Below the pieces are notes generated by a model. That model was not told the origin of the DNA. It worked only from the letters and a program-made list of their open reading frames with translations, and ran no database searches. This document shows, piece after piece, positions 1 through 64,000 of a DNA stretch of 64,000 nucleotides. This DNA comes from an uncultured Chloroflexia bacterium (lineage in GTDB: Bacteria > Chloroflexota > Anaerolineae > JAAYZQ01): contig CAVOXA010000010.1 of NCBI GenBank assembly GCA_963700285.1, positions 224,001 to 288,000 of the forward strand. The letters run 5' to 3'. Positions within the stretch are counted from its first letter, which is position 1. Each line of letters opens with the position of its first letter. The position numbers and the translations under genes are program-made.

Positions 1-30
1 CCCCAGGGGAACCTGCTCCAGCAGGTATGG

Positions 31-2967
31 GTGAAGAATAGGGCAGAGATCCTCCTGGGCTTTATCGCGGCCGTCGTCGCCGGTATTCTGGTCGGCGTAT
101 TCTTGCGGCAGATCGCCGAGACGCTGGCCGGCTGGGCCAGCCGCCTTTTTCACTTTCTCTTTGACCGCTTTGCCAGCGCTCCCCTCTTGAGCCTGCGCTA
201 CGAGAAACGCTACCGGGAGACGCTGTCAGCCGCTCTCCAGACCCTGGCCTCGTCCAACATCGTGGACCGGGACGTACGCTTGGACCAGGTCTACGTGCCG
301 GTACAGCTCACGGAAGAGACCCAGCCTGGGGGAAGCACGACCTTCGAGGACCGCTTCCAGTGGGACGAGGACCGCCGCCGCCGGCAGCGCCAGCGTGCCG
401 TCGAGCCCTGGGATGCGGTGCGCCGCTTCCAGCGGCTGGTGGTCCTGGGTGAGCCGGGCGCAGGCAAGACCACTTACCTGCACCACCTGGCCTTCATGTG
501 CGCCCAGCGGAAGCGGCTGCCTGACTACACGCCCATCTTTGTCGAGCTGCGGAACCTGGTGGGTGCTGAGCGACTGGAGGACGCGCTGCCCGCCGAGTTC
601 GCCCGGCGCAGTTTCCCCAACGCCAGGCCGTTCATCGAGCGCCGCCTGGCGGATGGGCGCTGCCTGATCCTGCTGGACGGCCTGGACGAAGTGGAGAGTG
701 AGGCCCACCACCAAGAGGTGGTGTCGCTGGTAAAGGACTTTGCCGACCGGCACGCCCGCGATCCGGAACGCGACAGTGGCCCGCGCAACATCATCGTCGT
801 CTCCTGCCGCACCTACAGCTACGAGCACGGGCCCCAACTCGCCGGCTTTACCCGGACCATGGTCATGGACTTTGACGACCCGGCCATCGAGCGCTTTGCC
901 CACAACTGGTTCCGAGATGGGGACCTGCGCCCCCTGGCCGGCGAACTGCTGGCCGTCCTGGACAGCAACCGGCGCTTCAAGGAGCTGGCCCGCAACCCGC
1001 TGCTGTTGTTGCTCATCGTCTACCACTATGAGCGGGAGCGCAACCTGCCCGACCTGCGCGCCGAACTCTACCGCCACTGTATCCGAACCCGCATCACGCG
1101 CTGGAACGTGATGCGCGGCACACACCGCGGCCGTTTCGGCGAGACCGACAAGTGGCGCATGCTGCGTGATCTGGCCCTGGATCTCTACCGCCGGGAGGAG
1201 CAGGGCCTCATCGACCGGGAGACGCTGTTGGCCTGGCTCGACGTCTTTGCCGCTGGCCTCCGCCTGCCCGAGGGCATGAATCCGGCTGACCTGCTGGACG
1301 AGGTGGTCCGCACCAGCGGCCTTGTCCAGGAACGCGCCATCGAGCGCTATGGCTTTTCGCACCTGACCCTCCAGGAGTATTTTGCCGCCGAGGGGGTGGA
1401 CCGGCTGGGGGCGCAGGCGGGGGCCGCGCTCCTGGGCGAGCGCCTGCCCGACCCCCGCTGGCAGGAGGTGATCCTGCTCTACTGCGGCCTGGCCGACGAC
1501 GCCGCACCGCTGCTGCGGCGCGTCTTGCAGCGGACCGGGGACGATGGCCCCGACGCCTGGCTCCAGGCGGCGCGCTGCCTGGCCGAGGGCGCCCGTGTTA
1601 CCGACGACGAGGTCTGCCGCGAGGCGGCCCGCGGCCTGGTGGGCCTCCTGCGCGAGGTTGAGGCTGGCGATCAGGAAGCGCTCACCGCCGAGGAAAGCGG
1701 CGAGGTCGTCGCCTCCCTGCAGTCCTTTGCCGCCGCCGAGCTGCCCGGCCACGTGTCCACCCTGCTGGAGAGCCAGCAGCCCGGCGACGCCCTGCTGGCC
1801 GCCCGCCTGCTGCCGGAGGGGGCGAACGCCGAGCTGCGGGCTGAGGTCAGCCGCCGCATGGCCGCCCTGGCCAGCGGCGGGGAGACGGTCGAGCGGCGCG
1901 TGGCTTCTGCCGCCCTGGGCTGGATTGCCGGGGCAGACGCCAGCACGGTCGCCATCCTGCGGGCGGGTCTGGCCGACCCTGACCCCGCCGCCCGGGCCGA
2001 GGCCGCCCGCGCCCTGGGCCGCCTCGGGGCCAGCGACGAGCAGACCATCGCCGGCCTGCTGCAGATCTATGCCGGCGACCCGCATGACCCAGCCCGCCAC
2101 GCAGCCCTGGAGGCCCTGCTGGTCTTGGGTCGCGCCGCCGACCTGGGCCTGGTCCCGGTTCCCGCCGGCGAATTCCTAATGGGCAGCACGGAGGACGACC
2201 GTCAGGCCGGCGACAACGAGAAACCCCAACACCGCCTCTACCTGCCCGCCTACTATATCGACCGTACCCCTGTGACCAACGCCCAGTACCAGCGTTTCAT
2301 CGAGGCCGGGGGCTATGCCAGCGCCGCCTACTGGGCCGAGGCCATTGAAGCCAGGCACTGGAAGGACGGGGCCTATGTGGAGCATCAGGCATTCGGTGGT
2401 GAGCCCCGCAGGCAGCCAGTATACTGGGAAGAGCCCAAGTGGAATGCCAACGACCAGCCGGTGGTGGGCGTCTCCTGGTACGAGGCCCTGGCCTACGCCC
2501 GCTGGGCCGGCAAGCGCCTGCCCAGCGAGGCCGAGTGGGAAAAGGCCGCCCGCTGGGACCTCGAGGCCGGCCGCAGCCGGGCCTACCCCTGGGGTGATAC
2601 CTGGGATCCAGATCGTTGCAACACCGAGGAAGCGGGGGCGGGCCAGACGACGCCAGTTGGGCAGTTTTCGCCCCGGGGCGATAGCCCCTGCGACGCGGCC
2701 GATATGGCTGGCAACGTCTGGGAGTGGTGCAGCACCCGTTGGGGCCCTGCCTACCCCTACGATCCCGACGACGGACGCGAGGACCTGGCAGGCGGTGATG
2801 ACATTGGACGCATCGTACGCGGCGGTTCCTGGTATAATGACAAATCTCGGGCGCGTTGCGCCTGCCGCAACGGGGACTACCCGCTCGACTGGGTACAACA
2901 TCAGGGGTTTTCGCTGCTGTTGCGCCACGTCTTCTCCATCCCCCGGTTCTGGATCCTGAGGTTCTGA
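31..2967 (+). CDS. DGR target protein: N-terminal TM helix, NACHT NTPase, HEAT-like repeats, C-terminal FGE-sulfatase (CLec-fold) domain carrying the VR
   Basis: Walker A GEPGAGKT, Walker B LILLDGLDE, NPLLL and FSHLTLQEYFAA NACHT/WHD motifs. FGE motifs FLMGS, RLPSEAEWEKAA, DMAGNVWEW, RGGSW. An extra G in the VR shifts the last codons; the corrected end would be ...YNIRGFRCCCATSSPSPGSGS* at 2959. Confidence 0.9.
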   Translation: MKNRAEILLGFIAAVVAGILVGVFLRQIAETLAGWASRLFHFLFDRFASAPLLSLRYEKRYRETLSAALQTLASSNIVDRDVRLDQVYVPVQLTEETQPGGSTTFEDRFQWDEDRRRRQRQRAVEPWDAVRRFQRLVVLGEPGAGKTTYLHHLAFMCAQRKRLPDYTPIFVELRNLVGAERLEDALPAEFARRSFPNARPFIERRLADGRCLILLDGLDEVESEAHHQEVVSLVKDFADRHARDPERDSGPRNIIVVSCRTYSYEHGPQLAGFTRTMVMDFDDPAIERFAHNWFRDGDLRPLAGELLAVLDSNRRFKELARNPLLLLLIVYHYERERNLPDLRAELYRHCIRTRITRWNVMRGTHRGRFGETDKWRMLRDLALDLYRREEQGLIDRETLLAWLDVFAAGLRLPEGMNPADLLDEVVRTSGLVQERAIERYGFSHLTLQEYFAAEGVDRLGAQAGAALLGERLPDPRWQEVILLYCGLADDAAPLLRRVLQRTGDDGPDAWLQAARCLAEGARVTDDEVCREAARGLVGLLREVEAGDQEALTAEESGEVVASLQSFAAAELPGHVSTLLESQQPGDALLAARLLPEGANAELRAEVSRRMAALASGGETVERRVASAALGWIAGADASTVAILRAGLADPDPAARAEAARALGRLGASDEQTIAGLLQIYAGDPHDPARHAALEALLVLGRAADLGLVPVPAGEFLMGSTEDDRQAGDNEKPQHRLYLPAYYIDRTPVTNAQYQRFIEAGGYASAAYWAEAIEARHWKDGAYVEHQAFGGEPRRQPVYWEEPKWNANDQPVVGVSWYEALAYARWAGKRLPSEAEWEKAARWDLEAGRSRAYPWGDTWDPDRCNTEEAGAGQTTPVGQFSPRGDSPCDAADMAGNVWEWCSTRWGPAYPYDPDDGREDLAGGDDIGRIVRGGSWYNDKSRARCACRNGDYPLDWVQHQGFSLLLRHVFSIPRFWILRF
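2849..2929 (+). repeat. DGR variable region (VR)
   Basis: Aligns to 4578-4657 with 10 substitutions, all opposite TR adenines, plus a 1-nt insertion at 2891-2893. Confidence 0.95.
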
Positions 2968-3004
2968 CGTGCTGGATTCTGATCGCTGGCCTGCTGCGGG
3001 GGGT

Positions 3005-3024
3005 GTGGGGGGCGTGCCCCCCAC
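3005..3024 (+). other. GC-rich hairpin downstream of VR (candidate DGR target-recognition stem-loop)
   Basis: GTGGGGGG-CGTG-CCCCCCAC: 8-bp stem, 4-nt loop. Confidence 0.55.
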
Positions 3025-3039
3025 CCGATCGCCCAGCCG

Positions 3040-3073
3040 AACCTCCCGCAGGTTTCTGAACCTGCGGGAGGTT
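3040..3073. repeat. Palindromic repeat, copy 1 (AACCTCCCGCAGGTT-N4-AACCTGCGGGAGGTT)
   Basis: Perfect 15-bp inverted repeat with a 4-nt loop; recurs at 4143 and 4524, with a variant at 4879. Confidence 0.95.
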
Positions 3074-3083
3074 GGAGATGCCC

Positions 3084-4193
3084 ATGAAGACCTACAAGAA
3101 TCTCTACCCGCGCATCTGCGCCTTTGAAAACCTGGAAATCGCCTTCCGCAAAGCGCGTCGCGGCAAGCGCCACAAGCCCAACGTCGCCGCCTTCGAGTGT
3201 AACCTGGACCTGGAGCTCCTCGATCTGCAGGACGACCTCCTCTCTGGAACCTACAGGCCCGGCGGCTACCGCCACTTTACCATCTATGAAGGCAAGCCGC
3301 GCCGCATCAGCGCCGCCCCTTTCCGCGACCGGGTGGTGCACCACGCTCTGTGCAATGTCATCGAGCCGATCTGGGAAGCCAGGTTCGTCCACGACTCGTA
3401 CGCCTGCCGCGCCGGCAAGGGCACCCACGCGGCCCTGGACCGCTGTACCCACTTTGCCCGGCGCTATCCCTACGTCCTGCAATGCGACGTCGTCCAGTTC
3501 TTTCCCTCGGTGGACCACGCCATCCTGCGTGACCTTCTGGCCCGCCACATCGCCTGCCGTTCCACCCTGAAGCTCATCGACCGGATCCTTGCCAGCGGCA
3601 CCGGCATACACAGCAAGAGCTACGAAATGCAGTGGTTCCCCGGCGACGACCTACTGGCTGCGACACGGCCCCGGGGCCTGCCCATCGGCAACCAGACCTC
3701 CCAGTTCTGGGCCAACGTCTACCTCCACGAACTGGACCGCTTTGTCAAGCAGACCCTGCACTGCCAGCGCCAGAGCCCTGCCTACCTGCGCTACTGCGAC
3801 GATTTCCTGCTCTTTGCCGGCGACAAGCCTACGCTGCACCGCTGGCGCCGAGAGATTGAGGGCTTTATGGCCACGCTACGTCTCAAAATCCATCCCCACA
3901 GGACCGTCGTCTACCCGGTCAAGAACGGCATCCCCTTTCTGGGTTTCAAGATCTATCCTGGTCACCGCCGGCTCAGGCGCTGCAACGGCGTACGCTTCCA
4001 GCGCCGCTTCCGAGCTCTGCTAGACTGCTACGCCACAGGCGAGATCGACCGAGAGCAGCTCGATGCCTCCGTCCGCGGCTGGGTGGCCCACACCTCCCAC
4101 GGCGACACCTGGGGATTGCGGCGCAGCCTACTCTCTCGCCACAACCTCCCGCAGGTTCGGAAACCTGCGGGAGGTTTGGATGGGCCACGATGA
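3084..4193 (+). CDS. DGR reverse transcriptase
   Basis: GLPIGNQTSQFWANVYL (DGR-type SQ motif), YLRYCDDF catalytic motif, PFRDRVVHHAL, FLGF. No endonuclease domain. Start placed at the ATG after GGAG. Confidence 0.95.
   Translation: MKTYKNLYPRICAFENLEIAFRKARRGKRHKPNVAAFECNLDLELLDLQDDLLSGTYRPGGYRHFTIYEGKPRRISAAPFRDRVVHHALCNVIEPIWEARFVHDSYACRAGKGTHAALDRCTHFARRYPYVLQCDVVQFFPSVDHAILRDLLARHIACRSTLKLIDRILASGTGIHSKSYEMQWFPGDDLLAATRPRGLPIGNQTSQFWANVYLHELDRFVKQTLHCQRQSPAYLRYCDDFLLFAGDKPTLHRWRREIEGFMATLRLKIHPHRTVVYPVKNGIPFLGFKIYPGHRRLRRCNGVRFQRRFRALLDCYATGEIDREQLDASVRGWVAHTSHGDTWGLRRSLLSRHNLPQVRKPAGGLDGPR
4143..4176. repeat. Palindromic repeat, copy 2 (inside the RT 3' end)
   Basis: AACCTCCCGCAGGTT-CGGA-AACCTGCGGGAGGTT. 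Confidence 0.95.
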
Positions 4194-4522
4194 AACAATC
4201 ACCCATCTTTGTCAAGCACTACGATCTTATGGCCTGGCTCATTCCTCGCACCCTGGCCTTTCCCAAGAGCCAGCGCGGGGTGCTGGCCCGCCAGGTGCAG
4301 AAGGAGCTATTTCACATCTATGAGATGCTGGTTGACGCGGGCATGGCCAATGATCCTTTGCCCCACCTTGCCGAGGTCGACAAGGGCCTCATCCGGCTGC
4401 GAACCTATCTGCGGCTGTGCCGCGACCTCAAGCTGCTGTCCATCGGCCAATACGAGCACGTTTCGCGCCTTGCAGCCGAGGTGGGAAGACTCTTGGGAGG
4501 TTGGATGCGATCCTGTGGATAG
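4190..4522 (+). CDS. avd: DGR accessory variability determinant Avd (four-helix bundle)
   Basis: 110 aa with PIF..YDL..W, FPK.QR..L and EVGRLLGGW motifs; ATGA overlap with the RT; next to the TR. Confidence 0.9.
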   Translation: MKQSPIFVKHYDLMAWLIPRTLAFPKSQRGVLARQVQKELFHIYEMLVDAGMANDPLPHLAEVDKGLIRLRTYLRLCRDLKLLSIGQYEHVSRLAAEVGRLLGGWMRSCG

Positions 4523-4523
4523 A

Positions 4524-4557
4524 AACCTCCCGCAGGTTTCCGAACCTGCGGGAGGTT
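4524..4557. repeat. Palindromic repeat, copy 3 (between avd and TR)
   Basis: AACCTCCCGCAGGTT-TCCG-AACCTGCGGGAGGTT. Confidence 0.95.
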
Positions 4558-4577
4558 CACCTTGGGGCCAGGCCGGA

Positions 4578-4657
4578 GGGCGCGTTGCGCCTACCGCAAC
4601 AGGAACAACCCGAACAACAGGAACAACAACAGGGGTTTTCGCTGCTGTTGCGCCACG
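4578..4657 (+). ncRNA. DGR template region (TR)
   Basis: AAC-rich copy of the VR (8 AAC codons, 21 adenines), outside any credible CDS. Confidence 0.95.
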
Positions 4658-4878
4658 CCTCCACCAGCATGGGTCAGAAACAGCCTCTGGTTCACGGACC
4701 CGGGGCCGGTGCCCGCGGGCTGCAGCTGCTACGCTGCAGTCCGATGGAGAAGACGATGCGGCCTGTCCCTGGCCACCTCCCCACACCCCAGCGGTGTGGG
4801 GGACGGCCGAATAGAGAATAGCCCCGCCTGGCCCAGTAGGCCCGCTCCGACATGCCGGGCGGGGCGCCTCGTCCACCG

Positions 4879-4959
4879 ACCTCCCGCAGGTACGTCCGGC
4901 TGTCCGGAGCCGGACGTACCTACCTGCGGGAGGTTTCCAATTTTGAACCTGCGGGAGGG
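4879..4959. repeat. Palindromic repeat, copy 4 (extended hairpin) plus a half-site
   Basis: ACCTCCCGCAGGTA...TACCTGCGGGAGGT at 4879-4934 with an inner stem; extra AACCTGCGGGAGG at 4946-4958. Confidence 0.85.
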
Positions 4960-5003
4960 TATGGTATACTCAGGCCGCACTGACAAGATGGGAGGGTACA
5001 ACG

Positions 5004-5294
5004 ATGGGCTTGGCTACAATGCGAGACATTTCCCTGCTGTGGCTGATCTTCCTCGGCCTGGTTTCCGTACTACCCTTTGCGGTGCTCTTTTATTTTATGA
5101 TCAGAGGTATGACCCGGCTGCGACAGTTGGCCGTGCAATACCTGCCCATTGCCCAGGAAAAGACCCGGTTCCTCGCCTTCAAGACGGAGGAGATCAGCCA
5201 TAAGGTCGCTGGCCCCATTATCAGCGTAGAGGCCAAAGCTGCGCAGGTGAACGGCATGACGAGAGCAGTCCTTTCTAGGAGGAAGAGTATATGA
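5004..5294 (+). CDS. Small hypothetical membrane protein
   Basis: GGAGG RBS, one TM segment, ATGA overlap with the next gene. Confidence 0.7.
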   Translation: MGLATMRDISLLWLIFLGLVSVLPFAVLFYFMIRGMTRLRQLAVQYLPIAQEKTRFLAFKTEEISHKVAGPIISVEAKAAQVNGMTRAVLSRRKSI

Positions 5295-5509
5295 ATTCCA
5301 AACAGCAAAGTATCCTCGTCGGAGCTATCCTCGGCGCCGCATTGGGCGCACTGGGGGGCTTTCTTTTCGGCCGTGGCCTGGACGAGTCCGGTGAAGAAGA
5401 ATCCCTGGCAGTCGCAGCCAGGTCCGTGCAAGCCAGTGATGCCATCAAGATCATCATCGCCATCATGGGGGTGTTGCGCGGCATTTCTTCCCTGCGCGGA
5501 GCGGGCTAG
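5291..5509 (+). CDS. Small Gly-rich hypothetical membrane protein
   Basis: GAILGAALGALGG TM segment, translationally coupled to the previous gene. Confidence 0.7.
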   Translation: MNSKQQSILVGAILGAALGALGGFLFGRGLDESGEEESLAVAARSVQASDAIKIIIAIMGVLRGISSLRGAG

Positions 5510-5593
5510 GGCATCCGCCACCAGCGACTTTCCTAACCTGGCACCGACCAGTAGCTAAGAATCTGTAGCGCGAGAATGCAAGGAGGCATCGGC

Positions 5594-6433
5594 GTGTACG
5601 AAATCGTGGCCAAAGAGGATCTGGCTCCTGTCACCAAGCTGTTCGAAGTCCGGGCCCCCATCGTAGCCCACAAGGCCCGGGCTGGCCAGTTTGTCATTGT
5701 ACGTATCGATGAGGAGGGTGAGCGGGTTCCGCTGACGATCGCCGACTATGATCGTGAGCGAGGAACCATCACCCTCGTCGTGCAAGAAGTGGGCAAGACA
5801 ACCATGCAAATGGGCGCCATGCAGACCGGCGATCACTTTGCCAGCTTTACCGGGCCTCTGGGGCTGCCCAGCGAGGTCGAAGACTTGGGCACCGTGCTGT
5901 GCGTCGGCGGTGGCGTCGGGATCGCCCCCATTTACCCCATCGCCCGTGACCTCAAAGAAGCTGGCAACACCGTCTTGTCCATCATTGGCGCCCGCAACAA
6001 GGATCTGCTCTTCTGGGAGGACAAGATGCGCGCCGTCAGCGACGAGTTGATCGTCTGCACGGATGACGGATCCTACGGGCGCAAGTCCCTGGTCACCATT
6101 CCCATGAAAGAGATGCTGGATGCAGGCCGGCCCGTCGAGCACATTTGGGCCATCGGCCCGGCCATCATGATGAAGTTCTGCGCCCTCACCACCCAGCCCT
6201 TTGGCGTGCCCACCACGGTCAGCCTGAATTCGATCATGGTTGATGGTACCGGCATGTGCGGCGCCTGCCGTGTAGAGGTTGGCGGCCAGACCCGCTTTGT
6301 GTGTGTCGACGGCCCCGAGTTCGACGGTCACCAGGTCGACTGGGACCAACTTCTGGCCCGACAGCGCATCTACCTGGACCAGGAGAAGCAGGCTGTGGAA
6401 AAGTGGCAGCACGACTGCCAGTGTGGTGGCTAG
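5594..6433 (+). CDS. nfnA: NfnA/SudB-type FAD/NAD-binding [2Fe-2S] subunit of electron-bifurcating transhydrogenase
   Basis: ERVPLTIAD, GGGVGIAP and MVDGTGMCGACRV...VCVDGPEF motifs; AGGAGG RBS before the GTG. Confidence 0.9.
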   Translation: MYEIVAKEDLAPVTKLFEVRAPIVAHKARAGQFVIVRIDEEGERVPLTIADYDRERGTITLVVQEVGKTTMQMGAMQTGDHFASFTGPLGLPSEVEDLGTVLCVGGGVGIAPIYPIARDLKEAGNTVLSIIGARNKDLLFWEDKMRAVSDELIVCTDDGSYGRKSLVTIPMKEMLDAGRPVEHIWAIGPAIMMKFCALTTQPFGVPTTVSLNSIMVDGTGMCGACRVEVGGQTRFVCVDGPEFDGHQVDWDQLLARQRIYLDQEKQAVEKWQHDCQCGG

Positions 6434-6443
6434 CAAGGAGACA

Positions 6444-7913
6444 ATGATGTCAGAGCAGATCAAGGCGATGCCCAAGCACGAGCGGATGAAACTGCCGCGG
6501 CAAGGAATGCCCGTCCAGGAAGCCCAGGTTCGAGCAAAGAACTTTGAGGAGGTGGCCACGGGCTACCCTGAAGAACCAGCCCTGCTGGAAGCGTTTCGCT
6601 GCCTGCAGTGCCAACGACCCAAGTGCGTCCAGGGTTGCCCGGTCGAGGTCGACATCCCAGCTTTTATCGAACGCCTGAAGGAAGGCGACATGCCGGGCGC
6701 GGTGCAGGCCCTCAAGGGCGACAACAACTTGCCGGCCATCTGCGGCCGGGTCTGCCCCCAGGAGACCCAGTGCGAAGCCCTGTGCGTGATGGGCAAAAAA
6801 TACGAACCGGTGGCCATCGGCCGGCTGGAACGGTACGTGGCCGACTGGGACCTGGCCCATCCCGCGCCGCCGCCCCAAGTGCCGCCCCCCAGCGGCAAAA
6901 AGGTGGCCGTCATCGGCTGCGGGCCGGCAGGGTTGACCTGCGCCGGTGATCTGGCACGTTTCGGCCACAAGGTGACCATCTTTGAGTCACTGCATGCTCC
7001 CGGGGGCGTGTTGATCTATGGCATCCCCGAATTCCGCCTGCCCAAACGGGTGGTCCACGCTGAGGTAGATTACGTCCGGAGCCTGGGCGTTGAGGTCCAA
7101 CTGGACACCGTTGTCGGCAAGACCTATACCTTGGATGAACTCCTGGGTGAGCAGGGCTACGACGCGGTCTTTTTGGGCACCGGCGCTGGCTTGCCCATGT
7201 TTATGCACATCCCTGGCGAGAACTATAACGGCGTCTATTCAGCCAACGAGTTCCTGACCCGCGTCAACCTGATGAAAGCCTATCTCTTCCCCGAGTGGGA
7301 CACACCGGCCAAAGTCGGCCGCAAGGTGGCCGTCATCGGGGCCGGCAACGTGGCCATGGACAGCGCGCGCTGCGCCCTACGCCTGGGCGCCGAGGCGGTC
7401 CACATCGTCTACCGGCGCTCGGCCGAAGAGGTTCCCGCCCGTGCCGAAGAGGTTCACCACGCCGAAGAAGAGGGCATCATCTTTGATTTCCTGACCAACC
7501 CGATCGAGATCCATGGCGATGACAAGGGCTGGGTACGCGGCATGCGTTGCATCCGCATGCAACTGGGCGAACCCGACGCCAGCGGACGCCGCCGCCCACT
7601 GCCCATTGAGGGCTCTGAATTCGATATGGACGTGGATATGGTGGTCATGGCCCTCGGCACCCGGCCCAACCCCCTGGTCTTTACCGACGCGGGCGGTCTG
7701 GAGCGTACCCGCTGGGGTACCGTCGTGGCCGACGAGGATTCGGGCAAAACGACCAAGGATCGTGTCTGGGCCGGCGGCGACATTGTCACCGGCGCGGCCA
7801 CGGTCATCTCGGCCATGGGCGCCGGGAAGCGTGCTGCCGCCGACATCGAACGCTTCCTACAGCAGGAAGCCGTACCGGAGGCCGACGCAGAAGCGATGGC
7901 TACCGCAGGCTAG
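6444..7913 (+). CDS. nfnB: NfnB/SudA (GltD-like) NADPH-dependent subunit
   Basis: RCLQC..PKC..GCP, ICGRVCPQE.QCE, GCGPAGL, GAGNVAMD motifs; paired with nfnA. Confidence 0.9.
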   Translation: MMSEQIKAMPKHERMKLPRQGMPVQEAQVRAKNFEEVATGYPEEPALLEAFRCLQCQRPKCVQGCPVEVDIPAFIERLKEGDMPGAVQALKGDNNLPAICGRVCPQETQCEALCVMGKKYEPVAIGRLERYVADWDLAHPAPPPQVPPPSGKKVAVIGCGPAGLTCAGDLARFGHKVTIFESLHAPGGVLIYGIPEFRLPKRVVHAEVDYVRSLGVEVQLDTVVGKTYTLDELLGEQGYDAVFLGTGAGLPMFMHIPGENYNGVYSANEFLTRVNLMKAYLFPEWDTPAKVGRKVAVIGAGNVAMDSARCALRLGAEAVHIVYRRSAEEVPARAEEVHHAEEEGIIFDFLTNPIEIHGDDKGWVRGMRCIRMQLGEPDASGRRRPLPIEGSEFDMDVDMVVMALGTRPNPLVFTDAGGLERTRWGTVVADEDSGKTTKDRVWAGGDIVTGAATVISAMGAGKRAAADIERFLQQEAVPEADAEAMATAG

Positions 7914-7927
7914 CTCCATCCGAACGC

Positions 7928-7961
7928 GCCCCCCTGGTGTCCCGAGCCAGGGGGGCTTTTT
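7928..7961 (+). terminator. Intrinsic terminator
   Basis: GCCCCCCTGG...CCAGGGGGGC followed by TTTTT. Confidence 0.85.
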
Positions 7962-8046
7962 GTTGAATCGCTATGGAGCGGCCAAAGTTTGGTAGACAAG
8001 ATCCACCCGCTCGTTCGGCTGAGGGGGCTGTCCCCCCGCCTTTTAC

Positions 8047-8238
8047 TCAACCAAAACGCTTTCTGACCTTCTCCAGTTCTTCTGGCAAGGCTACCCAGGC
8101 TTCGACATAGATGCGCCCGGGCCCAATTTTCTTCTCGCGAATATTCGGGCCGTCATCATAACCGGTTTGCTGGCTTTTGCCCGGAACGTGAAGGATCTCC
8201 TGAGCCTGGCATTTTGGACAAGCTTGCCCGTTTTTCAT
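8047..8238 (-). CDS. Small hypothetical protein with a single CPKC (possibly a degenerate Zn-ribbon protein)
   Basis: MKNGQACPKC...; no second CxxC. Confidence 0.45.
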   Translation of the reverse strand: MKNGQACPKCQAQEILHVPGKSQQTGYDDGPNIREKKIGPGRIYVEAWVALPEELEKVRKRFG

Positions 8239-8267
8239 CGTACGCCCCCATGTTTCGGCTATCGTGG

Positions 8268-9141
8268 TCAAAACCACACCCTCTGAAGTTCCTCCAGTGT
8301 CCCATCCTCGCGCATCTCCAGCAGCACCCGGTTGACCTCCTCGATCAACCGAAAGTCTTCCGGGCGCAGGGGGATGACATAGTCCAGGTCGGCGATGGGC
8401 TCGCCGGCGATGCGCAGGCCCTCGCAGTCACGCAGGTAGGTCAGCGCCGAGATACGGTCCACCACGAGCGGCTTCCACCTCGGCCGACTGCAGCGCGCGG
8501 AGCGCTTCCTCTGCAGTCTCGTAGCGGCGCAGGCCCAGGCCCTGGAGGAACAGTCGCTGGCGGCTGTCACCCTCGGCTACAAAGCCCCATTCGACGCCCA
8601 CTACCCGGCCCGCCAGGTCCTCTACCTCGGTGATATCGAGGGTCTCTTCCGGGAGGACGATGACCATGCCCCCATTAAAGTAGGCCAGGGAATAGGTCAC
8701 ATCCTCGGTCCGCATCGGCTCGTAGGGCAGCGCGGAAAGCACGACGTCGCAGCGCCCGCTCAACAGCGCATCGTACAAACTGTCAAAGCCCACGGTGACA
8801 AGCTTGGCCTGCAAGCCATCCTGCCTATCATCCGTCACCAGCCGGCTGGCCAGGAGCCTGGCCAGATCTATATCAAATCCTTTTAGCCGCCCTGTCTCCA
8901 AGTCGATGGATTCAAAGGGCGGCCAACTGGGATCCGTGCACACGAGCAGCACTCCCGTCTCCTGGATCCGCACCCACACCGGATCGATGGCCTCGGGCAG
9001 CCTCCGCAGCAGAAGCCACGACCCAGCCACGATCAAGACGATAGCAGCCAGCACACCGGCGGCCAGCCAACCCTTCGACAAGTTTCCAAGATCTCTGAGA
9101 GACCTGTGGAATCGTGTAAACCACCCGCCTTGCCGCCTCAC
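8268..9141 (-). CDS. Amino-acid ABC substrate-binding protein (SBP_bac_3), +1 frameshift near 8468
   Basis: DPSWPPFE, GFDIDLA and LLSGRCD in one frame; C-terminal VVDRISA...EDGTLEELQRVWF in another. Confidence 0.8.
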
Positions 9142-10280
9142 GGTCCCTCTCCTCTGGAATAACGCTGTGCAGCGAAATAGATCGGCTTGGGTGTAAAATC
9201 GGTCGTGACAAAAGTGAAATAGTCCTGGTAGGTATTGGCCGGACGAGGGTAGCGAAAGGCCCACAGCACCACGGCCTCGACCCAAGGCCACTCTTCGGAC
9301 GCCTTCTGGTAAGCGCGCTGCGTGTAGGCTGCCCGCTGCGACGGGCCCACCGCCTTGGTCCAGCGAGGATGATCGTTCCAGCCGCCCTCGGTGATATAGA
9401 CGGGCATCTCGGCGTATCCGGCCTCGACCAAGAGCTGGCGGAGCAGCTCCGTACGATTCCAGTTGATCACGGCCGGATCGGCCGGTGCCTCAGGGGACAG
9501 GCGCCAGCCGTAGGCGTGGACCGCCAGCCCGTCCATCACCTCGCCCGCGCCGGCGTCCAGCATCCGGCGCAGGTATTCCAGATCGTTCATACCCTCCGGA
9601 TCGCCCACTGGCGCCAGGGTAGGAGCCAGCGCGCCGCCCAGGACCACGATGTCTGGATCAGCCGCTTTGGCGCGCGGGTATACGGCGCGCAGCATGGCCG
9701 CATAGCTCTCCGGATCCACCGGGCGGTAGCCCCATTCCAGGCTGATGTTGGGCTCGTTCCAGATGACAATGTGGTCCACGCGCCCCTGAAAGTGCTCGAC
9801 AAAGGCCTGGACATAGTCGCCAAAGGCATCGTATCCTTCTTCATCCAGATAGGTAAAGGTCGTCGCTTTCTCCTCGGGATCTGGACGGGCCCACTCAGGC
9901 ACGAAACCCAGGCGGGCAATCACCGTTAGACCCTGGCGGCGGGCATGATCCACCACCAGGTCAGCGTGGGTCCAGTCGTAGCTGCCCGGCGAGGGCTCAT
10001 AGTAGGCCCAGGGAAAGTACTCGACGGTCCAGGTAGCGCCCATCTCGCGCACCATCTCCAGCGTGCGCTTGATCTTCCACGGCTCAACCTCATCGGTCAG
10101 CCGCGTGTGGATGCCCATCTTGGGATCGACGCTGTGCACCCTTTGCTGCGGCCCCAGGGCGACAAGCGGGTAGATCGGCGCCCCCGCCAGGAGCACCACC
10201 AGCCCCAACAGAAGCATCCGCCCTGCCTGGATCCAGCGTCGTCGATTCAATCGCCATGGTCCCCCGACAACCGTTCTCAT
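9138..10280 (-). CDS. Clan GH-A glycoside hydrolase (GH5/GH39-like), membrane-anchored
   Basis: IWNEPN acid/base and ITEGGW nucleophile motifs; N-terminal TM; start uncertain. Confidence 0.8.
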   Translation of the reverse strand: MRTVVGGPWRLNRRRWIQAGRMLLLGLVVLLAGAPIYPLVALGPQQRVHSVDPKMGIHTRLTDEVEPWKIKRTLEMVREMGATWTVEYFPWAYYEPSPGSYDWTHADLVVDHARRQGLTVIARLGFVPEWARPDPEEKATTFTYLDEEGYDAFGDYVQAFVEHFQGRVDHIVIWNEPNISLEWGYRPVDPESYAAMLRAVYPRAKAADPDIVVLGGALAPTLAPVGDPEGMNDLEYLRRMLDAGAGEVMDGLAVHAYGWRLSPEAPADPAVINWNRTELLRQLLVEAGYAEMPVYITEGGWNDHPRWTKAVGPSQRAAYTQRAYQKASEEWPWVEAVVLWAFRYPRPANTYQDYFTFVTTDFTPKPIYFAAQRYSRGEGP

Positions 10281-10337
10281 AACCGCCATTATACCCGCGA
10301 TCGCCCCGGCAGGCAACGACCAGGGCTTCGCCCGCTA

Positions 10338-10461
10338 TGGCTGTTGCAAAGTCGCGCTCGAGATCCTCCCGCAGGTCTGGCCATGTTCTGGTACCCAGCC
10401 GCATGGCAGAATCAGCCAGTAACGGGGCAGAAGTCAGGCCGAACCTGCGGGAGGATCGCCC
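10338..10461. mobile_element. MITE-like element, partial copy
   Basis: Collinear similarity to the reverse complement of 45992-46142; internal GATCCTCCCGCAGG/CCTGCGGGAGGATC inverted repeat. Confidence 0.7.
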
Positions 10462-10699
10462 ACTGCTCCCGCAGGCTCCCCGCGCGAGTGCAACGTGTGC
10501 CTCGTGCAGGAGACCAGTTGGAAAGCGACTCTTTGCCAGACAGCAACCTGCTAGAGGGTCAAGCATGCCCGAAGGGACGCTGTGAGTCAGCCTACAGACG
10601 GGCTGGGGCTGGCCGGTTAAGATCAGCCGAGTGCGGGCTGGCGGGGGGGACATGCCTCGCCGTCCCAGAGTTGTTTGCTCAGCCAAGAAGAGAACAAAC

Positions 10700-10728
10700 T
10701 TGACAAGATCGGTCCACTATGGTACACT
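10700..10728 (+). promoter_or_regulatory. Sigma70 promoter of the csoR-copZA operon
   Basis: TTGACA-17 bp-TACACT with an extended -10 TG. Confidence 0.8.
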
Positions 10729-10735
10729 GCGCCCC

Positions 10736-10759
10736 ACCCCACCCCCTAGGGGGTGGGGT
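10736..10759. promoter_or_regulatory. Putative CsoR operator
   Basis: Perfect 24-bp palindrome ACCCCACCCCCTAGGGGGTGGGGT between the -10 and the csoR RBS; C/G tracts are typical of CsoR operators. Confidence 0.75.
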
Positions 10760-10779
10760 ATCTTGAGGGAGTGCGGGAA

Positions 10780-11058
10780 ATGGCCGAGGAGTACAAACAG
10801 GCAATTATCAACCGGTTGAAGAGTATCGAGGGGCATGCGCGCGGTATCCAGCGTATGATAGACGAGGATGCCTATTGCATCGACATCATCAACCAGAACT
10901 TGGCCGTACAGCGGGCACTGGAAAAGGTCAATAGCTTGATCCTAGAGCGCCACCTCCAGACCTGCGTGACCACGGCCCTCCGCAGCGATGACCCGGCGGA
11001 AAGGGAGAGGGTCATCACCGAGATCATGAATGTATTTGAGACGACAGGCAAGTTGTAA
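10780..11058 (+). CDS. csoR: Copper-sensing repressor CsoR
   Basis: RLKSIEGHARGIQRMI..DAYCIDI...HLQTCV (C-H-C metal site). Confidence 0.9.
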   Translation: MAEEYKQAIINRLKSIEGHARGIQRMIDEDAYCIDIINQNLAVQRALEKVNSLILERHLQTCVTTALRSDDPAERERVITEIMNVFETTGKL

Positions 11059-11136
11059 AGACATTTTTCCAGTTTCGTGTTGCGTGATTGCCACCTCATG
11101 GTGCACGTAACACGCAACGTGACTGAGGAGGTCCAG

Positions 11137-11340
11137 ATGAAGACGATTACCTTGAGTATTCCCAATATTAGCTGCAACCACTGCGTGATGACGGTTAAGC
11201 GCGAGGCCGGCTTTGTGGATGGCGCCGAGTTCCTGAGCGGTGATGTGGAAGCCAAAACCGCCACGTTCCAGGTCGCGAGCGACGAGGCGCTGACCACCCT
11301 CAAGTCGACGCTGGCCGAGGCCGGATATCCGGCAGACTAG
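11137..11340 (+). CDS. copZ: Copper chaperone CopZ (HMA domain)
   Basis: ISCNHC motif; GAGGAGG RBS. Confidence 0.85.
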   Translation: MKTITLSIPNISCNHCVMTVKREAGFVDGAEFLSGDVEAKTATFQVASDEALTTLKSTLAEAGYPAD

Positions 11341-11456
11341 CGGACGAACTGGAAAGAGGTAGATCCGGGGGCCGGGAACCACCGCACCAGCACACTTGCC
11401 CGCAACTACCCAACTTATCAGAGTACCAATAACCGATCTATCACCATCCCGAGGCC

Positions 11457-13955
11457 ATGTCGACCAAACAAGTAACCCTGCCCGTCACGGGCATGACCTG
11501 CGCCAACTGCTCGCTGAACGTAGAGCGCAACCTGAAGCGCTTGGACGGCGTTGAAACGGCCACAGTAAACCTGGCCACCGAGAGAGCATCAGTCACCTAT
11601 GATCCCTCGGTCGTCGGTGAGGGCCAATTTCTTGCCCTCATCCGCGACATCGGGTATGATGTGGCGACGGCCAAGGCAGAACTACCCATAACGGGTATGA
11701 CCTGCGCGAATTGCTCCATGACGGTAGAGAGAACACTGAACCGCCTCGATGGGGTCGTGTCGGCCAACGTCAACCTGGCCAGCGAGCGGGCCAGCGTGGA
11801 ATACCTGCCCGGCGCCATCAGTCTGGCGGCCATCCAGCAGGCGATCCGGGACGTGGGTTACGATGTGATCATCACAGGGGAGGGCGAGGCGGCCGAAGAC
11901 GTAGAGCGCGCCGCCCGCGAGGCCGAGATCCGCGACCAGACCCGAAAGTTCTGGGTGGGCGCAGCCTTCACCTTGCCGCTCTTTTTGCTGAGCATGGGGC
12001 GCGATTTTGGCCTCCTGGGCGCGTGGGCCTACGCGCCATGGGTCAACTGGCTCTTCCTGGTCCTGGCCACGCCCGTCCAGTTCTACGTCGGCGGTGACTA
12101 TTACGTAGGCGCCTACAAGAGCTTGCGGTCCGGGTCAGCCAACATGGACGTATTGGTGGCCATGGGCTCATCGGCCGCGTACTTTTACAGTCTGGCCGTG
12201 TTGCTGTTCCCCGGCCTGGGTGGCCACGTCTATTTCGAGACGTCGGCCATGATCATCACCCTCATCAAGCTGGGCAAGGTGCTCGAGGCTCGGGCCAAGG
12301 GCCGCACCTCCGAGGCCATCAAAAAGCTCATGGGGTTGCGCCCCAAGACAGCGCACGTGCTTCGAGACGGCTCTGAAGTAGAAATCCCCATCGAGTCCGT
12401 GGCACTGGCCGATGTGGTGGTGGTACGCCCCGGCGAGCGGCTGCCGGTGGATGGCGTCGTCATCGATGGCCGTTCAGCGGTCGATGAGTCGATGCTCACC
12501 GGCGAGAGCTTGCCTGTGGACAAGGGACCGGGTGATGAGGTCGTGGGCGGGACGATCAACAAGCAGGGATTGCTCAGATTTGAGGCCACCCGCGTGGGCG
12601 CTCAGACAGCATTGGCCCAGATCATCCGCCTTGTCGAAGAGGCCCAGGGGTCCAAAGCACCCATCCAAAGGCTGACCGATCGCGTCTCGGCGGTCTTTGT
12701 ACCAGCAGTCATCCTCATCGCCGCGCTCACTTTCCTGGCCTGGTTCTTTATCGGCGACGTGGGTTTCACCCAGAGCATGATCTTTATGGTTTCTGTGCTG
12801 GTCATTGCCTGCCCCTGCGCCCTGGGTCTGGCCACGCCCACGGCCATCATGGTCGGCACCGGCAAGGGTGCAGAGCACGGCATCTTGTTCAAGAACAGCG
12901 AGGCCCTGGAGCGAGCCCACGAACTCACGACGGTTGTCCTGGACAAGACCGGCACGATCACCAAGGGTGAGCCATCCATGACCGATGTGGTGCCGATAAA
13001 CGGCAAAGATCTGGCCATTGGCTCATTGACCGGTTCCTCCTTGCTCCGCTTGGCAGCGTCTGCGGAGAGGGGTTCCGAGCACCCCCTGGGCCAGGCAATC
13101 GTCCGGGGCGCGGTGGAAGAGGGCCTGGAACTGGCCGAACCAAACGGGTTTGAGGCGGTGGTAGGTCAGGGTATCATAGCGACCGTGGAGGGCCGGCAGG
13201 TGCTGGTGGGCTCGCCGAGGCTGTTGGAAGAACGCCGCGTGGCACTCAACAGGCTAGTGGCACCCTTGGCGCGGTTGGAGGCTGAGGCCAAGACGGCGAT
13301 GCTCGTGGCCGTGGACGGCGATGCGGTGGGCATCATCGCTGTGGCCGATACCATCAAAGAGGGCTCCGCCGAGGCGATCCGGCAGATGCAAGCCCTGGGT
13401 CTAGAAGTGGTCATGATCACCGGCGACAACCAGCGCACAGCCGAGGCCATTGTCCGACAGCTTGTCCCGAGCAACGTCGAAGGGCTTGCCCTTGGCGGAC
13501 GAGAAGGGGCAGGCATCAGCCGTGTGGTCGCCCAGGTGCTGCCCGGTGAGAAGGTGGATCAGGTGAAAGCCCTGCAAGCGGACACGGATGCCACAATCGG
13601 CATGGTCGGCGATGGCATCAACGATGCCCCAGCCCTGGCCCAGGCGGACGTAGGCATTGCCATCGGCACCGGCACGGACGTCGCCATGGCCGCCGCCGAT
13701 GTGACGCTCATGAGCGGCGACCTGCGCGGGGTGCCGCGGGCCATTGCCCTCAGCCGGGCGACCATGCGAACCATCAAGCAGAACCTATTCTGGGCCTTGT
13801 TTTACAACGTGATCCTGATTCCGCTGGCGGCAGGGGTCTTTTATCCATCGCTGGGAATTCACCTGCACCCTGTTCTGGCTGCCGCGGCGATGGCCTTTAG
13901 CAGCATTTTCGTCGTTACCAACTCTCTGCGACTGCGCAGGGTGAAGCTAATTTGA
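11457..13955 (+). CDS. copA: Cu(I)-translocating P1B-type ATPase
   Basis: Two GMTCANC domains, [26 protein letters not shown] and MAFSS motifs. Confidence 0.95.
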
Positions 13956-14026
13956 GATTCCAGATGTTGGATTGTAGATGAAATAGTATTCTCCAATCGA
14001 GAATCAAAAATCCAGAATCGAAAGGT

Positions 14027-15886
14027 ATGGGTATGAGATTGAAGTATGGCTGGTTGATCGTACTGGTGGTCGTCGCATTGTTGACAGCAGCCTGCGGGCC
14101 GCAGGAAGATGTGCCAACGTTGGGCGAACAGGCCACCGCCGAGCAGTCAGAGGCTGCTGGGGTTGGTGAAACCCCCAAAGCAGCCGCTGCGGAGGATCCG
14201 ACAGCGGAACCCGCCGAAAGCTCGGCATCTGCCGCAGAGCTGCCCGTCGATGAGGGTGACTGGCATGTACTGGGCTCGCCGGACGCGCCCATCACCATTG
14301 TCGAGTACTCGGACTTTCAGTGACCGTTCTGTGCCAGTTACGTCCGTGAGACGTTCCCACAGATACTAGAGTCCTACATCGGCAGCGGTGATGTCCGCTA
14401 CGTATTCCGCAATTTTCCGCTATTCTCCATCCATCCCCAGGCTGCAAAGGCCGCCGAAGCAGCCGAGTGCGCCGGTGAGCAAGGGGCATTCTGGGAGATG
14501 CATGACGTACTCTTTGATGGCCAGGACCAATGGTCCGGCAGTCCAGATGCAGAAGATGTCTTCAAAGGGATGGCGAACGGCCTGGATTTGGACCAGGCCC
14601 AGTTTGATGCCTGTCTGGACGAGGGCAATTATGCCGACAAGGTGATCGCTGACTACCAGGAGGGCGCTGCCCTGGGTATCACCGGCACACCGGCCTTCCG
14701 AGTCAATGGCGCGGCCATGTCGGGAGCCCAGCCCTTCTCCGCATTCCAGCAGCAGATCGACTATTTTCTGGCGGGAGGTGAAGCTCCCAGCCTGGAGGTG
14801 GACTCTGACAGCTATCGCAGCATGGGACGGGCGGACGCGCCGGTGGTAGTCACCGAATTCTCGGACTACCAGTGACCGGCCTGTTCATCGATCGCCCGTG
14901 AGGTGATCCCAGACCTTATCGAACAGTATGTCGATACCGGCAAAGCTCGTTACGTATACCGCGAGTTTCCATTGACTTCCATCCACCCTGTCGCGCAAAA
15001 AGCGTCGGAGGCGGCCATATGCGCCGGCCAGCAGGGAAAGTATTGGGAGATGAACGAGCACCTTTTTGCCACCCAGGCAGAGTGGTCACAGGCAGCCGAT
15101 CCGGCCCAGCAATTCAGCACCTATGCCACAGAATTGGAATTGGATACCGATGCCTTTGACGAGTGCCTGGCTTCCGGCGAGGGAGCAATCGTAGTCCAGG
15201 GGGACCTGCTGACCGGCGAATCGCTGGGTGTGAACGCCACCCCCTACTTTTTTATCAATGACATGCCCATCCGTGGCGGCCTGCCCATTGAGGCGCTAGG
15301 CCGCATCATCGACTATGCGGCCGCAGGCGGTCCCCCACCCGAGATTGTGCCCAGCGGTCCCGACTGGCACATGCGAGGAAACCCGCAAACGGCGGGGGCC
15401 ATCACCGTGGCCTTTGTGGACTATGCCAGCCCCGAGTCGGCAGAACACGCCACAGAGGTATTGCCACAGTTGGTGGAAGAGTACATCGACAGCGGCCAGT
15501 TGGTCTATGTCCTGCATCCCTGGACAGAGGGAGAGGACAGCCCTGGTACCCTGGCAGCCATCGCCGCCGAGTGCGCAGGCCAGCAGGACAAGGGTTGGGA
15601 GATGCATGACAAGATCTTGGCCGATCAGGAGGCATGGACCACAGCCAGCGATCCAGGCTCTCACTTTGCTGACTATGCCAAAGCGCTGGATGTGGACTCG
15701 GCCGGGTTCGAGGCTTGCCTGGAATCAGCAGGGGCCAAGCTGCGGGCGCAGGCCGGAAGCGTGGTCGGTGCGCTCTATGGCGTGCCAGGCGCACCTATCT
15801 TTCTATTCAACAATGGCCAGGGGCAAGAGGGATCACCCAGCTTTGACGAGTTCAAAGCCGTGATCGACTCGATTCTCGGCCCTTAG
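14027..15886 (+). CDS. Triple DsbA/thioredoxin-domain lipoprotein; predicted selenoprotein with two Sec (UPFC at codon 99, UPAC at codon 283)
   Basis: Three same-frame ORF pieces join at TGA 14321-14323 (EYSDFQ*PFC) and TGA 14873-14875 (EFSDYQ*PAC); lipobox LTAAC; cis-Pro motifs GTP, ATP, GAP. Confidence 0.88.
14329..14362 (+). promoter_or_regulatory. Candidate bacterial SECIS element 1
   Basis: ACGTC-CGTGA-GACGT apical hairpin plus a lower CTGTG/CACAG stem; the loop starts 22 nt after the UGA. Confidence 0.7.
14890..14908 (+). promoter_or_regulatory. Candidate bacterial SECIS element 2
   Basis: GATCGCC-CGTGA-GGTGATC hairpin; same loop and same distance from the UGA as element 1. Confidence 0.7.
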
Positions 15887-15980
15887 CGACAAATATCTCA
15901 GGCCTCCAGAGTTGCAAACACAGGCTGTACCGGTGGTGGTACTGTGGGGGCCTGGGCTGAAACCACAACGGCGCAGGAAC

Positions 15981-16943
15981 ATGAAAAAACTCTTGTTAAC
16001 ATTGGCTTTCTGCCTTACGGTCCTGACCATGCCTGGCCTGGCCCAGGACACACAACCGGCTTCGGGAGATACGCCCACGCTGGCGGACCTCCAGGTTGCC
16101 CTCTGGCCAGAATATGACCGGCCCGAAGTACTTGTGATCTACCGGGGTCTGTTCGCGCCTGATACCGCCTTGCCGGTTCCGGTGGAGATCCGTATTCCAG
16201 CCAGCGTTGGCCAGCCTACGGCTGTCGCCTACGTAGACGAGGCAGGGCAGCGGTTCAACCAGCAGCATACAACCCGCATCGAGGACGATCAACTGGTGGT
16301 GTCTTTTGAATTGCCCACGCTGGGCTTTCAGCTTGAATACTATGATGATCTGCGGATGGACTCGACAGGGGTGCGCGAATACACCTATTCCCATACGGCA
16401 GACTATCCTACCACGGCGCTGAATCTGGAGTTTCAGGTACCCCCTACGGCAGAGGCGTTCACGCTGGATCCTCCTGCTGACTCTGTGGGCCCAGAGGGCG
16501 ACGGCTTGACCTATCACCTGGTCCGCAAAGGTCCAGTGGCAGAGGGCGGCACTGAGGAGTGGACCCTTGTCTATCAGAAGGGTGATGACGAACTGACAGC
16601 CTCGGGCTTTGTCCAGGCTCCAACGCCGGTCGCTGCTGCACCGCCAGCAACAGGAGGCAGCGACAACACGACCGTTCTGATCTTCCTGGTGGCCTTTGTG
16701 GCCCTCGTCGGAGTCGGGGCAGGCGCGTTCTGGCTGGGCCGGCGGACTCTGTCCACCCCAGAGACGGTACCACCACCCGAACGACACAAGAGACGAGGTA
16801 GTGGGCAGGGTTCTCCACCCCCGCCGCAGCGGCTCTCCTTGTCCGCCCTGGAAGAGACGCCATTCTGCTACCAGTGTGGTACACAAGTGCGGCATGATGC
16901 CGAGTTCTGTCACAAGTGCGGCGCTGAGGTACGCAGAGGGTAA
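15981..16943 (+). CDS. Secreted/membrane protein with C-terminal TM and Zn-ribbon (ccm-associated)
   Basis: Signal peptide, LWPEYD motif, TM, CYQC...CHKC. Confidence 0.8.
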   Translation: MKKLLLTLAFCLTVLTMPGLAQDTQPASGDTPTLADLQVALWPEYDRPEVLVIYRGLFAPDTALPVPVEIRIPASVGQPTAVAYVDEAGQRFNQQHTTRIEDDQLVVSFELPTLGFQLEYYDDLRMDSTGVREYTYSHTADYPTTALNLEFQVPPTAEAFTLDPPADSVGPEGDGLTYHLVRKGPVAEGGTEEWTLVYQKGDDELTASGFVQAPTPVAAAPPATGGSDNTTVLIFLVAFVALVGVGAGAFWLGRRTLSTPETVPPPERHKRRGSGQGSPPPPQRLSLSALEETPFCYQCGTQVRHDAEFCHKCGAEVRRG

Positions 16944-16984
16944 GCTTATTTGTTCATGGGTATCTTTCGAGTGAGGAGGTAACT

Positions 16985-17374
16985 ATGTCTTCGACTATGA
17001 AATTCATCATCGGTGGCGTTGTCGTCGTGGTCGTCATCGGCATCCTGATCGCCACCAGCTTCTCCGGTTCCACCAGCGACTATCTGACCATTGCCGAGGT
17101 CAAAGCCCTGGGCCCGGATCAGGCACGCGATTCGCGCGTGACCGGCGCCATCGTCGCCAATTCGGTCGAGTGGAGCACCCGCGACCTGCACCTGACTTTC
17201 GCCATTGAGGATGAGACAGGCACGCTGCCCGTATCTTACCACGGTCCCCAACCCGACATGCTGGTGGATGCCGTGGAGGCGGTAGCCGTTGGCAAGTATG
17301 ATCCTGCAGCCGGGGCCTTTGAGGCTGAAGAGTTGCTGATGAAATGCCCCTCCAAGTATGAGGAGAAGGAATAG
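16985..17374 (+). CDS. ccmE: Heme chaperone CcmE, CxxxY variant
   Basis: N-terminal TM, Y.G..PD, LLMKCPSKY. Confidence 0.9.
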   Translation: MSSTMKFIIGGVVVVVVIGILIATSFSGSTSDYLTIAEVKALGPDQARDSRVTGAIVANSVEWSTRDLHLTFAIEDETGTLPVSYHGPQPDMLVDAVEAVAVGKYDPAAGAFEAEELLMKCPSKYEEKE

Positions 17375-17410
17375 GCAGCTGGACTAGAAACTCGGAGGGG
17401 GCGAACGCTA

Positions 17411-19369
17411 TTGGTTCTCGCAGATATTGGTTACGGTGTACTATTATTGACCCTTGCCGCGGCCGCGTGGGCGACGGTTGCCGCGGTGCTTGGCGCCTGG
17501 AAACGCCGTCCAGAACTTGTTTCCAGTGCGCGCTATGCGCTGTTGGTCACGGCCGGCCTATCGACGCTGTCCGCAGTCCTTCTGCTCATCCTGCTTTTCA
17601 GCCACGAATTTGAGGTTCGCTACGTCTACGAACACGTGGCCACCTATCTCAAGCCGGCCTACGTGCTGGCAGCATTCTGGGCTGGGCTGGAGGGATCGCA
17701 ACTACTATGGTTGTGGATGCTGGCCATCTTTACCGGCATGGTGGTATGGCGCAAGCCGACGTGGGACCGTGAGTTGCGCCCATGGGCCATGGCCGCACTG
17801 GCCTTCACCCAGGCGTTTTTCGCCTTCTTGCTCATCATGCTCACCAACCCCTACGAGCTCTTGCCCTCAGTGCCGGTCGAGGGCACCAGCCTCAACCCAC
17901 TGCTCCAGAACTTTTGGATGATCATCCATCCCCCCATCATCTTTGCCGCCTATGCCCTGTGGACCATCCCCGCGGCCTATGCCTTTGCGGCCCTGGTCAC
18001 CGGCCGGCTGGATGCTGGTTGGCTGCGGGGCACCAGACGCTGGTCCCTGGCCGCGTGGGCATCCTTGGGCATCGGCATCCTGGTTGGGGCCTGGTGGGCG
18101 TACCTGGAGCTGGGCTGGGGGGGTTACTGGGGCTGGGACCCGGTGGAAAACTCGTCCCTGATCCCCTTTCTCGTAGGGACAGCCTTTGTCCACGCGGCCA
18201 TCATCCAGGATCGTCGCGATATGTTTCGCGCCTGGAATGTCTTTTTGGCGACCCTCACTTTTGTGCTGACCATCTTTGCTACCTTTGTCACCCGCTCGGG
18301 GCTGATTCAATCCGTGCACGCCTTTGCCGAGTCGCCCATCGGCTACTACTATCTAGGCTACATGTTGCTGGTTTTGGCCGCGACCATCGGGCTGATGCTG
18401 GCCCGCAGAAGAGAGCTGGAGGGAGAAGGGCAGTTGGGCGATCTCTTGTCCCGGGAGTTCATTTTCTTGATTACCATCCTACTGCTCCTGGGATCGGCGG
18501 CGGCGGTGTTGCTGGGCACCCTATGGCCCACCTTCACCGAAGCTTTGCGCGGGATGGCCTCCAGCCTGGGGCCCGACAACTATAACCAGTTCATGGGCCC
18601 GCTGGGCCTACTTTTGGTGCTGCTCATTGGCATTTGCCCCCTCATCGACTGGCGCAAGATCAGCGGCCAACAATTGCTCAAGAGCCTATGGGTCCAGGTG
18701 ATCGTAGCTCTTGTTACCGCGGTGTTGTTGATGGTATTCGGCGTGCGCGAGCTGTGGGCCGTGGTATCCTTCGCTGTTACAGCCTTTGTAGCCACAACCA
18801 TCGTGCTCCAGCTAGCCAAAGGCATCGTGGCCCGCATGCGGACCGCGAACGAAAATGTGCTGAAAGCGACGGTGCAAGCGGTCGCCAACAATCGGCGGCG
18901 GTACGGGGGGCAGATCATCCACTTTTCGATTCTGCTCATCGTCATCGGCATCACCGGCTCCCAGGCATATCAGAGCGAGGTACAGGTTGCCCTGGCCACA
19001 GGTGAAGCCGTGGACGTGAGCGGCTACACGCTGACCTACGAAGACTATACCTTCCAGCAGGTCGAAGAGGACGGCAACAAATCTCTCAACGAGGCGGTCC
19101 TTGAGGTCTACCGGGGGGATCGTAAAGTGGCGACGATCAGACCCCAGCGCAACCTGCACAGCAACGTCCAAGGTGCAGTGACCGAAGTCGCGTTGCGCTC
19201 CAATCTGAAAGAAGACCTATACGTCGTCCTGGCCAGTCTGGAAGCTGATGGGCTCGCCGCTTTCCAGGTGCTTATCAACCCCCTGGTAATCTGGTTGTGG
19301 ATCGGGGGCATGGTCTTGATCCTTGGTACTTTGATCGCGGGTTGGCCTCCCCGCAAGCGAGGGAGGTAG
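17411..19369 (+). CDS. ccmF: Heme lyase CcmF
   Basis: LNPLLQ, HPP, WAYLELGWGGYWGWDPVEN, SVHAF motifs. Confidence 0.95.
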   Translation: MVLADIGYGVLLLTLAAAAWATVAAVLGAWKRRPELVSSARYALLVTAGLSTLSAVLLLILLFSHEFEVRYVYEHVATYLKPAYVLAAFWAGLEGSQLLWLWMLAIFTGMVVWRKPTWDRELRPWAMAALAFTQAFFAFLLIMLTNPYELLPSVPVEGTSLNPLLQNFWMIIHPPIIFAAYALWTIPAAYAFAALVTGRLDAGWLRGTRRWSLAAWASLGIGILVGAWWAYLELGWGGYWGWDPVENSSLIPFLVGTAFVHAAIIQDRRDMFRAWNVFLATLTFVLTIFATFVTRSGLIQSVHAFAESPIGYYYLGYMLLVLAATIGLMLARRRELEGEGQLGDLLSREFIFLITILLLLGSAAAVLLGTLWPTFTEALRGMASSLGPDNYNQFMGPLGLLLVLLIGICPLIDWRKISGQQLLKSLWVQVIVALVTAVLLMVFGVRELWAVVSFAVTAFVATTIVLQLAKGIVARMRTANENVLKATVQAVANNRRRYGGQIIHFSILLIVIGITGSQAYQSEVQVALATGEAVDVSGYTLTYEDYTFQQVEEDGNKSLNEAVLEVYRGDRKVATIRPQRNLHSNVQGAVTEVALRSNLKEDLYVVLASLEADGLAAFQVLINPLVIWLWIGGMVLILGTLIAGWPPRKRGR

Positions 19370-19371
19370 GA

Positions 19372-19746
19372 ATGGGCATCGTCGTTTTCTTTCTCCTTGC
19401 GCTCGTCGCAGCTGCGATCATTGCTTACCCGCTGCTGGAAAGCCTGACGGGGCGTGGAAAACCGAACCAGTCTCCAGCCGTGACCGATGGGGACATCGAT
19501 CGCGCGGTGGACAAGCTCCGGCGGACACGGTCACAGGGGGACCATTCCTGCCCGGCCTGCGGCCAGGCCTACCAGGCAGGGGACCGTTTCTGCGTGCGCT
19601 GCGGCCATGATTTGGCCGCAGAGAAGGTTGTCCCAGCAGGACCTGCATGCCCCTCATGTGGTGCGAGCATCCACAAAGAGGATCAATTCTGTGCCAAATG
19701 CGGCCACCGCATGGATCTGGGGAGGCTGTCTGATGCTGCATCTTGA
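19372..19746 (+). CDS. Membrane-anchored double Zn-ribbon protein
   Basis: TM followed by CPAC..CVRC and CPSC..CAKC. Confidence 0.8.
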   Translation: MGIVVFFLLALVAAAIIAYPLLESLTGRGKPNQSPAVTDGDIDRAVDKLRRTRSQGDHSCPACGQAYQAGDRFCVRCGHDLAAEKVVPAGPACPSCGASIHKEDQFCAKCGHRMDLGRLSDAAS

Positions 19747-20977
19747 CCGGAGGCTGGCCCCCATTTTTCTGGGGTTGCTGCTCGTCCTCACACTATCAAC
19801 CGCAACCCAGGCCCAGGACGCAGGCGCCCTTGAAGGCCTGGTCGTAAATGGAACGGCAGGCGGCCCGGAAGTAGGCGCAGGGGTCGCCGTCACGCTGCAC
19901 GTGTCTCAGGGTGGAACCGAGGCGCATACCTTTGAAACCATGACCGGCGATGGCGGACGATTCCGGTTCGACGAACTCGATACCAGCGCCGGCCTGGAGT
20001 ACTGGCCAGAGGTCGAGTACCTCGGCGTGCCCTACCGCAGCGCAGAGCCATTCCGCTTTGACGGCGAAGAGACGACGCTGGCGACGACCATCACCGTCTT
20101 TGAAACCACCGACGACGACAGCGCCGTGGACCTGAACTCGGTCCACTTTATCGCCGAGTCCTTTGGCGAAGTGCTGCGCATATCCGAGATCCACCTCTTT
20201 GGCAATTCTGGGGATCGGACCTACGTTGGACAGCCCGGGGAAGGCGGTTCGCGGACCACCGTCAAAGTCCCTCTGCCCGAGAATGCGATGGGAATCGCCT
20301 TTGAACAGGAGGACTCGGCCGAGCGTTTCATCGAGGTCGAGGATGGCATCCTGGATACCCAACCGGTGCTGCCGGGCCAGGAAACATCCATGGTCTTTTT
20401 CTCCTATCACCTCCTGGTAATGGGCGACACGATCCCCCTGGAGCGGACCTTTGCCTACCCATTGGCCCACCTGAACCTGCTTGCCGCCCAACCGGGCTTG
20501 CAACTCAACAGCGAGCAACTGGAGATGCAGGGCCCTCAGTCGTTCCAGGGACGGCCCTACGACCTCTATGCCATCGATGATCTACCCGCCAATGCTCCCC
20601 TGGCCATGGAGTTTGTGCCAGTGGAGGTTCCAGGCGAGTCCCCTGCCGCCGGCCCGGGCGCGGAGGCTGTGCCTCCAACCGGGAGCCAGAGCACGGCGGG
20701 CACATCCACAAGGGGCAACCAAGAACTTTTGCGCTGGCTCGGCTTTGGCCTGGTGGCCCTGGTAGTGGCTGGCGCCATCGTCTATGGCGCGACCAGAAAG
20801 AAGCTACCCGCCACACCCAGGTCCGATGCCAACCTATCCGCGCGTCCAGAGACCCGGCAACTGCTGGTCAAGCTGGCCGATCTCGAGGATGCCTTTGAGG
20901 CAGGACGAGTGGACGAGGCAAGTTATGCGCGCCAGCGGTCTGAACTCTACATGGCCATCAAATCGCTCCAATCATGA
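19733..20977 (+). CDS. Exported protein with C-terminal TM (ccm-associated hypothetical)
   Basis: Signal peptide, G.VVNGT beta-sandwich-like start, TM, and a short C-terminal helical tail (LADLEDAFEAG.VDE..Y). Confidence 0.8.
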   Translation: MLHLDRRLAPIFLGLLLVLTLSTATQAQDAGALEGLVVNGTAGGPEVGAGVAVTLHVSQGGTEAHTFETMTGDGGRFRFDELDTSAGLEYWPEVEYLGVPYRSAEPFRFDGEETTLATTITVFETTDDDSAVDLNSVHFIAESFGEVLRISEIHLFGNSGDRTYVGQPGEGGSRTTVKVPLPENAMGIAFEQEDSAERFIEVEDGILDTQPVLPGQETSMVFFSYHLLVMGDTIPLERTFAYPLAHLNLLAAQPGLQLNSEQLEMQGPQSFQGRPYDLYAIDDLPANAPLAMEFVPVEVPGESPAAGPGAEAVPPTGSQSTAGTSTRGNQELLRWLGFGLVALVVAGAIVYGATRKKLPATPRSDANLSARPETRQLLVKLADLEDAFEAGRVDEASYARQRSELYMAIKSLQS

Positions 20978-21762
20978 CCAAAACATCCGCGCCGGTGATC
21001 GAGGTGAATAAAGTGACCAAGGCCTTTGGCCATCAGGTAGCGCTGCGAGGCGTGGACCTGAGCCTGGCCGAAGGTGAGTTTTTGGCGCTCTTTGGTCCCA
21101 ACGGCGCCGGCAAAACCACGCTGATCCGCATTGTCGCTTCGCTGATGCTGCCCACGGGAGGCGCGGTCCGTGTCCGGGGTGAGGATCTGAACAAGGCAGC
21201 CACATCGTTGCGCCGCCATATCGGCCTGATCTCCCACAATCCGCTGCTCTACGGCGACTTGACGCCGGATGAGAACCTAAACTTTTTTGCCCGCATGTAT
21301 GACCTGCCCCGGGCAGGCAAAGAGTCCGCGGCAGCCAGGATCGATGCCGTACTGGAGCAGGTCGGACTGACCGCCCGGCGGCGTGACCCGGTGCGGACAT
21401 TCTCCCGGGGCATGGTTCAGCGGCTGGCCATCGCTCGGGCCATCCTGCACGACCCGGAGATCATGCTCCTGGACGAGCCTTACACGGGCCTGGACCTACA
21501 GGCCGCCGACATGCTGCGGTCGGTGCTGCAGGAGCTGGCCGCCTCGAACCGAACCGTCATCCTGACCACCCACAATCTGGAACAGGGTCTGGAGATGTGC
21601 AACCGTGCCGCTATCCTCAACCAGGGCAGAGTCGCATGGGAAGGAACGCGGGCCGGTCTCGATCTGGCAGGCATGAAAGAGATCTATCGAGATGTGACCC
21701 GCCAGCCATCAAAAGTGAGACGTGATACGCGACCCACACCAGGCGAGGCGGGGCAAGCATAG
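20974..21762 (+). CDS. ccmA: Heme exporter ATP-binding protein CcmA
   Basis: GPNGAGKT, FSRGM, LLDEP; ccm context. Confidence 0.9.
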   Translation: MTKTSAPVIEVNKVTKAFGHQVALRGVDLSLAEGEFLALFGPNGAGKTTLIRIVASLMLPTGGAVRVRGEDLNKAATSLRRHIGLISHNPLLYGDLTPDENLNFFARMYDLPRAGKESAAARIDAVLEQVGLTARRRDPVRTFSRGMVQRLAIARAILHDPEIMLLDEPYTGLDLQAADMLRSVLQELAASNRTVILTTHNLEQGLEMCNRAAILNQGRVAWEGTRAGLDLAGMKEIYRDVTRQPSKVRRDTRPTPGEAGQA

Positions 21763-21812
21763 CTTAGGGCTCAATGCCCTTGCCCGGTAATCAGCGGCCT
21801 GAAACTCCAACT

Positions 21813-22490
21813 ATGAGCTACCTACGCAAAGTCACCGCCATCGTCTGGAAAGACATCGTCGCTGAACTCCGCACCAAGGAGATGTTCAGCGCCATGTTTG
21901 TCTTTGCTGTGCTGGTCATCGTCATCTTTAACTTTGCCTTCGAACTGAGGGTGAGCGGCGAAAGAGTGCGGCAGGTGGCGCCCGGGGCATTGTGGGTAGC
22001 CTTTACTTTCTCCGGGGTGCTGGGCCTGAACCGGGCCTTTGTCATGGAAAAGGACCGAGGATGCCTGGAGGGCCTGCTGCTGGCGCCCGTCGATCACTCG
22101 GCCATTTACTTTGGAAAGATGCTCTCCACGATACTGTTCATGCTCGTGGTCGAAGCCTTGATGCTGCCGGTATTCACTGCCTTCTTTGGCGTGAACCTTT
22201 TCGACCTGCGCCTGGTGCTCATCATTGTGCTGGGCACGGTGGGCTTTGCGAGTGTGGGGACCATTCTATCGGCCATGACGGCCCAGACGCGATCTCGGGA
22301 AGTACTGCTGCCCATCCTCTTGTTGCCCGTGGCCACACCGGTGCTCATTGCCGCCGTCAAGGCCACAGCGGGGATCCTGGACGGTCAAACAATGGGTGAC
22401 ATTGCCCGCTGGCTGCAACTCTTGGCAGCCTTTGCTGTCTTGTTTCCGGCGGTAGCGTTTATGACCTTTGACTATGTGGTCAAAGAGTAA
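21813..22490 (+). CDS. ccmB: Heme exporter membrane protein CcmB
   Basis: F..EKDRGCLEGLLLAP and REVLLPILLLP motifs. Confidence 0.9.
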   Translation: MSYLRKVTAIVWKDIVAELRTKEMFSAMFVFAVLVIVIFNFAFELRVSGERVRQVAPGALWVAFTFSGVLGLNRAFVMEKDRGCLEGLLLAPVDHSAIYFGKMLSTILFMLVVEALMLPVFTAFFGVNLFDLRLVLIIVLGTVGFASVGTILSAMTAQTRSREVLLPILLLPVATPVLIAAVKATAGILDGQTMGDIARWLQLLAAFAVLFPAVAFMTFDYVVKE

Positions 22491-22558
22491 GGTCCATGGT
22501 AACAAGCCATTGCAACTATCGAGCCAGATCTGCATCTAAGGGAGTGTAGGATGAGGAG

Positions 22559-23255
22559 ATGAGACAGAAAAAAGACACATGGCTCCTGGCTTTGACGGCC
22601 CTTAGCGCCGTACTGGTGATGGTGGCGATCTACCTGGCGCTGGTTCGCGCGCCAGATGCGAACCTGAGCAGTGAGACGGGGCGCTATGCCCAGCGCATCA
22701 TCTATTTCCACATTGCCACGGCCTGGGTTGGCTTTTTGGCCTTTTTCGTGACCTTTGTCGGCGGCATCGGCTACCTGCGCACGCGGGAAACGAAAATGGG
22801 ATATTGTTGCCCTGTCGTCCGCCGAGATTGGCACCGTGTTCATGCTGGGCGTGCTGGTCAGCGGTTCGATCTGGGCCAAGCCCGCCTGGGGCGTGTGGTG
22901 GGTCTGGGACGAGCGACTGACAATCTCCCTCATCCAGTTCCTGGTCTACGTGGGCTATCTGATGCTGCGCAGTGCGGTAGAGGATCCCTCCAGGCGGGCG
23001 CGTTTCGCCGCCGTGTATGGCATCGTAGCCTTTATCTCGGTCCCCATCAATTTCATCGCCATCCGCATGTGGCGCACCCAGCACCCCCTGATGTTCGGCA
23101 GCGAAGACGGCGGGCTGGGTCCCAATATGATGTTTGCTTTCTTTTTCAGTCTGATTACCTTCACGGTCTGGTACGTGACCCTGATGTGGCACCGGATCCG
23201 CCTGGAGCAGTCGCGGGACAACCTGGAACAGTTGAAACAGAGAATCTTGGACTAG
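22559..23255 (+). CDS. ccmC: Heme exporter CcmC (+1 frameshift near 22786-22796)
   Basis: IIYFHI in frame 1; WAKPAWGVWWVWDERL and TQHP in frame 2. Confidence 0.88.
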
Positions 23256-23261
23256 GAGGAC

Positions 23262-23417
23262 ATGATGACCTTTCTCGTAGCAGCCTATACGGTTTTGTGG
23301 GCAATCTCCTTTGGCTTGGTTTTTAGCATGGTCTGGCGCCAGCGCAAGATCGACTCAGAGATGCAGAGCCTGCGCGTGCTGGTCGAAGATGAGCCGCAAG
23401 CCGATCAAGAGTGGTAG
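23262..23417 (+). CDS. ccmD: CcmD-like small membrane protein (missing from the ORF track)
   Basis: 51 aa MMTFLVAAYTVLW...; AGGAGG RBS; directly after ccmC. Confidence 0.8.
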   Translation: MMTFLVAAYTVLWAISFGLVFSMVWRQRKIDSEMQSLRVLVEDEPQADQEW

Positions 23418-23528
23418 CGGTTCGGCTCCACCGGTTTGTTCACTTGGGGGCGGCGTTGAACCCTTTGCACAGGTATCTAGCCAAGGGCGGTGTTCCATAA
23501 CCACGGACCAGAGAAGACTGCAGACAAA

Positions 23529-24551
23529 ATGGACTCGCAAAATCTGACCCTGGGCATCGCCTTCCTGGGCGGGCTGCTTTCTTTTGTATCGCCGTGCGTG
23601 CTGCCGCTGGTACCGGCTTATATCGGATACCTGGGCGGCACAACGGTCATGGCCGGTGAAACTAGGCAGGCACGAGGGGAAACCCTCCGAATCTTTGGCC
23701 ATTCTCTGGTCTTTGTCCTGGGCTTCATGCTGGTCTTTGTGCTGTTGGGCGCTTCGGCCACGTTCTTTGGCCGCCTTTTGCTTGACTTTTCGCTACTGCT
23801 GCAACGGGTGGGCGGCGTTTTGCTGGTCGTTTTCGGCATGAGGCTGATGGGCACGGGCTGGAGCAAGCAGCGGTGGATAGTCTCCGCCCTGGTTGTGGCC
23901 CTGGTCACCTTTGTCTTCGCTTCGGGAATGGTGGCCTCGGGGCGCCCGGACTTGGGCGAGTACACCCTTGTCTGGTTGCAGGAGAGCCTGATGATGGGCC
24001 TCATCGTCCTCGCCGGGGCCGGCTGGAGCATGTCGCGCCAGATCATCCTGGCCGTTGGGGCCGGCATCCTCAACTTTTTGGCCAGTTTTGATACCCTGGT
24101 CCCCAACCTGGTGGCCAGCGTGCTGATCTCCCTGATCGCTATCTTTTTCAACCGCGCTGACCTCTTTTACTCGGAGAAAAAACTCGAGATCAACCAGAGC
24201 GGCCAGACTGGGTATCTTCGCTCACTGCTCTTTGGCGTCGTCTTTGCCGCGGGCTGGACGCCCTGCGTCGGGCCGATACTGGCCGGCATCCTCATCGTGG
24301 CCAGCCAGCTCCAGACGGTCGGGCAGGGCATCCTGCTGCTCGTCGCCTACTCGCTGGGACTGGGCATCCCGTTTCTGATAGTGGGTCTGGCCTTTGGTCC
24401 ACTATCACAGCAACTGCGCAAGATGAACCGCTATCTGGGCGTCGTGTCCATCGTCAGCGGCGTGCTGCTGGTCCTGATGGGGATCCTGATCTTTACCGAC
24501 AGCCTGACCTTCCTGGCCCAGTATGGCAATATTCTTGAATTCGAATTCTAG
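23529..24551 (+). CDS. ccdA: Cytochrome c biogenesis protein CcdA with an extra internal TM block
   Basis: SPCVLPLVP and WTPCVGPIL redox cysteines. Confidence 0.9.
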   Translation: MDSQNLTLGIAFLGGLLSFVSPCVLPLVPAYIGYLGGTTVMAGETRQARGETLRIFGHSLVFVLGFMLVFVLLGASATFFGRLLLDFSLLLQRVGGVLLVVFGMRLMGTGWSKQRWIVSALVVALVTFVFASGMVASGRPDLGEYTLVWLQESLMMGLIVLAGAGWSMSRQIILAVGAGILNFLASFDTLVPNLVASVLISLIAIFFNRADLFYSEKKLEINQSGQTGYLRSLLFGVVFAAGWTPCVGPILAGILIVASQLQTVGQGILLLVAYSLGLGIPFLIVGLAFGPLSQQLRKMNRYLGVVSIVSGVLLVLMGILIFTDSLTFLAQYGNILEFEF

Positions 24552-24561
24552 ATCGTGTCGT

Positions 24562-24609
24562 AGACACGCCATGTCGCAGACACGCCATGTCGCAGACACG
24601 CCATGTCGC
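24562..24609 (+). repeat. Tandem repeat, 3 x 16 bp (AGACACGCCATGTCGC)
   Basis: Three perfect copies with degenerate flanking partial copies. Confidence 0.95.
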
Positions 24610-24628
24610 GAGACACATTGAGGACCAA

Positions 24629-25159
24629 GTGAAACACTGGAAAGCTCTTGTTGGCATATTGATGATCCTGGTGCTGGGCCTAGGCGCCTGTGCTGGTCCT
24701 GGCGCAGGGTCCGGATCGTCCGCGCCCATTGGCATCAACACGGGAAACCAAGCCCGCGACTTTCGGCTCAAATCCCTGGACGGCAGCGAGGTCTCCCTCG
24801 GTGACTTTCAGGGTGACGTCGTATTGGTCAATTTCTGGGCTACCTGGTGCGCACCCTGCCGGGCCGAAATACCGGAATTTGAAGAGGCATACCAGACCCA
24901 CAAGGATGAAGGCTTTGTGATACTGGGGCTGAATGAACAGGAGGCCCCTCGAGCGATTGAGCCCTTTGTTGAGGAAATGGGCATGACCTACCCGGTGTTG
25001 TTGGATGAGCAAGGTCAGGTGATGAGCGAATACCGCGTGTTGGGATTGCCCACATCCCTGCTCATAGACAGGAATGGCGTGATCCAGGTACGGCACACAG
25101 GAATCCTGAGCGCGGCTCAGTTGGAAAAGCACTTGAGCAAGCTGCTGCCCAGTGAATAA
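24629..25159 (+). CDS. TlpA/ResA-family thiol-disulfide oxidoreductase lipoprotein
   Basis: LGLGAC lipobox, NFWATWCAPC, GLPTS. Confidence 0.9.
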   Translation: MKHWKALVGILMILVLGLGACAGPGAGSGSSAPIGINTGNQARDFRLKSLDGSEVSLGDFQGDVVLVNFWATWCAPCRAEIPEFEEAYQTHKDEGFVILGLNEQEAPRAIEPFVEEMGMTYPVLLDEQGQVMSEYRVLGLPTSLLIDRNGVIQVRHTGILSAAQLEKHLSKLLPSE

Positions 25160-25189
25160 ACAGCGGCGGTACCAGAGCAGGAGCATGAT

Positions 25190-25852
25190 TTGACGACAAC
25201 CACAACGCCCGCTCAAGGACGGAACCTGACCTTCTTTGTGGACAATGCGGTATTCAAACTGGCCAAGCACTGGTTGCTTCTGGCCAATCTGTTCTGGGGC
25301 CTCTACGCCGGCCTGCCGCTGCTGGCACCTGTCCTGATGGACGCCGGTTTGACCACTCCGGCCAAAATCATTTACATCGTCTACCGGCCGCTATGCCACC
25401 AGCTCCCAGAGCGCTCCTATTTTCTGGGCGGACCCGAGCACGTCTACTCGGCCGAAGAACTGGCAGATGCCGGGGTGGTGATCAACCCCTTTTCCCGTGA
25501 CATCGGCAACGAGACGGTGGGCTGGAAGACGGCTTTTTGCCAGCGAGACGTGGCCATCTATGGCTCCATCTTCCTGGCCGGACTCGGCTATGGCCTGATC
25601 CGGCGCCGGTGGCGAGGATGGAAAATGCCATTCCGCTACTACCTCCTCTTCCTGGTGCCCATGGGCATCGACGGAGTGCTGCAGCTCGTCGGCTTGCACG
25701 ATAGCGATTGGATCCTGCGCACCGTTACCGGCGCGATCTTTGGCGTGGGCTCGGTCCTCTTTGCCTACCCCTATTTGGATGAAGGGATGCGCGATGTGCG
25801 CCGCAGCATCACCAAGAGGCGCGCAGAGGAGCAATCGCAAGAAGTAGAATAG
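25190..25852 (+). CDS. DUF2085-like membrane protein
   Basis: LCHQLPERS, FCQRDVAIY, PMGIDG motifs. Confidence 0.8.
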   Translation: MTTTTTPAQGRNLTFFVDNAVFKLAKHWLLLANLFWGLYAGLPLLAPVLMDAGLTTPAKIIYIVYRPLCHQLPERSYFLGGPEHVYSAEELADAGVVINPFSRDIGNETVGWKTAFCQRDVAIYGSIFLAGLGYGLIRRRWRGWKMPFRYYLLFLVPMGIDGVLQLVGLHDSDWILRTVTGAIFGVGSVLFAYPYLDEGMRDVRRSITKRRAEEQSQEVE

Positions 25853-25911
25853 GTCCTCCGCTCCCCCCCTCGCGTTTCATGTTTTGCTCTGCGCATGGTA
25901 TACTGCCTACC

Positions 25912-27210
25912 ATGTTCAACAAGGCATGGATCTATTTGGCCCTCATCTTAATACCCTTCGCCTTTATCTTTGACGCGCGAGCCCTGCTGGTCATCTCGGC
26001 CCTGTTGCTAACCGTCGTACCCATTGCCTGGTGGTGGAACCGTCACAGTCTGGACGGAGTCGAATACGAACGGATCCTGGACGAGCAGAGAGCCTTTCCC
26101 GGCGAGGTGAGAGAGCTAACCCTGCGGATAGCCAACCAGAAACTGCTGCCCTTGGGCTGGCTTGTCGTCCAGGACCAATGGTCTATGGCCCTGCCGCTGG
26201 AAGAAGGCAGACTCATTCCTTCTCAAACCGGCCAAATGGGCTTTTTTCGCACGGCGCTGGCGATCCGCTGGTTCGAGCGGGTGAACCGCCACTATCAGAT
26301 CCGCTGCACGCGGCGCGGCTTTTACCCCATGGGCCCGGTCCACCTGACGTCGGGCGACATGCTCGGTCTCTTTCGCCAACAGCGGACCCAGGAACACCTC
26401 GACTGGTTGATCGTCTATCCCCAGGTCCTGCCCCTGGACGTCCTCGGCTTCCCGCCCAAAGAGCCTTTTGGCGAGACCAAAGCGAGCTGGCGTATTTTTG
26501 AGGATCCCAGCCGGGCCGTGGGCATCCGTGACTACCAACCCGAAGACGGTTTTCGCCACGTCCACTGGAAGGCCACCGCCCGGCGGCAGGACCTGCAGGT
26601 CAAGGTCTACGAACCAAGTACCAGCCACAACTTGGTGGTCTTTCTCAACGTGGCTACTCTGGCCAAGCACTGGCACGGGGTTCTACCCAAGCTCCTGGAG
26701 CAAGCCATCAGTGTAGCAGCTTCCATTGCCAGCTATGGCGTCGAGCAGCGGTACCTTGTGGGCTTGGTGGCCAACGGCTCCATCCCCCACTCGGACCAGG
26801 CGATCAAGGTACTGCCCAGCCGCCGCCCGGACCAACTGGCCCGGGTGCTGGAGGCGCTGGCGGCAGTGACCAACTTTGCCACCGTGTCCATTGAATCGTT
26901 GCTATTGACCGAGAGCGCTCGCCTGCCGTGGGGCGCCACGCTGGTCGTCGTCACCGGCGTTATCACCGATCATTTGCTGGCGACCCTCCTCCGCCTGCAC
27001 GAGGTCGGCCGCCGGTTGGCACTTGTCTCCCTTGCCGAACAGGCCCCCGATCCCCTCGCTCTACCACCCGGGATCGTGATCCATCACCTGCCCGCCAGCG
27101 AGCTGCCCTTCGACGTCACATTTCTAGACGAAGAAGAGGAGTGGGCTACGGCAGGTTTATCCGAATTCGCACCCCCGATTCGCTTCACAGGAGCTGCCGG
27201 TGAGCAATAG
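25912..27210 (+). CDS. DUF58 domain protein
   Basis: RRGFY..GP and GIRDYQPED.FRHVHWKATAR...VKVYE. Confidence 0.9.
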   Translation: MFNKAWIYLALILIPFAFIFDARALLVISALLLTVVPIAWWWNRHSLDGVEYERILDEQRAFPGEVRELTLRIANQKLLPLGWLVVQDQWSMALPLEEGRLIPSQTGQMGFFRTALAIRWFERVNRHYQIRCTRRGFYPMGPVHLTSGDMLGLFRQQRTQEHLDWLIVYPQVLPLDVLGFPPKEPFGETKASWRIFEDPSRAVGIRDYQPEDGFRHVHWKATARRQDLQVKVYEPSTSHNLVVFLNVATLAKHWHGVLPKLLEQAISVAASIASYGVEQRYLVGLVANGSIPHSDQAIKVLPSRRPDQLARVLEALAAVTNFATVSIESLLLTESARLPWGATLVVVTGVITDHLLATLLRLHEVGRRLALVSLAEQAPDPLALPPGIVIHHLPASELPFDVTFLDEEEEWATAGLSEFAPPIRFTGAAGEQ

Positions 27211-28684
27211 GCTGGCCGCGGTCCTCCGCTCGGAATTCACCGCTACCAATAGCCGGCGAGAGGTGATCTATGTCGCCCTGGCCGCCGCAGAAATCTGCTG
27301 GGCGGCGCCGGTGTTCCTCCTTGCGGTCCAGTCCAGGAGCCCCCATCCACCCTACTCTCTATGGCTGGCAATGCTGGCACTGCTGCTGGGCTTCTTTTAC
27401 GTCTACCGCCTGGTGATGAGAGCCGGCCTATCGCTGCGGCGCCTGCAAGGGACGTTCGTCGGAGTCCTGCTGGTGAGCATTGTCCTGATGCTGCGCTTTC
27501 ACGTCTATGCTGATGCAGGGCTGAGCGGTATCGATTGGTTCCTGCAACCAATTCGCAGCTTTACGACTCTGACCTCGGGCGTCCCCCTCGAATTCATTGC
27601 CATGCTCACGCTCACCTACCTGTGGGCCAGGGGCATCCACCTGGCCCGCCGAAGCCTCTCGGCCACGAGCGTGGGCTTTAGTTTTCGCTCCGGGGTGATC
27701 GTCCTGATCGGCGTCACCCTGGCCATCAGCCTGCTCACTCCTGCAGACCTGTTGGGCTTTATCATCCTCTACTTTTTCTTTGCGCTGCTGGCGGTAGCGC
27801 TGGCCCGCGTCGAGGAGGTCAGCCGGGCGCCCAACAGCACCCGCGTGCGTTTCAACGGCTTTTGGATCGGTGCGACCATCGCTTCGGTCGGCATGTTGAT
27901 CGCCGTGGGCATCGGCGTATCCATCCTCTTTTACGGGGGTACCCTGGAGGTGGTACTGCGCTGGTTGCTGCCGCTTCTGGTTGTATTCCAGGTCCTGATC
28001 GTCGGCCTGGGGTACATCTTCTTCAAGGTGGTTGAATTCATCCTCACCCTGATCCCGATAAATTGGGACGCGCTCCAGGCAGCCCTCCAGAATATGGCGG
28101 CAGCCTTTGGCAATCTGTCGCCGCCGATTACCGAGACTGCCGAGGTTGATCCCGAGGCCATGCAGCGCACCATGGGAGCCGTGCAAGCATCGTGCCTCAC
28201 AGCCATCATCATTGTGATCATCCTGGTCGTCGTCGTGCTCACCTGGCGGAAGCTGATCAAGGATCGGGACCAGGCCGCGAATGAATCGAGGGAATCGATC
28301 ATGTCGGCCAGCGTGCTGGCCAACAGCCTGCGGGCCATGTTCCAGGCCGGCCGGGACCGGTTGAGCCAATTGGCTGGACTGGTGGACCAGTTTGGCCTGG
28401 GCCCCCAGCTCTTGTCAGCCATCACCATCCGCCGCATCTATGCCAACCTGGTGCGCCTGGCCAGCAAGGGCGGCTATCCCCGCCTGGGGTCTCAGACCCC
28501 CTACGAATACCGGGAGACGTTGCGGGAGGCATTTCCGGGCCGGGAAACGGACGTCGCCCTGATTACCGATGCCTATGTCAGCGCCCACTATGGGCAGCTA
28601 CCCGATAACCGGGAAGCGCTGCAGCAGATCCGCGAATGCTGGGAACGGATCCGTTCCCAAGGCATCCACGTGCCAGAACGTTAG
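27200..28684 (+). CDS. Membrane protein with C-terminal DUF4129-like domain
   Basis: Multiple TMs; IRRIY...G.PR..SQTPYEY...IT.AY..AHYG. Confidence 0.8.
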   Translation: MSNRLAAVLRSEFTATNSRREVIYVALAAAEICWAAPVFLLAVQSRSPHPPYSLWLAMLALLLGFFYVYRLVMRAGLSLRRLQGTFVGVLLVSIVLMLRFHVYADAGLSGIDWFLQPIRSFTTLTSGVPLEFIAMLTLTYLWARGIHLARRSLSATSVGFSFRSGVIVLIGVTLAISLLTPADLLGFIILYFFFALLAVALARVEEVSRAPNSTRVRFNGFWIGATIASVGMLIAVGIGVSILFYGGTLEVVLRWLLPLLVVFQVLIVGLGYIFFKVVEFILTLIPINWDALQAALQNMAAAFGNLSPPITETAEVDPEAMQRTMGAVQASCLTAIIIVIILVVVVLTWRKLIKDRDQAANESRESIMSASVLANSLRAMFQAGRDRLSQLAGLVDQFGLGPQLLSAITIRRIYANLVRLASKGGYPRLGSQTPYEYRETLREAFPGRETDVALITDAYVSAHYGQLPDNREALQQIRECWERIRSQGIHVPER

Positions 28685-28717
28685 GATGTATAGAGTGAGA
28701 GAGGGGGAAACCCATTT

Positions 28718-29320
28718 TCACCGAAGCCACTGCGGAGGCCCAGGCTGCCGCGCGATCAGCCGCGAGTTATGGTCGTCCTCGGCCCCATCCTCTGGCGCGC
28801 CGTCCGTGTCGTACACGATCTCCAGCCCGGCGGCGCGGGCCAACCGGCCCAACTCGCCCGGTTGCAGCAAATAGTCCGAGTCAAAGTCTGGCCGCGCGGC
28901 CAGGAATCGCTGGTTGCGATTGGCCTGGAACAAAAGCCCGCCGGGGCGCAATCCGGCGGCCAGGGCGGGCATGAGGGCACGGTTCAGGTAAAAGAACACG
29001 ACGATCAGGTCATAGCGCGCGGGGGGGACCCGCCAGCGGGATAGATCAGCCTGGACAAGGTTGATCGGCAGCCCGCGCCGCACCGCCTCGACCCTGGCCT
29101 TGCCCAGGGCAAAGCCACTTGCATCCACGGCATCAACCCGGTAGCCAAGAGAAGCCAGATAGAGGGCGTTGCCGCCAAAGCCGCAGGCCACGTCCAGAGC
29201 CCGTCCCCCTGCCAGCAGGAGGTGATGCCGGGTTAGAAAGGGCTTGGGCTCGAAATGAGCCGGACCTTCCCCCGCCGCATACTTTCGGTCCCAACGCTCG
29301 CTGTCGGACTCACCCCTCAT
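28718..29320 (-). CDS. Class I SAM-dependent methyltransferase (TehB-like)
   Basis: RWDRKY and ALDVACGFGGNA motifs. Confidence 0.85.
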   Translation of the reverse strand: MRGESDSERWDRKYAAGEGPAHFEPKPFLTRHHLLLAGGRALDVACGFGGNALYLASLGYRVDAVDASGFALGKARVEAVRRGLPINLVQADLSRWRVPPARYDLIVVFFYLNRALMPALAAGLRPGGLLFQANRNQRFLAARPDFDSDYLLQPGELGRLARAAGLEIVYDTDGAPEDGAEDDHNSRLIARQPGPPQWLR

Positions 29321-29460
29321 GTGCTGGATCCAAGGCTCCTGAGAGAATCATGGGTTAACCGCGGAGGCACGGAGAACACAGAGGACATTAAAGGACATCA
29401 AAAGGCAGAACAACTTCCATGAACTCTGGCTCTGCGCCGAGAACCTGTATGGGGCAGCAC

Positions 29461-30369
29461 TCAACAGATCAGGCGCAGGCACTGGGGGAACAACTCGATC
29501 TCGAAGCGGCGGGCTCCGACGCCATAGATTTCGCCATCCGCTTGCGCCGCCCAGGGCGAGTCGCTGACAATCGTCACCTTCCGGCCCTGGGTCATTGTGA
29601 TTGCCGGGTCAGTGACGTGGGTGCCACGCATGAACCGGGGCAGCCAGGACACCATCTTGGCCCGATCCACTTTGCTGGCAATACACAGATCCAGCAGGCC
29701 ATCGTCCATCCGGGCCTCGGGGGTCATGTAGAATCCGCCCCCCATCCTCCGCCCGTTCATCACAGAGACCATCAGGCTGAGCTGGACGAGTTCGTCGTCG
29801 TCAATCTGGATTAGGGTCTCGGGTGCGTAGTAGTAGTAGGCCAGTGTCCTGACGACCGCCACAAGGTACAGGAGGTAACCACGGAGCCGCTTGATCTTGC
29901 GGCTTTCGATGTTGGCTACAGCATCAAAGCCAACACCGGTGCCGTTGCCAAAATAGAGGGGCTCCTCGTCGTCGGCCTTGATGCGGCCCACATCTACCAG
30001 GCGGGTACCGCACCGAGCCACAACCTGGCAGGCCTCCCGCGGGTCCAGGGAAAGGCCGGCGCCAAAAGCAAAATCGTTTCCGGTACCGATGGGGATTATG
30101 CCCAGGGCCGTGCCATCCGGGCCGGCGTTGGCCTGCATCAGGCCGTTGATGGCCTCGTTGGCCGTGCCGTCGCCGCCCACGGCAATGACCACCTCCCGGC
30201 CCCGGGCAGCGGCTTCGCGGGCCAGGGACCTGGCATGGCCGGGAGCGTCCGTAGTAAGCAGTTCAAGATCAAGGCCACTACTTTCCAGCCAGCCGGTGAT
30301 CCGCGTCGCAAGGAGGGCGCCGGACCCTCGGCCGGCAGCCGGATTCAAGATGACAGTCGTTTTCGACAT
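29461..30369 (-). CDS. Diacylglycerol kinase-family (YegS/BmrU) lipid kinase
   Basis: NPAAG, GGDGT, GTGNDF, QADGE motifs. Confidence 0.9.
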   Translation of the reverse strand: MSKTTVILNPAAGRGSGALLATRITGWLESSGLDLELLTTDAPGHARSLAREAAARGREVVIAVGGDGTANEAINGLMQANAGPDGTALGIIPIGTGNDFAFGAGLSLDPREACQVVARCGTRLVDVGRIKADDEEPLYFGNGTGVGFDAVANIESRKIKRLRGYLLYLVAVVRTLAYYYYAPETLIQIDDDELVQLSLMVSVMNGRRMGGGFYMTPEARMDDGLLDLCIASKVDRAKMVSWLPRFMRGTHVTDPAITMTQGRKVTIVSDSPWAAQADGEIYGVGARRFEIELFPQCLRLIC

Positions 30370-30461
30370 GGCTGCCTTTCTGGCTACGATCTGGCTACGA
30401 ATTCCACCATATGACAACACCCAGAACGGAAAGAAGTTACTACCGTCCCCTTTGCCAGGAC

Positions 30462-30503
30462 GATCCTCCCGCAGGCTGCGACTTGATGGAGCCTGCGGGA
30501 GGC
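30462..30503. repeat. Short CCTCCCGCAGG palindromic repeat
   Basis: GATCCTCCCGCAGGCT...AGCCTGCGGGAGG. Confidence 0.8.
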
Positions 30504-30660
30504 TCTCGATAGACCGAAAGGTAGTTACTTGGGGCACAACCTTTGACCATTCACCAGGAAAATGGTATGATAGCAGGCAATTGGCCAACAACACTCAACT
30601 TGTCAGCTTGCGGCTCATGGCAGCATCTGGCTGAATGCTGAAAGCTGACGGCGGTACGAC

Positions 30661-31293
30661 GTGAGACTACAGGGCTCTCGGGTTACCATCCGGCCCATGG
30701 GGCAAAAAGACATAGACGCGATGATCAGATGGCGTCCCTTTGCCGACCCCTTGTACCAACCCTTTGACTTTCCCCGCAACAGCAAGGCCGATCAGGTCCA
30801 GTGGTTCAACTGGCGAAACCAGGATGCCGGCCGGCGCCTCTATGCTGTCGAGGATGAGGCGGGCCGGGTCATTGGCAGCCTGACGCTGCGCGAGATCGAC
30901 GGGCGGCGGTCGTCCCGGCTGGGGATCACCCTGGGCGCCGATTTTGTCAGCCAGGGCTACGGCAGCGAGGCGATGCGTCTTTTCCTGGACTACTACTTTG
31001 AGGAGCTGGGCTTCGCCCGGATGGTCCTGGACGTGGCCGCCACCAACCTGCGGGCGGTTCGTGCCTACCGTGCCCTGGGCTTTCAGCGGATAGGCCACCA
31101 CTACCGGCCCGCCAACCACAAGAGCTACCGCACCGTCCGCAAAGATCCACGCTACCGCCACCTGCGTCACTTTTTCCAGCACCAGGGCACCTCGTACCAG
31201 GTACTGTTCTACGACATGGCCCTGACCCGCGAGGAATGGCTCGCCACACGCGAGGAGCAGGTCGCCACCTCTGAAAACAAGGCAGGTCCATAG
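30661..31293 (+). CDS. GNAT (RimJ/RimL-like) acetyltransferase
   Basis: QGYGSEA and N.RA.RAY..LGF motifs. Confidence 0.85.
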   Translation: MRLQGSRVTIRPMGQKDIDAMIRWRPFADPLYQPFDFPRNSKADQVQWFNWRNQDAGRRLYAVEDEAGRVIGSLTLREIDGRRSSRLGITLGADFVSQGYGSEAMRLFLDYYFEELGFARMVLDVAATNLRAVRAYRALGFQRIGHHYRPANHKSYRTVRKDPRYRHLRHFFQHQGTSYQVLFYDMALTREEWLATREEQVATSENKAGP

Positions 31294-31390
31294 GGATCTG
31301 GCTGCGAATCGCGCCTCCGCTCAAAAGTCCTCAGAGGCTTTCCCCGAACAGGTCCGGGAACCCCATCAAGTGTCGGTAAGTGTCGGTGAT

Positions 31391-33545
<2,155 letters not shown>

Positions 33546-33683
33546 GGAACCCTCTACAAGCTTGAGATAGAACCAGTATACACCAGAAGGCTGATATAGA
33601 AAAAGAGGGCAGGGACCCGAGTTGGCCCGCACCTCTCGCCCAGGTTGGCCGCACACACCGCGCCAGGATTAAACATAAAAAGG

Positions 33684-33815
33684 GTAGACAGTAGACAAAG
33701 TAGACAAGGAGACAGACTATTATTTTGTCTACTATCCATCTCCTCCTGGCCCAAAAGGTCGAATGGTAGACAAAAGAGGGGGATGTCACCCCTGTCTACT
33801 TGTCTACTTGTCTCC
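33684..33815. repeat. Cluster of GTAGACA heptamers in both orientations
   Basis: Seven exact copies (33684, 33691, 33700, 33766 forward; 33726, 33793, 33801 inverted) and two degenerate copies. Confidence 0.9.
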
Positions 33816-33958
33816 CATTCGGCTGTAGTCATATGGCTGTTCCGGGCATCCAGACTGCACCTGGTTGGTCGCTGTGCGGCGCACAGCCCAGTTGCGATAG
33901 CTCGGGAACTGACAGGGTGTCCAGGGCATGGGGGCTGCTTTTGGTTGATTCTAAGGGT

Positions 33959-33987
33959 AGTATAGCACAAATGTTCTATTTTGTCAA
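33959..33987 (-). promoter_or_regulatory. Sigma70 promoter with a LexA-box-like site in the spacer
   Basis: Minus strand TTGACA-aaataGAACatttGTGC-TATACT; 17-bp spacer. Confidence 0.75.
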
Positions 33988-34146
33988 GTGTTTGTGTTCA
34001 GAATTCGTTCAGATGCTCACCACAGAGGCACGGCCAGATGGAAGGCTGGTACAGCGGATGAGCGGGATTGGCGGATCTTCGCCCGGTAGTCCAGGGCCGA
34101 GTTCTGGGGGCAGATGCTGGCTGGCTGGATTGGGATACGCGACTTC

Positions 34147-34986
34147 TTAGTCGAGATCGCAATCTGTCCTGTCCTCAAAGAGGGTCAACTGTTGAGCCTG
34201 GCCGCCGGGTATATCGTGCAAGGTGCGCGATACCATCTCCTTACCCTCTGGCCCGCCTAACTGATTGATCATCTGTGTGATCTCCGGCATACAGTACTTG
34301 ACGAACGACTCACGGACTTCTTGGCCTGGGTAACGCAGCACTTCCCAACCGTCCAACTGGAGCTTGCGATCTCGACTCCGGTCTTTGGCCCAACGGACCG
34401 GATCAGTGTGGTAGTGTACTCCATCAGTCTCAACGTCAATCTTGCCACGCTCACAGAAGATGGCAAAGTCCAAGCGGTACCAACCATCTTGAAGGACGAC
34501 ATTCCACTGGCGCTCAGCTCGAATACGCAGGCTTTTGAACTCGGCCCATACGCGGTCCTCGAGCGGGCTGTCGTCAAAGATATCATTGATGTCTCTAGCC
34601 TGGAAGAACTTTCGCTGAGTGGTGGGGACAAAAACAATGCGATGCCCACGTTTGCCGCGTATGGGGCGGGGAAGCAGGTCCAGACTATGGAGCCGGAGCT
34701 GGTAGTACTCTCGTTCCGACTTGGAATTGACTACTTCATTCGGAAACAGCTCCTTTCGCCTGCGAACACGTATGTCGCGAACGAGACCATAGTATCTGAC
34801 GGCCCAACGTTCATCACCAAAGACCTTGGTCTGCCAAAAGGCCAACCACCTGGGCGGCCAGCGTCTAGGTACCTTGTCGACAGGGATCCGATACCAGAGC
34901 TGATCTCGCAAAATACCAAAGTCGCGCTCGTTGTTCATGATAGCGATGAGCACCTCGCCTCGGCCCGATTCTGGTTTTTTGGTCAT
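34147..34986 (-). CDS. DUF559/Vsr-like endonuclease with an N-terminal WYRIP domain
   Basis: SPLE, ERQW, YRLDFAI, VETDG..YH, DR.RD..L..GWEVLRY. Confidence 0.85.
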   Translation of the reverse strand: MTKKPESGRGEVLIAIMNNERDFGILRDQLWYRIPVDKVPRRWPPRWLAFWQTKVFGDERWAVRYYGLVRDIRVRRRKELFPNEVVNSKSEREYYQLRLHSLDLLPRPIRGKRGHRIVFVPTTQRKFFQARDINDIFDDSPLEDRVWAEFKSLRIRAERQWNVVLQDGWYRLDFAIFCERGKIDVETDGVHYHTDPVRWAKDRSRDRKLQLDGWEVLRYPGQEVRESFVKYCMPEITQMINQLGGPEGKEMVSRTLHDIPGGQAQQLTLFEDRTDCDLD

Positions 34987-35720
34987 TCCGGCCTCCTGAC
35001 CCAGATCCAGCCTTCTTTTGTGGCCATCTGAAGGTCGTCGGGCTTTATCGCCCGCCCGCGGAGAAAGTCGAGTCCAGCCAGCACACAGAGGGCGGCATCC
35101 AGCGCGTCGTCGTTGTCCTCCATCAGGGTGCAGTCGGGAAGTAAGCTGAGGTGTTTGCCGAGGAACTCCAGGAGCGCTAGACGAGGGGCGCGTCCATCTC
35201 TCTTTTTGTAGCCCCGGGCGTCGATGCCGTAGGTGGCTAATGTGGCACCAGGGTAGACTTCAAGGACATGGATGCCGGCATCCAGTGGAGGCTGCCAGGC
35301 GAGGGGAATGGGCTGGCTGGTAGCCTCGCGCAGATCCTGGAGCAGGCCCAGCGCGGCGAGGGCGGTACGGGCGATGCGGTCGGCGCCGACGTCGAGGGGC
35401 AGTTTGCCGGTTGACTGCTTGACAGCCTTGTCGGTCAGGCGGCGGAACATGCTGTTGGCATCGAGGTGGATGGGGGCGCCGGCCTGATGAGGCTGAAGGT
35501 TCTGTCCCAGGCCGGCGGGCCAGCCCAGGGGAGCATCCAGAGCGAGCAAGGTGGGAGCGTCGGGGGAGGCCCTGGCGGCGACGGTGTCGACGAGGGAGCT
35601 GACCGTGGAGCCTATGATGACTTTCTCGATGCAGGTTGTACCTTCACGATCGTGGCCCAGGGCCAGCCCTACATTCTTGGGCTGTGTGGCGCAGTCGATG
35701 CCTATTATGGTGGTGGGCAT
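34983..35720 (-). CDS. DUF429-family predicted nuclease (RNase H-like)
   Basis: IGID, LDAPLGWP, EVYP, DALDA motifs. Confidence 0.85.
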   Translation of the reverse strand: MPTTIIGIDCATQPKNVGLALGHDREGTTCIEKVIIGSTVSSLVDTVAARASPDAPTLLALDAPLGWPAGLGQNLQPHQAGAPIHLDANSMFRRLTDKAVKQSTGKLPLDVGADRIARTALAALGLLQDLREATSQPIPLAWQPPLDAGIHVLEVYPGATLATYGIDARGYKKRDGRAPRLALLEFLGKHLSLLPDCTLMEDNDDALDAALCVLAGLDFLRGRAIKPDDLQMATKEGWIWVRRPE

Positions 35721-35804
35721 GGTCCTCCTCGTTCACCTTCCAGGAGGCTGGGAGCATCTTCGTCGCAGCTTGGAGGCCATACTAATTCATGACACTCGCT
35801 ATCG

Positions 35805-36876
35805 CTACGTCTTGAAGAGCTTGCTCCGGCCGCGGGTTTCGGGTTCGGCGGGCAGGGACTGATCTCGCTTGCGCTGACTGGCCCGATCCTGGGTAAACCA
35901 TTCCAGCCAATGAGCGGGGGCGTCGACATCCTCAGCGCCATGCTCGGTGATGCGCTGGCGAATCCGGCACAGCACCGGGGTATTGACTGCCGCCCCAGCG
36001 ACGATGGCCTGGCCCTTGGACAGCGCCGGCAGTTCTTTTAGTAGATCACGGCCCACACTCTCGACACTCTCGGCCACGCGGGCCTGGTCAACCGGGTTGA
36101 CAATGCGCAGGATGAATTGGGTCATGCACTGGGAGAGCACATCGGCGTCCAGCTTGCCGGGGCGCTGGCTGATGAGACCCACCGCCACGCCGAACTTGCG
36201 CCCCTCGGACAGGACGGTCTTGAGCACCTGCGAGCTGACCTGATCCGCCGCGGCCGGGGCAAAGTTGTGGGCCTCTTCGACAAGCACAAAGGCCGGGTAG
36301 GGGAGGTAGGTCTCCTCACCCTCGGCGGCCAGGCGCTTCTCCGTTTGCATCCGGGCGTGAAGCAGCCGTCGCAGCAGCGTGGCCACCACGACCTGCTGCT
36401 CTCGCTGATCGACCTCGTTGAGCTGCAAGACGGTGCACTGGCCCGGTCGGAAGAGCCGGTCCAGGGGCAGGCTTTGGAGGTTGTCAAAGATGCTGGAGCC
36501 TTCCAAACGTGAATTGATGCGCCAGATGACGGCATTGGCCGTGCCATAGTCCTCGCCCTGGGCCAGTTCTGCAGCTTGTTCTTCGATGCTCTGCTCGTCC
36601 TTGCCGCTCATTTGGCCTTCGACTTCGCGCACAGCCAGCCTGAACTGGGCCAGCGTCCACTTGGGGCCGTACTTGCGCCCGACGAGGTTGTAGGCCCGGC
36701 CCAGCACATAGTGCATCCGCTCCGATAGATCGGGCAGCAGATAGCGCAGGTCGCCCAACGTCAGGGACGAAACGCGCACCTTGACGTCGCCGGGGCGGAT
36801 GATCTCTACCCGGGGGCGGTACTCGTCGTCGGCGGCAAATTCATCCAATCCCTGCATTTGAGTCAGCGTGTCGTAT
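35805..36876 (-). pseudogene. 5'-truncated HerA/FtsK-type ATPase
   Basis: VEEAH Walker B, EGRKFG and SQRP are present. No Walker A or HAS barrel; homology stops at YDTL, where D.HGEY is expected. Confidence 0.8.
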
Positions 36877-37053
36877 CTTTGCTGGAATGGCTACTACACA
36901 TGGCCGATAGGCACGGCAACCTCACTGCGTCCCATCAGTTGCTGCCAATGTAGTCGGAGGGGCATGGGGTCTCTAGTGTACATATCCGCCAACACAAGTA
37001 GACCGCAACGGCTTTTCCAGGATTCCAGCCCCAATCCGTGATCCGGTGAAAAG

Positions 37054-37082
37054 ATTATAGCACTTGAGTACTCAAAAGGCAA
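37054..37082 (-). promoter_or_regulatory. Sigma70 promoter with a palindromic operator-like site
   Basis: TTGCCT-17-TATAAT with extended TG; TTGAGTACTCAA palindrome at 37064-37075. Confidence 0.6.
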
Positions 37083-37277
37083 AGTTGAGCACCTTGTCCA
37101 GTTTTCGGGACTTTGAGAAGTGTCTACTGTATTACCGCACGAGCGAACGCAAGGATATGGTTCGGGCGGCGCAGAGTAGGGAAGCCGAGGTTCGTGGCCC
37201 TACGCCTAGCTGAAGGCCTGGTACTACTCCCGAAAGCGAGTGCGAAAGAAACCATCTGGGGTGGATAAAACCGTCGT

Positions 37278-37390
37278 TACTTAACGAGATCTATCTGCAC
37301 TTTTATCCATCTGCGATCCGAGATCAAGGCCCGCAGGCTTCAACCTACCTGGAAGCCGGCAGCTTCCAGGTAGGTGAAGCGGTCGCCGGC
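37278..37390. repeat. 113-bp direct repeat, copy 1
   Basis: Ungapped match to 38400-38512 with about 22 mismatches; contains a 14-bp hairpin at 37343-37375. Confidence 0.85.
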
Positions 37391-37485
37391 TCCGGGCGAT
37401 GGCAGCCCGCGGCCGGCCCGCATGCTTTGGCAGCTACGCGGTGGGCAGTTATCTGAAACGAGGCCGGGTGGAGGGGTGATACCTC

Positions 37486-37679
37486 CTACGAGTCCCGCAG
37501 GTCTTTCCACATGCAGCAGCGCTTGTATTTCTTGCCACTGCCGCAAGGGCAGGGGGCGTTCCGGGCAACCCACTCCCTTGGGGGGCCGGCCATATCGTGA
37601 TCCCGGTCAAAGCCGTAGCTGATCGTGGCCAGATATGCACGCTCGGGTTGCTCTTTGCAGATAAGGGTATGAAACCCAC
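37486..37679 (-). pseudogene. SEC-C motif protein remnant
   Basis: [17 protein letters not shown]; the RBS and GTG start are out of frame with the motif. Confidence 0.65.
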
Positions 37680-37715
37680 CGGTTCCGCTCCTTTCCGGGT
37701 TCCATCTTTCAGATC

Positions 37716-38366
37716 TCAGTCAGACGTGCCCGTGCTCAACCGCTCCAGGCCACCCCAATCGGCCAGGAAGTAGAATTCAACGCCCGACAGCAGGCCGCCA
37801 TACCGCCGCAGCCACAGCTCCGGCACCTGCCGGTCGTTGCCAAAGACCAGAAACTTGGTCGACGCGCCGGTCTTTTCTAGCAACCAGACCTGTTCGGAGA
37901 TGACCGAGAACTTGGCCGGCGGCAGCCGCTGGCCGTGGACCAGGGTAAAGTACTTGGCATCGCCGGCGATGTCGCCCTTGGGGGACACCATGTCCCATTC
38001 CTTGGGCACGCCAGGCAACTGTCCGGGCGCCAGCGGAATGCCAAAGTGCTGACTCATCACAGCCCGCGCCAGATCCTCAAAGGCCCAGGGGCTGACCTGC
38101 CCCTCAACCCCGGCAGCCAGATCGCGGTACGAGGCCCGCCCCGGTGAGGCCAGTTGGACGGCGGGCGATTCGTCGGCCCAGAAGGTCCACTGTCGCCCCC
38201 GCTGCTCGCCACGGATGAGATGGGAGTACATCAGCTTCTGGGTAAGCAGATAGACCTGCTGGTGGGAGCCGATACCGGTGGCCTCCCGGATCTGGCCGTT
38301 GGTCGCATAGTCGGGCGAAATAGACCAGAGGTAATCGAGGATGCGCTCTTTACAAGTTCTGCTCAT
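37716..38366 (-). CDS. Hypothetical protein: wHTH-like N-terminus plus PD-(D/E)xK-like nuclease
   Basis: [16 protein letters not shown] helix-turn-helix; FE...WDMVS...GDAKY. Confidence 0.6.
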
Positions 38367-38399
38367 TGTCGTGCTCACACTCCACCAGGCGATCTGCTG

Positions 38400-38512
38400 T
38401 ACTTTTCGAGATCTGCCTGCACTTTTGTCCATCTGGGACCTGGGATCGAGCCCCACAGGTTTCCACTTTCCTGGAAACTACCAGCTTCCAGGAAGGTGAA
38501 GCGGTCGCCAGC
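38400..38512. repeat. 113-bp direct repeat, copy 2
   Basis: Matches copy 1 at 37278-37390. Confidence 0.85.
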
Positions 38513-38540
38513 CGGCCCAGTGATTCCTTTTCGCGTCCTC

Positions 38541-38966
38541 TCAACCCACCAGATGCACCCAGGGCAGTTCGTGCCGCACAGCATGAGCCAGGCGCCGGTC
38601 GGCGGTCCAGAACTCGCCGCCCAGCCACTCGGCCAGGGCCACATAGTGAGCGTCGCAGGCAGCCGGCAGGGAGAAGCGTTCAGCCAGATCGAGGGCACGG
38701 CGATGCAACTCGGGTTCACCGTACAGATGGAGCGGCAGGGCCAGGGCGGCTTTGAGGGCCATTCGCACCGACGGGGCGCCCATTAGGCCCAGCGCCTGGT
38801 AGCGGTACAGGGCATTGGCCACTTCGTAATAGAGCAGGCTGGGGGCGGCCAGATTCCGCCCTCCGGCGGCCCACTGCTCCCAGCATTGGTGGACAGTCTC
38901 GTCCGCCGGGTCAGCGACCAGACGGATGACCAGGTTGGCGTCAACGCAGAGCCACGAGGTACTCAT
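38541..38966 (-). CDS. vapC: PIN-domain toxin VapC
   Basis: VDAN, YEVANAL, DAHYVALA, WTAD motifs. Confidence 0.9.
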   Translation of the reverse strand: MSTSWLCVDANLVIRLVADPADETVHQCWEQWAAGGRNLAAPSLLYYEVANALYRYQALGLMGAPSVRMALKAALALPLHLYGEPELHRRALDLAERFSLPAACDAHYVALAEWLGGEFWTADRRLAHAVRHELPWVHLVG

Positions 38967-39243
38967 CCCGTTCCTCCCGCATCCCGCTCAGGATCTCTTC
39001 GGGCGGCGGCAGGGCACGCCCGCCCAGGTCGGCCTCGATCTGCGCCCGGGCCTGGCTGACCAATTCCTTCCAATCCTCCCGTGGTTGGCCTTGGAGCAAG
39101 CGCTCGTACCTTTCCACAGAGAGGACAACGACGGTGGATTTTCCTCCACGCTCGACGATGACCGGCTCACCGGTCTCCACGGCCTCGCGCATTAGCTCGC
39201 CAAAATGAATGCGCGCTTCAGTGGCACTGACCACTCGGTCCAT
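38941..39243 (-). CDS. Phd/YefM-family antitoxin
   Basis: VSATEARIHFGELM...EPVIVERGGK; overlaps vapC. Confidence 0.9.
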   Translation of the reverse strand: MDRVVSATEARIHFGELMREAVETGEPVIVERGGKSTVVVLSVERYERLLQGQPREDWKELVSQARAQIEADLGGRALPPPEEILSGMREERDEYLVALR

Positions 39244-39288
39244 GCTGGCCTCCTAATCGATTAATTGATTGATTGATTACTCAATACA

Positions 39289-39317
39289 ATTATACACCTT
39301 GTGGTCTGAGAGGTCAA
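39289..39317 (-). promoter_or_regulatory. Promoter of the TA operon
   Basis: TTGACC-17-TATAAT; AATC/GATT repeats downstream could be the autoregulatory operator. Confidence 0.75.
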
Positions 39318-39426
39318 GCAGGCATACCCTCACCGCCAAGGCGCAAAGGAGACCAAGAGAATCAGACAGGCATTCTTTGCGTCCTTTGCGACGCGCCTGG
39401 TACGTTGGCGGTTCAAGCTGTTGTGG

Positions 39427-40164
39427 CTAGCCGGCCGGGACGGCTTCCTCTACGACCGCCGGCTGGCGGTAAAGGCTGAAATAGGCGATGAAGCCGATGG
39501 CGACGTAGGCCAAGGTCTTGGGGATCATGAGCATGCCGATGGTAGGCACCTGCTGGACAAAGAGAATGACGGGGATGTACATGGCGTAGGAGACCAGGAT
39601 GCTGATGCCGATCCAGATAAAGGGCCGGTCGCCGGCGCGGCGGGCGTCGCGCAGGATGAGATAGGCGATGCCCAGGCCCAGGATGGTCAGGGGCAGGTTG
39701 CGATAGAGGGACCAGGGCTGGGGCGGCACGGTGTTGTTCCACTGGTTGGCGGCAGGGATCATGATGAGCAGGCGCAGGACGGCGGCGGCCAGGAGCAGGT
39801 ACTCGAAAGGGCCGTACTTTTTGTCAAAGCGGATGCGCCAGACCTCGAGCATGAGTACGTAGAAAACAGTGACCGTGATGGCGGTAGAAAGGGCGCCCAG
39901 GCCGACGAGCCCGAACTCCCGGCCAAAGATGGAGACGGTGGCTTGCAGGTCGCCCTGGGCAAAGGCCAGGACGCGAAAACCGACGTGGCCGGTATCGCCC
40001 AGGGCCAGGAAGGTAAAGGCCCAGCGGATAAGGCGGGCGACGCGCCGGTCGCCGGGGGCGACGGCGGACTCGTGGTGGGCCATGACGATGACGAGACCCC
40101 AGACGACGATGAGATAGACGACGTTGAAGGTAACTTCCATCCACATTCTGGCTGTTTCGGACAT
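39427..40164 (-). CDS. Multi-TM hypothetical membrane protein
   Basis: About seven TMs; LGDTGHVGFR, YRNLP and MIPKT motifs. Confidence 0.8.
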   Translation of the reverse strand: MSETARMWMEVTFNVVYLIVVWGLVIVMAHHESAVAPGDRRVARLIRWAFTFLALGDTGHVGFRVLAFAQGDLQATVSIFGREFGLVGLGALSTAITVTVFYVLMLEVWRIRFDKKYGPFEYLLLAAAVLRLLIMIPAANQWNNTVPPQPWSLYRNLPLTILGLGIAYLILRDARRAGDRPFIWIGISILVSYAMYIPVILFVQQVPTIGMLMIPKTLAYVAIGFIAYFSLYRQPAVVEEAVPAG

Positions 40165-40295
40165 GAATGTTACTCGATTCCTCCTATATCAACAAGCTCA
40201 CCGCAAAGACGCAAAGAAAACCAAAGATGTTTTTTTGTTTTCCTTCGCGTTCACCGACTCCCTTCCAGTCGGCTGCGTCTTTGCGGTTCAAGCTT

Positions 40296-42335
40296 TCACT
40301 TCACATACTTGTCAAACCAGGCGACTATGCGCTCCAAGCGGTCTACCCGGTGCTTGGGCTCGCCGCTGCGGGAAAGCTCGTGGCCTTCGCGGGGATAGCG
40401 CACCAGTTCGACCTCGCGCCCGAGCCGGCGCAGGGCGACAAACAGGCCCTCGGCGGCAGGGATGGGCGCGCGGTAGTCGTTCTCGGAATGGAGGAGCAGG
40501 AGCGGCGTATGCACGTTCTCGACGTAGGCCAAAGGCGAGTACTTCCACATCAGCTCGGGATCCTCCCACGGTGGGCAGCCGAACTCGCGCTCGGCAAAGC
40601 GCGGGATGTCGGTGGTGCTGTAAAAGCTGATGAGGTCATAGACTCCGCGCTGGGAGACCGCGGCCTTGAAGCGGTCGTCGTGGCCCACGATCCAGGCGGT
40701 CATAAAGCCGCCGTAAGAGCCGCCGGTGACGACCAGGCGCTCGGCGTCGACGTAGCCTTTGGCCAGTACCAGCTCCAGGCCGGCCAGCAGGTCGGGCAGA
40801 TCGGCCTCGCCCCAGCGGTTGAGGGCCGCGGCCCGAAAATCGCGGCCATAGCCGTCGGAGCCGCGGGGATTGGAGGCAAAAACGACATAGCCGGCCGCGG
40901 CCAGGACCTGCCACTCATGCCACATGGAGGCTCCGTGGCGGCTCCACATGGCGTGCGGGCCACCATGTATGGACAGGACCAGCGGATATTTCTGCCCCGG
41001 GTCAAAGTCAGGGGGCTTGACGATCCAGCCGTGAATGGGCATACCGTCGGGGCCCTCGAACCAGAGGTCCTCGACATCGCCCAGGGTTCTCCCGGCCAGC
41101 CAGCCGCCGTTGGCCTGGGTCAGGGGACGCTCAGAGCCCTCAAGGTCGGCGACATAGAGGTCGTAGGGCGCGCGGTCGGTACTGGCCACAAAACCCACCT
41201 GGCTGCCATCGGGAGATAGCGCGTAGGCCTCGATCTCGCGCTCGCCGCCAGAGACGGTCTCGATAGAGCCTCCGTCCAGGGACAGGCGGCGCAGGTCGAC
41301 GCGGCCCTTCTCGCCGACCAGGAAATAGATGGATGCACCATCAGGGCTCCAGCAGAGCTCCTGGGCGTGGGCATCCAGTTCAGCCGTGAGCACCCGGGGC
41401 TCGCCGCCCGAGGCGGGGATCAGCTTGATTTCGGCGTTGGCAATGGACCACACGTCGCCGGGCAGGCTGTTGTAGGCGATCCACCGCCCGTCGGGCGAGG
41501 GCCGGGGATTGTGGTCGGCGGTCTCGGGCCCGGTGAGGAACTGGGGCTGACCGCCATCCAGTGGGACACGAACGAGGTCAGGGTAGGAGAAAAAGTCGTC
41601 CTCACCCGGCCGGCGGTCGACGGTAGCCAGCAGGGCGCTGCCATCGGGCAGCCAGTGGGGATCGGCATAGTTGCGCTCGTCCTGGGTCAGGCGCTGGGGC
41701 CGGCCCACCACCTCGCCTGTCTCGACATCCAGGTCCAGGACGTAAAGGTGGGCGGTACGGTCGTCGTAGTAACTGGTGCCGGCGCGGTAGACAAAGCGGT
41801 CGATGACGCGGGGGTCGGTCTTTGCTGCCTCCGCCTTTGCCTTCTCCTCAGCGCGGCGCTTGATCTCGTCGGGATCGGGCGCCGTCTCGGGCTCGTCCGC
41901 GGCCGCGAGTTCCTGCGCCATCTCTGTAGCGTTCAGCCGCGAGGTGAAGGCCAGTCGCTTGCCGTCCGGGGACCATTGCGGCTCGCCAGCACCGTTCTCC
42001 ATGGCCGTCAGGCGGCGGGCCTCGCCGCCATCGGTGGGCATGAGATAGATCTGGGGCTTGGTCTTGTCGTCGCCGCGGTCAGAGACAAAGGCCAGCCAGC
42101 GGCCATCGGGGGACCAGCGCGGGGAGCTGTCGCGCTTGTCACCACTGGTGAAAGGCCGGCCCCGTTTCCCCTCGCCGCGGGCAGGCATGGTCCAGATGGC
42201 GCTCTTGTAGCCGTTGATCTTGCGATCCATCTCGGTACGGACGTAGGCCAGCCACTGGCCGTCGGGGCTGAAACGGGGGTCAGAGAGACTCACGATGTTG
42301 TACAGGTCATCGATGGTAATATGGGTCTGCATCAT
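40296..42335 (-). CDS. S9-family (acylaminoacyl/dipeptidyl) peptidase
   Basis: PD40 propeller repeats, HGGP, GGSYGG, D and EGH catalytic triad. Confidence 0.95.
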   Translation of the reverse strand: MMQTHITIDDLYNIVSLSDPRFSPDGQWLAYVRTEMDRKINGYKSAIWTMPARGEGKRGRPFTSGDKRDSSPRWSPDGRWLAFVSDRGDDKTKPQIYLMPTDGGEARRLTAMENGAGEPQWSPDGKRLAFTSRLNATEMAQELAAADEPETAPDPDEIKRRAEEKAKAEAAKTDPRVIDRFVYRAGTSYYDDRTAHLYVLDLDVETGEVVGRPQRLTQDERNYADPHWLPDGSALLATVDRRPGEDDFFSYPDLVRVPLDGGQPQFLTGPETADHNPRPSPDGRWIAYNSLPGDVWSIANAEIKLIPASGGEPRVLTAELDAHAQELCWSPDGASIYFLVGEKGRVDLRRLSLDGGSIETVSGGEREIEAYALSPDGSQVGFVASTDRAPYDLYVADLEGSERPLTQANGGWLAGRTLGDVEDLWFEGPDGMPIHGWIVKPPDFDPGQKYPLVLSIHGGPHAMWSRHGASMWHEWQVLAAAGYVVFASNPRGSDGYGRDFRAAALNRWGEADLPDLLAGLELVLAKGYVDAERLVVTGGSYGGFMTAWIVGHDDRFKAAVSQRGVYDLISFYSTTDIPRFAEREFGCPPWEDPELMWKYSPLAYVENVHTPLLLLHSENDYRAPIPAAEGLFVALRRLGREVELVRYPREGHELSRSGEPKHRVDRLERIVAWFDKYVK

Positions 42336-42597
42336 TGGGTTTCCTCCGTTGTGTTGTTGGGTTCCAAAAGTTCGTGGCCGTTATTATAACCGTTTAGCGG
42401 GCCGGAGGACAAGTTGGAGAGGGGGGAGTGAAGCGTGGAGAACTGAGGGCCTTCGGCTTCGCTCAGGGCGGGCGGCCCGGGGAGGGCATGGCAAGGCTCG
42501 GGCTGGCCGATAGAGAGATCTGGACAGGGACGAATGGCCGCGCGCGAGGCTTTGGCCCTGGGCGGCGGTGAGTGGATCTCGGGTTGTGTGAGTCAGG

Positions 42598-42855
42598 TTA
42601 CTCCTGGACGCGGTAGACGGTGTCGCCGGCACGCGCGCGGTCGGCAACGAGGATGCCTACCTGCTGTCCGGCAAAGCCCTCGTTGATGAAGCGTTTGTTG
42701 AGTTGCATGGAGGTGACACACTGTTCAAAGTCGGTGGTGGTGCCCAGAAAGTGGACGCGATCGTCCATCTTGAGGGTAGCGGTCAGTTCCACGCCCGCGA
42801 CGCCCAGGCGGGTCCAGTAGTGGATCACGGTACCAATGGGCTGCAATTCGGCCAT
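42598..42855 (-). CDS. Small translation-elongation-factor domain 2-like (U32 C-terminal-like) protein
   Basis: IG.V.HY..LGVA, G.TTDF.Q.V.SMQ, GD.VY pattern. Confidence 0.75.
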   Translation of the reverse strand: MAELQPIGTVIHYWTRLGVAGVELTATLKMDDRVHFLGTTTDFEQCVTSMQLNKRFINEGFAGQQVGILVADRARAGDTVYRVQE

Positions 42856-43072
42856 CGCTACCTCCCTTCGTCACCGGCAGGAATCCTCACGCCTGCGGGC
42901 TTTACATGGCAGCATCCACATATCGCTAGCTTCGATCCAGTGCCAACATTATACCCCAAAGCCGGCCAGGCTGCAAGGGCCGTCCCCGGCGCTGCTAGGG
43001 CTGCTGCAAAGTCGTCATCGCGAGTGCTCCATGGCACAGGGCGCCACTCTAATAGGAATGACACCTGACCTC

Positions 43073-43305
43073 GTCATTGCGAGCGGAGGCGCTTTTTGCC
43101 GGAGCGAAAGCAATCCCCAACTACACAAGTGGAGACTGTCACCGCGAGGCCTCGTGGCGGTGCCTCGGCCCAAACGGCGGGCCTCGCAGTGACAGGATCG
43201 GTGTCATTAGTAGCGTCAGCGCCTGTACCGAGCCTGCCGAGGGAAAGCGATCTCCACTTGTGCCCTGGGGATTGCCACGGCGCAAACAGCGCGCCTCGCA
43301 ATGAC
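43073..43305. repeat. Nested long palindromic REP/MITE-like element
   Basis: GTCATTGCGAG/CTCGCAATGAC ends, internal GCAATCCCCA/TGGGGATTGC and CACAAGTGGAGA/TCTCCACTTGTG pairs, and an inner related element at 43136-43195. Confidence 0.85.
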
Positions 43306-43564
43306 AGTCCTGGCAGGCAGTGCATGTCAAGAGATAACGCAACAGCCCTGCCGGTGCTGCCACGGAGGATGCTGAGAAAAGCGTAACATCTGTCTCACCC
43401 TGTGTTCTCCGTCCCGGTGGTAGAGAACCGTGGTAAGAAGCGAGGGCGCCGTCCCGGCGCTGATTTCGGTTGAGGTCCAAATGATGGTATACTGGGAGCG
43501 GCCTGGATGAACCGCGCCGGTCTTTGGGCGGTTGGCGTGCAGGATCAGGTGACAAGGAGCCAAC

Positions 43565-44503
43565 ATGGATATACGAGCGAGCGTGCAAAAGATCACCGAA
43601 AACGTGATGCAGGTGATCGTGGGCAAGGAAGACGTCATCGAGCTATGCCTGGTGGCGCTGCTGTGCGAAGGACACATCTTGCTGGAGGACGTTCCGGGCA
43701 TCGGGAAAACGACGCTGGCCAAGGCCATTGCCCGCAGCCTGGGCTGCAGCTTTAGGCGGATCCAGTTCACACCCGACCTGTTGCCTGGCGACGTGACGGG
43801 CATTCTCTATTTCAATCAGAAGGAACAGGAGTTCGAGTTCCGGCCAGGGCCTATCATGGCCCAGGTGGTGCTGGCCGACGAGATCAACCGGGCCACTCCC
43901 CGGACCCAGAGTTCCCTGCTAGAGGCCATGCAGGAACAGCAGGTGACAGTAGACGTGGAAACGATGAGACTGCCCCGCCCCTTCCTGGTACTGGCCACTC
44001 AGAACCCCATCGAGCTGGAGGGAACCTTTCCCCTGCCGGAGGCACAGGTGGACCGGTTCTTGCTCCGGATCGCCCTGGGCTACCCCAACGAGGAAGATGA
44101 AAACGAGATCCTGCTGCGCTATGAGCGGCAGGACCCACTGGAGGCGCTGGAGCCGGTGCTCCAGGCGGAAGAGCTACTGGCCATGCAGCAATACATACGG
44201 ACCGTGCGGGTCGAAGATTCGGTGCGGGAGTATATCGTCAAGGTAGTTCGGGCTACGCGGGAGCACGACGGGGTGGAGCTGGGCGTGAGTCCGCGGGGTA
44301 CGATGGCCCTGTACAGGACGTCGCAGGCGCTGGCCGCTATCCGGGGCCGCGAGTTTGTGATCCCCGACGACGTCAAGCAATTGGCACCAGCGGTCCTGAC
44401 CCACCGCATCATCATCAGTCCCCAGACGCGCCTCAGGGGCCGGCGGCCGGAGGAGGTCGTGATGGAGGTCGTCAATACGGTACCGGTGCCGGTGGAGGAC
44501 TGA
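43565..44503 (+). CDS. moxR: MoxR-family AAA+ ATPase
   Basis: EDVPGIGKT, RIQFTPDLLP, DEINRA, ATQNPIE, LPEAQ motifs. Confidence 0.95.
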   Translation: MDIRASVQKITENVMQVIVGKEDVIELCLVALLCEGHILLEDVPGIGKTTLAKAIARSLGCSFRRIQFTPDLLPGDVTGILYFNQKEQEFEFRPGPIMAQVVLADEINRATPRTQSSLLEAMQEQQVTVDVETMRLPRPFLVLATQNPIELEGTFPLPEAQVDRFLLRIALGYPNEEDENEILLRYERQDPLEALEPVLQAEELLAMQQYIRTVRVEDSVREYIVKVVRATREHDGVELGVSPRGTMALYRTSQALAAIRGREFVIPDDVKQLAPAVLTHRIIISPQTRLRGRRPEEVVMEVVNTVPVPVED

Positions 44504-44538
44504 GAATCGACTCAAAGGGGATTCTCAGATATCAGCAG

Positions 44539-44886
44539 TCACTCAAAATGCTCCAGAAAAGCCAGTACCTCCTGGAGCACCTGTTCCTGGGTCAGCCCAT
44601 CGGTAGGCAGGTAGAGATCGCAGTGGGCGCGAGCGTGGCGCAGCCGATGATGTTCCTCGTCCAGGTAGTCCTGGTCCCAGCCAACGCCCGACCGGCCTCG
44701 CTTCCAGGCCTCGGCCAGGGTGACATCCAGGTAGACGAGCACGTCTGGCGGGTTGAGCCGCTGCCACATGTCGGGCACGTAGGAATGGTCCTGAGCAGCC
44801 GAGTGGGCATCGCAGCCCACGGCCCGCAGCTTGGCTACCAGCACGCTCTTGCCGGAAGCGCAAGGCCCCACCACTTTGATACGCAT
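44539..44886 (-). CDS. Small P-loop kinase-like hypothetical protein
   Basis: VGPCASGKS, HSYVPDMWQ. Confidence 0.75.
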   Translation of the reverse strand: MRIKVVGPCASGKSVLVAKLRAVGCDAHSAAQDHSYVPDMWQRLNPPDVLVYLDVTLAEAWKRGRSGVGWDQDYLDEEHHRLRHARAHCDLYLPTDGLTQEQVLQEVLAFLEHFE

Positions 44887-44998
44887 GGTCCCCCAACCTG
44901 CGAATTGACTCAAGCAGGCCTGCCGGCCTGTTGAGTTTTGGTCCGCGGGCGCCCCTTCCGTTCAGGTGGGCCGCAGGTCCAAGTCCATGGCTGCCAGC

Positions 44999-45733
44999 TC
45001 AGATAGGCAAGCGCACCGACAGGCGACGCACATCGTCGGGCTGCCGGCGGGCCACAACCGAAACGACGACGACCGTCACGTCGTCCCCGGGACGGCCGCG
45101 ATCCAGCTCGACGGCGCGGGCCAGCAACGCGTCGGCCAGAGAGCGGGCATGGCCGACGGCGGGGCGGCCCTGCAACTGGCAGCGTACGAAATCTACCACG
45201 TCGAGGCGTTCCATGTAGCGGATTCCGGCCGACAGCACGCCATCGGTAAACACGACGACGTCCAGATCGGGCACGATGGGCAGTTCGTCAATGACGGGCC
45301 GGGTCCGGGCATGGATGCCGATGGCCTTGCTGGGCTCGTCCAGCACGCGCACCTCGCCCTCCGCGCCATGGGCGAGCAGTACCGGGCAGTGGCTGTTGCG
45401 CGAGACGACGATAGTTCGGGTCACCAGGTCCAGGGAGAGGATGTTGAGGGTGGCCGATACCTGCCCACCGCGCAGCGTGCGCAAATAGTCGTGCGCGGCG
45501 CGGGCTGCGGCTCCATCTCGAACCCCGTCAGCCAGAAGGGACACTGCTTTTCGCGCGACGATGTTGCTGATGGCCTTGGCGGATTTGCCGCTGCGCTGGC
45601 CGTCAACGACAACCAGCGACAGACCGCCGTGGGGCCGCTCGATCAGTTCCACACTGTCGCCGCTCTCGCTGACGGCGTATTTGCTGACCTTGGCCACGGC
45701 CACTTCAACCTCGAGTTTGGGGACAAGATCCAT
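44999..45733 (-). CDS. SpoIIE/PP2C-family Ser/Thr phosphatase
   Basis: ESGD, VVDGQ, FTDGV, GDDVT motifs. Confidence 0.85.
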   Translation of the reverse strand: MDLVPKLEVEVAVAKVSKYAVSESGDSVELIERPHGGLSLVVVDGQRSGKSAKAISNIVARKAVSLLADGVRDGAAARAAHDYLRTLRGGQVSATLNILSLDLVTRTIVVSRNSHCPVLLAHGAEGEVRVLDEPSKAIGIHARTRPVIDELPIVPDLDVVVFTDGVLSAGIRYMERLDVVDFVRCQLQGRPAVGHARSLADALLARAVELDRGRPGDDVTVVVVSVVARRQPDDVRRLSVRLPI

Positions 45734-45991
45734 GGCTGCCGGCACGTCTCCTGTTCTCGAATGGTAGAAAACTCGCTGAGATGCCGCCATTATACCGTAT
45801 CTGGGTCCAGGAAGCAAGCGCCGGTTGGGAGGGGCGGCGTGACGCCTGGACCGGCAGGTAGAGACGCCGCAGATGTGTCATTCCAGCGAAGGCGGGAATC
45901 CACTCCCGGCGAGCCACAGCATCCCTGAGATAGGGATTCGGACCGGTACAGTACTGTCTCCAGCCATCTGCCATGGCCCCGTCAATGCTTG

Positions 45992-46142
45992 AGGGTTGTT
46001 GCAGAGTACCTTGACCGGGCGATCCTCCCGCAGGATTGCGCTGACTGCTGCCCTGCTACTGGGTGATTCTGCTAGGATCTGGTGGTGCACTACATGCCAG
46101 AATCCTGCGGGAGGATGCCGAGCGCGACTGTGCAACAACCCT
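45992..46142. mobile_element. 151-bp MITE-like element with 16-bp terminal inverted repeats
   Basis: AGGGTTGTTGCAGAGT...ACTGTGCAACAACCCT (1 mismatch); internal CCTCCCGCAGG inverted repeat; second copy at 10338. Confidence 0.75.
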
Positions 46143-46332
46143 GGTCGATGCTAGCAGGAGGATTGCTGACCTATCCGGGCCGTGGTATAATGGCTAGCTA
46201 TTCGGCGGTTTGAGCGATAGTTCTTGGCGCTCCAGGAGCGCGCTGAAAACGCGCATGATGAACCTGGCCCTGCGCCATGAGGCCTGTATGCGACCGAGCA
46301 GGGTACACGGTCTGGAAAAGGAATTGTAGGGT

Positions 46333-47586
46333 ATGGATCGGAAACGATGGATCCTCATTGCAGTTGCACTTGTAGCGGCTTGCCTGTGCGTCGCCGTCGT
46401 GGCAGGTGTGTTACTGGTGCAGAACGTTCCTGGCGCTGCCCGGTTGGTCCATGGGGACCCGGCCAGCCCGACGGCGGGGCCCACGATGCGAGCGACCTTT
46501 ACCCCACTGGTCCCCATCGCGACCTTGACCCTACCCGCTCTGCCAACGCCCACGGTCACGCCCAGTTCGACGCCAAGCGCAATGCCAAGCCCTACCGCGC
46601 TTCCCGGTGATACCGCAACCAGCGCCCCCCCGGCCGAGGCAGCCACGGAGGCGCCCTCCGCCACGCCCACCCTGGGACCACCAACCGCTACCCCTGTACC
46701 GGCGACGGTGCCGCCCACAGCGCCGCCCACGGCCGCGCCGCGGACGCAGTGGATCACTTTTGAGACCGAGCGGGGGGAATTGGGCGACTATGAAGTGTTC
46801 GTCATGGCGACCGACGGCTCGCGCGTGAGCAACTTGAGCCATTCCTGGGCCGACGATGTCGCCCCGGTCTGGTCGCCAGATGGCCGGCGCATTGCCTTCG
46901 TCTCCTTCCGGGATACCTTGGCCGGACGGTGGGACATGGGGCCTGGCTCGATCTGCGTGATGGATTTTGATCCTGTTTCCGGTGTGGGCGGGGGCAATGT
47001 GCGATGCCTGACGGACAAGGAGGGCAAGGATGGATGGCCAACCTGGTCGCCGGACGGGGGGCGCATCGCCTTTGAGAGCGACCGCAGCGGCAATTGGGAC
47101 ATCTGGGTGATGAACGCCGACGGCTCCGGGCTGGCCAATCTGAGCCGCAGCCCCGAGGACGAAGTGTACCCCGCCTGGTCACCCGACGGCAAAAAGATCG
47201 CCTTCACGTCCAAGCGGAGTGGGAACCTGGACGTCTGGGTGATGAACAGCGACGGCACCGGGCCGGTGAACCTGAGCAAGAACCCCAAACGGGACCGATA
47301 TGCGATGTGGTCGCCCGACGGCACCAAGATCGCGTTCAATACGGCGCGGGATGGGGATCAGGAGATCTATGTCATGAACGCCGACGGGTCGAACCAGACC
47401 AACGTCTCGCGCGCTCCCAAGAGCGTCGAAGGTCTGGCCGACTGGTCACCAGATGGCAAGCGCATGGTACTCTATAGCGACCGTTCCGGCAACAAGGAGA
47501 TCTTTGTCGTAGATCTGGCTTCCAACCAGTGGACCAACATCACCAACAATCCCGCCAGTGACGAGTTCTGCACCTGGTCGCCCTGA
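46333..47586 (+). CDS. TolB-like beta-propeller protein with a Pro/Thr-rich linker
   Basis: TM/signal, PT-rich stalk, repeated WSPDG..IAF motifs. Confidence 0.9.
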   Translation: MDRKRWILIAVALVAACLCVAVVAGVLLVQNVPGAARLVHGDPASPTAGPTMRATFTPLVPIATLTLPALPTPTVTPSSTPSAMPSPTALPGDTATSAPPAEAATEAPSATPTLGPPTATPVPATVPPTAPPTAAPRTQWITFETERGELGDYEVFVMATDGSRVSNLSHSWADDVAPVWSPDGRRIAFVSFRDTLAGRWDMGPGSICVMDFDPVSGVGGGNVRCLTDKEGKDGWPTWSPDGGRIAFESDRSGNWDIWVMNADGSGLANLSRSPEDEVYPAWSPDGKKIAFTSKRSGNLDVWVMNSDGTGPVNLSKNPKRDRYAMWSPDGTKIAFNTARDGDQEIYVMNADGSNQTNVSRAPKSVEGLADWSPDGKRMVLYSDRSGNKEIFVVDLASNQWTNITNNPASDEFCTWSP

Positions 47587-47640
47587 GGGAGAGTCTCTCT
47601 CGTACCCTTCCCGGCAAGCAGGGCCCCGCATGACGAGCGG

Positions 47641-48780
47641 CTAGCCGCTGCCGGCCAGCAGGGCGAGAACCACGCCGCCGGCCATGACCGAACCGATCTG
47701 GCCCGCCGTGTTGGCCCCCATGGCGTGCATCAGCAGAAAATTGGAAGGGTCTTCCTCCAGCGCGACGCGGTGCACCACACGGGCCGACATGGGGAAGGCG
47801 CTGATGCCTGCGGCGCCAATGAGGGGGTTGAACTTGTTGCCGCTAAAGATGCGCATGAGCTGGCCAAAGAGCACACCTCCAGCCGTGTCCAGAACAAAGG
47901 CCACGACGCCCATGGCCAGGATGCCAATCGTCCTCCAGTTGAGGAATTGCTCGGCCGTCATCGTAGCGCCGATGGCCAATCCGAGAAAGATGGTGACCAC
48001 GTTGGCCAGCTCGTTCTGGGCAGCCTTGCTGAGGCGCTCGACGACCAGCGCCTCACGCAGCAGATTGCCAAACATCAACATGCCGATGAGGGGCACGGCC
48101 AGGGGTACAAGCGCCCCGGCTATCAGGGTCACAACGATGGGAAAGAGGACGCGCGTCAGCCTGGACACCGGCTGTGAAGTGTAGGGCATCCGGATGCGTC
48201 GCTGTTCTTTGGTGGTCAGCGCGCGCATGACGGGTGGCTGGATGACAGGCACCAGCGACATGTAGGAATAGGCCGCCACGGCGATGGGGCCCAACAAGTG
48301 GGGCGCCAGTTTTCCGGCCACATAGATGCTGGTCGGGCCATCGGCCGAGCCGATAATTCCAATGGAAGCTGCTTCGTTTATGTCAAATCCAAGGAGCGTG
48401 GCCAGCAGCAAAGTGCCAAAGATGCCGAACTGGCCGGCGGCGCCCAGAAAGGCCATCTTTGGATTCTCTAGCAAGGGCCCAAAATCGGTCATGGCTCCCA
48501 CGCCGACAAAGATCAGCAGGGGGAACAGCTCGGTGAGGATCCCTGCCCTGTAGAGGATGTCGAGAAGGCCGTCGTGCTCGCCAATGCCCATGCCGGTCAG
48601 CGGGATGTTGGCCAGGATGCAGGAGAATCCGATGGGCAGCAACAACACCGGCTCGTATTCTTTGGCAATGGCCAGGTAAATCAACACCCCGCCCACAGCC
48701 ATCATTACCAGGCGGCCCGGCTCGCTGAACAGTGTGCCCAGCCCTGCGGTCAGCACATCAAAAACGGTCGCCCAATCCAT
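47641..48780 (-). CDS. oadB: Na+-translocating decarboxylase beta subunit
   Basis: EPVLLLPIGF, GIIGSADGPT, AYSYMSLVP, GQIGS motifs. Confidence 0.92.
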   Translation of the reverse strand: MDWATVFDVLTAGLGTLFSEPGRLVMMAVGGVLIYLAIAKEYEPVLLLPIGFSCILANIPLTGMGIGEHDGLLDILYRAGILTELFPLLIFVGVGAMTDFGPLLENPKMAFLGAAGQFGIFGTLLLATLLGFDINEAASIGIIGSADGPTSIYVAGKLAPHLLGPIAVAAYSYMSLVPVIQPPVMRALTTKEQRRIRMPYTSQPVSRLTRVLFPIVVTLIAGALVPLAVPLIGMLMFGNLLREALVVERLSKAAQNELANVVTIFLGLAIGATMTAEQFLNWRTIGILAMGVVAFVLDTAGGVLFGQLMRIFSGNKFNPLIGAAGISAFPMSARVVHRVALEEDPSNFLLMHAMGANTAGQIGSVMAGGVVLALLAGSG

Positions 48781-48792
48781 GGACCTGGCCTC

Positions 48793-49227
48793 CTATTCCA
48801 CAACAAACAAGAGGTCGCCATAGTCGACGGTCTGCCCGTCGTGGACCTGGACCTGGCGTACGATGCCGGCATGGAGGGAGCGAATGGGACTCTTCATCTT
48901 CATCGCTTCCAGAGCACAAAGGACCTGGCCCGGCTGCACCTGGTCGCCGATCTGGACGGCGATGTCGAGGATCGTGCCAGGCATTGGGGCCGTCACCTGG
49001 AATGATCCGGCCTCGGCACTGGAGACCGAAGCCTGGTCAGAAAGGGCTGAAGGGACGCTGGCCTCTTCTACCGCTTGCAGGTCGACGCTGAAAGCCTCTC
49101 CATCGACAATGACCGTCAAGGGCGATTCCTTGGGGTCACCCACCTCTACGTTGTAGGACTTGGCGCCAATAGCGACGCGAAACCTTCTCACAGAGTTGTT
49201 CTCCCTTCCTCCAGATTGCTGGTCCAT
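48793..49227 (-). CDS. Biotin carboxyl carrier protein
   Basis: APMPG and LEAMKM motifs; start uncertain. Confidence 0.9.
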   Translation of the reverse strand: MDQQSGGRENNSVRRFRVAIGAKSYNVEVGDPKESPLTVIVDGEAFSVDLQAVEEASVPSALSDQASVSSAEAGSFQVTAPMPGTILDIAVQIGDQVQPGQVLCALEAMKMKSPIRSLHAGIVRQVQVHDGQTVDYGDLLFVVE

Positions 49228-49332
49228 CGCTGGGTCATGGTCAGGCGCCGTGGGCCCAGGGACATCTGTCCATTGCTGTGCGAGCTACTCACGGCCCCGG
49301 TTGAGGCACTTTCACCAAGTGCGGGGCGTCTT

Positions 49333-49665
49333 CTATGGCCGACGGTCCAGCGCTTGGGCGCGATGGGATGCCTGCCAGGGGCTGGTCGTGTCTGGCCTGT
49401 GGGCCACATCCCAGGCGCCGGCAGCGTGGCTTTCGTTCTGAGCCCCGGCCCTGACGATGGCGGCCACCACGGCGGCCACCACGGCCCGTTCTTCCGACTC
49501 GTCCCCGGGCTCAGGCGCTTTGTCTTTGAAAGTGGATCGAGGGCGAAAAAGACGCCCCATCAGTAAGATGGCCAGCACGATCAACCCCAAGGCCAGGAAC
49601 ACAAGTCCCATGCCTATAACGGTGATGGCCAGGCCCTGGAGCACTGTATCCAAGTTCAAGATCAT
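49333..49665 (-). CDS. oadG: OadG/MmdD-like decarboxylase small subunit
   Basis: GL.ITVIGMGLVFLAL TM and a VAAVVAAI motif. Confidence 0.8.
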   Translation of the reverse strand: MILNLDTVLQGLAITVIGMGLVFLALGLIVLAILLMGRLFRPRSTFKDKAPEPGDESEERAVVAAVVAAIVRAGAQNESHAAGAWDVAHRPDTTSPWQASHRAQALDRRP

Positions 49666-49744
49666 GCCTCCGTACAAGAACCGGTAACAAACCAAGTCGG
49701 ACTCCAGGCCTGGAGTCCGACTTGGTAAGGCGTTGGCAAAACGA

Positions 49745-50249
49745 TCAGAAGTACATGTACTTGTTCCACACTTCGGGTGCGCTAGCCCCCTCCAGCAGCG
49801 TGAAGGCCAGGTAGCGGGGCCGGCGCGGCTGGCAGCGCAGCGGCATCCCCGCTTCGTCAGGCGTGCGGTTGCCTTTGCGGCGGTTGCATGGCCCACAGGC
49901 AGTAGCCACGTTCTCCCAGCGGGTCTCGCCCCCCCGAGAACGAGGCAGCACGTGATCGATGGTCAGACTGGGCCTTGCCTGGCTGGGCGCCGCAGTACTG
50001 ACAGGTATAGTGGTCGCGGGCCATGACGGTCCGGCGAGAGACAGGTAAGGAAATTCGTCGCGGGATGCGCACATAGTAGACGAGGCGAATGACGAGAGGC
50101 ACGGGCAAGGCAAGCTGTTCCGAGCGCAGCCAAGCCTCGGCCGCCTCCACAATCTCCGCCTTCTCCTTGAGAAGAAGAAGCACAGCGCGGCGCACTGAAA
50201 CCACGTTCAGCGGCTCGTAGGTTGCGTTCAGGACCAACACGTGGTTCAT
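49745..50249 (-). CDS. HNH endonuclease (+1 frameshift near 49970)
   Basis: [11 protein letters not shown]...[10 protein letters not shown] in one frame; [13 protein letters not shown]...CNRRKG in another. Confidence 0.88.
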
Positions 50250-50308
50250 GGTCCGCTCTTCTTTCCCTCCACCTCGACAGGGGGCAAGCCATCACCTAGC
50301 TCAACCAG

Positions 50309-50380
50309 TGGGCCCTGCAGGATTCGAACCTGCGACCAACCGGTTATGAGCCGGTCGCTCTGCCGCTGAGCTAAGGGCCC
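50309..50380 (-). tRNA. tRNA with CAU anticodon, probably tRNA-Ile2 (lysidine)
   Basis: GGGCCCTTAGCTCAG...CTCATAA...GTTCGAATCC...GGGCCCA cloverleaf; no initiator features; CCA not encoded. Confidence 0.88.
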
Positions 50381-50386
50381 GGCAGA

Positions 50387-50457
50387 CTCGGGGGCGAGGA
50401 TTCGAACCTCGATATAGGGTTCCAAAGACCCTTGTCCTGCCATTAGACGACCCCCGA
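50387..50457 (-). tRNA. tRNA-Gln(UUG)
   Basis: TCGGGGG/CCCCCGA acceptor stem, CTTTGGA anticodon loop, GTTCGAATC T-loop. Confidence 0.92.
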
Positions 50458-50473
50458 ACGTATGAGCGCAGCT

Positions 50474-50502
50474 ATTTTAGCACAAGTGTTATGAAACTGC
50501 AA
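50474..50502 (-). promoter_or_regulatory. Promoter of the tRNA pair
   Basis: TTGCAG-17-TAAAAT with extended TG. Confidence 0.7.
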
Positions 50503-50560
50503 GCGTACTCCCGCGCCGAGTAGGGACGATTGCCGAATCGTTGGTTTGCCGAATTGGGGC

Positions 50561-50589
50561 TTGACAAACCAGGCCATATCCTATATACT
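50561..50589 (+). promoter_or_regulatory. Sigma70 promoter of the GntR/ABC cluster
   Basis: TTGACA-17-TATACT. Confidence 0.75.
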
Positions 50590-50737
50590 ATAGACAGCAG
50601 GCTATTTCTTATGGATCTTTCTGAGTTGAGGATCCATTGACTGGCCCAATCCGATCTGTTCGAGAGGCTCGAGTCCATCCACCCGCACGGAGGGGGTGGG
50701 TTACCCATGCAGGAGTGAGACAGGGAGAATGGGTTGA

Positions 50738-51442
50738 ATGAGCACTAGAGAATCTGCGCTGGCCGGGGTGGAGAGGATTCAGAGAGGGCCTCTGCGAGAG
50801 CAGGTTCAAGCCCAGGTCAAGGGCCTCATCCTGACCAACGGCCTGCAACCTGGCCAACCCATCGTCATCGACCGGCTGGCCAGTGAGCTTGGCGTTAGCC
50901 ACACACCAGTGCGCGAAGCCCTGGCTATGCTACAGCATGACGGCCTCGTACGGATGCGCCCATACGGGCACCCCAGGGTTACCGAGATCGAAATCTCCGA
51001 CGTACATGAAGTGTATGAGATGCGTATCGTGCTCGAGGGTTGGGCCATCAGGAGGGCCACGCCAGTATTGCCCGAAGGGGAACTCGATGAGATGGAAAGG
51101 ACATTGAATCGTGCCCGCCAGGATGCGGAACGCTCTCGGTTTGACTCTCATCTGGCATCGGACCTGGCAATACACGGGATGATCTTGGGCTCAAACGGGA
51201 ACAAACTCTTTGCTCGCCTGGCACAATTGGTCAGTGACCGGTCCGTTCGCATCCGATCCTTGGCCGAATCCATTGCACCCGCAAGGACGGTACTTTTAAT
51301 CGTCAGTGAGCATTTTGCGCTGTTGGAAGCACTGCGAACCCGCGATCCTGAGCTGGCCCACGCATCTCTCAACGCACACCTGGAGGCTGGGATGGTGCGA
51401 ACGATTGGTGCTTTGGAGGAGATCAGATCAAGTGATACCTGA
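50738..51442 (+). CDS. GntR (FCD) transcriptional regulator
   Basis: LASELGVSHTPVREAL HTH; FCD histidines. Confidence 0.92.
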   Translation: MSTRESALAGVERIQRGPLREQVQAQVKGLILTNGLQPGQPIVIDRLASELGVSHTPVREALAMLQHDGLVRMRPYGHPRVTEIEISDVHEVYEMRIVLEGWAIRRATPVLPEGELDEMERTLNRARQDAERSRFDSHLASDLAIHGMILGSNGNKLFARLAQLVSDRSVRIRSLAESIAPARTVLLIVSEHFALLEALRTRDPELAHASLNAHLEAGMVRTIGALEEIRSSDT

Positions 51443-51679
51443 ACATACCGGAGGGGAATCAGCAGACTGCGGCATCCCGGTGGCAGCTAGGGACTGGTCA
51501 AAGTACAAAGAAAAGGAGGTGACTTTTTCGGACAAACCACGACCGCGCCCAGAGGGTAGCGATGCCAAAGCAGGCAACCCAAGGTTCTAAGGAGGTGATG
51601 CGACTGGGCACTTGATCGTCTTCCATTAGCACAGATCGAAACAGATCCACCATTCACCATTGACGAGGAGGAAAGGAAA

Positions 51680-53470
51680 ATGAAACAGCTCAGTATTGTA
51701 CTCTGTCTGGTCGTGATCGTTTCATTGGTGGCTGCCTGTGGTGGTGCGGAGCCACAGGTCATCAAAGAGACTGTCATCGTCGAACAGACGGTCAAGGAGA
51801 CCGTCATCGTGGAAGGCACCGCCCAGGTGGTAGAGAAGGTGGTGACCGAGATCGTGGAAAAAGAGGTCGAGAAGGTGATCACCGCCACTCCCAAAGAGGA
51901 AGAGGAAACCTTTGTGATCGTCGGTGACCCCCAATCGCTCGAGTTTCTCAATCTGATGTATACTCAGGGAGGAAACTCACTGCTCGCTTCCAAGCTGGCC
52001 CAGCGAGGGCTGCTTTGGCTCGACGAGAACGGCAACTGGGTACCCGAGGCGGCGACCGAGGTCCCTTCGGCTGACAATGGTGGGATTTCCGGCAACAGTG
52101 TCACGTACAAGCTCCGAGAGGGCCTGACCTTCCACGATGGCACCCCCTTAACAGCCGACGCCTTTAAGGCTACCTGGGAGGCCATTATGGATCCGGGCAA
52201 CACACCTATTACCCGCACCGGATACGACAAGATCGAGTCGATTGACACACCAGACGACTATACGCTGACGATCAACTTTGCGGAGCCCTATGCGTCGTGG
52301 CCTATCCTCTTTGACTATGTATTCCCCAGACACGTCATCGAAGAGAACTCCCCTGGGCTGGATGAATCTGAGGCCATGCGGCAACCAGTGGGCATTGGTC
52401 CCTACAAAGTCATCGAATGGAGGCCAGGTGAATACATCGAATACGAAGCTTTTGATGGCTATTGGCGGGGCCGGCCCAATATCGACCGTCTGATCTGGCG
52501 CATCATCCCCAGTGACGAGGCGCTGGTCGCTGCGCTCGAAGCTGGAGAAGTCGATATTCTCAGGTCTACGCCATCAACGTACATGCCTCACCTCATGGAA
52601 CTTGAGGAACAGGGCATGATTGCGATGTATCCCCCCATAGGCGGCGGCATGGGCTCAGAGCGTTATCACATGAACCCTGGCGTGCCTATCTTCCAGAATC
52701 ACAATGTCCGCCTCGCACTCCAACATGCCGTGGACAAGCAGAAAATCATCAACGAAGTACTGGAAGTTCCGGCGATGATCCCCTACCCTAGCGAGTGGAA
52801 CGGCAATCCCTACGTCAACACCGAGCTTGTGGACTATGAGTACGATCCAGAGCTGGCTGCCCAGTTGCTGGATGAGGTGGGCTGGAGGGATGAAGACGGC
52901 GATGGCATACGAGAAGCACACAATGTGGGATATGGTGACATCGCAGACGGTACGCCCATGAGCTTTGTCCATACCACAACCACCGAGAGCCAACAGCGGG
53001 AGAACGTACAACTCGTCGTCCAGCAGATGTTCAAGGACATTGGCGTCGACATGCAGATCGAAAACCGGCAGTCCGCGATCTTGTTCACTACGTGGGACCA
53101 GGGTGGTGGTTGGTCTCATGGCGATTACGAGATGGCCGGCTGGGCTGATTCCATCAGGACACCCGAGCCCGAGGCATCCCAGCGATTCCTATGCAGCCAG
53201 ATCGCCTCTGAAGAGAACCCAGGCGGAGCGCAGTGGATGCGCTACTGCAACCCTGAAGTAGACGAATTGCTCCTGGCCCAGCAAACGGAGTTTGATCCTG
53301 CAAAGCGAAGAGAGCTTCTCTGGCAGGCCCAGCAACTCATTCACGACGATGCCTACACGATCCATCTATTCAGAACACTCACTGACCTCGCTGCGGATGC
53401 CGAGCTACAGCACTTGGAAAACCGCCCCTATGTCGCCTTTGTCGGCAACATCGAGGAACTGGAATGGTAG
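51680..53470 (+). CDS. Peptide/nickel ABC substrate-binding lipoprotein (family 5)
   Basis: LVAAC lipobox, V.KETV.VE linker repeats, LREGLTFHDG, G.GPY. Confidence 0.92.
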   Translation: MKQLSIVLCLVVIVSLVAACGGAEPQVIKETVIVEQTVKETVIVEGTAQVVEKVVTEIVEKEVEKVITATPKEEEETFVIVGDPQSLEFLNLMYTQGGNSLLASKLAQRGLLWLDENGNWVPEAATEVPSADNGGISGNSVTYKLREGLTFHDGTPLTADAFKATWEAIMDPGNTPITRTGYDKIESIDTPDDYTLTINFAEPYASWPILFDYVFPRHVIEENSPGLDESEAMRQPVGIGPYKVIEWRPGEYIEYEAFDGYWRGRPNIDRLIWRIIPSDEALVAALEAGEVDILRSTPSTYMPHLMELEEQGMIAMYPPIGGGMGSERYHMNPGVPIFQNHNVRLALQHAVDKQKIINEVLEVPAMIPYPSEWNGNPYVNTELVDYEYDPELAAQLLDEVGWRDEDGDGIREAHNVGYGDIADGTPMSFVHTTTTESQQRENVQLVVQQMFKDIGVDMQIENRQSAILFTTWDQGGGWSHGDYEMAGWADSIRTPEPEASQRFLCSQIASEENPGGAQWMRYCNPEVDELLLAQQTEFDPAKRRELLWQAQQLIHDDAYTIHLFRTLTDLAADAELQHLENRPYVAFVGNIEELEW

Positions 53471-53675
53471 GAGCTTGAGATAGCAGTCCTAGAATGTCCG
53501 GGGACCCCTAGTTTGTGAGGGCTGGGGGTCCCCGTAGGCTAAAGCTCGAGACAGGGAGGAACTCTGGGGGGAAGGTTGGATTGTCCCGCATTGCCTCGGC
53601 ACGGTAGCAACAGTGCTCATTGCGGAATGGAGCGTTTCCGGCTGCCATTTCGAGAATCTCGGAGGTTCGTTCAGG

Positions 53676-54641
53676 ATGACTGCCTACGTCGTACGTAGAC
53701 TGCTGCAGACGATACCAATCATCCTTATCATATCGCTTTTTGGTTTCATGATCATCAGCGCGACCGGTGATCCGTTGGCTGCCTATACGGTCGATGCCTC
53801 CCTTTCCGGGGAAGATATCGCCCGCTTGCGCGCCAAATATGGCCTGGACCAACCCGTTCCTATCCAGTACTTGAACTGGCTGAGGAACTTGGTCGTCGGT
53901 GATTGGGGTCGCTCCTTCTACACCAAGAAACTTGTTTTCGACATGGTGATCGAAACGCTGCCGAATACGCTGCTCTTGGTCACAGTATCCTACACCGCGA
54001 CCCTCATCGCGGCGGTCATATTGGGCATCGTCACAGCCGTCCGCCAGTATTCACTGCTTGACCATGGGATCACTTTGGTCAGTTTCGTCGGCATTGCTAT
54101 GCCGGACTTTTGGCTGGGCCTCCTACTTATCACCGCCTTTGCGATCCAGCCCAAGGCTGCAGGACTGCCCTACATGCCCGTGGGTGGGATGTTCGACCAT
54201 CGGGTCGGAAAGACAGTACCGCAGGTTGCATGGCACGTGATTCTGCCCGCTTTTGCGCTATCCTTCAGCATGACCGCGCGTTACGTTCGATACGTTCGCT
54301 CGTCGATCCTCGAGGAACTGAGCCTTGACTATGTTCGGACTGCGCGATCAAAAGGTATGAGGGAAAGCTTGGTGATGGTACGCCACGTCTTAAAGAACGC
54401 GCTCCTGCCCCTGCTGACACTGATCGGGCTCAACATACCCAATCTACTATCCGGTACAATCGTGATCGAATCCATATTCGCCTGGCCAGGGATGGGTCGA
54501 CTGTTCTGGACTGCAGCATCAAGAGTTGATATCCCAATTCTGATGGCTATGCTGATGTTTGTGTCCATTCTGACCGTTTTTTCCGCCGTGGTGACGGACG
54601 TACTCTATGCTGTGGTCGATCCAAGGATCAGGTACTCATGA
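53676..54641 (+). CDS. Peptide ABC permease (DppB-like)
   Basis: GLDQP...QY and DYVRTARSKG motifs. Confidence 0.92.
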   Translation: MTAYVVRRLLQTIPIILIISLFGFMIISATGDPLAAYTVDASLSGEDIARLRAKYGLDQPVPIQYLNWLRNLVVGDWGRSFYTKKLVFDMVIETLPNTLLLVTVSYTATLIAAVILGIVTAVRQYSLLDHGITLVSFVGIAMPDFWLGLLLITAFAIQPKAAGLPYMPVGGMFDHRVGKTVPQVAWHVILPAFALSFSMTARYVRYVRSSILEELSLDYVRTARSKGMRESLVMVRHVLKNALLPLLTLIGLNIPNLLSGTIVIESIFAWPGMGRLFWTAASRVDIPILMAMLMFVSILTVFSAVVTDVLYAVVDPRIRYS

Positions 54642-55630
54642 CCGGAGAGGATCCCGCCGCTATGACTTCAGCAGATAGCCACCCAGTTATCCAGCCTTCA
54701 GCCACCAGATCCCCAGCTGGCGATCAGCCAAAGAGTGGGCAAGATGGGAATGGCCGGGTCGCAACCGCGACCCTGGTGAGGCCCGAGGAATCGATCACCC
54801 GCCTGGTATGGCGACGGTTTCGCCGGCACAGACTGGCCACCGTCAGTGCAATGGTTCTGCTGGCTCTGATTGTGATCTGCTTCACGGTGCCCCTGTTCAT
54901 CCCGGAGGACGCTGCCAACGAAGTTAATCTGGATGTAAAGTTGCAGGCCCCTAGCCTGGAACATCCATTTGGGACGGACGCAGTCGGGCGCGATCTGCTC
55001 CTCCGATGCATCTATGGGGGCCAGATCTCTCTTCGCATTGGCATCCTTGCTGCACTGCTCGCGGTGACGACAGGAGTCTTGGTTGGAGCGATTGCCGGGT
55101 ACAATGTTGGTCTGGTCGACAATGTCCTCATGCGCTTCACAGAGGCATTGATGAGCATCCCTACGCTTTTCATCCTTATCGTTCTGGGCCGGATTCTCGG
55201 CCCGAGCCTCACCATTACCACATTCACCATCGGCGCGTTGGCCTGGATGGGCACAGCCCGGCTTGTCCGGGCTGAGATCCTTTCGCTCAAGGAACAGGAT
55301 TTCGTGCTCGCTGCTGGATCGATCGGCGTGCCCCCGAAGAGGATTCTGCTGCAGCATCTCCTGCCGAATGTGGTGGCAGTGATTGTGGTTTCGGCAACAC
55401 TCATGGTTGGTCAGGCGATCATGATGGAAGCAGCACTCAGTTTCTTGGGACTTGGCGTTCAACCGCCCACAGCCACCTGGGGCAACATGCTCAGTCGCGC
55501 CCAAGGCTACCTGCGCGAGGCCCCGTGGATCGCCTTCTTCCCAGGTTTCCTGATCCTGATCACGGTGCTTTGCGTCAACTTTATCGGTGATGGCCTTCGT
55601 GATGCTATGGACCCTCACGCAATCCGCTGA
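54638..55630 (+). CDS. Peptide ABC permease (DppC-like)
   Basis: HPFGTD.VGRD, EAALSFLGLG, GDGLRDA motifs. Confidence 0.92.
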   Translation: MTGEDPAAMTSADSHPVIQPSATRSPAGDQPKSGQDGNGRVATATLVRPEESITRLVWRRFRRHRLATVSAMVLLALIVICFTVPLFIPEDAANEVNLDVKLQAPSLEHPFGTDAVGRDLLLRCIYGGQISLRIGILAALLAVTTGVLVGAIAGYNVGLVDNVLMRFTEALMSIPTLFILIVLGRILGPSLTITTFTIGALAWMGTARLVRAEILSLKEQDFVLAAGSIGVPPKRILLQHLLPNVVAVIVVSATLMVGQAIMMEAALSFLGLGVQPPTATWGNMLSRAQGYLREAPWIAFFPGFLILITVLCVNFIGDGLRDAMDPHAIR

Positions 55631-55727
55631 GCAGTACGGACTCTGGCAGTTGCGTGGGCAAACAAGGTGTTCGATCAGGGTCATACGTGACAGCAAGACA
55701 TCAGAAGAAAGACGTGGAGGACAAGCA

Positions 55728-57026
55728 ATGCGGATCTATGAAGCGGATGTGCTGATCGACGGCAGCGGCGCTGCACCCCAGCAGAACGTTGAGATTTTTG
55801 TCGACGAACAGGGCGTAATTCGAGACGTCGCCTCTGCCGGGACCAAAGAGCGACCGGCGGACGCTGTGGTGTATGCCAACCCCGGCAAGACTGCGCTGCC
55901 GGGTTTCATCGATGTCCATGTGCACCTGATGTTCGGAGAAGCCGGCCGCAGCTACAAGGACGTCTGGCACAACGATAGCGATTCCCTGATGGCGTTGCGC
56001 GGCCCGCGCAATGCCTACATTCACCTTCGGGCGGGTGTGACGACGCTGCGTGATGCCGGCGCCGTCCGTGACGTGGGTTTTGCAATCAAAGAGGCTGCTG
56101 AAGCCGGTCTATACCTCACACCACGGATACTCGTCTCCGGCCGTCCTGTGACCATCACCGGCGGGCATTTCTGGTGGTGCGGCCAGGAAGCGGACGGGAC
56201 TGACGCAGTTCGCCGGGCCGTTCGCCAACTGGTCAAACAGGGCGCTGATTTCATCAAGATCATGGCCAGTGGTGGGGGAACCGTCGGTACGGATAGCACA
56301 CGAGCTTCCTATTCCGTGGAGGAGCTAAAGGCCATCGTAGACGAGGCCCACCAATTCGGCCTCCGGACAGCAGCCCACTGCATCTCCGCCGACTCGGTGG
56401 TCAGAGCTGCTGAGGCTGGCGTTGACGAGATCGAACACTTTAACTTTATGCATCCGGACGGCAGCAGGACTTGGGGCCAGGCAGCAGCCGACACGATCTT
56501 GGAAAAAGGGCTCTTTGTAAGCCCAACCATCCAGACAGGCTGGAGCCGGATCGAGCAGCTTCAGCAGAAGCAAGCGGAGGGCACCCTGACCGCTTTGGAG
56601 CACCGGCAGCTCGAGGCCGGTCTCTACAAGACCAACTCCAAGCTGGAGTTCATCGGCCGCTTTCACGAGATGGGTATCCCCATCGCCGCCGGCACCGACT
56701 CGATCTCAAAGTTTGGTGACTATGCCATTGGGCTCGAGCTGCTGCACCGGGCCGGCCTGTCGCCGATGGACGTGATCATGTCGGCGACAAGTATAGCCGC
56801 AAGGTCAATCGGTATGGAGGACAAAGTCGGCACAGTGAAACCTGGCATGCTGGCCGACCTGGTCTATGTCGACGGGGATCCACTGGCTGACGTCAAGGTT
56901 CTTGACCAGGTTGCTGCAGTTGTCCTGAACGGGCAGCTTGTGGTTGACAAGCGGCTCGAATCGGCGGTGGATGTGCCGGCGCATGCAAAAGGCAAGGTCG
57001 TTCTATCACCGATCCCTGGATGCTAG
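55728..57026 (+). CDS. Metal-dependent amidohydrolase (prolidase-like)
   Basis: PGFIDVHVH, GADFIK, AAH, IEH, AGTD motifs. Confidence 0.9.
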   Translation: MRIYEADVLIDGSGAAPQQNVEIFVDEQGVIRDVASAGTKERPADAVVYANPGKTALPGFIDVHVHLMFGEAGRSYKDVWHNDSDSLMALRGPRNAYIHLRAGVTTLRDAGAVRDVGFAIKEAAEAGLYLTPRILVSGRPVTITGGHFWWCGQEADGTDAVRRAVRQLVKQGADFIKIMASGGGTVGTDSTRASYSVEELKAIVDEAHQFGLRTAAHCISADSVVRAAEAGVDEIEHFNFMHPDGSRTWGQAAADTILEKGLFVSPTIQTGWSRIEQLQQKQAEGTLTALEHRQLEAGLYKTNSKLEFIGRFHEMGIPIAAGTDSISKFGDYAIGLELLHRAGLSPMDVIMSATSIAARSIGMEDKVGTVKPGMLADLVYVDGDPLADVKVLDQVAAVVLNGQLVVDKRLESAVDVPAHAKGKVVLSPIPGC

Positions 57027-57082
57027 GCCAGGGACCGAAGAACATTTCTCAGCATCGATTCCATACCACAAAGGAGGTTGTC

Positions 57083-57451
57083 ATGAAAAAAGAAACTATC
57101 TTGGGGAGCCCGGGTGCGCCATATGCCAAGGCAGTGAAGGCCAATGGTTTTCTGTTCGTCTCGGGCAACGTCGCGGTCGATCCAGCGACGGGAAAGGCGC
57201 CAGATGGTATCGGAGCCCAAACCCGCCTCATCCTGGAGAACCTTAAAGGAATCCTGGAAGAGCAAGGCTCATCCCTGGAAGACGTCGTCAAAGTCAATAT
57301 CTACCTTGTGAACGTTCGGGATTTTGGCGAGATGAACGCGGTCTATAAAGAGTTCTTTGGCGCCGAACCGCCAACCCGCACGACAGTAGGCATCCACGAA
57401 TTGGCCCGCAGGGATTTCCTGATCGAGATCGACTTGATGGCAGCGCTCTGA
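57083..57451 (+). CDS. RidA/YjgF-family imine deaminase
   Basis: PYA.AV, FVSG, MNAVY..FF, PPTR, IEID motifs. Confidence 0.9.
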   Translation: MKKETILGSPGAPYAKAVKANGFLFVSGNVAVDPATGKAPDGIGAQTRLILENLKGILEEQGSSLEDVVKVNIYLVNVRDFGEMNAVYKEFFGAEPPTRTTVGIHELARRDFLIEIDLMAAL

Positions 57452-57767
57452 TGCCACGATCGGCAGGCTGCAGTACCTGCTCGCAGTAGGCGCTTTCCGT
57501 TCGCCACATATTTCAGTACGCGCCTTGGCGCTGAAGCATGCCCTGAGCACCGTCGAAAGCCGCCTACCACGAACCCCTATCGTGATCTACTGAGAGCAGG
57601 CTGAGTGACTCTGCCGTCACAGGGATTCAAACCTATGGCTCTGTCCAAGGTCGACAGGGCCGAAGAGGTGTCCCACTGAAAGGGAAGACAGCACGTGGAT
57701 GTCCTTCTTTCCAGGTGCTGTCTTCCCTCAGCATCAGTAAAGAACTGACGGTTTCAAGACACCGTCT

Positions 57768-59084
57768 TTGAAGGGCCAATGGAATGTAACACCTGGAGGT
57801 CGAGATCTGGTGGGTATCGCCTTTGATGTCCAGGAGTTTTGGGGCCTGTCCGACGCCAAAATTGCATTGGAATCGGCTCTAGTCCCATCCTCCGACCCCA
57901 TCGCCGCCTTTGAAGGGGCATTTGCGGATTACGTCGGGGGCCTGGACGCCGCTTTCCTGGTCAGTGGGCGAGAGGCGATCTACCAAGGGCTCAAGCTGGT
58001 AGGAGTTGGGTCGGGGGACCAGGTGCTCCTTTCCGCCTTCAACTGCTCCCGCGTGGCCGATGCGGTGTTGCGCTGCCGCGCTGTTCCCATCCTGGTCGAC
58101 ATCAGGCTGCCCGGCGGCGAGATCGACTTGGATCTTGTTCTTCAAACGCTGTCTCCCAAGGTTCGGGCCGTGATCGTCCCTCACCTGTATGGCATCCCCG
58201 TGGACCTGCGCGGTATCAAGGAGGAATTGGAGCAGCAGGACATCGCCCTCATCGAAGACTGCGCGCACTGCCTGGGCGCCTCAGTCGGGGGCACCCCGGC
58301 TGGAAGCCAGGGCAGCTTTTCCATCTTTTCCTTCAATACCGGCAAACCCATGACGCTGGCAAACGGCGGAATGCTAGTCTGCTCGGATCCCGGAGAGCTG
58401 GAATGTTTCAGGTGCTTGAAGGCGCAATGGAAAGATCAGCTTTCAGCAGACCCGAAAGGGGAATACGAGTACATTGAGCGGACGATGGAGGCGATGACGA
58501 CCATGCGTCGCAGCGCCAGAAAGGGAAACCCGCCCAAACAGCCGGTTGCGGCAAAACCAAAATCCTGGCGACCGCCAGCCGGACACGCCGGGCTCTGGCT
58601 GTACAACCGTCTTCGTCCGGCCCTACCCCTCACGCATCCATTCAACGAGGAGTTTTTCGCGGTGGGAGCTGTGCGCGCCCATTTGGGGCTTGCGCTACTG
58701 CGCAGATGGCCTGAGATCAAGGAGATCCGCGATCGACAAGCGGAGTATCTCAGGGCCCGAATCCGCCAGCGGCCATGGGGAGACATTCCGACAGTGGCAG
58801 CGAACATTGAACCAGCCTACTACAAGGTGAATCTGTTCGCTGGAGAACTGACGGCAGCACAGGTAGAGCAGGCCATCACCCGCCTTCGACGTGCCGGCTT
58901 CTGGGCCGGCAGGTGGCCCTTCCTCGAGGACATTCCCCACCTCGTTGGACGGTTCCGGGGTAGATCCAAGCTTCCCAATATGCGCAGAATGGCGCGCCAC
59001 GGCCTGCACCTGCCCATTCATCAGGAGATGAGTGATGAGGATCTAGATCAGATGCTTGATATCCTGTATTCGGTACAGCCCTGA
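57768..59084 (+). CDS. DegT/DnrJ/EryC1/StrS-family PLP-dependent aminotransferase
   Basis: SGREA, HLYG, IEDCAH, FSFNTGK; start uncertain. Confidence 0.85.
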   Translation: MKGQWNVTPGGRDLVGIAFDVQEFWGLSDAKIALESALVPSSDPIAAFEGAFADYVGGLDAAFLVSGREAIYQGLKLVGVGSGDQVLLSAFNCSRVADAVLRCRAVPILVDIRLPGGEIDLDLVLQTLSPKVRAVIVPHLYGIPVDLRGIKEELEQQDIALIEDCAHCLGASVGGTPAGSQGSFSIFSFNTGKPMTLANGGMLVCSDPGELECFRCLKAQWKDQLSADPKGEYEYIERTMEAMTTMRRSARKGNPPKQPVAAKPKSWRPPAGHAGLWLYNRLRPALPLTHPFNEEFFAVGAVRAHLGLALLRRWPEIKEIRDRQAEYLRARIRQRPWGDIPTVAANIEPAYYKVNLFAGELTAAQVEQAITRLRRAGFWAGRWPFLEDIPHLVGRFRGRSKLPNMRRMARHGLHLPIHQEMSDEDLDQMLDILYSVQP

Positions 59085-59134
59085 GTTCGTTACATCTATG
59101 GTTGCAGAGGCAAAGTCTGTTGTCATCATAGGAG

Positions 59135-60580
59135 ATGAGGAAAATGACGAGACGAAATAAAGTTCATCGGTTCATTGAGGAGCAGGCGGACCAACACCTG
59201 GAACGACTGCGGGATTTCCTGGCCCAACCAAGCGTCAGTCAGGAAGGCGAGGAAGGCGTCCGCGCGTGTGCGGATCTGTTGTTGGGCTACTTTCAGAAAC
59301 TCGGCTGCCGGGAGGCAGAACTTGTGGAGACGTCCGGCCTTCCGGCCGTATGGGCCTACTATGACGCCGGGGCGCCAAAGACCGTGGCGGTCTATGGCTT
59401 TTATGACACCAACGTGCTGGGCAGCCATTGGGACTATCCTCCCTATGAGACTGTCGTGGCTGAACTCGCACCCTTTGAAGCCGTGGTATACGGGCCGGGT
59501 CCAAGTCAGAAAGGCGGGTTAGTAACCTTCCTGAACGCGCTGTCAGCCATCGAAGCAGTGGAAGGCAATCTGCCCGTCAACTTGATGTTCGTCTGTGAGG
59601 GTGAGGAGTGGTTAGGGAGTCCCCACATCCCCATGCTTATCGACCGCTACCGCGACTACCTGGCCCAGGCCGATACCTTTCTTAGCCCTACTGCCTGCCA
59701 GACAGCTACAGGGGAGGTGACCGTTTACCTGGGCAACAAGGGCTGCATTCACATCGAGCTGGAATGCTCCGGTGACCGATGGGGACGAGGGCCCATCGGC
59801 GGCCCGCTGCACTCCTCGCGCCAGCCGGTCGTCGACGCTCCAGTATGGCGGCTCGTGCAGGCCCTGGCCACCTTCTACGACCCCACCATCAACCGGAGCC
59901 TGGTCGAGGGTTTCTACGACGGCCTGCTCGAGCCCACGGCCGAGGAGCAGATTCTGATTGACGAACTGGCCGAGCGCTACCGGGGCCGGGAAGCAGCCGC
60001 CGTCGGCTGCGGGTCGGTACGGCACCTCAGCGGCGATGTCTCCGGGCGGGATGTTTTTGTGAACATGTGCTTCGAACCGACGATGAACATCAGTGGACTA
60101 CGGGCTGGCTACACCGGGCCCGGGACCAAGTTCTGGACGCTGCCCCACGCAGGCTTTTGCAATATCGACGCCCGGCTCCCGGCAAACATGGACCCAGTAA
60201 TCCTATTGCAGCAGATTCGAGACCACCTGGACCGACATGGCTATAGCGATATCGGAATGAAGGTACTAGAGTCCACGCCCAGCGCCCACACACTCACGAT
60301 GCAGGATGAGGTCACCCAGGCAGCGCTGCGTGTGTTCCGGGCATGGGATGTCGAGCCGGTCATTTGGCCACGCGCGGGGTCAGGTGGACCCACTGGGCAT
60401 TTCAGCCGTCTGTTGGAACTCAAGCCCCTAATCTCAACCGGCATGGGGCACAGTGGCCATGCCGGAGACAATGAATTTCTGGTAGTAAAGGGGAATGACA
60501 AGGTCGGTGGTCTGGTGGAATTGGCAAAGTCCTTTGTCGACTTGCTGTACAGCTATGCGGCCTACCCTGATGACTTCTGA
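59135..60580 (+). CDS. M20-family peptidase/deacylase
   Basis: LAQPSVS, EGEE.LGS, LHS, MNISG motifs; some usual metal ligands look substituted. Confidence 0.85.
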   Translation: MRKMTRRNKVHRFIEEQADQHLERLRDFLAQPSVSQEGEEGVRACADLLLGYFQKLGCREAELVETSGLPAVWAYYDAGAPKTVAVYGFYDTNVLGSHWDYPPYETVVAELAPFEAVVYGPGPSQKGGLVTFLNALSAIEAVEGNLPVNLMFVCEGEEWLGSPHIPMLIDRYRDYLAQADTFLSPTACQTATGEVTVYLGNKGCIHIELECSGDRWGRGPIGGPLHSSRQPVVDAPVWRLVQALATFYDPTINRSLVEGFYDGLLEPTAEEQILIDELAERYRGREAAAVGCGSVRHLSGDVSGRDVFVNMCFEPTMNISGLRAGYTGPGTKFWTLPHAGFCNIDARLPANMDPVILLQQIRDHLDRHGYSDIGMKVLESTPSAHTLTMQDEVTQAALRVFRAWDVEPVIWPRAGSGGPTGHFSRLLELKPLISTGMGHSGHAGDNEFLVVKGNDKVGGLVELAKSFVDLLYSYAAYPDDF

Positions 60581-60757
60581 GACGCGTCCAGCCATGGCCC
60601 CATCCTCGGGAAATGGATCAGTTTGACAGACGGTAGAACACGTGCTACACTGTCCAGACCATCGCTTCTGTCGACAATCGACGATATGGCGCCGATGAAC
60701 GCTGGCATGGAGAGCCTGCCTGCCAGCATCTCTCACACAACAGAGGTCCAAGCACAG

Positions 60758-61474
60758 ATGTCAGAGTTGCTTCCGTTGCAACCCCTCAAGGTACTAAATC
60801 TACGCGAGCATATCGAGCGCCTCGTCCGCAATGCCATCCTGGGCGGCGACTTTGAGCCTGGCGAACGCCTGGTCGAGTCGGCCATCGCCGAGCAGCTCAA
60901 TGTCAGCCGGGCGCCCGTGCGCGAGGCGCTGGCCGGCCTGGAACGGGAAGGTGTCGTCGTTCACGTCCCCCGCAGGGGCTATTCCGTCATCAAGTTCACG
61001 GACAAGGATGTCCAAGAGATCTATAGCCTTCGCCTGTTGCTGGAGACCGAGGCATTGCGCCGGGCGGTGAGGCGCGCCTCCGAGCAGGATCTGGCCGAGA
61101 TGCAGCGCATCGTGGATGAGCTGGGCGAGGCGGTACTGGAGCAGACAGACGCCGAGCGGATCGTTGAGCTGGACCTCTCCTTCCACGGGTACATCTGTCG
61201 CATGGCCGATCACAGCCGGCTATACGCCGCCTGGCAGAGCACGAGTACCCAGGCACGGATCCTGATCGGCTTGACCAGCCGGACGTTCTATCACCAACCT
61301 GAGCAGCCCAAAGAACTACATCAGCGCATTCTGGAAACCATTCGGAAAAAAGACCTGGAACGCGGAGAAGCGTACCTTACTGACCACATCTTGGACGCTC
61401 AACGGCGGGCGAGTCTGGCGCGCCAGCAAGTAGCGCGCGACAGACTGCCCGAAGGGAAAACGGAGACCCATTGA
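60758..61474 (+). CDS. GntR (FCD) transcriptional regulator
   Basis: PGERLVE..IAEQLNVSRAPVREAL. Confidence 0.92.
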   Translation: MSELLPLQPLKVLNLREHIERLVRNAILGGDFEPGERLVESAIAEQLNVSRAPVREALAGLEREGVVVHVPRRGYSVIKFTDKDVQEIYSLRLLLETEALRRAVRRASEQDLAEMQRIVDELGEAVLEQTDAERIVELDLSFHGYICRMADHSRLYAAWQSTSTQARILIGLTSRTFYHQPEQPKELHQRILETIRKKDLERGEAYLTDHILDAQRRASLARQQVARDRLPEGKTETH

Positions 61475-62181
61475 TGAAAATCCTGATCATCAATCCCAAT
61501 ACTTCGGAGCAGATGACCGACAAGATCCGGGCGGTAGCGGAAGAGGCCAAGGGTCACGACTGCCAGGTCACGGTCGTCTGCCCCCAGCATGGTCCGATCA
61601 CCATCGAGTCGTCGTACGATGAGGCCTTTGCCATTGCGCCAACTATCGACCTTGTCAGGCAGGCTAGCGAGGAAGACTATGACGCCATCATTCTAGCTTG
61701 TTTCTGCGAAGTTGGCGTTGAAGCAGCCAGGGAGATCTCGTCGATCCCGGTCCTGGGGCTGGAGGAAGCAACGCTGTCCATCGCCCTGCTGCTGGGTGAA
61801 AAGTTTGGCATCATGACCGAGAAACGCCCTCGGGTGGCGATGAAGGTACGTCACATCCGCCGCTACGGCCTGCTGGAGCGCCTGGCCGCGGTCCGCCCCC
61901 TCGAACTGTCGGTAGCCGAGCTGGCTGCTGATCCGGAGGGGACAAAGACAGCCGGACTCGCACTGGCACGCCGCATGGTGGAGGAGGATGGCGCCGAAGT
62001 GATCATCATGGGCTGCGCAGCCATGGCGGGCTACAGCGACGACCTGGAGAAGGAGCTTGGCATCCCTGTCCTGGACCCGCTCAAGGTGTCCTTGAAGGTA
62101 GCCGAATCCCTGGTACACCTGGGGCTGACCCATAGCCGGGTCGGGTTGTACGCGCCACCAACGCCCAAGGAGTTCAAGTAG
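61474..62181 (+). CDS. Hydantoin/allantoin racemase (Asp/Glu racemase family)
   Basis: INPNTS..MT, ACF and MGCA catalytic cysteines. Confidence 0.9.
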   Translation: MKILIINPNTSEQMTDKIRAVAEEAKGHDCQVTVVCPQHGPITIESSYDEAFAIAPTIDLVRQASEEDYDAIILACFCEVGVEAAREISSIPVLGLEEATLSIALLLGEKFGIMTEKRPRVAMKVRHIRRYGLLERLAAVRPLELSVAELAADPEGTKTAGLALARRMVEEDGAEVIIMGCAAMAGYSDDLEKELGIPVLDPLKVSLKVAESLVHLGLTHSRVGLYAPPTPKEFK

Positions 62182-62190
62182 CGAGAGCAG

Positions 62191-62238
62191 GACCTCGGAG
62201 GTTTTTCAGTGAATCGAATCATTCGCAACTTTGAGGTC
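62191..62238. repeat. Intergenic hairpin repeat (GACCTCGGAGGTT...AACCTCCGAG type), copy 1
   Basis: Similar to 63641-63686, including the internal TGAATCGAA..ATTCGCAAC. Confidence 0.75.
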
Positions 62239-62258
62239 CGAGAAGATCGGAGGGAACC

Positions 62259-63626
62259 TTGAAGACGCTAGATCTCATCGTACAGGGAGACGTCGTTCTC
62301 CCGGAAGGAACCATCAAGGATGGCATCATCGGCATCCTCGATGGAAGGATCGCAGGCATCTTTGACGAAGCGGTGGACCCACCCCATCAGGATGCCGTTC
62401 GGGTACCAGGCCAGTATGTCCTGCCGGGCATGATCGACGGCCACGTACACTGCTTCAGCACACCCAACGAAGGCTTTACCGATGCCACCAGGGCCGCGGC
62501 CGCCGGCGGCGTTACCACCATCATCGAGATGCCCTACGACCTGGGCCGGCCGGTCATGTCCCGGGACCAATTCCTGGACAAACGGCAGCGCCTGGAGGCA
62601 GAGAGCCTTATCGATGTGGCCCTGCTGGCAACGATCAAAAAGACGGGGGGCCTGGATCAGATTCCGCTGATGGCCGAGGCGGGCGCCTGCGGCATCAAGG
62701 CATCCCTCTTTGAGACGGACCCAGATCGCTTTCCCCGGATCCCTGATTATGAGCTGTTCAGGGCCTTTGAACTGATCCGCGAAACAGGGCTGCCCATTGG
62801 GCTGCACGCGGAGAATGACGAACTGGTTCAATGGACCACCAAGCAGGCTCGGGTCGACGGTTCTGACCCAGCAGCGCACTGCAGAAGCCGGCCCGAAATC
62901 GTCGAATCCAGCGCCGTGGTCAAGGCATTGGAGCTTGCCCATGCGACCGGAGTCCGCCTCCATATCTACCACGCCAGCTTTGCCCGCATCTTTGAACTCG
63001 TGGATTGGTACCGGCAGCAGGGTACGAAGGTCACTGCCGAGACCTGCACGCACTATTTGACACTGGCCGAGGAGGATATGGCCCGCCTAAAAGCGAAAGG
63101 CAAGATCAATCCCCCGCTGCGTCCCGCGGCGGAGCACGAAAAACTGTGGGCGCTATGCGCCTCGGGCCAGGTAGATATGCTTACGTCCGATCACGCGCCC
63201 TGGCTGGCTGAATACAAGACGCATCCCAACATCTTTGACAACGCCTCAGGCGCGCCTGGCGTACAGACCATCGTCCCCATGATCTACAGCGAGGGAGTGG
63301 CCAAAGGGCGGCTGACCATCCACGATATGGTCCGGCTCTTGTCACAGAAGCCGGCGGAGATCTTTGGCCTCGCACCCCGCAAAGGGCAGATCCGCGTCGG
63401 GGCAGATGCGGATCTCACAATCATCGATCCCAATGCCGAATGGGTGCTAGATGACGCGGACCAGCTCTCTTCGGCCGGCTGGAGCCCCTATCACGGCTGG
63501 TCGATGACGGGAAAGGTGAGCAAGACCATCCTGCGCGGCCAGGTTGTTTTTGACGGCGAGCAGGTATTGGCAGAGCCGGGGACAGGAAATTTTGTGCCGG
63601 GAAAGCACAGCCCGGGTATTGCATAG
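62259..63626 (+). CDS. Cyclic amidohydrolase (allantoinase/dihydropyrimidinase/dihydroorotase family)
   Basis: PGMIDGHVH, AAAGGVTT..EMP, HAE, KINPPLR, SDHAP motifs. Confidence 0.9.
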   Translation: MKTLDLIVQGDVVLPEGTIKDGIIGILDGRIAGIFDEAVDPPHQDAVRVPGQYVLPGMIDGHVHCFSTPNEGFTDATRAAAAGGVTTIIEMPYDLGRPVMSRDQFLDKRQRLEAESLIDVALLATIKKTGGLDQIPLMAEAGACGIKASLFETDPDRFPRIPDYELFRAFELIRETGLPIGLHAENDELVQWTTKQARVDGSDPAAHCRSRPEIVESSAVVKALELAHATGVRLHIYHASFARIFELVDWYRQQGTKVTAETCTHYLTLAEEDMARLKAKGKINPPLRPAAEHEKLWALCASGQVDMLTSDHAPWLAEYKTHPNIFDNASGAPGVQTIVPMIYSEGVAKGRLTIHDMVRLLSQKPAEIFGLAPRKGQIRVGADADLTIIDPNAEWVLDDADQLSSAGWSPYHGWSMTGKVSKTILRGQVVFDGEQVLAEPGTGNFVPGKHSPGIA

Positions 63627-63640
63627 ACCTCTAGCGCCAA

Positions 63641-63686
63641 GACCTGGGAGGTTTCATTGAATCGAAGATTCGCAACCTCCGAGATC
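63641..63686. repeat. Intergenic hairpin repeat, copy 2
   Basis: Matches copy 1 at 62191-62238. Confidence 0.75.
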
Positions 63687-63713
63687 TAGGCTTTTGTTGG
63701 GAGCAGGAGCAGA

Positions 63714-64000
63714 ATGCAAGCAGATTCTTTCCGCGAGATTCCAAATGCCGAACGACTGGCAGCCGACATCGAAACCTTGGCGGCCATTACCAACCCGGAG
63801 CAGCCTTATACCCGCCGGCCCTTTACCGAACTCTTCCAGAGGGGCAGGCAGTGGCTTCGAAAAGAGATGGAGGCAGCAGGGCTGAGCGTAACCCTGGACG
63901 CGGCCGGCAACCTGGTGGGCAGGCAGGCAGGCCACGAGGACCTGCCACCTCTGATGATCGGTTCCCACACCGACACTGTGGCCGGGGGCGGGCGCTTTGA
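63714..64000 (+). CDS. Zn-dependent N-carbamoyl-amino-acid/allantoate amidohydrolase (partial, runs off the window)
   Basis: DAAGNL.G and GSHTDTV..GGRF motifs. Confidence 0.85.
   Translation, partial: MQADSFREIPNAERLAADIETLAAITNPEQPYTRRPFTELFQRGRQWLRKEMEAAGLSVTLDAAGNLVGRQAGHEDLPPLMIGSHTDTVAGGGRF

Follow-up and report, generated by a model that had tools for sequence, protein, structure and literature searches.

The locus at the start of the window (the whole 64,000-nucleotide stretch analysed here) is almost certainly a genuine diversity-generating retroelement (DGR) that has diversified its target. On the forward strand it comprises a target gene (1–2967 in the window, with its ATG upstream), a DGR reverse transcriptase (RT; 3084–4193), avd (4190–4522) and an 80-nt template repeat (TR; 4578–4657), together with a variable repeat (VR; 2849–2929) in the target gene. 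Four independent lines of evidence point to mutagenic retrohoming of the BPP-1 type, as the preliminary description had proposed: the placement of the RT in a phylogenetic tree, the Avd protein, the orthologous locus of a genome of the same genus (G001), in which an identical TR accompanies a VR changed at adenines only, and a covarying RNA duplex in the TR flanks. The same description had presented a complete target-RT-avd-TR element; the machinery is indeed complete, but the target allele is frameshifted within the VR as assembled.

In the target frame, the 21 adenines of the TR occupy one TAC, eight AAC, three AGG and one ACG codon, in agreement with the earlier count, and a stop codon can be reached from none of them. 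The theoretical variant space of the TR is 4.4e12 at the DNA level and 1.1e12 at the protein level. Each of the 10 substitutions in the VR faces a TR adenine (10/10 mismatches; p=2.1e-7, assuming uniform placement of mismatches). The ten adenine-linked differences reported previously were thus recovered, but only with a one-base gap, the VR measuring 81 nt and the TR 80 nt. The gap falls at 2890–2894; placed at 2895 it yields 11 mismatches, and an ungapped alignment gives 34, of which 20 are non-A. With the gap in place, a spread of mismatches without bias to adenine, which would have spoken against a DGR, was not observed. The invariant 3′ end of the VR with the putative IMH (2906–2938, + strand) departs from IMH* after 2929, giving the IMH/IMH* divergence observed at the locus. 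When the genome was scanned with adenine as a wildcard, no other VR matched this TR; the best outside matches, at 27 and 26 of the 31 non-A positions of the 5′ half, were rejected as belonging to another TR type.

The RT (369 aa) is intact, and its stop codon overlaps the avd start (ATGA). The motifs reported earlier were located at residues 198 (GLPIGNQTSQ) and 237 (YCDD). The SQ motif is diagnostic of DGR RTs, and here it aligns with that of 8ub7, the best PDB match of the protein (E 5e-50; a group II RT matches at 9e-21). In a tree of 34 RTs the protein shares one branch with the DGR RTs of BMP-1, ANMV-1, Acaryochloris and Prosthecochloris (99/98), apart from the separate branches of group II intron and retron-like RTs; the tree holds no named clade 5D sequence, and the forks among its DGR references are unsettled. 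Identity is 50% to DGR RTs of cyanobacterial plasmids versus 34% to that of BMP-1. Assignment to the group II intron or retron RTs was rejected: besides the separate branches, TIGR04416 scored 145 bits against a cut-off of 300 and Rfam returned no match at the gathering score; a tRNA scan was likewise without matches. Avd (110 aa) is intact, as originally described, and scored 89 bits with NF033474 (cut-off 80) and 71.5 bits with PF22296 (cut-off 40).

A predicted long-range RNA duplex, similar to the cPRT Stop of BPP-1, encloses the TR. Its 5′ strand lies at 4564–4574 and its 3′ strand at 4760–4770, the latter within a region of IMH* and spacer (Sp; 4658–4874) that contains predicted stem-loops, among them one near 4810 followed by a conserved AATA (all + strand). 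The fold of the TR flanks has a z of −3.09. Across 20 loci, the flank forms 9.4 Watson-Crick pairs with its own spacer versus 7.2 with the spacers of other loci, and 0 of 2000 permutations were as good, in a test for which the strands were chosen by motif and the loci are related. In the BPP-1 study (10.1101/2023.10.23.563531), the cPRT Stop similarly consists of a flank duplex and then a stem-loop with adenosines. On the 3′ side of the VR, after short TTCTG-like repeats, a G/C hairpin (3001–3026, + strand) is a candidate target-recognition element; its z alone is only −1.97, and a similar motif follows many VRs of the class. It stands ~70 nt from the VR and has no GRNA loop, whereas in BPP-1 the distance is 4–34 bp and the GRNA loop is needed (PMC3240598).

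The element resembles the Bordetella phage BPP-1/BMP-1 DGR (mtd-avd-TR-brt) in its homologous RT, its Avd, its AAC-rich TR, its adenine-only substitutions and the divergence of IMH from IMH*. It differs from the phage element in being cellular, in its gene order and in having a target that is not a tail fibre. By inference from BPP-1, RT and Avd would bind an RNA whose TR flanks pair, cDNA would be primed in cis with misincorporation at adenines, and this cDNA would replace the VR at the IMH, helped by the downstream hairpin.

Comparison with G001 showed that the VR has diversified since the two sister species separated. The TR is the same in both genomes (80/80) and the VRs are 79% identical; in G001, all 13 mismatches between VR and TR fall at adenines and the alignment has no gap (13/13, p=6e-10). 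Identity between the two genomes reaches 100% in the TR, 97% in avd and 95% in Sp, compared with ~90% for the coding background, and both carry an intact RT and avd. Assembled contigs from other samples (4 of 7 compared) mostly represent relatives that are ~90–95% alike; all seven datasets share a word fraction of at most 0.10, and no RNA dataset was among the matches listed.

The additional base in the VR (2890–2894, + strand) adjoins an AGG–AAC junction of the TR and shifts the C-terminus of the target out of frame. As assembled, the protein has 1037 residues and its stop lies at 2965–2967; the family frame ends at 2957–2959, and the last codons are moved out of the GFRCC ending of the family. 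Neither G001 nor any of the 39 family proteins whose sequence extends to the VR has the insertion. The DGR itself is most likely its source: genuine slippage beside AAC quite possibly produced it, a consensus in which several alleles of the VR were merged is a plausible second candidate, and ordinary sequencing error, less likely than either, appears rather improbable. In a published analysis (PMC5758913), frameshifting VR indels occur in 11 of 372 DGRs, and 74% of indels adjoin AAC. Assembly frameshifts number about 1.1 per 10 kb of coding sequence in the window and 0.2–7.2 in 24 random 50-kb stretches, as counted with a purpose-made codon model whose figures include false positives. Assignment of indels to one genome or the other by substitution phase was given up, with 84 of 127 events uninformative, and the codon-model count was used instead. 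The locus shows that a VR indel is easily overlooked and that it may itself mark polymorphism or slippage.

The DGR is probably active today. Recent activity, as suggested in the preliminary description, is partly supported, in that diversification since the split is demonstrated. Alternatively, the element may be decaying, that is, once active but with a target since reduced to a pseudogene in each species, with retrohoming at an end and with the insertion of REP hairpins (see below) as part of the decay. The frameshift described above, the in-frame TAG and several frameshifts of the orthologous target in G001, which leave an intact allele in neither genome, and the deletion in G001 of the native hairpin after the VR are all consistent with decay, as are four other DGR loci of the present genome that are without RT, avd or TR and the degradation of DGR loci by MITE-like repeats (Doré et al., 2024; PMC10907252). 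Against this, both species retain intact RT and avd genes, the conservation of avd, TR and Sp exceeds that of the coding background, and the RT–avd overlap is kept despite the REP. Moreover, the first 1000 codons of the target are open in the present genome, and the assembly of G001 is error-rich, with 3.8 frameshifts per 10 kb. We consider decay unlikely.

The target gene does not start at position 31, as first described; its ATG is at C10:223854, 147 nt 5′ of the window. From its sequence, the product is predicted to be a membrane-anchored NACHT-HEAT-CLec protein, with a predicted signal peptide (residues 7–25), a Pro/Thr stalk, a predicted transmembrane (TM) helix (66–84), a NACHT domain (PF05729, 42 bits; cut-off 26.7), HEAT repeats and an FGE-type CLec domain (PF03781, E 5e-58), at the C-terminus of which the VR is located. 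The signal peptide and TM helix were called from hydropathy and conservation, and two N-terminal hydrophobic segments are present in 32 of 45 homologues. The family numbers ~44 proteins with hypervariable tips. All of its 39 VR segments are distinct, and K, E, Q and M, which are unreachable from AAC, make up 1 of 510 residues in these segments versus 1229 of 7161 elsewhere in CLec. A search for wider relatives with the family alignment and generic motifs returned only distant proteins (28–46% identical). The in-frame relative P0042 was modelled at pLDDT 88 from a 38-row alignment and matches FGE-fold structures. No effector domain was detected in the target with Pfam, NCBIfam or PADLOC, the last giving a weak HEAT match only, and no effector gene was evident.

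A signal peptide combined with one TM helix would place the N-terminus outside and the C-terminus inside, there is no further hydrophobic segment past residue 91, and a NACHT domain with an intact P-loop depends on ATP from the cytoplasm. In the arrangement that we favour, the signal peptide, stalk and TM helix would expose a short arm on the outer side and keep NACHT-HEAT-CLec cytoplasmic; on binding a ligand, CLec would cause NACHT to oligomerize at the membrane and set off a defence response. The case for an NLR-like sensor of invaders is evenly balanced. These features also make it improbable that CLec faces outward, with the DGR diversifying a surface adhesin or phage-receptor decoy instead of a cytoplasmic immune sensor. 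Most cellular DGR targets that are bound to the membrane have been interpreted in this way: in one study, most cellular targets have a TM helix or signal peptide and are taken as extracellular binders (PMC8144416), and a periplasmic NACHT-CLec was predicted for one DGR 3 target (Doré et al., 2024; PMC10907252).

The family also bears on the frameshifted tail, which is very unlikely to represent a functional variant. Gly-Phe is still encoded in the shifted frame, the hydrophobic residues after it could complete the fold, the GF aligns with the GFR strand of the family, and non-canonical changes may add diversity, as Wu et al. suggest. Nevertheless, such an ending is found in 0 of the 39 family members that extend to the VR, and the shift removes the conserved Arg together with the CC-ATSS tail. 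When the assembled CLec domain was modelled with its shifted tail, the pLDDT was 49 from a 12-row alignment, a value that is not comparable with that of the in-frame relative.

At the gene junctions of the locus stand 34-nt hairpins, which are the REPs of a neighbouring RAYT-like transposase. One of these (3040–3073; 15-bp stem, 4-nt loop) comes from the upstream RAYT-like transposase and is not part of the DGR; further copies lie inside the last RT codons (4143–4176) and between avd and the TR region (4524–4557), and at 4879–4934 REP arms enclose a longer palindromic spacer and mark the cassette boundary. The DGR had been extended to 4960, but 4875–4960 consists of REP sequence and the promoter-like site of the next gene (4943–4970), which lies beyond the element. 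The RAYT-like gene, of the Y1 HUH transposase type, matches PF01797 above cut-off and NF047646 at 74 bits, just below the cut-off of 80. As in RAYT/TnpA-REP systems with REP/REPIN, it is flanked by hairpins and its cognate palindromes are dispersed in the genome as 92–96 nt doublets with the same arms; unlike in those systems, short hairpins here sit at the junctions of neighbouring DGR genes.

We conclude that the REP hairpins are the result of local colonization by the neighbouring RAYT-like gene. A general RAYT–DGR module was rejected: RT, avd, CLec or NACHT was found within up to 6 kb of none of 40 homologous RAYT loci (some contigs being short), the closest of which carry the same REP without a DGR, and a RAYT-like gene occurs within 10 kb of only 2 of 40 class DGR loci. 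The same counts make it extremely unlikely that the RAYT, the REP hairpins and the DGR function together as a single module in which the REP is the target hairpin and is nicked by the HUH nuclease, even though all five perfect short-loop copies of the REP in this genome fall in the DGR locus, its three RAYT-like genes of the subfamily (3/3) adjoin NACHT-CLec genes with VR-like ends, one of them directly after an RT stub, and the REP is the hairpin nearest the diversified VR in G001. We attach equally little weight to a genus-specific coupling, in which the REP replaces the target-recognition hairpin and an HUH nick supplies or tunes the cut that admits the mutated cDNA. If functional, a REP/RAYT link would bear on the entry of DGR cDNA into the target; the class-wide test argues against it, and no paper among the literature matches listed describes REP/RAYT inside a DGR. 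One further co-location of RAYT and DGR was seen outside the sets above (G243:C427). Locus L082 was matched only by queries that included an IS200-like protein.

As a DGR, the element is ordinary and of a known and common type; of the 401 genomes examined from the class, 95 carry such RTs. NACHT-CLec targets have been published for clade 5D, and all nine Chloroflexota rows among the matches listed from Dataset S3 belong to 5D (Doré et al., 2024; PMC10907252). The clade 5D target trait, a central STAND NTPase with one CLec domain, is present here (PF05729, PF03781). Like the clade 5D DGRs Thiohalocapsa PB-PSB1 DGR 3 and that of Levilinea saccharolytica, the element is chromosomal with a NACHT and FGE-type CLec target, and it is likewise accompanied by several degenerate sister loci elsewhere on the genome and by palindromic repeats within the locus. 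These repeats are REPs here, whereas those of clade 5D loci are IS-derived MITEs; there is one target instead of the usual two, and the TR measures 80 nt versus about 100–110 in most loci of the class. The target also departs from those of clade 5D in its N-terminal signal peptide, Pro/Thr stalk and single TM helix, and in the HEAT repeats that precede CLec; HEAT has 0 occurrences in the main text of Doré et al. (2024; PMC10907252). The ~44 single-pass NACHT-HEAT-CLec proteins typified by this target form a coherent family in which no effector domain is apparent. They offer compact candidates for a test of the proposal, as yet unproven, that clade 5 DGRs diversify immune sensors.

The RT of the cassette (window 3084-4193) is intact and carries the SQ and YCDD motifs, and Avd (4190-4522) scores above both curated profile cut-offs, as the preliminary description had led us to expect. 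A tree of 34 RTs places the window RT with 18 RTs of the class and four reference DGR RTs (BMP-1, ANMV-1, Acaryochloris and Prosthecochloris) at a support of 99/98, on a branch separate from three group II intron-type and eight retron-like RTs, the retron-like rows scoring below the NF038233 cut-off; this supports the DGR reading given earlier. The closest solved structure to the RT is 8ub7 (E 5e-50), which we take to be the bRT of Bordetella phage. The element is a DGR of known kind. A second open RT of 484 codons, at C10:652000-654200, groups with group II intron maturases.

The source genome (G000) is an assembly of 7.05 Mb in 22 contigs, with 89% completeness and 6.5% contamination. Three target homologues (P0019, P0034 and P0040) bear names that point to Anaerolineae (Chloroflexota) as the probable host group. 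G001, the one other genome of this genus, is syntenic with the DGR flanks at ~90% identity across most of a 75-kb comparison, and on this account the cassette is a resident chromosomal locus rather than a recent prophage. Ordinary neighbours include a dehydrogenase/glutamate-synthase-small-subunit pair (5576-7913) and a copper-sensing repressor with a heavy-metal P-type ATPase (10753-13955); a 16-nt tandem repeat of 3.8 copies lies at 24556-24616. Before the window start, upstream of the RAYT-like transposase gene described below, a XerC/XerD-like tyrosine recombinase gene (C10:222173-223153) scores below every NCBIfam cut-off; further upstream again, the translated ORFs point to a divergent gene cluster of MoxR/vWA type.

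The TR (4578-4657) is 80 nt long with 21 adenines and the VR (2849-2929) is 81 nt long. Once any single base of 2890-2894 is dropped, the two differ at 10 positions, all 10 opposite adenine (p=2.1e-7 under uniform placement); without the gap there are 34 mismatches, 20 of them non-A. Given the one-base gap, the ten adenine mismatches counted earlier hold on the computed alignment, but the indel and the resulting frameshift had gone unreported. The TR adenines sit in TAC, AAC, AGG and ACG codons, and codon analysis upholds the claim that a stop is reachable from none; they span 4.4e12 DNA and 1.1e12 protein variants. G001 has an identical TR, to which its own VR aligns without a gap; the 13 mismatches all fall at A. 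The TR is thus 100% identical in the two genomes, compared with 97% identity in avd, 95% in the spacer, 90% in the RT, 90-92% in the target and 79% in the VR. A search of the G000 genome found no remote VR matching the window TR.

The extra VR base could be a background assembly error or could have a cause specific to the VR. A codon model, which did not itself call the VR frameshift, made six frameshift calls in the window (~1.1 per 10 kb coding; two at gene overlaps), with 0.2-7.2 per 10 kb in 24 random 50-kb stretches and 3.8 per 10 kb in the G001 synteny block. The chance of a background error within a given 81 nt is therefore ~1% at the local rate, and up to ~6%. In the curated set described in PMC5758913, 11 of 372 DGRs have frameshifting indels in the VR, and 74% of indels adjoin AAC. 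Our class sample of 32 VRs from 44 loci (15 of the 44 lacking a TR by the search pattern used) shows 551 A against 38 non-A mismatches and seven net frameshifts; once the five VRs from G000 and G001 are set aside, together with L056, whose gap lies at an alignment edge and is missing from another alignment, 3 of 27 VRs are frameshifted, all three in assemblies of 130-210 contigs. Because of the background estimate, the published indels and the class VRs, we favour a VR-specific cause: genuine slippage, or alleles merged into one consensus. In G001 the target carries an in-frame TAG of its own as well as frameshifts, among them several one-base deletions (G001:C20 ~483520-486480), which may be errors of that assembly; the G001 RT has an 8-codon insertion.

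Directly upstream of the target lies a PF01797 RAYT-like Y1 transposase gene (C10:223214-223792; NF047646 74 bits, cut-off 80). Five perfect short-loop copies of a 34-nt REP hairpin occur in G000, all in this locus: on both sides of the RAYT-like gene and at window 3040, 4143 and 4524. Allowing one mismatch per arm brings the genome-wide count to 26 hairpins, 17 of which are REPIN-type doublets of 92-96 nt; two REPIN-like doublets lie near the gene (C10:221922 and C10:222030). In other genomes the closest RAYT homologues are accompanied by this hairpin too, and RT, avd, CLec or NACHT was found within up to 6 kb at none of 40 homologue loci (among the top-scoring matches, several on short contigs). 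Conversely, a RAYT-like gene lies within 10 kb of the DGR at only 2 of 40 class loci. On these comparisons the hairpins belong to the transposase. Two observations weigh against a purely accidental link with the DGR: all three G000 genes of this RAYT-like subfamily adjoin NACHT-CLec genes with VR-like ends (orphan genes at loci L111:9900-15830 and L112:6500-9400, in the latter of which the REP-flanked RAYT follows a 28-codon DGR RT stub), and G001 has deleted the native post-VR hairpin and retained the REP. In BPP-1 the stem sequence of the post-VR hairpin may vary and the loop must be GRNA, according to PMC3240598, whereas neither the native hairpin nor the REP here has a sense-strand GRNA loop. 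TTCTG-like repeats followed by a G-run/C-run hairpin of variable loop recur after class VRs (window 2960-3026; L056-L095). The gene at 5004 has an extended -10 promoter-like site at 4943-4970, with the -35 hexamer at the edge of a REP half-site.

In the predicted fold of 4558-4874, a duplex forms between 4564-4574 and spacer sequence at about 4760-4770, with the TR left open between the two strands (z -3.09). Across 20 aligned loci, picked from 29 with a detected TR, the 5' flank makes 9.4 Watson-Crick pairs with its own spacer against 7.2 with the spacers of others, and 0 of 2000 permutations did as well; since the loci were selected and are related, this p value overstates the significance. 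The duplex, the stem-loop and the adenosines after it correspond to the cPRT Stop described for BPP-1 in 10.1101/2023.10.23.563531.

Only one avd gene was found in G000, and four DGR loci are degenerate. Two independent deletions, at C1:1725083 and C14:612318, have each eliminated avd and joined the RT directly to the 3' part of its TR; at C1 the junction lies where RT and TR both read IGFR. C10:1.333-1.338 Mb holds two targets without RT or TR, and at C10:1.496 Mb a target is accompanied by a RAYT-like gene and an RT stub of 28 codons. This mirrors the one complete and several degenerate loci described for Thiohalocapsa (PMC10907252).

Of 401 genomes of the class, 95 have RT homologues at E 1e-40, mostly in loci ordered CLec target-RT-avd-TR, often with NACHT. 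Other orders, with the TR ahead of the RT or with RT or avd in inverted orientation, were observed in the class DGRs L079, L084, L085, L087, L089, L090 and L094, and show rearrangement inside one RT lineage.

The target frame is open upstream of the window, and a likely ATG at C10:223854 gives 1037 aa: hydrophobic segments (residues 7-25 and 66-84) with a Pro/Thr stalk between them, NACHT (194-355), HEAT (670-755) and an FGE-type CLec (766-1019). Residues 1-480 retrieved 44 proteins at E 1e-54 or better. Both hydrophobic segments are present in 32 of the first 45 homologue rows, most of the others being N-terminally truncated. The VR is reached by 39 of 45 homologues; all 39 end in frame and all 39 VR segments are distinct. 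In the VR, K, E, Q and M account for 1 of 510 residues, compared with 1229 of 7161 in other parts of the CLec; A-mutagenesis of AAC is expected to give just such an alphabet. An in-frame relative, P0042, gives a model (pLDDT 88) that matches FGE-fold structures. At E 1e-60 the NACHT subfamily was found in three of the 401 class genomes, and in the third (G132) its gene again precedes a DGR RT, the RT there being truncated. A search of the target found no effector domain. Clade 5D DGRs whose targets are NACHT-CLec proteins, in some cases with TM segments, are described in Doré 2024 (PMC10907252), and all nine Chloroflexota rows among the matches listed from its Dataset S3 are 5D; the architecture of the window target may already figure in its SI appendix (Figs S10-S11). 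A sensor role for NACHT-CLec targets was put forward there as a proposal, and we infer a membrane topology and a sensor role for the present target.

Follow-up and report, generated by a model that had tools for sequence, protein, structure and literature searches.

A chromosomal DGR island with a hypermutated NACHT-HEAT-CLec target of predicted type I membrane topology in an uncultured Chloroflexia bacterium

The window, a stretch of 64,000 nucleotides from an uncultured Chloroflexia bacterium (GenBank contig CAVOXA010000010.1, positions 224,001 to 288,000), carries near its left end a DGR whose reverse transcriptase (RT), Avd accessory protein and template repeat (TR) are intact and whose target is a real NACHT-HEAT-FGE/CLec protein. 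Adenine-specific hypermutation of the variable repeat (VR) of this target has happened. Our working interpretation, to which we give slightly less than even weight, is that this stand-alone chromosomal DGR island with its membrane NACHT-CLec protein would constitute a one-gene intracellular anti-phage sensor-effector with clustering of TM helices as its output. The features are listed below by window position; negative positions lie upstream of the window, G000 denotes the source genome and G001 the genome of a sister species.

1..2967, with the ATG at -146, plus strand: DGR target gene (NACHT-HEAT-CLec, 1037 aa; open frame, start region common to G001)
49..105, plus strand: predicted single TM helix, residues ~66-84, with small-xxx-G motif (hydropathy, alignment, homologue model)
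433..918, plus strand: NACHT NTPase core, Walker A and B intact (PF05729, invariant columns, NLRC4/NOD2 fold matches)
After the NACHT core, to about 1400, plus strand: helical and winged-helix subdomains
1861..2118, plus strand: HEAT repeats (PF13646)
2149..2938, plus strand: FGE-type C-type lectin (CLec) domain (PF03781; homologue domain model, pLDDT 95.6)
2849..2938, plus strand: VR, with IMH at the 3′ end (TR match)
2890..2894, plus strand: one extra base relative to the TR, exact place ambiguous (VR/TR comparison, alignment)
3005..3024, plus strand: GC-rich hairpin downstream of the VR (absent from G001; counterparts in three other family loci)
3040..3073, no strand: REP-like palindrome (copies also at -842 and -202)
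3078..4193, plus strand: DGR RT, intact, with GNxxSQ and YCDD motifs (profile match, motifs)
4143..4176, no strand: REP-like palindrome within the 3′ end of the RT gene
4190..4522, plus strand: Avd accessory protein (NF033474, 89 bits, cut-off 80; PF22296)
4524..4557, no strand: REP-like palindrome just 5′ of the TR
4578..4666, plus strand: TR with IMH* (VR match)
4879..4960, no strand: degenerate REP-like palindromes, right island end (empty-site comparison)

Hypermutation was identified by comparison of VR and TR within the source genome and between relatives. Eleven of the 13 VR/TR substitutions fall at TR adenines and the other two in the 3′ IMH/IMH* end; over the 80-nt core, 10 of 21 adenines are changed and none of the 59 other bases. 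Between the VR of the source and that of G001, which is in frame, 17 of 21 TR adenines are changed and none of the 59 other sites (Fisher p 6e-14); the two TRs differ at 0 of 89 positions, against 7-10% in the flanks. A third VR allele is spanned by an Illumina contig of run X3, from a ~90% relative, in which 10 of 10 VR differences among the sites listed are TR adenines. In the alignment of 43 homologues, VR columns with invariant R, P, G and R alternate with highly variable ones, and those that match AGG codons of the TR are dominated by R/G/W, as A-to-N mutation predicts. The TR has 12 core variable codons, corresponding to about 2.8e11 protein variants with no stop reachable. Searches for other targets of this TR gave none, the weaker matches carrying several non-adenine differences. 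The RT has near matches of which those with names are mostly from Chloroflexi/Anaerolineae. One contig from an RNA run was identical over avd (4257-4497) at a depth of 2.6, which is too weak to show expression. An apparent swap of the CLec domain in G001 (71% match) was rejected as an artefact of frameshifts in the G001 assembly, the DNA being 90% alike throughout.

The earlier note took the VR for the C-terminal end of the CLec domain; in the assembled sequence this end is not intact, the extra base at 2890-2894 breaking the frame. The shift removes the last CLec strand with its G[FVL]R motif, a late strand in the domain model of homologues; this terminal motif is kept in 43 of 44 aligned proteins, the source protein being the only one that lacks it. 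If the frameshift is real, the allele, without its final CLec strand, would probably be inactive. On balance we slightly prefer an assembly error to RT slippage, to which a substantial but smaller share of probability falls; this preference comes from the G run, from the +1 direction and from reads that are likely to be heterogeneous at the VR. By using a codon-model Viterbi procedure, 108 intragenic frame switches (79 of them +1) were counted in 327 kb of coding DNA of the source assembly, compared with four in 52 kb from loci of four other genomes, and 10 of the 12 assignable shifts between G000 and G001 are extra bases. The base adjoins an AAC run and can also be read as a lengthened G run. 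Reads of the source sample were not found among the sequencing runs searched (top word share 0.12); the X3 contig lacks the extra base, and it and similar run contigs come from relatives of the source and cannot settle the frameshift.

It is quite possible, although we place it clearly below even probability, that the target of the source genome is dead, with a real RT slippage at AAC as the origin of the +1 and the cassette a decaying RAYT/REP passenger; the other interpretations of the family can hold at the same time. Among 372 DGRs, 11 have been reported with frameshifting VR indels, and AAC adjoins 74% of the indels (Wu 2018, PMC5758913), as it does the source indel. The lesion is confined to the VR, with no frameshift in the rest of the target, the RT or avd, and the error rate of the assembly gives only about a 3% chance of an error in an 89-nt stretch. 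Against this reading stand the error-rich assembly with its excess of extra bases, the alternative placement in the G run, the in-frame VRs of G001 and the X3 contig and the identity of the TR in the two species; moreover, such a lesion would be overwritten by retrohoming.

The DGR lies in a 5.8 kb island composed of a RAYT-like transposase gene, the target, the RT, avd and the TR. Upstream of the target are a Y1/RAYT-like transposase gene at -786 to -208 (PF01797 above cut-off; NF047646 at 74 bits, under its cut-off of 80), an Xer-like recombinase gene and an opposite-strand MoxR/DUF58/vWA/TPR operon. One palindrome punctuates the island and flanks the RAYT-like gene on both sides; only six full copies occur in the genome, five of them at the island. 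At four of 18 other xer loci the recombinase gene stands directly before the same small genes and oxidoreductase gene as lie downstream of the DGR in the source genome; the intervening 5.8 kb is therefore an island. In a fifth xer locus this site is occupied by a PemK/RHH toxin-antitoxin pair, and the remaining loci have other neighbours or reach sequence ends. Mobilisation as a prophage or integrative element by the tyrosine recombinase was ruled out, as the Xer-like recombinase is a core gene (19 of 23 family genomes). No phage structural genes were found around the cassette, and the earlier description of the target as chromosomal was thus borne out. Its suggestion that an upstream partner might provide the output found no counterpart: the upstream region holds the RAYT-like gene, the core recombinase gene and the MoxR operon, which lies on the other strand and outside the island, so that no co-oriented MoxR-vWA ternary conflict system is present. 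The island contains no recognised effector gene, the RAYT-like transposase gene being its sole extra gene, and its surroundings are housekeeping genes, not a defence island.

The G001 locus is syntenic with the source over 25 kb at about 90% likeness; the two are sister species and do not count as independent contexts. An RT follows the target in loci L024, L025 (a remnant), L026 and L187. Both flanks are available for four loci, G000, G001, L025 and L187, which occupy three different sites; a neighbouring effector gene was recognised at none of them. L024 and L026 fall outside this count, as they have no upstream sequence. About 40 full-length metagenomic relatives were collected (43-67% identity), those with names belonging to Chloroflexi/Anaerolineae. 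The spread is patchy: the head domain was found in four of 401 class genomes searched. Profile scans of genomes and metagenomes, filled with generic NACHT patterns, gave close loci in 3 of 80 and 1 of 79 among the matches listed. No relative was found on viral contigs in a scan that used a single N-terminal query and finds close relatives only.

The domain order of the target was established with Pfam as NACHT (42.5 bits, cut-off 26.7), HEAT_2 (40.6 bits, cut-off 27.7) and FGE-sulfatase (197.2 bits); the NACHT NTPase, the HEAT-like repeats and the FGE/CLec domain proposed earlier were all confirmed above cut-offs. The NACHT motifs are invariant in the family, the module having conserved Walker A/B, sensor-1 and GxP motifs and a winged helix, and PADLOC gave nothing over this module beyond a weak 39-residue match. 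Structure models refer to homologues and not to the allele of the window. The model of a full-length, in-frame homologue (P0003, 64% identical; mean pLDDT 84) consists of a disordered linker, a long TM/amphipathic helix, NACHT, a solenoid and CLec, and its Foldseek matches are FGE proteins, NLRC4 and NOD2. The CLec model of another homologue (pLDDT 95.6) was superimposed on TvpA with Z 25.0 and an rmsd of 2.4 over 209 residues, residues 1-256 aligning end to end with TvpA 65-329, including the C-terminal end of TvpA, in agreement with the proposed role of CLec as the DGR display scaffold; the match with Mtd has Z 14.7. The VR covers the last strands of the homologue CLec model, and nothing in this comparison places the variable residues away from the predicted binding surface, an outcome that would have contradicted the earlier note. 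As the binding site of TvpA and Mtd is built by the VR, with the last strand encoded by the IMH (PMC5006420), the variable residues of the target are probably exposed at the CLec surface.

Position 1 of the window already lies within the target reading frame, which is open back to the ATG at -146 (G000:C10:223854) and encodes 1037 aa. A start at GTG 31, possibly overlapping the stop of an upstream gene, had been proposed before; the continuous open frame rules it out, there being no such stop. Residues 1-23, a predicted signal peptide, and most of a Pro/Thr-rich stub are encoded upstream of the window. Hydropathy analysis gave two hydrophobic segments before NACHT, at residues ~4-23 and ~66-84, with the Pro/Thr-rich linker between them. 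The first ends in A-L-A-Q (A-x-A-Q pattern); the second is the TM helix seen in the earlier note and is followed by a conserved amphipathic helix. The same head is carried by the G001 target. Of 44 aligned family proteins, 34 carry a hydrophobic leader and an x-x-[AG]-Q site; the other 10 are N-terminally short entries (seven) or have variant motifs (three). In the alignment the TM helix is clearly hydrophobic and contains few polar residues, and a short hydrophobic motif in the Pro/Thr stub is conserved family-wide and occurs once among the long frames of the source genome. From sequence pattern and hydropathy, the head is predicted to be a Sec signal peptide plus stop-transfer helix and the target a type I membrane protein, with a cleaved leader, an external Pro/Thr stub of ~40 residues and a cytoplasmic NACHT-HEAT-CLec portion.

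No Pfam, NCBIfam or PADLOC match, and hence no known enzymatic or adaptor effector, was obtained for the N terminus, in accordance with the earlier remark that no enzymatic effector is visible there; the best ESM Atlas match for residues 1-190 (score 0.84) is unnamed. In 10 related NACHT-FGE proteins that were picked, five carry TIR, SIR2, Mrr, DUF4062 or EAD1 N-terminal to NACHT, and some NACHT relatives have one or two TM helices before NACHT. Among 119 NACHT relatives, 41 score as signal peptide, Pro/Thr stub and TM helix, and 27 more have a TM helix with or without a leader; on a FastTree tree, from which no claim on origin is made, the former label is spread over several lineages.

Since relatives carry enzyme or adaptor heads or TM helices at this place, the leader-stub-TM head sits in the effector slot, and as the cassette lacks a partner gene the simplest model is one in which the receptor's own TM helices form the output. 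The RT would hypermutate the CLec binding site of the predicted type I membrane NACHT protein, and a phage-derived ligand would bind the variable cytoplasmic CLec domain. By analogy with NLR/Avs biology, binding would lead to nucleotide exchange and NACHT oligomerisation, whereupon the TM and amphipathic helices might cluster, producing a membrane lesion by which the infected cell would be depolarised or arrested. In plant CC-NLR resistosomes, N-terminal helices are clustered at the membrane. A TM effector clustered by its sensor is known from Cam1 (PMC10808066). The earlier proposal of the TM helix as a possible output is indirectly supported by the position of the head in the slot that holds TIR, SIR2, Mrr, DUF4062 or EAD1 in relatives; with its few polar residues, the helix may, on the other hand, be an anchor only.

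In that second case, which we regard as possible but rather unlikely, the TM helix would merely tether the sensor to the membrane, close to phage entry or membrane-bound phage proteins, and an effector or signalling protein recruited in trans would be the output. The helix is hydrophobic and without a polar face, the source genome carries other NACHT-FGE genes, and adaptor-type bNACHTs that recruit other effectors have been described (bioRxiv 2022.07.19.500537). However, no EAD or death-like adaptor was detected in the target N terminus with Pfam, and the cassette occurs at three unrelated sites with no recognised partner gene.

It is improbable that the protein serves a filamentous bacterium as a receptor for signals from kin, partners or the envelope rather than for phage; here the conserved outside stub would relay an external cue and the CLec domain would tune binding to cellular proteins. 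The family-wide conservation of the hydrophobic stub motif, unique among the long frames of the genome, would suit this role, as would the housekeeping neighbourhood and the cleavable leader, an odd investment for a purely cytoplasmic sensor. However, the diversified domain is predicted to be cytoplasmic and so would be unable to contact neighbouring cells, and the patchy spread, the RT loss in L025 and the head exchange with nuclease, TIR or SIR2 domains among relatives are what one would expect of conflict systems. A formylglycine-generating or sulfoxide-synthase enzyme, as in the source names and database labels of homologues, is hardly credible: FGE, EgtB and CalU17 are the top sequence and fold matches, with FGE and EgtB outscoring TvpA and Mtd, but the Cys-containing catalytic stretch that follows GGS in FGE is absent from the family profile in the alignment, EgtB/SenA/OvoA profile scores are far below cut-off and the surface equivalent to the enzyme site is hypervariable in the family.

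The general class of the preferred reading, a DGR-diversified NACHT sensor, is known. Clade 5D DGRs with STAND-CLec targets, such as DGR3 and DGR6 of Thiohalocapsa PB-PSB1, were described by Doré 2024 (PMC10907252), where the CLec-STAND proteins are stated to be uncharacterised, Chloroflexi RTs are placed basally in clade 5D and membrane-associated targets are included. Like the source, these DGRs are chromosomal, have NACHT fused to a VR-bearing FGE-type CLec domain and lie near palindromic repeats and transposases (PMC10907252); this likeness is set by the STAND-CLec target. Many clade 5D targets have uncharacterised N-terminal extensions, and DGR3 target 2 is predicted to be periplasmic (PMC10907252). 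Compared with Thiohalocapsa DGR3/DGR6 as described there, the source has one target instead of two, no protease, EAD or TIR neighbour, and a target with signal peptide, Pro/Thr stub, one TM helix, a predicted cytoplasmic NACHT-CLec portion and HEAT repeats between NACHT and CLec. STAND-FGS proteins with DGRs were proposed as antigen sensors by Kaur 2021 (PMC8195603), and FGS-type antigen-receptor bacterial NACHTs were named in the preprint of Kibby 2022 (bioRxiv 2022.07.19.500537); a 2026 STAND survey lists FGE sensors. The FGS-type bNACHTs share with the source the NACHT, HEAT and FGS domains and a DGR RT with a four-helix accessory protein (Kibby 2022; PMC8195603), whereas their heads, as far as listed, are enzymes or adaptors and their TM segments multi-pass sensors, in contrast to a leader and a single N-terminal TM helix in the source. 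TvpA of Treponema denticola and Mtd of Bordetella phage BPP-1 have, like the source, an FGE-subclass CLec domain with a C-terminal VR, but they are a surface lipoprotein and a phage tail protein, respectively, without NTPase, whereas the source CLec is predicted to be cytoplasmic. With Cam1 there is functional analogy only, in that a sensor brings N-terminal helices together at the membrane, and no homology; Cam1 senses cA4 through CARF (PMC10808066), whereas a pore formed by the source protein is our inference.

In the accessible text of this literature, PMC3521204 and PMC11661182 included, no signal-peptide, single-TM, effector-less NACHT-FGE family was found, although a listing in Table S1 of Kibby 2022 is possible; nor was a description of RAYT linked with DGR. 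NACHT-FGE DGR targets as proposed antigen sensors are thus already in print, and so is the anti-phage idea, which would limit the surprise; the predicted signal peptide and single TM helix in the effector slot are the new part.

According to Doré 2024 (PMC10907252), as far as its available text goes, experiments on DGR-diversified NACHT-CLec proteins are still lacking. In the system of the source type one gene stands without a partner, its natural VR alleles number in the dozens and RT, Avd and TR are intact, so that it offers a simple handle on whether bacteria have hypermutated immune receptors. It is conceivable, though on present evidence unlikely, that Anaerolineae-type bacteria possess one-gene adaptive immune receptors, each a single-pass NLR with a leader, ~1e11 lectin variants and a resistosome-like TM pore, carried on a ~5-kb mobile cassette, here of the RAYT/REP kind. 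The type I membrane topology, if true, would add a new output to bacterial NLRs.

The transposase of the window locus is flanked, and the DGR genes are separated, by one REP-like palindrome, copies of which were located at the following window positions (negative values lie upstream of the window start):

-842, REP-like palindrome
-202, REP-like palindrome
3040, REP-like palindrome
4143, REP-like palindrome, contained in the 3′ end of the RT
4524, REP-like palindrome
4879–4960, degenerate REP-like palindromes

The palindrome was not present in the other loci of the target family that were compared. The GC hairpin that normally lies downstream of the VR is missing in the sister genome G001 and in three marine-sediment contigs, where the VR is immediately followed by the REP-like palindrome; the palindrome might therefore serve as the homing hairpin in these sequences.

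NACHT-FGE genes adjoin all three RAYT-like genes found in the source genome, G000 (C10:223214, C10:1334105 and C10:1496779). In two other genomes a RAYT-like match lies at most about 1 kb from an FGE gene or DGR RT (G019:C244:4939 and G031:C75:5769). Proximity is given here as a plain co-occurrence count, and the latter two cases come from the minority of other matches that were checked.

Many contigs of the RNA run X8 pile up over window positions 4510–4676 (summed depth 293; DNA origin possible); they carry AAC-rich, TR-like sequence of other DGRs.

Further DGR and NACHT-FGE loci were identified in G000:

C1:1725069–1729224, minus strand, second DGR-type RT locus (RT 58–60 % identical)
C14:612100–616600, minus strand, third RT, truncated
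C10:1333450 and C10:1337755, two NACHT-FGE genes

The second RT is preceded by a Ser/Thr-kinase-like gene and two FGE genes, both with leader-like N-termini. The truncated RT continues directly into an AAC-rich TR remnant and is preceded by a NACHT-FGE gene riddled with frameshifts. Single-base insertions are frequent in the assemblies of both G000 (∼0.3 per kb) and G001, so that split genes in G000 should be treated with caution. The 3′ ends of the two C10 genes share a common backbone with VR-like differences, and an AAC scan detected no matching TR for either; they are possibly orphan targets. At the family locus L025 only the fused ends of the RT are left (7165–7300), and the target is intact and in frame.

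At locus L197 (G012:C10) an RHH and PemK/MazF-like toxin–antitoxin pair occupies the site, 3′ of the xer-like gene, at which the window locus carries its DGR island, which suggests that this site is an insertion hotspot.

A hydrophobic two-helix N-terminus was observed in seven NACHT relatives (P0062, P0066, P0072, P0079, P0088, P0092 and P0102). In the tree, the two-helix relatives are scattered among TIR, SIR2, DUF4062 and EAD1 versions, and their N-terminus is a candidate 2TM effector.

Follow-up and report, generated by a model that had tools for sequence, protein, structure and literature searches.

A gene on the forward strand (14033–15886, ending in TAG) of a 64,000-nucleotide stretch of DNA from an uncultured Chloroflexia bacterium, referred to here as the window, is predicted to encode a three-domain DsbA-like selenolipoprotein in which two in-frame UGA codons are very likely decoded as selenocysteine (Sec). 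Standard ORF calling breaks the gene into three pieces (14027–14323, 14498–14875 and 14903–15886), all lying in one frame, and the only internal stops of that frame, taken from 14027 or 14033 to 15886, are TGA 14321–14323 and TGA 14873–14875, which would be read as Sec99 and Sec283, respectively. Each falls at the position of the attacking cysteine of a DsbA-type CxxC motif, EYSDFQ-U-PFC at site 1 and EFSDYQ-U-PAC at site 2. An original prediction, made from the sequence alone, had described both the interrupted frame and the placement of the stops on the first cysteine of the motif, and both descriptions stand. Its length of 619 aa is borne out in so far as the frame is open from ATG 14027, but translation probably starts at the second ATG, 14033, giving 617 aa, because GAAAGG lies 7 nt ahead of this codon, as against 1 nt ahead of ATG 14027, and most orthologues begin at the position of the second ATG.

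TGA, rather than TGC or TGT, is also what contigs from two public sequencing runs of different studies carry. The contig of run X2 shows no differences from the window across the first TGA (14220–14370), and that of run X1 none across the second (14726–14912); both contigs are of low depth and either run may be the source sample. Two metatranscriptome contigs match 14937–15268 and 14959–15238 exactly, and these were set aside as proof of expression because DNA carry-over is possible.

The comparative evidence comes primarily from 23 genomes of the same family, 21 of which carry an orthologue, the other two, G018 and G021, yielding nothing but shorter paralogues. At site 1 the codon is TGA in 20 of the 21 and TGC in one; at site 2 it is TGA in 14, TGC or TGT in six and degenerate (TAT) in one. 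The 34 TGA sites, spread over 20 of the 21 orthologue-bearing genomes and many genera of the family, all lie at exactly these two codons, and this conservation excludes chance stops. The allele combinations, with U for Sec and C for Cys, are UU in 14 genomes, UC in five, CC in one (G009, the only Cys/Cys genome in the family) and U with a degenerate second site in one, with no instance of CU. A shorter DsbA paralogue in the family (L114, L115, L119 and L122; genomes G018, G021, G014 and G002) carries a TGA at its own attacking cysteine, followed by a different downstream sequence, and has TGC there in G009 and G010.

Homologues therefore alternate between TGA and cysteine codons, and they show no decay after the stops, since all three domains are 58–79% identical in four pairwise comparisons and third-position changes dominate throughout. 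TGA also serves as the ordinary stop of the neighbouring copA and of a 415-aa gene, so an altered genetic code is excluded. That the gene is a pseudogene, a product of sequencing error or the result of genome-wide reassignment of TGA is thus extremely unlikely: it could draw on the indel-rich assembly, in which selB and selD are both frameshifted (see below), but TGA recurs at these two codons in many genera, independent contigs agree on both, and purifying selection continues past the stops. For practical purposes it is refuted by the conserved pattern of TGA and hairpin.

A quick tree was built from 38 rows after masking the residues of motif and hairpin and omitting three frameshifted orthologues and one that is cut; in it, two-Sec forms occupy the deepest branches of the family, with four changes at site 1 and three at site 2. 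The likely history is that two Sec residues are ancestral, with repeated reversion, and this is not settled because several deep forks of the tree are weak. In the allelic series, reversion seems to reach site 2 earlier than site 1. Some relatives have a degenerating domain 2: in L099 (G019) site 2 has Tyr at the attacking position and in L108 (G011) it reads CTTC and is accompanied by a deletion, which suggests that only domain 1 is indispensable.

Both TGA codons are followed by SECIS-like hairpins, which had not been part of the original prediction. Hairpin 1 (14340–14354, +) has a 5-bp stem and a CGUGA loop 21 nt after the UGA, and hairpin 2 (14890–14908, +) has a 7-bp stem and the same loop. 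The bSECIS consensus model asks for a loop of 3–9 nt with G in its first two positions, a stem of 4–16 bp, a spacing of 16–37 nt and a minimum free energy of at most −7.5 kcal/mol (PMC13188914), and both hairpins agree with it in all respects, with 5-nt loops, stems of 5 and 7 bp, a spacing of 21 nt and folding energies of −11.5 and −11.7 kcal/mol for 45 nt. An inner 4-bp stem closing a 5-nt loop, with the loop starting 21 nt past the codon, occurs at all 34 TGA sites of the family, and the loop reads C(G/U)UGA at 33 of them, whereas none of the eight non-TGA alleles has that loop and only two have the stem. Paired cells amount to 93% over the 34 TGA sites vs 22–47% in slid controls, and four of the six stem pairs show changes on both sides, the pairing and covariation counts being inflated by kinship of the genomes. 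Changes that preserve pairing are found at site 1 of G014, G015 and G019 and at site 2 of G007 and G008; the double-sided changes represent few independent events, because most of them reflect the contrast between site 1 and site 2 and the genomes are related. Stability proved to be no discriminator and was rejected as such: the hairpins are no more stable than shuffled sequences (z −0.6 to −2.0), and TGA and Cys alleles show no difference in folding energy (−8.3 vs −8.4 kcal/mol), so that loop sequence and pairing pattern alone distinguish them.

The genome of the window (G000, 89% complete) has the machinery for Sec insertion that the original prediction had looked to: selA (470 bits), selB, selD and a tRNA-Sec with anticodon TCA were all found, and selD itself has a TGA at its catalytic position. 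Across the 23 genomes of the family, selA was found in 22, selB in 18, selD in 19 and tRNA-Sec in 20, and 17 relatives carry a full-length selD with one TGA. In the assembly of G000, frameshifts interrupt both selB and selD, which are open in most relatives. Assembly error is the likely cause, because 20 of 112 orthologues tested against one relative are likewise frameshifted in G000, with 48 shifts in 48,866 aligned residues; the 112 are those, among 359 ORFs from 20 stretches of the relative, whose best segment was at least 60% identical and at least 80% covered. Reads on selD came from other organisms or strains, and some lack extra bases near the frameshifts, which is a weak hint in the same direction. 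In the window itself, ccmC (22559–23255) is split near 22795, where the second frame matches TIGR01191, and this shift too is probably an assembly indel. Recoding, preferred originally over two independent nonsense mutations, is thus upheld by the alternation of TGA with Cys codons, by the hairpins at both sites and by the presence of the Sec machinery.

The idea that Cys alleles track loss of the Sec machinery was dropped. G009 has no match to selA, and this is probably an assembly gap because selB, a TGA-containing selD and tRNA-Sec are all present. Its genus, g7, holds one Cys/Cys and one Sec/Cys allele, and has two selB-like genes per genome, in G009 (C201, C19) and G010 (C131, C128). A SelD domain lacking TGA lies inside open frames of about 750 aa in three genomes (G020:C32, G016:C515 and G018:C83), probably a fused form. 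Genome-wide scans of G000 for further sites combining UGA and a hairpin yielded mostly chance matches, among which selD and one thioredoxin-like ORF look real. In the latter (G000:C1:1101108, +) a U-x-x-C motif contains a TGA and a similar hairpin is present, and the ORF is likely to encode a second hidden selenoprotein.

The full-length translation contains three Thioredoxin_4 stretches by Pfam, and the AlphaFold model, computed with Cys replacing Sec, shows a disordered tether followed by three DsbA-type domains (mean pLDDT 87.2, pTM 0.77), in line with the three DsbA domains originally proposed. The N-terminal lipobox of that proposal is also present: a signal peptide (14033–14095), recognised by motif only, consists of a hydrophobic stretch ending at a lipobox-like LLTAA-C, with the predicted lipidated cysteine at codon 14093–14095. 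A22 and C23 of the conserved AAC are at least 90% conserved among aligned orthologues, the genome carries lgt and lspA, and the protein is predicted to be lipid-anchored and to face outwards. An Ala/Glu/Pro/Thr-rich flexible tether follows (14096–14251), with pLDDT below 50 at residues 18–70 and a sequence that varies among orthologues. Domain 1 (14264–14776) carries UPFC, the cis-Pro loop motif GTP and a conserved Cys pair, C148/C196, in its helical insert, while domain 2 (14810–15331) carries UPAC, an ATP loop and the pair C332/C380. Domain 3 (15365–15883; Thioredoxin_4, 56 bits) keeps the pair C516/C564 and the loop proline P590 and has lost the catalytic motif, as had been recognised at the outset; the segment reads DYASPES (S468-P-E-S471), with both cysteines replaced by Ser. 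A CxxC in this domain is absent from all 17 aligned family orthologues, and none of the best 74 database matches has more than two CxxC motifs. Because domain 3 is conserved like domains 1 and 2 and under purifying selection, it must have a non-catalytic job, which may be substrate binding or scaffolding.

These features bear on a further possibility, namely that one of the two UGAs is often a real stop, so that the cell makes mainly truncated or separately initiated pieces and the full-length chain only under ample selenium supply. A chain that needs two recoding steps in series should be made at lower yield, in-frame ATG or GTG codons follow both stops, and site 2 has switched between Sec and Cys at least three times on the tree. 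Yet truncation at the first UGA would leave a lipid-anchored tether and a few strands, the downstream fragments would lack a signal peptide and start inside domains, and Cys/Cys orthologues are single full-length chains, so that we regard frequent termination as very unlikely. Among the best 74 database matches, 18 are such full-length proteins, carrying two CxxC motifs, and the start of the other 56 lies beyond site 1, which, judged from the protein records alone, is what truncation at the UGA would give; the suspicion that standard annotation fragments the protein was therefore well founded. The closest named matches are metagenome-assembled genomes of Anaerolineae and other Chloroflexota.

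NCBIfam assigns the full-length protein to NF041057 (Rcas_1661 family), the three domains together scoring 401.9, where the cut-off is 190; taken singly, domains 1, 2 and 3 score about 177–185.4 (177 for domain 1 of the window), 119–127 (127 for domain 2) and 89–91 bits, respectively, all below the cut-off. The two have in common a lipoprotein signal, a tether, a DsbA-type fold, a UxxC motif and a range within the Chloroflexota. However, NF041057 describes one 247-position domain with one Sec, and its top-scoring members have about 230–330 aa, whereas the protein described here has three domains, two Sec residues and one dead domain; on its sequence it is a variant of NF041057 and not a plain member. 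In a phylum sample of 251 genomes, NF041057 matches above the cut-off were short single-domain proteins with no or one TGA, and a survey of 301 genomes of the class, in which four candidates were scored per genome, gave single full-length matches from this family alone. The score against PRK11657 (DsbG) is 32.8 bits, vs a cut-off of 124.

Related selenoproteins have been described. DsbA-like and DsbG-like forms were already counted in PMC1794560, and Table 1 of a 2026 inventory of 119 prokaryotic selenoprotein families lists the NF041057 family as 'DsbG-like protein', with UxxC and one Sec (PMC13188914). DsbA-like selenoprotein forms 1 and 2 (PF01323) also have Sec in place of the attacking Cys of a DsbA-type motif, but with one Sec each and, in the available text of that inventory, no tandem lipoprotein form. 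More than one in-frame UGA is decoded per chain in MduS, MbdU, TsoB, the HUGP/GUXX-star fusion and Prx-like proteins with one or two Sec, but none of the proteins with two or three Sec is listed there as repeated DsbA domains with their own hairpins in an exported lipoprotein (PMC13188914). The class itself has tandem DsbA lipoproteins of two or three domains (e.g., in G228, G296, G064 and G160) that share the architecture, some with a dead domain or one Sec, but none of the 20 loci examined from other families has two Sec residues, and those of one family, f41, keep CxxC in all three domains. In nine loci of other families (L168, L170, L174, L175, L167, L172, L199, L201 and L202) a single Sec lies in the first, second or last domain, often together with a dead domain, and the placement of Sec in such repeats thus varies by lineage.

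The unusualness claimed for the protein was accordingly overrated, given that its domain belongs to NF041057, that the class abounds in tandem lipoproteins with dead domains and that bacterial proteins with two or three Sec are listed (PMC13188914). The combination of a tandem two-Sec, one-dead architecture, paired hairpins and a link to System I* was not found in the openly accessible papers searched, nor did these include one on the protein itself, and RefSeq records and preprint supplements, which lay outside that scope, may hold it; neither NF041057 nor Rcas, DsbA or Chloroflexi is named in the main text of the Haft preprint (10.1101/2022.07.06.499078). Both the domain and its chemistry are thus already known, and in the genomes and loci surveyed the tandem two-Sec, one-dead form was found only in this family.

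The gene stands between a copper unit and a cluster for cytochrome c maturation, a connection likewise additional to the original prediction. The recurrent order is csoR, copA, selenolipoprotein gene, zinc-ribbon protein, ccmE, ccmF, 415-aa protein, ccmA, ccmB, ccmC, ccdA, resA-like and DUF2085. In the window (all +), a csoR-like repressor gene and copA, for a copper P-type ATPase, occupy 10780–13955, directly upstream. They are preceded by a strong Sigma70-type promoter and a perfect C-tract/G-tract palindrome (10700–10759), similar in 11 relatives, which we take to be of the CsoR operator type and which is the likely operator of the csoR-like repressor. A membrane-anchored protein with a C-terminal zinc ribbon, conserved in the cluster, follows at 15981–16943, and then, at 16985–23417, come ccmE, ccmF, the 415-aa protein, a ccmA-like gene, ccmB, the frameshifted ccmC and a ccmD-like peptide whose ORF had no family match in profile searches. 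The genes for CcdA (DsbD transmembrane domain), a ResA/TlpA-like thioredoxin and DUF2085 complete the series (23490–25852). Among 18 loci of relatives, copA lies upstream in 17 and ccmE downstream in 17, both misses being contig ends, and ccdA is present in 14, the remainder being cut by contig or stretch ends. Elsewhere in the window, a reverse transcriptase (RVT_1) gene (3072–4193) adjoins that of a NACHT/HEAT/FGE-sulfatase protein (31–2967).

CcmE has the CPSKY motif of the System I* type in the window and in 16 of 17 loci, with one miss on a short contig. System I* is defined by a CcmE with a heme-binding Cys, often without CcmH, and its carriers include chloroflexi; the Desulfovibrio version works without CcmG or CcmH (PMC3601427). 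No CcmH was found in the 23 family genomes, which are incomplete, and a crude count gave 15 ORFs with at least three CxxCH motifs in G000. The membrane-anchored proteins at 15981–16943 and 19730–20977 are fixed parts of the ccm cluster and candidates for missing Ccm accessory roles; the C-terminal motif of the latter recalls, in our judgement, CcmI, and cluster searches (Atlas) with both returned mostly Chloroflexota hypotheticals or zinc-ribbon clusters.

From these observations we lean, by a modest degree, towards a two-Sec reductase or isomerase fed by CcdA that maintains the CcmE cysteine and the CxxCH motifs of apocytochromes in the reduced state and reverses oxidation driven by copper. 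Each UGA is very likely decoded through its own downstream SECIS hairpin to yield one full-length exported chain. CcdA would pass electrons across the membrane to the U-x-x-C sites, and these would reduce disulfides and oxidised cysteines on apocytochrome CxxCH motifs, as well as the single heme-binding Cys of the CPSKY-type CcmE, so that the selenolipoprotein might stand in for the absent CcmH. With two tethered active sites and a binding domain, one chain could mimic oligomeric DsbC, DsbG or ScsC, and the proximity of csoR-copA hints at a defence against thiol oxidation by copper. The reductase or isomerase reading is based on gene order, on the absence of oxidative partners and of CcmH, and on the known roles of DsbC and DsbG on single cysteines: these enzymes reduce single cysteines and copper-formed disulfides (PMC4624244), and oligomerisation is reported to block oxidative partners of such enzymes (PMC11634996).

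Other observations are less favourable to a reductase: a ResA-like reductase already belongs to the cluster, and System I* in Desulfovibrio dispenses with both CcmG and CcmH (PMC3601427). So is the fold comparison. The domains have a DsbA-class fold (thioredoxin fold, helical insertion and cis-Pro loop), with a Foldseek probability of 1.00 to DsbA1, BdbD and TsdA. Oligomeric DsbC and DsbG, trimeric ScsC, monomeric BdbD, Corynebacterium DsbA/TsdA and Wolbachia alpha-DsbA1 all share the fold class (E-values 1e-10 to 1e-5), and the matches to DsbC/DsbG/ScsC/BdbD-type structures each cover one domain only. The closest solved structures are of monomeric DsbA-type proteins, for example Corynebacterium DsbA/TsdA, Wolbachia alpha-DsbA1 and BdbD, which we take to be oxidases, with ScsC structures also among the matches. 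DsbC, DsbG and ScsC hold several active sites together, and ScsC also has a link to copper, but the present protein is a single chain, with no dimerisation or trimerisation stem, with Sec chemistry and with CcdA nearby instead of DsbD or ScsB; no oligomerisation domain appears in the AlphaFold model. A Foldseek match to the tandem DsbA-like domains of UGGT was rejected as homology (rmsd above 20, TM 0.2).

The double selenoprotein could instead be an envelope dithiol oxidase of the BdbD/MdbA kind, re-oxidised by a small molecule, oxygen, copper or another partner, with CcdA and the ResA-like protein supplying reduction. Its best sequence and fold matches are indeed to the DsbA/BdbD class, the cluster has its own CcdA-ResA pair, and thus already a ResA-like reductase, and environmental oxidation can sustain ScsC-type oxidase activity (PMC11634996). 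An oxidase is disfavoured by the missing partners: neither DsbB nor VKOR was found in G000, nor in 20 of the 23 family genomes, VKOR being absent from all 23 and DsbB occurring in three, beside a different DsbA gene, in what are incomplete genomes. A diselenide-like Se-S bond is generally more reducing than the disulfide, and an oxidase would oppose heme attachment, yet the gene is tied to ccmE in two families. We therefore consider an oxidase unlikely, if still a serious contender.

The second of these families bears equally on a role primarily in copper handling, by Cu(I) binding or by repair of copper-damaged thiols within the csoR-copA unit, similar to ScsC and with only an incidental link to ccm. 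Among 20 high-scoring loci from other families, three, all f41, have a homologue with three Cys domains heading the same ccmE...ccdA-tlpA cluster, with no copA or csoR within the stretches examined, and no ccm cluster lies near the other 17. The association with ccm thus extends further than that with copA, yet is not general, and the 17 loci also count against the reductase or isomerase reading. In support of copper handling stand copA, which immediately precedes the gene in 17 of 18 relatives and itself follows a conserved promoter and an operator-like palindrome, and the ScsC structures among the fold matches, but in one relative a strong hairpin separates copA from the selenolipoprotein gene, and co-transcription is an assumption. 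A primarily copper-related function appears quite unlikely to us.

The CcdA-fed reductase or isomerase thus remains the preferred reading, and it can be extended, tentatively and as something we would not expect on balance, to a family-wide single-chain PDI-like selenoenzyme, with two Sec-active domains and an inactive one for binding, that takes the place of CcmH in System I*. If true, cytochrome c biogenesis would gain its first selenoprotein, an exported chain made through two consecutive SECIS-directed recoding events and represented by a natural UU/UC/CC allelic series.

For the bacterial selenoproteome, the gene adds an exported double-Sec thiol oxidoreductase of a kind that annotation cuts into pieces. 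Its two matched in-frame hairpins, with their natural losses, delimit a SECIS specific to the lineage and allow serial Sec insertion to be tested, and the scaffold makes testable the benefit of Sec over Cys, by means of natural UU, UC and CC orthologues at about 55–70% identity, as well as the source of thiol redox control in a System I* that lacks CcmH. For these anaerobic sediment Chloroflexota, with their many multiheme cytochromes, it would tie selenium to cytochrome c assembly and to copper stress.
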